From NCBI RefSeq assembly GCF_006345805.1, contig NW_021833381.1, positions 1-28,092 on the forward strand: a stretch of 28,092 nt of DNA. The letters are read 5' to 3'. The DNA is from Octopus sinensis (lineage: Eukaryota). The notes beneath the pieces were generated by a model. It worked only from the letters and a program-made list of their open reading frames with translations, searched no databases and was not told the DNA's origin. A program made the position numbers and the translations under genes. Positions 1 to 28,092 of this stretch are shown piece by piece (within the stretch, counting starts at the first letter, position 1; every line of letters begins with the position of its first letter).

Positions 1-128
1 CCGCTACAAACACGCACATATTGTATGAATATTGTATTTATATATGTGCGACGTTATTAATATTTTGCATTTTATGCATATCTACGAAAATCTATCTCAT
101 AAATCATATATATATAATATATATATAG

Positions 129-280
129 TAGAGTTTTATGAAAAAAACAAAAGACGAAGACAGGTGGTGTGCAAAACAAAAGATGTATTAGTATAAACGC
201 CAGGAATAGAAAAAAGTCTTTTACGTTTTGAGCCTACGCTCTTCTACAGAAAGGGACACAGAAAAAACAAGGAGAGAAAA
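129..280 (-). mobile_element. Penelope-like element terminal fragment carrying a degenerate minimal hammerhead motif
   Basis: The minus strand of 218-253 reads CTTT-CTGTAGA-A-GAGC gtag GCTC-AAAA-CGT-A-AAAG, a hammerhead layout with palindromic ACGT stem III as in Penelope-associated ribozymes. The flank resembles 15570-15696 (shared acgc(t)caggaa and gag...gctcttc). Boundaries are approximate. Confidence 0.55.
218..253 (-). ncRNA. Degenerate minimal type-I hammerhead ribozyme motif (CUGUAGA core, GAAA mutated to AAAA)
   Basis: Stem I CUUU/AAAG, stem II GAGC/GCUC, stem III AC/GU, cleavage triplet GUA. Core deviations A6U and G12A suggest it is inactive. Confidence 0.5.
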
Positions 281-300
281 ACAGTAGTATTATTCTTAAA

Positions 301-304
<4 letters not shown>

Positions 305-341
<37 letters not shown>

Positions 342-388
342 GTGTTAAAATGTGTGTTTATGTAGATAGATAGATAGATAGATAGATA
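305..388. repeat. (TG)n and (GATA)n microsatellites
   Basis: Direct inspection. Confidence 0.95.
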
Positions 389-600
389 TTAATAAAAACA
401 AAGACAAGGTATGGTGTTTTAATGGTTCATAAAACATACACATGTCTCGGTAAATGCCCGTCATGATTACATAATAGCAGTTGAAGCATTATATCATCGT
501 GCATATAATGTTTACATATATTATATATATTTACATATATTATATATATATATATTATATATATTATAATATACTTTATTTTAAGCAGCAGAAAATTCAA

Positions 601-652
601 CAAAATCTGTTACTCTCTGAGTTTCTCGTTGCCGTTCATCAGGCATTTTTTG
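601..652 (-). ncRNA. Type-I hammerhead ribozyme-like motif, left arm (core intact)
   Basis: The minus strand reads CAAAAAATGC-CTGATGA-A-CG gcaa CG-A-GAAA-CTC aga GAGT-A-ACAGATTTTG. CUGAUGA and GAAA are intact, stem III is ACUC/GAGU and the cleavage triplet is GUA. Stem I pairs at 7 of 10 positions. Confidence 0.6.
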
Positions 653-663
653 CTAGAATCTAG

Positions 664-709
664 CAAAAACTGTCTGATGACGGCAACGAGACTCAAGTAA
701 CAGATTTTG
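664..709 (+). ncRNA. Type-I hammerhead ribozyme-like motif, right arm (GAAA box damaged)
   Basis: The plus strand reads CAAAAACTGT-CTGATGA-CG gcaa CG-AGA-CTCAAGT-A-ACAGATTTTG. Stem I pairs at 9 of 10 positions and CUGAUGA is intact, but GAAA is reduced to AGA. Confidence 0.5.
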
Positions 710-805
710 TTGAATTTTCTGCTGCTAAAATAAAGCATATTACTCTAACCACTGGTATTGAGTACTCTTTTTTCCACCTTGTTTCACATTTATGTGTTTA
801 CTACG

Positions 806-856
806 GTATATATTATATATATATATATATTATATATATATATAATTATATATATA

Positions 857-889
<33 letters not shown>

Positions 890-906
890 TAATATATTAT
901 ATATAT
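806..906. repeat. (TA)n microsatellite
   Basis: Direct inspection. Confidence 0.95.
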
Positions 907-1140
907 ACAAGCGTGTGTGTGAGTGATGTAATTTAACATCATCTGGTGTAATAACCTTATAACGTGAATTCCCAGATGCAAGAATACAACTATTGTTGGA
1001 TCATATTTCTGTAATATCTATGAAATAAAATATATAATATATGAAACATTCAGCAAATAACTGCGGATGGTAAAGTACAGAAACAATTGTTGTGATTTAA
1101 ATTGAAGTCTGTTCAATCCATTTTCTGGTATTATAAATTC

Positions 1141-1215
1141 ATATATATATATGTATATGTGTGGATACTTATATATATATATATGTATGTATGTACGTAT
1201 GTATATATGTGAATC

Positions 1216-1246
<31 letters not shown>

Positions 1247-1359
1247 ATGTATGTATATATGTGAATATATATATACACACCATTATTTATGTATGTATGC
1301 ATATATATATGTATATATATGTATCTGTGTTGTATATATATATAATTTTTTTATATATT

Positions 1360-1433
<74 letters not shown>

Positions 1434-1505
1434 TCACACATCCATAAACGGTTTAAAAGAACGAGTCATCATCTTACAGCGAAATGTACATACATATACA
1501 TATGC

Positions 1506-1539
<34 letters not shown>

Positions 1540-1568
1540 ATGTATATATATATATGTATTTATGTATG

Positions 1569-1600
<32 letters not shown>

Positions 1601-1650
1601 GTATGTATGTATGTATGTATGTATGTATTATGTATATATATGTATGTATG
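1141..1650. repeat. Compound (TA)n/(TG)n/(TATG)n microsatellite block
   Basis: Direct inspection; it explains the YI/CV/MYVC ORFs. Confidence 0.95.
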
Positions 1651-1924
1651 TGTAACCGCAAAAGAGGAGCGAAATAAAACAAATCCGACAGTAGTATTAT
1701 TCTTAAATACATTTTTTGCCGTTTGTTTTCTGTTTTTGCTTTCTTTTCTTTGTTTTTTTTCTGGTTTGTTTTTTATTTATTTATTCTTTTTAGATGAAGA
1801 ATATTTGGAATTGGAACATATTGGCATTTAAGAGTTTTCATTTACAGAATCAATGTTCCGTTATAGAAAATATTTGTTCAGAACAATTTCCTGTATTTGA
1901 ACATACGCACCAAATATATATACC

Positions 1925-1969
1925 ATACATAAATATATATATATATACATACATACATACATACATACA

Positions 1970-2001
<32 letters not shown>

Positions 2002-2002
2002 A

Positions 2003-2033
<31 letters not shown>

Positions 2034-2121
2034 AAGATATATATATTCATATATATATAAGTATATATATATATATATATGTATATATAAACATACATAT
2101 TTATATATCTATCTATCTATT

Positions 2122-2153
<32 letters not shown>

Positions 2154-2530
2154 TATATGTGTGTGTGTGTGTGTGTGTTGTTTCTTTGCGTCATACAATC
2201 ATAAATTCATGTATACATGCATACTTACTTACATACACACTTTCATACATATATGTATATATGTATACACACACACATGTATACATTCATATATACATAT
2301 ACACATACGTACATATACACATATACTCATGCATATGTATACATACTTCTACATGTACATATATGCATACATATAAACATACACACATATATGCATACAT
2401 ATAAACATACACACATATATGCATACATATAAACATACACACATATATGCATACATACATATATACATATATCCCTATACATAGATACATGCATACATAT
2501 ATTCATAAACATATATACATACATGTATAC
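1925..2530. repeat. Compound (CATA)n/(GA)n/(TA)n/(CA)n microsatellite block
   Basis: Direct inspection. Confidence 0.9.
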
Positions 2531-3231
2531 ACCCACCCACACATAAATAGACAAAATCGATTCCAATTTACTTAGTAGATAATTGATTCTGATATTCAAT
2601 AGGATTCTTATCTTTCATAATTAAAACGTTAAACTAATAAACAGCCCAAATTAAAATAATTAATAGCGTTTGTACCACCAAATACGTGTAGGTGACAAAT
2701 TCAGTATGCAGTTAATACCAAACAAAATTCGATTGGATGAATTTTTTTCTGTCTTCAACTTCTGCCGACAACATCTGTTTGTCGGAATGGAAAGAAGAGC
2801 AGAGAACATAATTTCCCTTTTAAAGGAACAAAGCCTCTCTGCTACAGAGTCCCCTCGTGTCTATACAGTAACTTGGTACCTTGTGGTCCCAGGCAAAACT
2901 GTAGAGTATTTCAGAGCGGTACTGTGTGGCTAAGACTTTAGGCTTACAGGCATACCAATTTGTGAAAGTATTTTGTCACCAATTAAAAGTTTTTCAATGC
3001 AAATCACTTAAATTAGTTACTCGGTGACACGGGCCGCATGGAAAGCAATAGTTAAGTTAGTGATGCCATATTTAATATGGTATAATGGACTCGGTTAAAA
3101 ATGGCTTCGGAGTGAAGAAAAGACGTTAGCTCAATGGCTAATGCTAACCATTTCGTCGTGAAGGAGGAATAATTTCCGATATGTTTTGATATATAACTTC
3201 CGATATAACTTCCGACAGTGATGTCCGGAGA

Positions 3232-3348
3232 GATGATGACGACGACGACGATAACGATGACGACGACGACCACGATAACGATGACAACGACGACGACGAT
3301 GATGATGGTGATGATGATGATGATGATGACGACGACGACGACGACGAC

Positions 3349-3379
<31 letters not shown>

Positions 3380-3434
3380 GTGGTGGTAATGATGATGATG
3401 ATGGTGGTGGTAATGATGATGATGATGGTGGTGG

Positions 3435-3469
<35 letters not shown>

Positions 3470-3470
3470 A
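3232..3470. repeat. (GAT)n/(GAC)n/(GGT)n trinucleotide array
   Basis: Direct inspection; source of the poly-M, poly-H and poly-T ORFs. Confidence 0.95.
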
Positions 3471-3499
3471 TGGAGTAACGCTAAGCTGAAATGGTTTGT

Positions 3500-3745
3500 T
3501 GCATTTTTGCTGATGTTTGTTTGTTTGCTTGTTTGATTGTTTGTTTGTTTAACCCCAGGTCTATCTTGATCAAACAGTTCTCCGATCGAAGGTATTCTAG
3601 CCATGATCATTTTGGCTCTTTGTGTATTTCGAACCGGACTAACAGATCTAAAAGAATGTCCTCCGCCTTTTATTTATCCACAGAGTAGTTTCGAGTTCGA
3701 GACAGATTTGGCCACTTCTTCTCATAAGCCGAGTGGAAACGTAAC
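3500..3745 (-). mobile_element. Degenerate SINE/LINE-tail-like interspersed repeat (family D) with (AAAC)n tail
   Basis: ccccaggtctatcttgatcaaacag...gagacagatttggccacttcttct aligns with 22478-22650 and with the reverse complement of 27499-28092. Confidence 0.5.
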
Positions 3746-3787
3746 TAGAAGTAGGAATTCAGTGACGCAAACTGCTTAAAAGATACC

Positions 3788-5346
3788 GTTGGCTGGGTGG
3801 CTGGCTGGTTGGTTGGTTGGTTGGTTGGTTGGTTGGTTGGTTGGTTGGTTGGTTGGTTTGCTGATTGGTTGGTTGGTTGGTTGGTTGGTTGTGTGGTTGG
3901 TTGGTTTGTTGGTTGGTTGGCTGGTTGGTTGGTTGGTTGGTTGGTTGGTTGTTGGTTGCTGATTGGTTGGTTGGTTGGTTGGTTGGTTGTGTGGTTGGTT
4001 GGTTTGTTGGTTGGTTGGCTGGTTGGTTGGTTGGTTGGTTGGTTGGTTGGTTGGTTTGCTGATTGGTTGGTTGGTTGGTTGGTTGGTTGGTTTTGGTTGG
4101 TTGGTTGGTTGGTGGTTGGTTGGTGGTTGGTTGGTTGTGTTGTGGTGGTTGGTTTGTTGGTTGGTTGGCTGGTTGGTTTGTTGTGGTTGGTTGGTTGGTT
4201 GTTGGTTTGCTGATTGGCTGGTGGTTGGTTGGTTTTGTGGTGTGGTTTTGGGGTTTGTGGTTGGTTGGCTGTGGTTTGGTTGGTTGGTTGGTTGGTTGGT
4301 TGGGTTGGTTGGTTGGTTGGTTGGTTGGTTGGTTTGGCTGATGGTGGGTGGTTGGTTGGTTGGTGGTGGTTGGTTGTGGTGGTTGGTTGGGTGGTGGGTT
4401 GGTTGGTTGTTGGTTGGTTGGTTGGTTGGTTGGTTGGTTGGTTGGTTGTTGGTTGGTTGGTTTGCTGTATTGGTTGGTTGGTTGGTGGTTGGTGTGGTTG
4501 TTGGTGGTTGGTTGGTTGGCTGGTTGGTTGGTTGGTTGGTGGTTGGTTGGTTGGTGTGGTTGGCTGGTTGGTTGGTTGGTTGGTGGTTGGTTGGTTGGTT
4601 GGTTGGTTGGTTGGTTGGTTGGTTGCTGATTGGTTGGTTGGTGGTTGGTTGGTTGTGTGTTGGTGGTTGTTGGTTGGTTGGATGGTTGGTTGGTGGGTGG
4701 GTGGTTGGTTTGCTGATTGGTTGGTTGTGGTTGGTTGTGTGGTGGTTGGTTTGTTGGTTGGTTGGCTGGTGTTGGTGGTTGGTTGGTGGTTGGTTGGTTG
4801 GTTGGTTGGTTGGTTGGTTGGTTGCTGATTGGTTGGTTGGTTGGTTGGTTGTGTGGTTGGTTGGTTGGTTTGTTAGTTGTTGATGGTTGGTTGGTGGTTG
4901 GTTGGTTGGTTGGTTGGCGGGTGGTTGGTTGGTTGGTTGGTTGTGGTTGGTTGTTGGTTGGTTGTTGGTTGGTTGGCTGGTTGGTTGGCTGTTGGTGGTT
5001 GTTGGCTGGTGGTTGATTGGCTGGTTTGTTGGTGGTTGGTGGCTGGTTGGTGGTTGGTTGGTTGGTTGGCTGGTTGGTTGTTGGTTGGTTGTTTGGTTCG
5101 TTGGTTGGGTGGTGGTTGGTTGGTTGGTTGGTTGGACTGGTTGTTGGTTGGTTGGTTGGTTGGTTGGTTGTTTGGTTGGTTGTTTGGTTGGTTGGTTGGC
5201 TTGTTGGTTGGTTGGCTGGTTGGTTGGTTGGTTGTCTGGTTGGTTGGTTGGTTGGTTGGTTGGTTGGTTGGTTGGTTGGTTGGTTGGTTGGTTGTCTGGT
5301 TGGTTGGTTGGTTGGTTGTTGGTTGGTTGGTTTGTTGGTTGGTTGG
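3788..5346. repeat. About 1.56-kb degenerate (GGTT)n tetranucleotide array
   Basis: Direct inspection; source of the 543-aa QPTN and LVGW ORFs. Confidence 0.98.
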
Positions 5347-5419
5347 TGCGTGAACTGAAAACTCTCACAATCTCGTGATGAATTAGCCAATCACAGATTT
5401 TCACCAAAAGACAGACTCT

Positions 5420-5560
5420 GTAAATTATGAAGGAGGAACAAGGAAAAGAAGGTGGAGGACGACGAGGGGGGAGAAAGAGGAGAATGAGGAGGAGGACGAG
5501 GTGGGGGAAGAGAAGCAGGAGGACGAGGGGGTGCGAAGAGGAGGACCAGGGCGGAAAAGA
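5420..5560. repeat. Purine-rich (GGA/GAG) low-complexity tract
   Basis: Direct inspection. Confidence 0.8.
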
Positions 5561-5786
5561 GAAGTCGCCTCTGCCACCACCTCAATAACTAATTCCATCC
5601 TTCTTTGCCACACACAATAATTTCGTCGACCACAAATGCTGAACAAGATTAAACCAACCCTATCGAGTTATTAACTGACGAAAAAAAAAAGGAAAGAAAT
5701 AAGGAGGATTGTAATTAAAATATTGTTAATCCATTGGGTAATTACTGCAAGGGAACCAGATATCAATAATCTTTCATAAGCCGGGT

Positions 5787-5863
5787 ATATACATATACAT
5801 ATATATACATACATATATACACATATATATATATGTATGTATGTATGTATGTATATATGTATG

Positions 5864-5897
<34 letters not shown>

Positions 5898-5933
5898 TAT
5901 GTATATGTATGTATATATGTATGTATGTATGTC

Positions 5934-5965
<32 letters not shown>

Positions 5966-6205
5966 TGTATGTATGTATGTATGTATGTATGTATGTATGT
6001 ATGTATGTATGTATTTATGAATGTATGTATGTGGGTGAGTGTATATATTTACTGTAAGTACATCTTAATTGGTTATTAATACATTTCTGTGCTTTCTTTT
6101 GATATGTAGGGTAAGTGGGTGTAGAGGGAGGCGTATGTTGTACGTATGACTGTTTATGTGTATGATGAGTATTTATGGGTAGATTTGTGTGTGTCTCTGT
6201 CTCTG

Positions 6206-6250
<45 letters not shown>

Positions 6251-6373
6251 GTGTGTGTATGTATATATGTATATGTATATATTTGTGGATATATGTGTCT
6301 GTATAAGTGTATACATATCATTATATTTGTGTGCATATCAATGTGCATATATGTGTATGTGTTTGTGTGCTTA

Positions 6374-6405
<32 letters not shown>

Positions 6406-6425
6406 CGCGTGTGTATGTGTGTGTG
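5787..6425. repeat. (TATG)n and (TG)n compound microsatellites
   Basis: Direct inspection; blocks at 5787-6035 and about 6190-6425. Confidence 0.9.
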
Positions 6426-7153
6426 TAAGGATTATCAAAACTCCTTCGCGATCCAGTCTCCTTATATTCTCAAGGAGAGACATACTTCACCACAAACCTA
6501 CACAAATACACTTTAATCATTTTCTTTTATTTCATTTTATTTTATTTTATTTTATCATTACATTTAATTGGGGTTTTTTTCATCTTTTTTTTCTTCCTCT
6601 TTTTTTCCAGAGAGAAGATCAAAGAAAGGGATTCTAAGCTTTGCAATTCAAGAGGGACCAAGTTATTTATTTACTTACTTATTAGATGAGGAGGTGGGGG
6701 CTACCCCCACCTTCATCCTTCACTGAATCTCACACCCCAAAGTAAAATAAAATAAAATAAGAATGAACCCTTTTTTTTAATTCAAAAAGAAAAATACTGA
6801 AAGTTTGACTTGTCGGGTGAAGGTGGAGCTTGAGTTAGGGGTGTTGCTTGAGTGAGGGGTGGAGCTCAAGCAGGACCTGGAGTCTAATCTCAGCGAATGA
6901 CAATTTTTTTTACCCCTACTTGCCATCTTTTTTGCCTTATTCAGTGGCAGTGTGATGGGAGGGTATAGTGACGATGATGGTGATGCGGTGATGCGATGAT
7001 GGTGATGTTGTTTTGGTGGGATTGCAAGAGAATATCATTTCCTGTCTAATTGGTGACTGTTTCCCAAGAAACGGAGTCGATGAAGGACAATCGTACCAGT
7101 TATTTTCTGGGGCATATAAAATAAACTACCCACTTAACTAGTTAAATAACGAT

Positions 7154-7199
<46 letters not shown>

Positions 7200-7405
7200 T
7201 AATAATAATAATAATCCTTTCTACTAAAGGTACAAGACCTGAAATTTGTGGGGAGGAGACAATCGATTGCATCGACTCCAGTACTCAACTAGTACTTAAT
7301 TTATCGACCCCGAAAGGATGAAAGGCAAAATCGACCTCGGAGGAATTTGAACTCAGAACACGAAGACAGACGAAATGCCACTAAGCATTCTGCCAGCTCA
7401 CCGCC
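7154..7405 (-). mobile_element. tRNA-derived SINE with Nin-like central domain and (ATT)n tail
   Basis: Minus strand: ggcggtgagctggcagaatgc... head, B-box-like gttctgagttcaaattcc, and gtcgattttgcctttcatcctttcggggtcgataaattaagtactagtt, which I recognise as Nin/Deu-domain-like. Homologous to 12530-13124. Confidence 0.8.
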
Positions 7406-7406
7406 T

Positions 7407-7431
7407 TAATAATAATAATAATAATAATAAT

Positions 7432-7520
<89 letters not shown>

Positions 7521-7545
7521 TGATAATAATGATAATAATAATAAG
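7407..7545. repeat. (AAT)n microsatellite, probably the expanded tail of the adjacent SINE
   Basis: Direct inspection. Confidence 0.95.
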
Positions 7546-7574
7546 AAGAAGAACAATTGTTTTATATTTAGACA

Positions 7575-7761
7575 CCAGGGGAGTTCGTTAGTCGATTACA
7601 TCAACCCAAGTAGTTCACTGATAATTTATTTCATCGACCAACCAGCCCCCCCCCCAAAAAAATGAAGGCAAAATTGAACTCGGCAGGATTTGAATTCAGA
7701 ACGCAGAGAATCTGAAGGAATACCATAAGGAATTCCTTCTGACTCTCTAACGATTCTGCCA
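7575..7761 (-). mobile_element. Diverged second copy of the Nin-like SINE
   Basis: aaggcaaaattgaactcggcaggatttgaattcagaacg...ctaacgattctgcca aligns with 7320-7400 and 13020-13115. Confidence 0.65.
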
Positions 7762-7939
7762 ATTATTGACAGTCTGGATTCTGTTAAATTTTTTTCCGTC
7801 CATTTGTAGAAGTTCAAATTTTCACAAATTTTCATGTTGTTTTGGCTTAGTTTTGTATGCTGATGACGAAAATTGCATTCATTTTTCTGCCAGCGTGAGT
7901 GTAAGCATAAACACACGCACTTATGTCTCATAGAAGCAC

Positions 7940-8075
7940 CTCACCAACCGCTAAATGACGATCGATAAAGCAAATACCAGACAAAGTGGGCGGGATCTAT
8001 GAAATAACTAAAAAATTCTTTGGAAGTCGTGCCCAAGCATGGCCGCTGTCCAATGACTGAACCAATTACCAGATT
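7940..8075 (+). mobile_element. Highly degenerate 3' module of SINE family 1
   Basis: gtgcccaagcatggccgctgtccaatgactgaaccaa matches the family 1 tail ggtgctccagcatggccgcagtcaaatgactgaaacaa. Confidence 0.4.
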
Positions 8076-8364
8076 AAACCAGATTAAAAGAACAAAAGTG
8101 CCAGTTCTCATCACCAGTCGAGAGTATTGCAAGGAGATATTTTGCGACCCTTCCTCTACCAGGAAGCACCAACTCAGCAGCTATTATCTCTGTCCTACTG
8201 AACTTAGGCTAACGGTGAAGAGACGTCAACGGTTCCCCGTTAATTACGTTTCCAATATTGATCATTTTAAAACTATTTGCAAGAGAAAATAACTAGTTAC
8301 AGAGGTTATTATAGAGCACACATGCGCACATCCTAAACACATAGCGACACAGTCACCTCTACTC

Positions 8365-8469
8365 AAGCATATATGTGTGTGCATGAGTGTGTATGTGCGT
8401 CTGCATGTATGTGTGTGTCTGTATGTGTGTATGTCTTTATGTATATGTGTATATGTATATGTATATATA

Positions 8470-8541
<72 letters not shown>

Positions 8542-8715
8542 ATGTACATGTTTTTATATACACGTTTAACCATATATACGCGCGCATGCATATGCACATA
8601 ATATATATATGCATAGATATAGATATATGTATATAAATATATATATATATAAATACATACATATATATATATGTGTGTGTTTATACATATATATGTGTGT
8701 GCATGTATGTATGTA
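8365..8715. repeat. Compound (TG)n/(TA)n microsatellite
   Basis: Direct inspection. Confidence 0.9.
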
Positions 8716-8719
8716 TAAA

Positions 8720-9097
8720 CATGGTTCAGAGTTCAGTCCCACTGCGTGGCACCTTGAGTAAGTGTCTTCTTCTATAGCCTCGGGCCTACCAAAGCCTTGT
8801 GAGTGGATTTGGTAGTCGGAAACTGAAAGAAGCCCGTCGCATATATGTGTGTGTGCGTGTGTGTGTGTGTGTGTGTGTCTGTGTGTGTACATGTGTTCTG
8901 TGTTTGTCCTCCTACCATCACTTGACAAGCGATGTTGGTGTGTTTACGTCTCTGTAACTTGGCGGTTCGGCAAAAGAGGCTGATATAATAAGTAGTAGGC
9001 TTACAAAGAATGCGTCCTGGGGTCGATTTACTCGACTACATGGTGTGCTCCAGCATGGCCACTGTCAGAATACTGAAACAAGTAAAAGAATAAAAGA
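8720..9097 (+). mobile_element. SINE family 1 (tRNA-derived, bipartite with internal microsatellite), 5'-truncated
   Basis: B-box-like agttcagtccc, core ccttgagtaagtgtcttct, (TG)n linker and 3' module ending gaaacaagtaaaagaataaaaga. Aligns with 10024-10440. Confidence 0.9.
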
Positions 9098-9104
9098 TTA
9101 AATA

Positions 9105-9365
<261 letters not shown>

Positions 9366-10023
9366 TAATACACGCACGAATGGCACTTAAATGAGCCACG
9401 TACGCAATACGTGATTAGCTAAATAGACTGACATTAAGAAAGGATTAGAGAGCAAGGAATGAATCGTCTGGAAGTATTTAGCAATAAACGAACAGTAACA
9501 AACGGTTTGTGGCACTCAGAATACGAAGAAGAAGACGCTGACGACAACGAAATACAGGAAACTATGAGAGAGAGAGAGGAAGAGAACGAAAGAGAGAGAG
9601 GAGGAGGTGGAGTGTGTGTGTGTGTGCATGCGTTACGTGAGTGAGGCAGTGTAAGTTTGAGTGTAGGGAAATTTAGACAAGAGAATTATAGATTGCTTTC
9701 TGAGCTTTAAAACGAGTGGCCAGTAGGAAAAGAGCAAACATAACGTAGAAAACAAGCAGATAGACATTAATGCATTAGCTGTCAGTTATAATATAATTAA
9801 TTGGAAGCGAACGAATTAATAAGACTAGACAGAAAGGAAAATAATATTAATGATAGGACAGACATTTTGGAAGAGATCGCTAGAAGGAGGAGGAGGAAAC
9901 GTGGAGAGTAAAGGCAATGATACGGCGTATTTTACGACGACCGTGAGCAGACTAACTGCTGTAATTAGAAAATCTATTAGGAAATCTAATCAGTGTAAGG
10001 CTTACAAGTAGATTCATAACATA

Positions 10024-10440
10024 GGCGCAGGAGTGGCTGTGTGGTAAGTAGCTTGCTAACCAACCACATGGTTCCGGGTTCAGTCCCACTGCGTGGCATC
10101 TTGGGCAAGAGTCTTCTGCTATAGCCCCGGGCTGACCAATGCCTTGTGAGTGGATTTGGTAGACAGAAACTGAAAGAAGCCTGTCATATATATGCATGTA
10201 TATATATGTATGTGTGTGTGTTTGTGTGTCTGTGTTTGTCCCCCTAGCATTGCTTGACAACCGATGCTGGTGTGTTTACGTCCCCGTCACTTAGCGGTTC
10301 GGCAAAAGAGACCGATAGAATAAGTACTGGGCTTACAAAGAATAAGTCCCGGGGTCGATTTGCTGCTCGACTAATGGCGGTGCTCCAGCATAGCCGCAGT
10401 CAAATGACTGAAACAAGTAAAAGAGTAAAAGAGTAAAGAG
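10024..10440 (+). mobile_element. SINE family 1, full-length
   Basis: Starts ggcgcaggagtggctgtgtggt (A-box-like), then ggttcagtccc (B box), cttgggcaagagtcttct (CORE-like), (TA/TG)n linker, and a 3' module ending in (GTAAAAGA)n. Confidence 0.92.
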
Positions 10441-10614
10441 AGAGAGAAATGTTTGGCAGCGAATAGATGGAGGAAGGGGCTCTGCGTGGCTGTAACATTT
10501 GCTAAAAATAGCAGTCAAAGAAGTGAGGAAGGTGAGGAAGGACGAAAAGCACAGTTGATCGTTGATATCGGCTTGAATTGGTTGGAAGCAGTGCTTCAGT
10601 TGGACATACGGGTA

Positions 10615-10850
10615 TCTCTCTTTCTCTCTCTCTCTTTTACTTGTTTTGGTCATTTGACTGCGGCCATGCTGGAGCACCGCCTTTAGCCGAGCAAATCGAC
10701 CCCGGGACTTATTCTTTGTAAGCCCAGTACTTATTCTATCGGTCTCTTTTGCCGAACCGCTAAATGACGGGGACGTAAACACACCAGCATCGGTTGTCAA
10801 GCAATGCTAGGGGGACAAACACAGACACGCAAACATATACACACACATAC

Positions 10851-10948
<98 letters not shown>

Positions 10949-11111
10949 CGACAGGCGTCTTTCAGTTTCCGTCTACCAAATCCACTCACAAGGCTTTGGT
11001 CAGCCCGAGTCCATAGCAGAAGACACTTGCCCAAGATGCCACGCAGTGGGACTGAACCCGGAACCATGTGGCTGGTAAGCAAGCTACTTACCACACAGCC
11101 ACTTCTGCGCC
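10615..11111 (-). mobile_element. SINE family 1, full-length, opposite orientation
   Basis: Reverse complement of 10024-10440 with an expanded (TA)n linker of about 120 bp. Confidence 0.92.
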
Positions 11112-11225
11112 TGCGTATGTGTGCATTCGTGTTTGATTGTTTACATACCTGTCACTTTTAGGTGTCACTTTCAGAACGATTAAATGAATGCCGTACTTGA
11201 ATCGAATGAGCGTCATACTTTGTCA

Positions 11226-11500
11226 TATAAATAAAAAATAAATAAATAAATGCGCCCTTTTAAAGCCTAGCCAGGCTCATGGGTCCGGTTTCCCGGTTTC
11301 TATGGCATATGTGTTCCCCAGCTGGACGGGACGCCAGTCCATCGCAGCGTTACTCATTTTTGCCAGCTGAGTGGACTGGGGCAACGTGAAATGAAGTGTT
11401 TTGCTCAAGAACACAAAGCGTCACCAGGTCCAGGAATCGAAACCACAATCTTACGATCATGATGCCGACACCCTAACCACTAAGCCACGCGCCTTCACTA
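11226..11500 (-). mobile_element. tRNA-derived SINE A (Meta/CORE-like central domain, tail X) with candidate 9-bp TSD
   Basis: Minus-strand head gtgaaggcgcgTGGCTTAGTGGttagg...GTTTCGATTCC has clear A and B boxes. Core gtgttcttgagcaaaacac...ccactcagctggcaaaaatgagt; (TTTA)n tail. actttgtca occurs at 11217-11225 and 11501-11509. Confidence 0.85.
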
Positions 11501-11578
11501 ACTTTGTCAAGTACAGAAACGTAAATAAGTAAATAAATAACTTCAGGTTTTCCTTGCTTGGAAGTTCGTATTAAAAAC

Positions 11579-11901
11579 TGGCTCTCCGTCGGTTACGACG
11601 ACGAGTGTTCCTGTTGATCCGATCAACGGAACGGCCAGCTCGTGAAATTAACATGCAAGTGGCTGAGCACTCCACAGACACCTGCACCTTTAACGTAATT
11701 CTCAGGAGATTCAGCGAGACACAGAATGTGACAAATCTGGTCTTTTGAATTACAGGTATGACTCATTTTTTGCCAGCCAAGTGGACAGGAGCAACGTGAA
11801 ATAAAGTATCTTGCTCAAAGACACAAGGCACTGCAAGGTATCGAACTCACGACCTTACGATCTTGAGCTGAATACCTTGATCATTAGCCACGCGCCTTCA
11901 C
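11579..11901 (-). mobile_element. tRNA-derived SINE B (same head and core as SINE A, different tail Y)
   Basis: Head gtgaaggcgcgtggctaatg...agttcgatacc. The core at 11761-11830 is near-identical to 11353-11420, while the 3' part is unrelated to SINE A. Confidence 0.8.
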
Positions 11902-12206
11902 AGAAGTTCATATATGAGTATTTGGAACAGGGGAAGAATTGTCTGCGAAGGTCGTAGGAGTAAGCCCCTTGTTCAGAACAGACCTTGTTTGATGGATTCC
12001 TGAAGGCCACAAACACAACTCCTTCCTCAGTGTTGAACCACTCAGAAAAGCAAAGACACTGATGGCAGAATCGGTAAAGGAATAAGCAAAGCACATTTAC
12101 ATTTTGACAATTGCAACAGAACCAGCTGCGGATCGATCTTGGTTATGGAACGATCAGTTGCCATCTTTATATTACGCTTTTACTACGTAACAGTTACAGC
12201 ACAACT

Positions 12207-12490
12207 GTGGAGTTACAGTTCTTGTTCTAGAGCAATGAGCTGCAGTTTTTGTATCACACCATAACTGTGTGACAGTCAGAACACAGCTAGGGAAGTTACA
12301 GCTGTTGTTACAGAGCAAACAGCGGCAATCCTTGTGCCACACTGTACTATATATTAGTCACAACAGAACAAACTTTGTTACACAGCAAACAATTGCAGTC
12401 CTTTTATCACACTGTAACTAAGTCTCACTCCCAACACGCCTTGGGGAATTATAGCTCTTGTTACAGAACAAATAATTGCAATACAGCCTA
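12207..12490. repeat. Degenerate minisatellite, about 83-bp unit x 4
   Basis: The anchor ttgtt(a/c) recurs at 12222, 12305, 12375 and 12458 with similar context (agttacagNNNttgttacagagcaa...gcagt...tatcacac). Confidence 0.6.
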
Positions 12491-12529
12491 CATGTACTCA
12501 ATTCGTGCAGCAGAGTGTTTCATTGTTTT

Positions 12530-13124
12530 TTATTGCCTACAAGGGGCTAAACACAGAGGGGACAAACAAGGACAGACAAATAAATTAAGTCGATTATATC
12601 GACCCCCAGTACGTAACTGCTACTTATTTAATCGACCCCGAAAGTATGAAAGGCAAAGTCGACCTCGGCGGAATTTGAACTCAGAACGTAGCGGCAGACG
12701 AAATACCTATTTCTTTACTATCCCCGAGGGGCTAAACACAGAGGGGACAAACAAGAACAGACAAATAAATTAAGTCGATTATATCGATCCCCAGTACGTA
12801 ACTGCTACTTATTTAATCGACCCCGAAAGTATGAAAGGCAAAGTCGACCTCGGCGGAATTTGAACTCAGAACGTCGCGGCAGACGAAATACCTATTTCTT
12901 TACTATCACCAAGGGGCTAAACACAGAGGGGACAAACAAGGACAGACAAATGAATTAAGTCGATTATATCGACCCCCAGTGCGTAACTGCTACTTATTTA
13001 ATCGACCCCGAAAGTATGAAAGGCAAAGTCGACTTCGGCGGAATTTGATCTCAGAACGTAGCGGTAGACGAAATACGGCTACGCATTTCGCCCGGTGTGC
13101 TAACGTTTCTGCCAGCTCGCCGCC
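12530..13124 (-). mobile_element. Nin-like SINE present as a 3 x 185-bp tandem multimer with a single 5' head
   Basis: aggggctaaac starts at 12542, 12727 and 12912 (exact 185-bp period). The head ggcggcgagctggcagaaacgttagc is present once, at 13090-13124. Confidence 0.92.
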
Positions 13125-13213
13125 TTATAGTGTTACAATATCATATTGTAACAGTGTAACAGTATGACAATGTTACTGTGTCAAAGTGCTGTTAGATAAT
13201 TGCTCACAAGATA

Positions 13214-13727
13214 GGCGCAGGCGCGGATGTGTGGCAAAGGAGCTTGCTTCCCAATCACATGGTTCCGGGTTCAGTCTCACTGCATGGCGGCACCTTGGGC
13301 AAGAGCCTTCTGCTATAGCCTCGGGCGAACCAAAGCCTTATGAGTTGATTTGGTAGTATGTGTGTGTGTGTGTCAGTGTACGTGTTCGTGTGTGAGTATC
13401 TTTGCGTCTGTGTTTGGCTTCCACAACCGTTTAACAACCGATGTTAGTGTGTTTACGTTCTCGTAACTTAGCTTTTCGACAAAAGACAATGATAGAATCA
13501 GTACCAGGCTTTTAAAAAATAAGTGTTTGACCCCCCACCCACCCAACCATCGCTTGACAACCGATGGTGGTGTGTTTATGTACCGTAACTTAGCGGTTCG
13601 GCAAAAGAACGATAGAATAAGTACTAGGCTTACAAAGAATATCTCCTGAGGCTGATTCCTTCGACTAAAATTCTGCAAGGCGGTGCCCCAGTATGGCCGC
13701 AGTCTAGTGACTGAAACAAATAAAAGA
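13214..13727 (+). mobile_element. SINE family 1, diverged, with duplicated 3' sub-module
   Basis: Head ggcgcaggcgcggatgtgtgg. The caaccgatg...gtaacttagc...gatagaat block occurs twice (about 13408-13525 and 13530-13650). Tail gactgaaacaaataaaaga. Confidence 0.85.
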
Positions 13728-13739
13728 TTACAAAATTTA

Positions 13740-13985
13740 TGTAACATATTAAAGCGTGACAGAATTAGTGCTACAGTATCACAATGTAACATCATCGCTA
13801 TATTACAGCTATGTTACATTGTACCCGTATCGTAGTGTTACAATACCACGATGTAGCATCATGACACAGTGTGTAACACGGTGTCACATCAGCGCTCTGT
13901 GTTACAGTGTTACAGTACCACAACGTTACAATACCACGGTTGTAACAAGACCTCACAATGTTACTGTGTGTAACATAACGTAAGA
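13740..13985. repeat. Cryptic degenerate TGTTACA/TGTAACA short-period repeat
   Basis: Many tgttaca/tgtaaca words; the same texture appears at 13125-13200 and 12170-12490. Confidence 0.55.
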
Positions 13986-14109
13986 AATTGGTAAGCAGCC
14001 GTGTAGGTTTGGCAACAATTATTGGAGGATGGAATTGGAGAGAGATTCGAGAAATAACTGGCAGAGCTTCGCAAGAATATATCGTTCGAAAATGACGGGA
14101 GAAATCATG

Positions 14110-14680
14110 AAGAATGGGTGATGGTGAGAGGAGTAAAAGGAGCTAGGGGGGGCGAGAGGGAAATGTGAAGGTGGGAGTGAAGGATAAGGAAAAGGTCGAA
14201 GAGGAAAGGAAGAAAGAGAAAGATGAAGAGGGGGAGGAGTTGAGGAAGTGGTGGAGATGGAAGAAGAGGAGGAGGAGGAGGAGGAGGAGGAGAGGAGGAA
14301 GGGAAGAGATAGGAGGGGAGAGAAGGAGGATAAAGGGGAGGAGGAGGAAAGGAAGGAGGAGGAGGAGGAAAGGAAGGAGGAGGAGGAGAGGAGGGGAGGA
14401 GGGGGAGGAGGGGAGGAGTGGGAGGAGGAGGAAAGAGGAGGAGGAAGTGGACGAGAAAGGGGAGGAGGGGGAAAGGAAGTGAAGATGGTGGTGGTGGTGA
14501 CGATTGTGGCGGTGACGGTGGTGATGAAAGAGGAGGAGGGAAGGTGAGAGAGGTGCGGTTAAGAGGAGGAGTGGTGGAGGAGGTTAGAGAGAAAATGATG
14601 AGATGATAATGGGGTGATGACGATTACAATGTCCGAGATGATGAGGAAGAGCAGGAGGAAGAGAGGAAGAGGAAATTAAA
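14110..14680. repeat. Purine-rich (GGA)n/(GAG)n low-complexity tract
   Basis: Direct inspection; source of the poly-E and poly-R ORFs. Confidence 0.9.
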
Positions 14681-14699
14681 GAAAAAATTCGAAGATAAT

Positions 14700-14922
14700 G
14701 GCTGTATTAATGATGATGATGGTGGCAACGACTATATTGAGAAGTTTAAAGATGATGATGATGAAAATAATAGTAATTATGGTGGTGGTGGTGGTGGTGG
14801 TGGTAATGATAATGATGATGATGATGATGATGATGAAGATTATGACGGGGGTAACGATGATGATGATGATGACGATGATGATGATGATGACATCGATAAT
14901 GATGATGATGATGATGATGATT

Positions 14923-14954
<32 letters not shown>

Positions 14955-14967
14955 GGTGGTGGTGGTA

Positions 14968-15007
<40 letters not shown>

Positions 15008-15175
15008 CGATGATGATGATGGGGATGATGGGGATGATGAAGATTATGACGGAGGTGACGATGATGATGATGACGATGATGATGATTACATCGATAATGA
15101 TGATGATGATGATGGTGGTGATGATGGTGGTGATTAACGTCCACGACGATGACGGCGACATCACCGATAATGATG
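14700..15175. repeat. (GAT)n/(GGT)n array with an internal duplication of about 204 bp
   Basis: gaagattatgacgg...acatcgataatgat at 14835 and 15039. Confidence 0.9.
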
Positions 15176-15518
15176 GTACGTCATTATCATTAACCAGTCC
15201 ATTAATAACTATTAATGAGATAAACAAATAAATATTTATAATATTTATAATAATATCCTTTCTGTCACTTGTGTCACAAACAGAAACACAAACGTTGCTT
15301 TTTCTTTGTTTTTGCTTTTTCAAATAATTTGCTTTCTTCTTTTTTCATTTTTTTTTTTGTTTTTGTATTTTGTATTTCTCGATTGTCGTTTCACTTTGAC
15401 ATTTTGTTTCATACAATAATATTTTTTAATATTTCGGGTATGTTCTTTACCTTTAGAAGTTCTTTCACAAAATCTATTGCCGTATCTAAAGTTTATACGT
15501 GTTTTGAATGGGCTATAG

Positions 15519-15568
<50 letters not shown>

Positions 15569-15569
15569 T

Positions 15570-15696
15570 CCAAACATGAAAACACAAAGAGAAAACACAA
15601 CAACGCGAGGACGTGGAACAAGTATAGTGTTATTGGACGCTCAGGAAAGAAGGAAAGAAGGAGGGTTTAACGTTTCGAGCGGAGCTCTTCGTCATG
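15570..15696 (-). mobile_element. Penelope-like terminal fragment with truncated minimal hammerhead motif
   Basis: The minus strand of 15663-15695 reads ATGACGA-A-GAGC tcc GCTC-GAAA-CGT-T-AAACCC, the same architecture as 218-253. Confidence 0.55.
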
Positions 15697-15745
15697 TTGT
15701 ATGTATGTGTGTGTGTGCGTATATATATATATATATATATATATA

Positions 15746-15902
15746 TACGACAGGCTTCTCTCAGTTTCCGTCTACCAAATCCACTCACAAGGCTTTGGTC
15801 AGCTCGAGGCTTTGGCAGAAGACACTTGCCCAAGATGCCACGCAGTGGGACTGAACCCGGAGCCATGTGGTTGGTAAGCAAGCTACTTATCACACAGCTG
15901 CT
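15746..15902 (-). mobile_element. SINE family 1, 5' module only
   Basis: Near-identical to 10947-11100. Confidence 0.9.
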
Positions 15903-16142
15903 CATATATATATATATATATATATATACATCAGTTAGAGTTTTCAGGAAAAGTGATCAATCAATAAACTTGAAAAATACAAATTCAGTCTGCATGAGGA
16001 AGAGTAAAACTATGCGAGTATTTCTCAATTTTAAAATGTGATATTGTTTTTGTTATCCACAATCTAAAAATTGAGTTGTGTATCTTTGTTAAAAACCAGC
16101 TCCTTCTTTGGATGTAGAATTTAAATAATTAACAGAAGAAAA

Positions 16143-16199
16143 CATACATAGACACATACATACATACATACATACATACATACATACATACATACATAC

Positions 16200-16236
<37 letters not shown>

Positions 16237-16255
16237 CATACATACATACATACAT
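16143..16255. repeat. (CATA)n microsatellite
   Basis: Direct inspection. Confidence 0.95.
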
Positions 16256-16260
16256 GTCTG

Positions 16261-16555
16261 TTCCTTCACGAGCCATCCCTGGCTCATAGGGCCGGTTTCC
16301 CGGTTTCCTTGGCGTATAGGTTCCCCACCTGGACGGGACGCCGGTCCGTCGCAGGTGAGCTGCAAGATGCAGGAGGAAAGAGTGAGAGAAAGTTGTCTCG
16401 AAAGAGTCAGCAGAAGTTCGCCATTACCTTCTGCTAAGCAAGGTGGATCTTAGGTGTTTCGCTCATAAACACACACATCACCCGGTCTGAGATTCGAACC
16501 CGCGATACCTCGACCGCGAGTCCTCTGCTCTAACCACTAGGCCATGTGCCTCCAC
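16261..16555 (-). mobile_element. tRNA-derived SINE C (distinct middle, tail X shared with SINE A)
   Basis: Head gtggaggcacaTGGCCTAGTGGttagagc...GGTTCGAATCtc. Plus-strand ggctcatagggccggtttcccggtttcc...ctggacgggacgccggtccgtcgcag matches 11275-11348. Confidence 0.85.
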
Positions 16556-16589
16556 ACAGATACAAATCAATTGTTGTCTTGCATGTTGG

Positions 16590-16720
16590 TCGATAAGTCG
16601 GTTGGTCGGTCTGTTGGTTGGCTGGCTGGTTCGTTCGTGGTTTCGTTGGCTGGTGGGCTGGTGAGCTGGTTGGCTAGTTGGCTGGTTGGCTGGTTGGCTG
16701 GTCGGCTGGCTGGTGGATCG
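16590..16720. repeat. Degenerate (TGGC/TGGT)n array
   Basis: Direct inspection. Confidence 0.8.
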
Positions 16721-17639
16721 ACTGTCTGCGTGAAGCAGACAAGTAGACAAGCCGACAAGAAGGACAAGTGCTGAGTCTCAAATGAGGATGACGTTGATAA
16801 AAGCCATTTGGGTTTATATATTTATAATTTTCCCGGCATACCTTTCACTTAGCATTTCGGTAACGACAACAACAGCAAGAACACAACAACAAAAGAAAAC
16901 ATAGGAAGAAAAAAGAACAGAAATTGGGCGGCTATTAAGGTGATGATGGTCGCGAATTGACAATTTATTTCTAAACTCAGCTAACGACTACTTGTAGAGT
17001 GCAGCGATAAATGAAGATTTCTAAATAATTCTTCAGATCTTTGTCTATGGAACATTCCAGTATTCAACATCAAACCGACCGACCGACCCAACCCCACCCA
17101 CCTCCGTTTCCTCTCGACTCACCGCCACTCCTCGCTTTACTGACGAGACGGCTTTCGTTAATTCTTCGTATCTTTCTGTGATTTTTTTCTTTTCTTTTTT
17201 CCTTTCTTGCTATCTTTTCTCCCTTTTTTTCATTTCACACTTGATGTTGTAGTGGTGGTGGTGGTGGAGGAGGTGATGGTGGTGGGGGCGGTGGTGGTAG
17301 TGGTGGTAGGGGTGGTGGTGGTGGTGGTGGTGTGTGTGTGTATTATAGAATGGTAGAAATGTGTGAAATAAGAACGAGTAAGAGAAGATGGAGGTGCGGA
17401 AAGGAGAGAAGATAAGGGTGGGTTCGGGTTAGCTGCATAATTGTTATTGATGTAATTGTTATAGGGTCCTGTTTGTTAAGACACCCACAACTTGACAACA
17501 GGAACAACCCCTCCCCCACGAAACTACCCCACCTGCTACAAAGCGTACGCACAAACACACGCATACCCATACCTACATGACGAATACGCAAATGTATACA
17601 CAAAAACCACCCTCGTCTTTCTTCTTAATGTCTTATGTA

Positions 17640-17756
17640 CTTATACATACCAATAAGTTGGTGTATATGTGTATATGCGCGTATATGTATATATACAGAT
17701 GCGTATATACATATATACATATATATGTGCGTGTGTGTGTGTATGTATACGTATAT

Positions 17757-17803
<47 letters not shown>

Positions 17804-17939
17804 TATATATATAAATATATACATACATACTTATATACATACATATATTCGAATATATATATATATATATACACACACGCATACTATATATGCGAGTATG
17901 TATGTATGTTTAAATGTATAACGTACCTGCGTGCATATA

Positions 17940-17971
<32 letters not shown>

Positions 17972-18035
17972 GTACATATATATGTACACATATATATACA
18001 TATATATGTACTATATATATACATATATATGTACA

Positions 18036-18084
<49 letters not shown>

Positions 18085-18230
18085 TAATATATATATATAT
18101 ATACAGACACATATGTATGCATATGAGTATATGGTACATATATATATGTGTGAGTGTGTAAATGTACGAATGTAACTATATATGTATATACATATTCATG
18201 CGTGTGTGTGCGTGCACGTGTGTATAGACT
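17640..18230. repeat. Compound (TA)n/(TG)n microsatellite block
   Basis: Direct inspection. Confidence 0.9.
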
Positions 18231-18574
18231 GAGTAATTCCATATATATTCAGATACTCGAGAGGGGGCGGAAGGCGAAGGATGACAGCTAAATAAACTGT
18301 ATGGCTAAGGACGCTAAATCGTTCTATGGTTATTTTCACCACCAAAACTCAATAAAGGGCGACAGTGTTATATTATTCAAAGTTAAACATACAAAACGGA
18401 ACCAACAATAATAAGATGGCGGAGATTATACAGTAGAAGCAGCAGCCATGATGATGTTACGAACAAATGAGTAATTCAGTCGGAACACATGACACTGTAA
18501 ATAAAATATGGCAACTATCAAAAGACGGAGGGAAGAAGGAGGAGCAGGCAATTCTCCATCAAACCATGCATACA

Positions 18575-18601
18575 TCCAAACGTGTGTATAGACATATATG
18601 T

Positions 18602-18653
<52 letters not shown>

Positions 18654-18915
18654 TGGATTGTGTATATATATAATATATGTATATATATATATATATATAA
18701 TATATATATGTGTATGTATATGTATATGTATATGTGTATGTACGTGTATGTGTGTATGTGTAGGTATGTATAGGCACACATGTGTACGTATGGGTGTGTA
18801 TGTATATGTGTTTATGTACGTATGTGCACACATTTTATTTTTTATTTTTTTTTTTTTTTCTATTTTATTTTTATTTTTTATTTTTTATTTTTTTTTTTTT
18901 TAATTTTTTTATTTA
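18575..18915. repeat. Compound (TA)n/(TG)n block followed by T-rich tract
   Basis: Direct inspection. Confidence 0.9.
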
Positions 18916-19146
18916 TCTATTCTTTCATCTAACTTACCACTGACTCCTTTACCACTCCCCCAAGTATGAATTTTGCGCTATGCCTACCCCAAAAAAGTCC
19001 CCCACCACCACTCCTTTAACCTGCCTAAATGTATAAATGCTAATACAATTCTTGTTAAATAGCTTCCTGAAGATTTCTCTTGAATGAAACAGTACTAGTC
19101 CTGTAGAAGCTCCTTCTATATAATAAATAAATATTATATATATATA

Positions 19147-19189
<43 letters not shown>

Positions 19190-19479
19190 TAATATATATA
19201 TATATGTATGTATGTATGTATGTATTATACGCATGGGATCAAACAGGAGAAAACTACACGGTTACGAAAGGAATGTAATACTCATACTAGCGCCAATATA
19301 ATATATATTTAATATCTGTCTATAAAGAAAGTTGCTTATCAATTAGTTACGAATATGTAACTTTTACTAAAGGAAAGCAATTATTAAAGTCTACACTGTC
19401 TATCAGATTCTTCGAAATTCCAATTTTCATATATTTTTGACAAAATTGTCCTATAAATTATTATATTCTGAACTATATA

Positions 19480-19700
19480 CTCTTTACTCTTTTACTTGTT
19501 TCAGTCATTTGGCTATGGCCATGCTGGAGCACCGCCTTTTGTCGAGCTAATCGACCCCAGGGCTTATTCTTTGTAAGCCTAGTACTTATTCTATCGGTCT
19601 CTTTTGCCGAACCGCTAGGTAACGGGGACGTAAACACACCACCATCGGTTATCAAGCGATGTTGGGGGGACAAACACAGACACACAAACATATACACACA
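19480..19700 (-). mobile_element. SINE family 1, 3' module followed by expanded (TA)n linker
   Basis: tcttttacttgtttcagtcatttggctatggccatgctggagcaccgcc...gggggacaaacacagac aligns with 10632-10830. Confidence 0.9.
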
Positions 19701-19719
19701 CATGCATATATATACATAC

Positions 19720-19763
<44 letters not shown>

Positions 19764-19796
19764 ATATATAATATATATATTATATATATATATATA

Positions 19797-19833
<37 letters not shown>

Positions 19834-19835
<2 letters not shown>

Positions 19836-19990
19836 CGCAGGAGCGCTGTGTGGTAAAAAGCTTGCTTCCCAACCACGTGGTTCCGGGTTCAGTCCTACTG
19901 CGTAGCACCTGGGCAAGTGTTTTTTACTATAGTCTTGGGCCGACCAAAGTCTTGTCAGTAGATTTCATTGACGGAAACTAAAAGAAGCCC
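19834..19990 (+). mobile_element. SINE family 1, 5' module only, plus orientation
   Basis: ggcgcaggagcgctgtgtggt...ggttcagtcc...aaagaagccc. Confidence 0.88.
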
Positions 19991-20227
19991 AACAATTTGA
20001 CCTCTTGGAAAGTCTGATAGATCTGTCATTTTAATGAATTTTAATTACCTTTTTCTGATGATATCTGAAAAGAAACAGCAATTTTAGCAAAACATATTAA
20101 GCAACAGTAATAATAAATAAAAAGAAATATAAAAATAAACAAGCTTTTGACGATTTTATAGATATTTCAAAATTATGATGCTTTGATGCTAGGTGTTTCC
20201 ATTATTTTGTCCAAGCCCTGTATATAT

Positions 20228-20372
20228 GTACGACGGGCTTCTTTCAGTTTCCATCTACCAAATCCACTCACAAGGCTTTGGTCGGTCCGTGGCTATAGTA
20301 GAAGACACCTTGCCCAAGTTGCCACGCAGTGGGACTGAACCCGGAACCATGTGGTTGGGAAGCAAGCTTCTT
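20228..20372 (-). mobile_element. SINE family 1, 5' module (head A)
   Basis: acgacgggcttctttcagtttcc...gggactgaacccggaaccatgtggttgggaagcaagcttc. Confidence 0.9.
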
Positions 20373-20374
20373 AG

Positions 20375-20609
20375 CACAAATTACTTCTTTCAAAGTTGTT
20401 ATTCACACATTCACTTGTTTAGGTTGAACTGCGATGAAATGTTAGAGAAAAAAAACCTAGCTGTTTCTTGCAATACATTTACATCTAAACTTTTTATTGG
20501 CCTTTCAAATACTACTGCGGATCCCCAATTTACTATTTTGCTACAGTGGACTCCCAAAAATCTCATATGGCCTTCTATGAGTCATATGAACCCCGGTTGA
20601 GAGTCACAG
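20375..20609 (-). mobile_element. hAT-like MITE relic (one end), duplicated at 21327-21559
   Basis: Minus-strand ctgtgactctcaaccggggttcatatg...atatgagattttt aligns with 23155-23207 taggggttctcaaatggggtccacatgg...atgagagatttt. CAGNGGTTCTCAA-type termini are typical of hAT (Charlie-like) elements. Confidence 0.5.
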
Positions 20610-20948
20610 GTCTAAACTCTTCTTGCTTATACATCATGTGTCCACCTTGTCGTCCTACTCACAACTTAGTATTATTAGATCAACCTTTCTCTGTGTTTGT
20701 CAGCTGGTAAAGAGGCCATCGGGTATATTCTTTCATATTCTCCACCGCCCTTCACCTCCGCTCTTTTCTTCATTCTGTCTCTTTCCCAGCTGTCACTAAA
20801 TGTCCAACGCTTTGTCTTCTCACAACATGATGGCTAGGGAGCTCAACCTGGCTTTTGTTTCGTTTTCAATAACTTTTCTTATATAATAACCATATTATAT
20901 ATTATCATTGTGTTATTTTATAACTTTTCTCATAACTTTGACATTGAT

Positions 20949-21324
20949 ACTCTTTACTCTTTTCCTTGTTTCAGTCATTTGACTGCGGCCATGCTGGAGC
21001 ACCGCCTTTAGTCGAGCAACTCGACCCCGGAACTTATTCTTTGTAAGCCCAGTACTTATTCTATCGGTCTCTTTTGCCGAATGGCTAAGTAACGGGGACA
21101 TAACCCACACCAGCATCGGTTGTCAAGCAATGCTAGGGGGACAAAACAGACAACACAACACACACACGCATATATATACATATATACGACGGCTTCTTTC
21201 AGTTTCCGTCTACCAAATCCACTCACAAGGCTTTGGTCGGTCCGGTGCTATAGTAGAAGACAACCGGCCCAGTTGCCACGCAGTGGACTGAACCCGGAAC
21301 CATGTGGTTGGGAAGCAAGCTTCT
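20949..21324 (-). mobile_element. SINE family 1, chimeric copy at the duplication junction
   Basis: Its 3' module matches the 21895-22126 copy, while its 5' module ends like head A (gggaagcaagcttctagcacaaatt). Confidence 0.85.
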
Positions 21325-21894
21325 AGCACAAATTACTTCTTTCAAAGTTGTTATTCACACATTCACTTGTTTAGGTTGAACTGCGATGAATGGTTAGAGA
21401 AAAAAACCTAGCTGTTTTCTGCAATACATTTACATCTAAACTTTTTATTGGCCTTTCAATACTACTGCGGATCCCCAATTTACTATTTTGCTAACAGTGG
21501 ACTCCCAAAAATCTCATATGGCCTTCTATGAGTCATATGACCCCGGTTGAGAGTCACAGGTCTAAACTCTTCTTGCTTATACATCATGTGTCCACCTTGT
21601 CCGTCCTACTCACAACTTAGTATTATTAGATCAACCTTTCTCTGTGTTTGTCAGCTGGTAAAGAGGCCATCGGGTATATTCTTTCATATTCTCCACCGCC
21701 CTTCACCTCCGCTCTTTTCTCTTCATTCTGTCTCTTTTCCCCTGTCACTAAATGTCCAACGCTTTGTCTTCTCACAACATGATGGCTAGGGAGCTCAACC
21801 TGGCTTTTGTTTCGTTTTCAATACTTTCTTATATAATAACCTTTATATATTATCATTGTGTTTTTTTAACTTTTCTCATAACTTTGACATTGAT

Positions 21895-22294
21895 ACTCTT
21901 TACTCTTTTCCTTGTTTCATCATTTGACTGCGGCCATGCTGGAGCACCGCCTTTAGTCGAGCACTCGACCCCGGAACTTATTCTTTTGTAAACCCAGTAC
22001 TTATTCTATCGGTCTTTTTTGCCGAATGGCTAAGTAACGGGGACATAAACACACCAGCATCGGTTGTCAAGCAATGCTAGGGGGACAAACCAGACACACA
22101 AACACACACGCATATATATACATATAACGACGGGCTTCTTTCAGTTTCCGTCTACCAAATCCGCCACTCACAAGGCTTTGTCGGCCAGAGGCTATAGTAG
22201 AAGACACTTGCCCAAGGTGCCACGCAGTAGGACTGAACCCGGATAATCATGTGGTTGGTAAGCAAGCTACTTACCACACAGCCACTCCTACGCC
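21895..22294 (-). mobile_element. SINE family 1, full-length (head B)
   Basis: Complete from the tail tactcttttccttgtttc to the head ccacacagccactcctacgcc. Confidence 0.9.
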
Positions 22295-22307
22295 TGATAA
22301 TTATATT

Positions 22308-22400
22308 CTCTTTTATTGGTTTCAATCACTGGACAGCAGCCACGCTGGAGCACCGTCTTCGAAGGCTTTTAGTCAATTATGCTGAACTCTAGTACTTGTG
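22308..22400 (-). mobile_element. Degenerate 3' end of SINE family 1
   Basis: ctcttttattggtttcaatcactggacagcagccacgctggagcaccgtc. Confidence 0.55.
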
Positions 22401-22439
22401 CTTTTCTGTTATTTTTCTTGATGTTGTTGTTCATATCAC

Positions 22440-22690
22440 TATTATTGTTGTTGTTGATGTTTTTGTTGACGTTGTTCAATCTCAGGTCAGCCTTGATGGA
22501 GCAAACCTATTATCAACTATATTCCACATTCCAACAGTGACCACCCTGTTTTTTTCTTTATGTAAAAGGAACTCTGGAATACATTATCTAGCGTGTTTTT
22601 TTCTATGACATTAAGACCGTGATATGAGAAGGATTTGGCTGCTATTTCTGTTAAGTCCAGCGGCTACGTAATAGTTTCCTCGTTGGATCG
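22440..22690 (-). mobile_element. Family D interspersed repeat with (AAC)n tail
   Basis: A (GTT)n run precedes ctcaggtcagccttgatggagcaaacctattatcaa; atttggctgctatttct at 22633-22649 is the exact reverse complement of 27499-27515. Confidence 0.6.
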
Positions 22691-22779
22691 ATCTAGGTAG
22701 ATATTTCAGTCTTTTAACGTATTATACCGGTCTCTGTTTGCCGATCCGCTTAGGTACGGGACACAAATCGTCAAACATA

Positions 22780-22896
22780 AACATAGAAACTCATATATGG
22801 ATGTGTGCGTGTATGTGTATGTATGTGTGTGTGTATGAGCACACACAGACAAACATATATGAAAACTCGTATATGATATGTGTATGTGTGTGCATG

Positions 22897-22931
<35 letters not shown>

Positions 22932-23009
22932 ATATGTATGTATGTATGTATGTATGCATACAAACATGCACATACACATATATGTACATATGTACGTACA
23001 TACTTATTC

Positions 23010-23056
<47 letters not shown>

Positions 23057-23130
23057 TAAAGAAAATGTGTATATGTGTATGTGAGTGTATGTATTCGTGT
23101 ATGTTTGTACGTATGCATGTATGTATATAA
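22780..23130. repeat. Compound (TA)n/(TATG)n/(GATA)n microsatellites
   Basis: Direct inspection. Confidence 0.9.
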
Positions 23131-23154
23131 ACAACACCATTCTTTCGTCTACCA

Positions 23155-23415
23155 TAGGGGTTCTCAAATGGGGTCCACATGGCCCTTGAGGATCTATGAG
23201 AGATTTTATTGTTAACAATTATGCCCAATAAATCGTTCATGCTTCTACAATACACAAAATATCTTAATAATTCTTATATACAATTCTTAACAATATTTAA
23301 CTATAAAAATATAATGGGATTTAAAAAAAGAAAATTCAAATGGCCATTGGATTTCAGTAGAGTAAAACAGGAATCAAAGAGATCCAAAGGAGAAAAAAAT
23401 GGTGGAGAACCAATT
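23155..23415 (+). mobile_element. hAT-like MITE, about 260 bp, degenerate TIRs, no TSD recovered
   Basis: Left end taggggttctcaa, right end tggagaaccaatt (imperfect inverted match), AT-rich interior. The 8-bp flanks gtctacca and tcgatcgg do not match. Confidence 0.55.
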
Positions 23416-24214
23416 TCGATCGGTAGTCAACGGTAGTCAACGCGAGGCTACAGTAGAAAATGTGTAACGGGATCGAAACTAAAATTACGACGAATGGAAA
23501 GAAACTCCTTTAACCACGCATCTATACACCTAATGGAAACTGAAAGAAAAGAGAGAGCGGGACAGAGGCAGAAAGAAAGAGACAGAGAGAGCGAGGCAGA
23601 TTCACAGTGAGCGGGAGACAGTCAAAGAAAAGCACACAGAGAGAGTGGGGGGGGATACAGAGAGAAAAATTCACAGCCGTTGTTTCTTTTGACGCTGCTT
23701 ACAATAACTTCGACATTTTTTCCCACAAATGGTTCAAATGAAAACATTATTTGAAAAGAACTCAAACAAGACAGGTAGGAATCATACAAACGAACTGAAG
23801 AAAAGAAACTTTACAATTCTATTATTGCCGTTTGGGAAAAAACTAGTTGATATTAACAATAATACGCCGTTCGTTGTATTTACGACGTAGACATGACTTC
23901 GTTTAATCACCAAACTTCCGCCATCAGGAAAATATGATTTGCAGTGAAAAGTCAGTTGTCATTATGGACCAGTGTTTTGTTGATCAATTAATGACCAATT
24001 TTAATTTGAAAGAACAATGTAGTCTATAATGATCAACGTTATTATTTTTTTTTTTACTAATTTAGTTAGTGTTATTTATATTTTTGTCTTTATTTCTATT
24101 CTGTTTTTTTATCTGTTTATTTGATTATTTATTTATATATTTTTGTTTACTGTACTGAATTCAAGATTTCATTTCCTATTGTCTCTTTAACAGTTTCATG
24201 ATCGATGCTAACTC

Positions 24215-24217
24215 TCC

Positions 24218-24248
<31 letters not shown>

Positions 24249-24440
24249 CCTATTTATTTATTTATTTCTCTCTTTCACTATTGCTCCCCCTTTTCAATTA
24301 CTCTCTGAACATGCACTCACATACATATATACTTGTATGCAAACATACGTGCACATACATATCTATATTCATACATGTGTACACACACGCACGCACACAC
24401 AAACACACACACACACACACGCGCGCATACACACATACGT
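24215..24440. repeat. (CT)n and (CA)n microsatellites
   Basis: Direct inspection. Confidence 0.85.
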
Positions 24441-24631
24441 ATGGATAAGATAGCACGAGGGTGAAAGATATCAGGCTTGAATAGAGAATTGTTACATCTG
24501 TCTCTGCACTGCACACCATAATGGAAGAATATTCTAATTCTTTTACAGTTGGATACTCTGCAGTTGTTCAATAACTAGAAAGAATGTTCTTCTAACATAG
24601 TTTTTGAATATAAACTCAACAACTTGAATAT

Positions 24632-24794
24632 GTGTAGGAGCGGCTGTGTGGTAAGAAGCTTGCTTCCCAACCACATAGTTCCGGGTTCAGTCCCACTGCG
24701 TGGCATCTTTGGCGAGCGTCTTCTACTTTATCCTCGGGCGGACCAAATTTTTATCAGTAAATTTGATAGACGGAAGCAGAAAGAAGCCCGTCGT
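24632..24794 (+). mobile_element. SINE family 1, 5' module
   Basis: gtgtaggagcggctgtgtggtaagaagc...ggttcagtccc...gaagcccgtcgtat. Confidence 0.88.
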
Positions 24795-24842
24795 ATATAT
24801 ATAGATAGATAGATAGATAGATATAGATATATACCTTCCCAT

Positions 24843-24900
<58 letters not shown>

Positions 24901-24902
<2 letters not shown>

Positions 24903-26112
24903 CTGGCTGGCATACCCGGTAATTCCTGGAAAAGCGGGGCTTATCCTCGGGTCCCGTTCTCATAATTTTTTTCTCTAATCCAATAGCAATAATACAAAGT
25001 ATGTTACCCTTAAAGCGGTTTTTGTGCATTCACAGAGGATACCGAACCGTCTTACAAAGGATCTTGTTTATAGGAAATCCGTATAAGTTATGACTACTAA
25101 AATCCTGAAGTCAGTTACGTTGATAACATGCAAATTAGTTACCCGATAGCAACAATTCAAATAAACTAGCCCTGAAAGGAGCTTTCGTGGGTTCCCAGAG
25201 TATATAGAACTTAGGAGGAACTACCAATAAGGTACGTACACTAAAATCGTGAAGCATGTTACGTAATAACAGGCTAATCAGATATGAGATAATAACAATT
25301 CAAAGTAACTCTGAAAGTTCTTCAGGCAGCGCCTGCCAATTGGCTGGAATGACATGAAAGACATCGTCATTCATGGTACATTCGTGAATAAGTCACTAAC
25401 CGAAATAAGTGGATTTATTGTTGAGGAAAATACTATTTACTTGTTTAAGGGTTGTTCTGGGTAAAGTGCGAAAATAACCCTAACAGTTCAAATACTAAGA
25501 ATTAAACATACTCGACTTGATTTATACCAAATAAAATGTAATATATTGAAAATTTTTTGCACGATTGCCATGGTGTAAAATTTGCAAACAAATTGTAGCA
25601 TTGATATCTTCATAACTCTTGGTGAGATTTTACTCAGATTTGTTTTAAATTAAAGATCTTAGGTAGTTCTATGAAATGCCATTAAATTTATATATTGACT
25701 TAGGACATGGTTTAGATTGATAGTATCACTGACCTTGTCTGACGACTTCTTGTATGAAAGTCTACGTAATGTAGAACGCACACGTATTTATACAACGTTT
25801 CCACTGGCAACCGGTCACTAATGATATTGCTTCTCTAACAAATGGAGGGAGAAATGACTAGTGGGCAAAAGGGAAAAATAAAGAAAATGAATGGGTTATT
25901 TCCCATTGGCCGTCAAAGCAAAATAGATGGGTTATATCTGGACCCCTTCTAGGGGCCCTAGCCGTCCAATTTTGGATTTTTATTGAACTGCAATGAGCCT
26001 AGTAACAAACTGGATGTTGGTTTAACATGTATGCAAAGTTTCATGAAGATTCGTTAATGAGTGTAGACGTCAACTTAACACACAGAAACAGACAACCAAA
26101 CAGACAAGCGTG

Positions 26113-26118
<6 letters not shown>
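24901..26118 (+). mobile_element. Probable non-autonomous Helitron/Helentron-like element (Lep1/DINE-1-like ends)
   Basis: Embedded in (TA)n. The 5' end tactggctgggcatacccgg resembles the TACTAGCT...ACCCG start, and the 3' end atgcaaagtttcatgaagattcg...gacgt...acagaaacagacaaccaaacagaca resembles the AAATTTCAT...(ACAG)n end that I recall for these families. No ORF, TIR or TSD seen. Confidence 0.5.
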
Positions 26119-26153
<35 letters not shown>

Positions 26154-26209
26154 ATATATATATATATATTGTATATATACGTGTGTGTGTGTGTGTGTAT
26201 GTGCTTGAT

Positions 26210-26401
26210 CTTGTGGTTGTGCTTGTCCCTCAACACCGCTTGACAATCGTGGTGGTTTGTTTATGTCTCCGTAAACTAGCAGTTCGTCAAATAAGTACCT
26301 CACTTCAGAAACACACAAGCATTGGGATCGATTTATCGACCAAACCCTTCAAGGCGGGTCCCCTGCTTAGTCGCAGTCTAATGACAGATACAAGTAAAAG
26401 A
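26210..26401 (+). mobile_element. SINE family 1, diverged 3' module
   Basis: ttgtccctcaacaccgcttgacaatcg...gggatcgatttatcgacc...gtcgcagtctaatgacagatacaagtaaaaga. Confidence 0.75.
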
Positions 26402-26830
26402 TGTATGTATGTATGTATGTATATATGTATGTATGTATGTATGTATCTATGTATGTATCTATGTATATATGTATGTATGTATTTATGTATGTATGTATCT
26501 ATGTATGTATCTAGGTATGTATGTATATATGTATGTATGTATGTATGCATGTATATATACATGTATGTATGTGTATATGTAAGCATGATGTATGTATATA
26601 GTATCCATGCATGTATGTAAGTATGCATGTATGCCATGCATGCATGTATGTATGTATGTTGTATGTATGTATGTATGTATGTATGCAGCATGCATATATA
26701 TATATATATCTATATTTAATATATATATATTATAAGATATATATAGATATATATAATATATTATACATACATATATATATGCGCGTATGTACGTTTACGT
26801 GTATGCATGTATGCATGTATGTATTTATGT
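26400..26830. repeat. (TATG)n/(TA)n microsatellite block
   Basis: Direct inspection. Confidence 0.95.
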
Positions 26831-27284
26831 ATGTTCCGACAGACTTATGGGATGATCAGGACCAAACCATTGCGCGATCAATTCTTACCTAGGGCGAAAC
26901 AACAACGGCAGTAACAACAATAGCTACAGCATCAACGCCCATATCTTCTACAACAACAACAACAACAACACCAACAACAACCGTATCATGAGCAGCAGCA
27001 GCAGCCGCAGACGTGTTAGTGATGGTGGTGTCGGTGGAAACTGCTTAGTCGGCCCAGCAAGGAAAGTAAGTGACAAGCTTGGGTGGCAGGGAGTGAAACG
27101 GGGGGGCAGCCGACTTCAGAGGGAAATCCTAGTGCTGGGTCTGTCATGGCGCACGGAATTGGCGCCATTACAATTTAGCTTCAAGCGTATCACCTTACCT
27201 GATATGTTTCGACTTTGAAAGCTGCGTCGGCAGAGAGGCGGAGCTAATATTTCGCCGTTACTGATTCGAAACAGCACAACTAAA

Positions 27285-27460
27285 CTACCACCACACCCAC
27301 CACCACCGCCGTCGCCGCCGCCGCCGCCAATGTCAACAATAACAATAACAATAACGGTAATGATATCGCCACCATTGCCGTCACCATTACGCATATAACA
27401 ACCATCGCAACCATCGTCATTACTACCATTGTAAACATCACCATCAACGCCACCACCACC
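27285..27460. repeat. Degenerate (CCA)n/(GCC)n/(AAC)n trinucleotide tract
   Basis: Direct inspection. Confidence 0.8.
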
Positions 27461-27534
27461 TTCTGTGAAGCAGACGCTACGCTGTCAACCAGCCAGCAAG
27501 AAATAGCAGCCAAATTTCTCTCAAAACACATCCT

Positions 27535-27968
27535 GGATCTTTTCGGTTTGAACGGCAGTTTTTAACATAATTTCCATGTAACTAAACACTTTTAAACTTC
27601 GTATACTGGTAGAATGTGTTTATAAAACATCTTTTTCTCTGGCTTTTATTGAGAAAATTCTATAGTTTGTAAGATATTGTTGTTCTTTTTCCTCAATTTC
27701 TGCAATTTCAACCAATCAATAACGGTATTTTTTTGTGGTGAAAACATTCTGTGCCGTATGAATATGTTCCCTCGTTTAAGAAACAGATTGGGTTTATTTA
27801 CATTTGTGAGAAAAGATACCCTTCCCCCCACCCCTAACCCAACCCTAACCTAACTAACCCTAACCCTAAAACAGATTGAAATGCAATAGATCGATACTAG
27901 GGTATAATTAGGGTGACCATTTCATATAACACCACTAGAAAAAACTGCCGTTCAAACCGAAAAGATCC
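27535..27968. mobile_element. Complete 434-bp non-autonomous DNA transposon (MITE), Merlin-like or hAT-like
   Basis: Perfect 29-bp TIR ggatcttttcggtttgaacggcagttttt at 27535-27563 and 27940-27968, and perfect 8-bp TSD cacatcct at 27527-27534 and 27969-27976. GG termini plus an 8-bp TSD fit Merlin best; the superfamily is not proven. Confidence 0.93.
27832..27869. repeat. Telomere-like (CCCTAA)n degenerate array inside the MITE
   Basis: ccctaacccaaccctaacctaactaaccctaaccctaa. Confidence 0.85.
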
Positions 27969-28092
27969 CACATCCTATTTTCTGAAAAACGGGAAGTATA
28001 TTTTTTGGATAATGTAAGTAAATGTACTCGACTTTAAATAAAATGGGACTGTCACGGCTGGGACGCATTTGATAAGAGGCCTACTCGATCAG

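What the first reader, a model, noticed from the sequence alone, without database searches (positions are those of the whole stretch)
568..741. 174-bp palindrome that presents a hammerhead-ribozyme-like motif in both polarities
Seen: a near-perfect fold-back. The minus strand of the left arm has intact CUGAUGA and GAAA cores, a CG-GCAA-CG stem II, an ACUC/GAGU stem III and a GUA site, but an imperfect stem I (7/10). The plus strand of the right arm has a 9/10 stem I and CUGAUGA but a damaged GAAA. The lesions are complementary, so the two-arm consensus is a well-formed minimal type-I hammerhead. Established: Penelope-like retroelements carry minimal type-I hammerheads and form inverted terminal arrangements, and viroid-like RNAs are rod-shaped with hammerheads in both polarities. 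Inference: this is either an inverted Penelope terminus or a small ribozyme-bearing non-autonomous (retrozyme-like) hairpin element. A transcript of either strand could switch between a long dsRNA hairpin (ribozyme off; Dicer/ADAR substrate) and a self-cleaving fold.
Basis: partly seen in the sequence, partly recalled or inferred. Interest (0 to 1): 0.85.

Follow-up and report, generated by a model that had tools for sequence, protein, structure and literature searches.

The report
Palindromic octopus repeat, decayed hammerhead motif
A 176-bp near-perfect DNA palindrome in an octopus genome is one copy of a dispersed repeat, most likely two head-to-head ends of a Penelope-type retroelement; its hammerhead-ribozyme look-alike is broken in both arms and not conserved in a relative, so it is an ordinary transposon relic, not a working ribozyme switch.

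Summary
The palindrome is real. It spans window 567-742, has 88.5% self-complementarity, and folds at -111/-113 kcal/mol (z -23/-19). The window is SSR- and SINE-rich octopus DNA.

- No Rfam hammerhead model matches, even at E<=10 on a single arm.
- The hammerhead fold of the isolated arm (-3.2 to -6.5 kcal/mol) loses to an alternative fold (-9.7).
- In a full transcript the hammerhead fold is not populated.
- A motif of this quality turns up by chance in about 1-2% of random 28-kb windows.

By luck I found one related palindrome in Octopus vulgaris (L028:11582-11711). It keeps the outer arm, GAAAC, the GUA site and the within-arm helix, but has UCAACGA in place of CUGAUGA. The catalytic-box region is the least conserved part, 47-53% identity against 76-82% elsewhere.

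The layout fits a Penelope-like (PLE) twin insertion. Both 3' ends face outward, each carries AATAAA, the flanks are microsatellite, and the relative has an extra tail at one end only. PLEs make up 6.8% of the O. vulgaris genome. A MITE (miniature inverted-repeat transposable element) remains a serious rival.

Verdict: partly supported. This is a transposon relic of a known kind. No active ribozyme or hairpin/ribozyme switch is supported.

The parts
567..742 (.). Whole palindromic element (176 bp).
   Evidence: 88.5% self-reverse-complement identity over 183 columns; MFE -111/-113 kcal/mol, z -23/-19.
567..657 (-). Left arm. The element-sense (hammerhead-sense) strand is the minus strand, reading from the centre outward to 567.
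659..742 (+). Right arm. The element-sense strand is the plus strand, reading from the centre outward to 742.
658..658 (.). Centre of symmetry (single unpaired A within CTAGA-A-TCTAG).
601..652 (-). Hammerhead-like motif of the left arm. Stem I strands 643-652/601-610 (7/10 paired). CUGAUGA 636-642. Hairpin ACG-GCAA-CGA 626-635 (2 bp plus an A.A mismatch). GAAA 622-625. Helix III ACUC-AGA-GAGU, i.e. A622 then 612-621. GUA site with A17 at 611.
   Evidence: Sequence; descriptor hit; fold energies; no Rfam hammerhead hit.
664..709 (+). Damaged hammerhead-like motif of the right arm. Stem I 664-673/700-709 (9/10 paired). CUGAUGA 674-680. Hairpin CG-GCAA-CG 681-688. GAAA reduced to GA (690-691). 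GUA 697-699.
   Evidence: Sequence; alignments; no Rfam hammerhead hit.
729..734 (+). AATAAA near the outward 3' end of the right arm.
   Evidence: Sequence; conserved in the O. vulgaris relative.
575..580 (-). AATAAA near the outward 3' end of the left arm (TTTATT on the plus strand).
   Evidence: Sequence.
485..566 (.). TA-rich microsatellite-like left flank (probable target or tail context). ATATTA at 561-566 repeats at 737-742. This is a possible but unprovable target-site duplication in TA-rich sequence.
   Evidence: Sequence.
806..905 (.). (TA)n-rich microsatellite, 63 nt to the right of the element.
   Evidence: Sequence.

Best explanation
The palindrome is a dead copy of a dispersed, non-coding octopus repeat.

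Proposed origin (inferred):
- It consists of two copies of the last ~85-90 nt of a retroelement, joined head-to-head, with both 3' ends facing outward.
- The most likely origin is a Penelope-like (PLE-type) insertion into TA-rich microsatellite.
- In that process both nicked target strands prime reverse transcription and both cDNAs are strongly 5'-truncated. Alternatively the second arm was copied from the first.
- The hammerhead-like motif lies where a PLE terminus carries its hammerhead. It is best read as a decayed, atypically compact relic, or partly a chance resemblance.

Consequences at this locus:
- Neither arm can self-cleave.
- Any read-through transcript would fold into an ~87-bp double-stranded hairpin, a generic ADAR/Dicer substrate. 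It would not switch to a ribozyme fold.

What is shown: the palindrome, its family membership, the defects of both motifs, and the energetics.
What is inferred: the retroelement/PLE origin and the insertion mechanism.
For: Palindrome and family:
- The palindrome is a discrete unit with unrelated flanks.
- The host is an octopus. SINE-derived peptides hit O. vulgaris proteins, and SINE copies are 80-92% identical to O. vulgaris loci.
- A related palindrome was found in only 40 kb of O. vulgaris DNA, at L028:11582-11711. blastn gives 79% over 68 nt, E 6e-9; nhmmer gives E 2e-17 and 5e-16.

Shared and differing features of the two elements:
- Shared: GAAACUC..GAGUA|ACAG(A/U)UUUUGU...UUUCUGCUGC...AAUAAAG(U/C)AU, read from the centre outward.
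- The relative is asymmetric. A 31-nt centre is homologous to the window's inner arm in one orientation only.
- Its right arm has a ~23-30-nt outer segment (CTGCTTTTTAATAAAGTATTTAAATA) that the left arm lacks.
- Its flanks are (TG)n on the left and (TA)n(CA)n on the right, an inverted arrangement.

Agreement with published PLE biology:
- PLE protein nicks and extends both target strands.
- There is an optional 30-40-bp tail.
- The hammerhead cut site lies about 85-92 nt upstream of the RT start site (PMC11167929).
- Inverted 5'-truncated copies occur, the tail is often at one end only, and targets are microsatellites (PMC8557442).
- Dual opposite-strand minimal hammerheads 100-700 bp apart have been described (PMC4209133).
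- PLEs cover 6.83% of the O. vulgaris genome.

Inactivity of the motif:
- No Rfam hammerhead hit.
- The hammerhead fold is -3.2 to -6.5 kcal/mol against an MFE of -9.7. The MFE pairs UGCC with GGCA and buries the CUGAUGA box.
- The full hairpin is -111/-113 kcal/mol, and P(helix II pair) is 1e-15.

Hints that a real hammerhead was ancestral:
- The helix II hairpin is kept between the two elements with one compensatory change (G-C to A-U), an A.A to A-U change at its base, and GNRA loops in both (GCAA, GGAA). P is about 0.01-0.06.
- A second, better hammerhead-like motif at 19061-19111 sits in the same position relative to AAUAAA(UA)n.
Against: - No RT or GIY-YIG coding remnant is linked to either element. 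The window has no credible coding ORFs. An RT-like stretch in L028 gave no Pfam hit.
- Features that define published PLE minimal hammerheads are missing: the G10.1-C11.1 pair, a 6-8-bp helix II, and a palindromic helix III/loop 3.
- The relative lacks the CUGAUGA box. That region is the least conserved: 8-9 of 17 positions against 76-82% elsewhere, Fisher p 0.03-0.06.
- Both window arms end at the same central position. That is unexpected for two independent 5' truncations.
- The target-site duplication is undecidable in the TA-rich flank.
Confidence: 0.5

Rival explanations
1. It is a palindromic MITE (miniature inverted-repeat transposable element), a foldback non-autonomous DNA transposon of the MADE1 type. 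The element would be essentially two long terminal inverted repeats, moved by a Tc1/mariner-type transposase into TA sites. The hammerhead-like motif would be a chance resemblance.
For: - The whole element is an inverted repeat, symmetric to within one base of the centre.
- It is small, AT-rich, multi-copy and sits in TA-rich sequence. A TA duplication (567-568/741-742) is possible.
- Tc1-Mariner covers 119 Mb of the O. vulgaris genome and has recently active families.
- The relative's asymmetric centre could be a secondary central deletion, which is typical of palindromes.
- The chance rate of such a hammerhead-like hit is not negligible, at 0.007-0.02 per window.
Against: - The relative lacks one terminus, yet its arms are 97% complementary, which implies a young copy.
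- The termini (ATATAC...) resemble no known superfamily end, though that comparison rests on memory and was not tested.
- The outward-facing AATAAA and the inverted microsatellite flanks of the relative look like retroelement tails.
- A second hammerhead-like motif with the same AAUAAA(UA)n context occurs in the window and is not palindromic.
- Annotated MITEs cover only 0.19 Mb of the genome.
Confidence: 0.28
2. It is a head-to-head pair of 3' ends of a non-PLE retroposon, such as a stringent-type LINE or its SINE partner. The conserved small GNRA-capped hairpin would be the reverse-transcriptase recognition stem-loop, not hammerhead helix II.
For: - A conserved hairpin with one compensatory change and GNRA loops in both elements.
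- AATAAA and microsatellite-like tails.
- LINEs plus SINEs make up about 25% of the O. vulgaris genome.
- The catalytic box is not conserved.
Against: - Symmetric head-to-head 3' ends are a hallmark of PLEs. LINE twin priming inverts a different part of the element.
- The arm shows no similarity to the SINE copies abundant in the window.
Confidence: 0.1
3. It is the reader's functional model: an active or recently active ribozyme-bearing hairpin element (retrozyme- or viroid-like). Its transcripts would switch between a long dsRNA hairpin and a self-cleaving hammerhead fold.
For: - All hammerhead boxes occur in the correct order in the left-arm minus strand.
- Natural type-I hammerheads with a mismatch at the base of helix II exist, such as axolotl HHR_Amex2 (PMC7229834).
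Against: - Both arms are defective.
- No Rfam hammerhead hit.
- The hammerhead fold is disfavoured even in the isolated arm, and is absent (1e-15) in the full transcript.
- The hammerhead-sense arm is always transcribed after its complement.
- There is no tandem copy, so it is not a retrozyme.
- CUGAUGA is absent from the relative.
Confidence: 0.03
4. It is a one-off local inverted duplication (replication fold-back) or an assembly artefact, not a mobile element.
For: SSR-rich sequence is prone to template switching. Only one copy occurs in the window.
Against: - A homologous palindrome lies at an unrelated locus in an independent chromosome-level O. vulgaris assembly.
- The arms have diverged by four indel sites (counted from the arm sequences) and several substitutions.
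- The flanks are unrelated, so this is not a read-length fold-back chimera.
Confidence: 0.04
5. It is a hairpin-RNA or miRNA gene.
For: The hairpin is very stable. There are weak Rfam matches to many miRNA precursor models.
Against: - All matches are 14-30 bits against gathering scores of 47-170, and they spread over unrelated miRNA families. This is the generic response to any long hairpin.
- No expression data were available.
Confidence: 0.05

Closest known systems
Penelope-like element (PLE) insertions: inverted 5'-truncated copies with an optional 30-40-bp tail, and the minimal type-I hammerheads of their pLTRs (Cervera & de la Pena 2014, PMC4209133; Craig et al. 2021, PMC8557442; PMC11167929)
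   Same: - Head-to-head inverted copies with the 3' ends outward.
- Microsatellite context.
- An extra outer segment on one arm only in the relative.
- A hammerhead-like motif in sense orientation a few tens of nt from the 3' end.
- Opposite-strand motif pairs close together.
- Abundance of PLEs in octopus.
   Different: - No RT/EN or pLTR continuity was shown.
- Helix II is 2-3 bp rather than 6-8.
- There is no G10.1-C11.1 pair.
- Helix III is a 4-bp hairpin rather than 0-2 bp with a palindromic loop.
- The tail is about 23-30 nt.
- Both window arms stop at the same central point.
Canonical metazoan type-I hammerheads of non-LTR retrozymes and satellite DNAs (Rfam Hammerhead_1; PMC7229834)
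   Same: - The order of the parts: stem I, CUGAUGA, helix II, GAAA, helix III, GUA, stem I.
- A mismatch at the base of helix II also occurs in axolotl HHR_Amex2.
   Different: - Not in tandem repeats.
- No Rfam match.
- No loop-loop tertiary contacts can be recognised.
- Both copies are defective.
Palindromic MITEs such as mariner-derived MADE1 (comparison from my own knowledge)
   Same: - A short, AT-rich, multi-copy element that is almost entirely two inverted arms.
- It forms a near-perfect hairpin if transcribed.
   Different: - No defined target-site duplication or known terminal motif.
- One relative lacks a terminus.
- The outward-facing AATAAA and microsatellite tails look retroelement-like.
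Viroid-like and HDV-like circular RNAs with hammerheads in both polarities
   Same: A rod-like fold and a hammerhead-like motif readable on both strands.
   Different: - It is a genomic DNA palindrome, so the two polarities are identical by construction.
- Pairing is Watson-Crick on both strands, which indicates a DNA-level origin.
- There is no evidence of circular RNA.

Membership tests
Hammerhead ribozyme (type I) | Conserved core boxes C3-U4-G5-A6-N7-G8-A9 and G12-A13-A14, with A15.1-U16.1 and an NUH cleavage site. | tested here: inconclusive
   All are present only in the left-arm minus strand (636-642, 622-625, GUA ending at 611). The right arm has GA instead of GAAA. The O. vulgaris relative has UCAACGA instead of CUGAUGA.
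Hammerhead ribozyme (type I) | Three helices around the core, with helix II closed at 10.1-11.1 directly next to A9 and G12. | tested here: not met
   In the left arm, A.A sits at 10.1/11.1 with 2 bp and a GCAA loop, and stem I is 7/10 with a C.A mismatch next to the core. The hammerhead register scores -3.2 kcal/mol. The isolated arm prefers a fold that buries the CUGAUGA box, at -9.7.
Hammerhead ribozyme (type I) | A match to the curated covariance models (Rfam hammerhead families, e.g. Hammerhead_1). | tested here: not met
   No hammerhead family was listed at gathering score. None was listed at E<=10 on 411 nt or on each arm alone. Caveat: PLE minimal hammerheads may also escape these models.
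Hammerhead ribozyme (type I) | Preferential conservation of the core, and covariation of the stems, across relatives. | tested here: not met
   Only two elements (three informative arms) were available. CUGAUGA plus helix II is 47-53% identical against 76-82% for the rest. There is one compensatory pair, which 183 of 500 shuffles reach. Retention of the hairpin and GNRA loop has P about 0.01-0.06.
Hammerhead ribozyme (type I) | Self-cleavage after H17. | not testable with these tools
   Requires in vitro transcription and cleavage assays.
PLE-associated minimal hammerhead (Cervera & de la Pena 2014) | Location in the pLTR of an element that encodes RT and a GIY-YIG endonuclease. | tested here: inconclusive
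   No RT/EN remnant lies near either element. However, most genomic minimal hammerheads are solo truncated copies, so absence is not decisive.
PLE-associated minimal hammerhead (Cervera & de la Pena 2014) | [quoted passage not shown] | tested here: not met
   Helix II is 2-3 bp. 10.1/11.1 is A.A in the window and A-U in the relative. If the A after A9 is read as the extra nucleotide, the pair becomes C-G and an extra A precedes G12.
PLE-associated minimal hammerhead (Cervera & de la Pena 2014) | Palindromic 15.2-16.2 / loop 3, allowing dimeric action. | tested here: not met
   The window left arm has CUC-AGA-GAG, a monomeric hairpin that is not palindromic. The relative's CUCUGAG is only quasi-palindromic.
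PLE insertion architecture | An inverted 5'-truncated copy head-to-head with another copy, 3' ends outward. An optional 30-40-bp tail, often at one end only. Microsatellite target. | tested here: met
   The orientation of both arms, the outward AATAAA, and the TA-rich flanks fit. The relative has unequal arms and a ~23-30-nt extra segment on one arm only, with microsatellite flanks. This is consistent with the architecture but not unique to PLEs.
Non-LTR retrozyme | Tandem direct repeats (~170-400 nt), each carrying a type-I hammerhead. | tested here: not met
   The arm sequence occurs once per strand in the window. TRF finds no such array at this locus.
MITE | Terminal inverted repeats, a constant target-site duplication, small size, and many copies with conserved ends. 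| tested here: inconclusive
   The inverted repeats and small size are met. The duplication (TA or ATATTA) is undecidable in the TA-rich flank. Only two copies were found, and one lacks an end.
miRNA / hairpin-RNA precursor | A match to a curated family, or discrete small RNAs. | tested here: not met
   Only sub-threshold generic hairpin matches were found, 14-30 bits against gathering scores of 47-170. Small-RNA data were not available.

The most novel reading that the evidence does not exclude
Octopus genomes carry an undescribed, very compact class of type-I hammerhead. It would have a 3-4-position helix II closed by a tetraloop, a mismatch or A-U at 10.1/11.1, and a 4-bp helix III. It would sit at the 3' ends of Penelope-like or derived non-autonomous elements. 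Curated models miss it. Head-to-head insertion of these ends would create long perfect RNA hairpins that feed the cephalopod ADAR editing or small-RNA machinery. The window would then hold two examples: the palindrome at 567-742 and the motif at 19061-19111.
Probability: 0.12. Interest if true: 0.55.

Novelty: new member of a known kind. Interest (0 to 1): 0.25.

Why it matters
If the main reading is right, this is routine transposon archaeology. It is one more truncated, inverted retroelement terminus in a genome where Penelope-like elements cover about 7% and all repeats 66%. Its practical value lies in annotation:

- Such palindromes should be masked as repeats, not called as ribozymes or miRNA genes.
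- They mark places where long double-stranded RNA could arise in an animal known for heavy A-to-I editing.

The one point of wider interest concerns two compact hammerhead-like motifs in the same 28 kb. Both escape Rfam, and both lie just upstream of AAUAAA(UA)n. This hints that cephalopod PLE-type ends may carry a hammerhead variant that current descriptors do not cover. A genome-wide family alignment could settle that quickly.

Tried and rejected
Searches for more copies:
- The arm 23-mer, a two-arm gapped pattern and a single-arm gapped pattern in viral contigs found nothing.
- A 20-mer in metagenome contigs gave 27 loci. All were 20-31-nt chance matches.
- Two gapped patterns in genome contigs found nothing.
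- Two pattern calls failed on syntax.

Peptide route to spurious ORFs in other copies:
- The 42-aa ORF found nothing.
- A concatenated six-frame translation found nothing.
- P0003 is not on record.
- Ten window ORFs are not in the protein collection, so the window's own contig could not be extended.

The relative was found only by chance. I fetched two O. vulgaris loci through SINE-derived proteins. nhmmer with the four arms found no further copy in 68 kb.

Literature:
- Nothing on octopus hammerheads.
- Lunse et al. 2017 is not held.
- Craig et al. have no supplement held.
- The O. vulgaris repeat paper's supplement contains no sequences.

Looking for a PLE link:
- An RT-like stretch at L028:15287-15502(-), 'GIAMGSSLGPTFATFYL', gave no Pfam hit. 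I do not count it as evidence.

Readings considered and rejected:
- Assembly fold-back artefact: the arms have diverged, the flanks are unrelated, and an independent assembly has a homologue.
- Retrozyme: there is no tandem array.
- The 185-bp tandem repeat at 12540-13076 as a retrozyme: it has no hammerhead boxes.
- miRNA family membership: only sub-threshold generic hairpin hits.
Full report
**What is there.** Window 567-742 is a 176-nt near-perfect palindrome centred on A658, one base wider on each side than reported.
- Four collinear inverted-repeat blocks cover it.
- blastn of the element against itself in reverse complement gives 88.5% identity over 183 columns.
- Judging from the two arm sequences, the arms differ by four indel sites and a few substitutions (MAFFT's own arm alignment merges the middle two).
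- As RNA either strand folds into one long hairpin: -111 kcal/mol (z -23.1) on the + strand and -113 kcal/mol (z -19.1) on the - strand. No shuffle comes close.
- Sequence outside 567 and 742 is unrelated, so this is a discrete unit and not a read-length fold-back.
- No second copy of the arm exists in the 28 kb.

**Whose genome.**
- The window is packed with di- to tetranucleotide microsatellites, including a 1.6-kb (GTTG)n array.
- It has several copies of a ~400-bp SINE-like repeat and no credible coding ORFs.
- A peptide read from that repeat hits only 'Hypothetical predicted protein [Octopus vulgaris]'.
- The repeat copies are 80-92% identical to copies in two O. vulgaris chromosome loci that I fetched, L028 and L029.
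- The window is therefore octopus or a close relative. The exact species and contig could not be identified.

*Left arm, minus strand (601-652):*

CAAAAAAUGC / CUGAUGA / A-CG-GCAA-CG-A / GAAA / CUC-AGA-GAG-U / A | ACAGAUUUUG

*Right arm, plus strand (664-709):* a better stem I (9/10), but GA in place of GAAA and a shortened helix III.

- Neither arm is intact. Helix II is 2 bp with an A.A mismatch next to the core.
- 'Both polarities' adds nothing, because the two strands of a palindrome are the same sequence.
- No Rfam hammerhead family matches at gathering score, at E<=10 on 411 nt, or on each arm alone. Only generic miRNA-hairpin matches far below threshold appear.
- The isolated left-arm RNA prefers a fold that pairs UGCC with GGCA and buries the CUGAUGA box (-9.7 kcal/mol, z -1.35).
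- The hammerhead register scores -3.2 kcal/mol. The best fold that keeps helices II and III scores -6.5.
- In the full minus-strand transcript the probability of a helix II pair is 1e-15.
- The hammerhead-sense strand runs from the centre outward in both arms. In any read-through transcript it is therefore the second arm to be made, and its perfect complement is already waiting. The proposed hairpin/ribozyme switch has no thermodynamic or co-transcriptional basis.

**How surprising is the motif?** I wrote a relaxed type-I descriptor that the left arm just passes:
- CUGANGA.
- Helix II of at least 2 bp, allowing one unpaired base on each side.
- GAAA.
- Helix III of at least 2 bp beyond A15.1-U16.1.
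- H17 (any base but G at position 17).
- Stem I at least 7/10.

Random windows of the same composition give 0.013-0.020 hits per 28 kb on both strands, and 0.0074 at or above the left arm's quality. For a motif picked out by a scan of many windows this is weak evidence.

**A relative, found by luck.** All direct searches for more copies failed. These covered viral, metagenome and prokaryote collections and peptide tricks. Within the 40 kb of O. vulgaris DNA fetched through the SINE proteins, however, L028:11582-11711 holds a homologous palindrome.
- Similarity: blastn 79% over 68 nt, E 6e-9; nhmmer E 2e-17 and 5e-16.
- Its arms, 11582-11619 and 11651-11688, are 97% complementary.
- Read from the centre outward, the right arm is:

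  ...ACAAAACUGU UCAACGA ACA-GGAA-UGU GAAA CUC-U-GAG-U A|ACAGUUUUUGUGAUAUUUCUGCUGC UUUUUAAUAAAGUAUUUAAAUA(UA)n(CA)n
- It aligns without gaps to the window's left arm through the whole 'core'.
- One hit in 40 kb suggests an abundant family. It also shows that the palindromic layout is a family trait, not an assembly artefact.

**What the comparison says about the ribozyme.**
- Conserved between the two elements: the within-arm helix ('stem I'), GAAAC, the helix III segment, GUA, and everything outward to AAUAAAG(U/C)AU.
- Not conserved: the CUGAUGA box, which is UCAACGA in the relative.
- CUGAUGA plus helix II is 47-53% identical, against 76-82% for the rest (Fisher p 0.03-0.06).
- In favour of an ancestral structure, the small hairpin is kept with one compensatory change (G-C to A-U), a base pair A-U where the window has A.A, and a GNRA loop in both (GCAA, GGAA). 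A simple substitution simulation gives P about 0.06 for three pairs, and about 0.01-0.016 if the GNRA loop is also required.
- Formal pair counting on the three informative arms shows 81.6% of cells paired but only one double change, which 183 of 500 shuffles reach.
- With two elements the question cannot be settled. The hairpin could equally be a reverse-transcriptase recognition stem-loop of a retroposon tail.

**What kind of element.** Several features point to a retroelement, specifically the Penelope-like mode of insertion.
- Both arms have their sense 3' ends outward, each with AATAAA about 10 nt from the end (729-734 on +; 575-580 on -).
- The element is embedded in TA-rich microsatellite.
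- In the relative the flanks are (TG)n on the left and (TA)n(CA)n on the right. The simple repeats themselves are inverted, like tails.
- The relative is asymmetric from what looks like a young age. Its 31-nt centre is homologous to the window's inner arm in one orientation only, and its right arm carries about 23-30 extra outer nucleotides that the left arm lacks.

Published work matches this picture.
- PLE protein nicks and extends both target strands.
- Genomic copies carry an optional 30-40-bp tail that comes from two RT start sites.
- The hammerhead cut site lies some 85-92 nt upstream of those sites (PMC11167929).
- Inverted 5'-truncated copies, a tail at one end only, and microsatellite targets are typical (PMC8557442).
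- Pairs of minimal hammerheads on opposite strands 100-700 bp apart were noted for truncated PLEs (PMC4209133).
- PLEs cover 191 Mb, or 6.83%, of the O. vulgaris genome (PMC13282606 supplement).

Against this reading:
- I could show no RT or endonuclease remnant near either element.
- The motif lacks the hallmarks of published PLE minimal hammerheads: the G10.1-C11.1 pair, a 6-8-bp helix II, and a palindromic helix III.
- Both window arms stop at exactly the same central position. That fits a MITE, or a copy-back event, better than two independent truncations.
- A palindromic MITE is therefore a serious rival. Tc1-Mariner covers 119 Mb in this genome. The relative's asymmetry could come from a central deletion plus loss of one end.
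- The target-site duplication (TA, or ATATTA at 561-566/737-742) cannot be decided in TA-rich flanks.

**A second motif.** The same descriptor found one further hit that nobody had flagged, at window 19061-19111 (+):

AGCUUC / CUGAAGA / U-UUC-UCUU-GAA-U / GAAA / CAG-UACUAGUC-CUG-U / A | GAAGCU

- It has six contiguous stem I pairs.
- Its loop 3 contains the palindrome ACUAGU.
- AAUAAAUAAAUAUUA(UA)n follows 17 nt downstream.
- Hits of at least this quality occur 1e-4 to 7e-4 times per random window.
- It too has no Rfam match and no other copy in the 68 kb.
- Its architecture and its position relative to the tail resemble the palindrome's arm. This raises the chance that both derive from hammerhead-bearing retroelement ends, and that octopus carries a compact variant which current models miss.

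**Verdict.**
'Inverted Penelope-type terminus' is the best available reading (about 0.5), with a MITE second (about 0.28).
- The retrozyme, viroid-like and switching-ribozyme ideas are not supported.
- At this locus the motif is dead.
- It is a new member of a known kind of repeat, of low to moderate interest.
- The decisive step is a whole-genome family alignment in Octopus, which these tools could not reach.

Noticed in passing
window 19061-19111 (+): A second, unflagged hammerhead-like motif that is better formed than the reported one: AGCUUC/CUGAAGA/U-UUC-UCUU-GAA-U/GAAA/CAG-UACUAGUC-CUG-U/A|GAAGCU. Stem I has 6 contiguous pairs, loop 3 contains a palindrome, and AAUAAAUAAAUAUUA(UA)n follows 17 nt downstream. 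Random expectation is 1e-4 to 7e-4 per window. It has no Rfam hit and no other copy in 68 kb.
   Followed up: partly
L028:11582-11711 (Octopus vulgaris OX597820.1): A related palindromic element. Its arms are 38 nt and 97% complementary, and its 31-nt centre is asymmetric. An extra AATAAA-bearing outer segment occurs on the right arm only. The flanks are (TG)n and (TA)n(CA)n.
   Followed up: yes
window ~8719-9102, 10029-10436, 10633-11106, 19483-19769, 20948-21327, 21893-22305 (both orientations): Multiple copies of a ~400-bp SINE-like repeat, 75-92% identical to copies in O. vulgaris L028/L029. Each is usually adjoined by (CA)n/(TA)n. Spurious ORFs across them resemble 'hypothetical predicted proteins' annotated in O. 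vulgaris.
   Followed up: partly
window 12540-13076: A 185-bp unit repeated 2.9 times in tandem at 96% identity. It contains no hammerhead boxes and is unclassified.
   Followed up: partly
window 3788-5347: A 1.6-kb (GTTG)n-type microsatellite array of about 400 copies with strong GC and AT skew. It produces long spurious ORFs on both strands.
   Followed up: no
window 16259-16555 and 11248-11498: Two further interspersed repeats, 87-91% identical to stretches of L028 (142-445, 19553-19837) and L029 (14552-14802). Unclassified.
   Followed up: no
L029:18201-18328 (-): A U4 spliceosomal snRNA gene or pseudogene in the O. vulgaris locus (Rfam 69.8 bits, E 1e-13).
   Followed up: no
L028:15287-15502 (-) and 18943-19170 (-): Degraded ORF fragments that look, by eye only, like a reverse-transcriptase motif (GIAMGSSLGPTFATFYL) and a mariner-type transposase (MFMQDSAPS). 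The RT-like region gave no Pfam hit. The transposase-like one was not tested.
   Followed up: partly
L029:3708-3830 and 5354-5476 (+): Two near-identical copies of a segment that contains CTGATGAAGCTTAAAAAA(G/A)GCAGAAATCCAG, lying within or near the RabGAP-TBC gene. It is a local duplication and not hammerhead-like.
   Followed up: no
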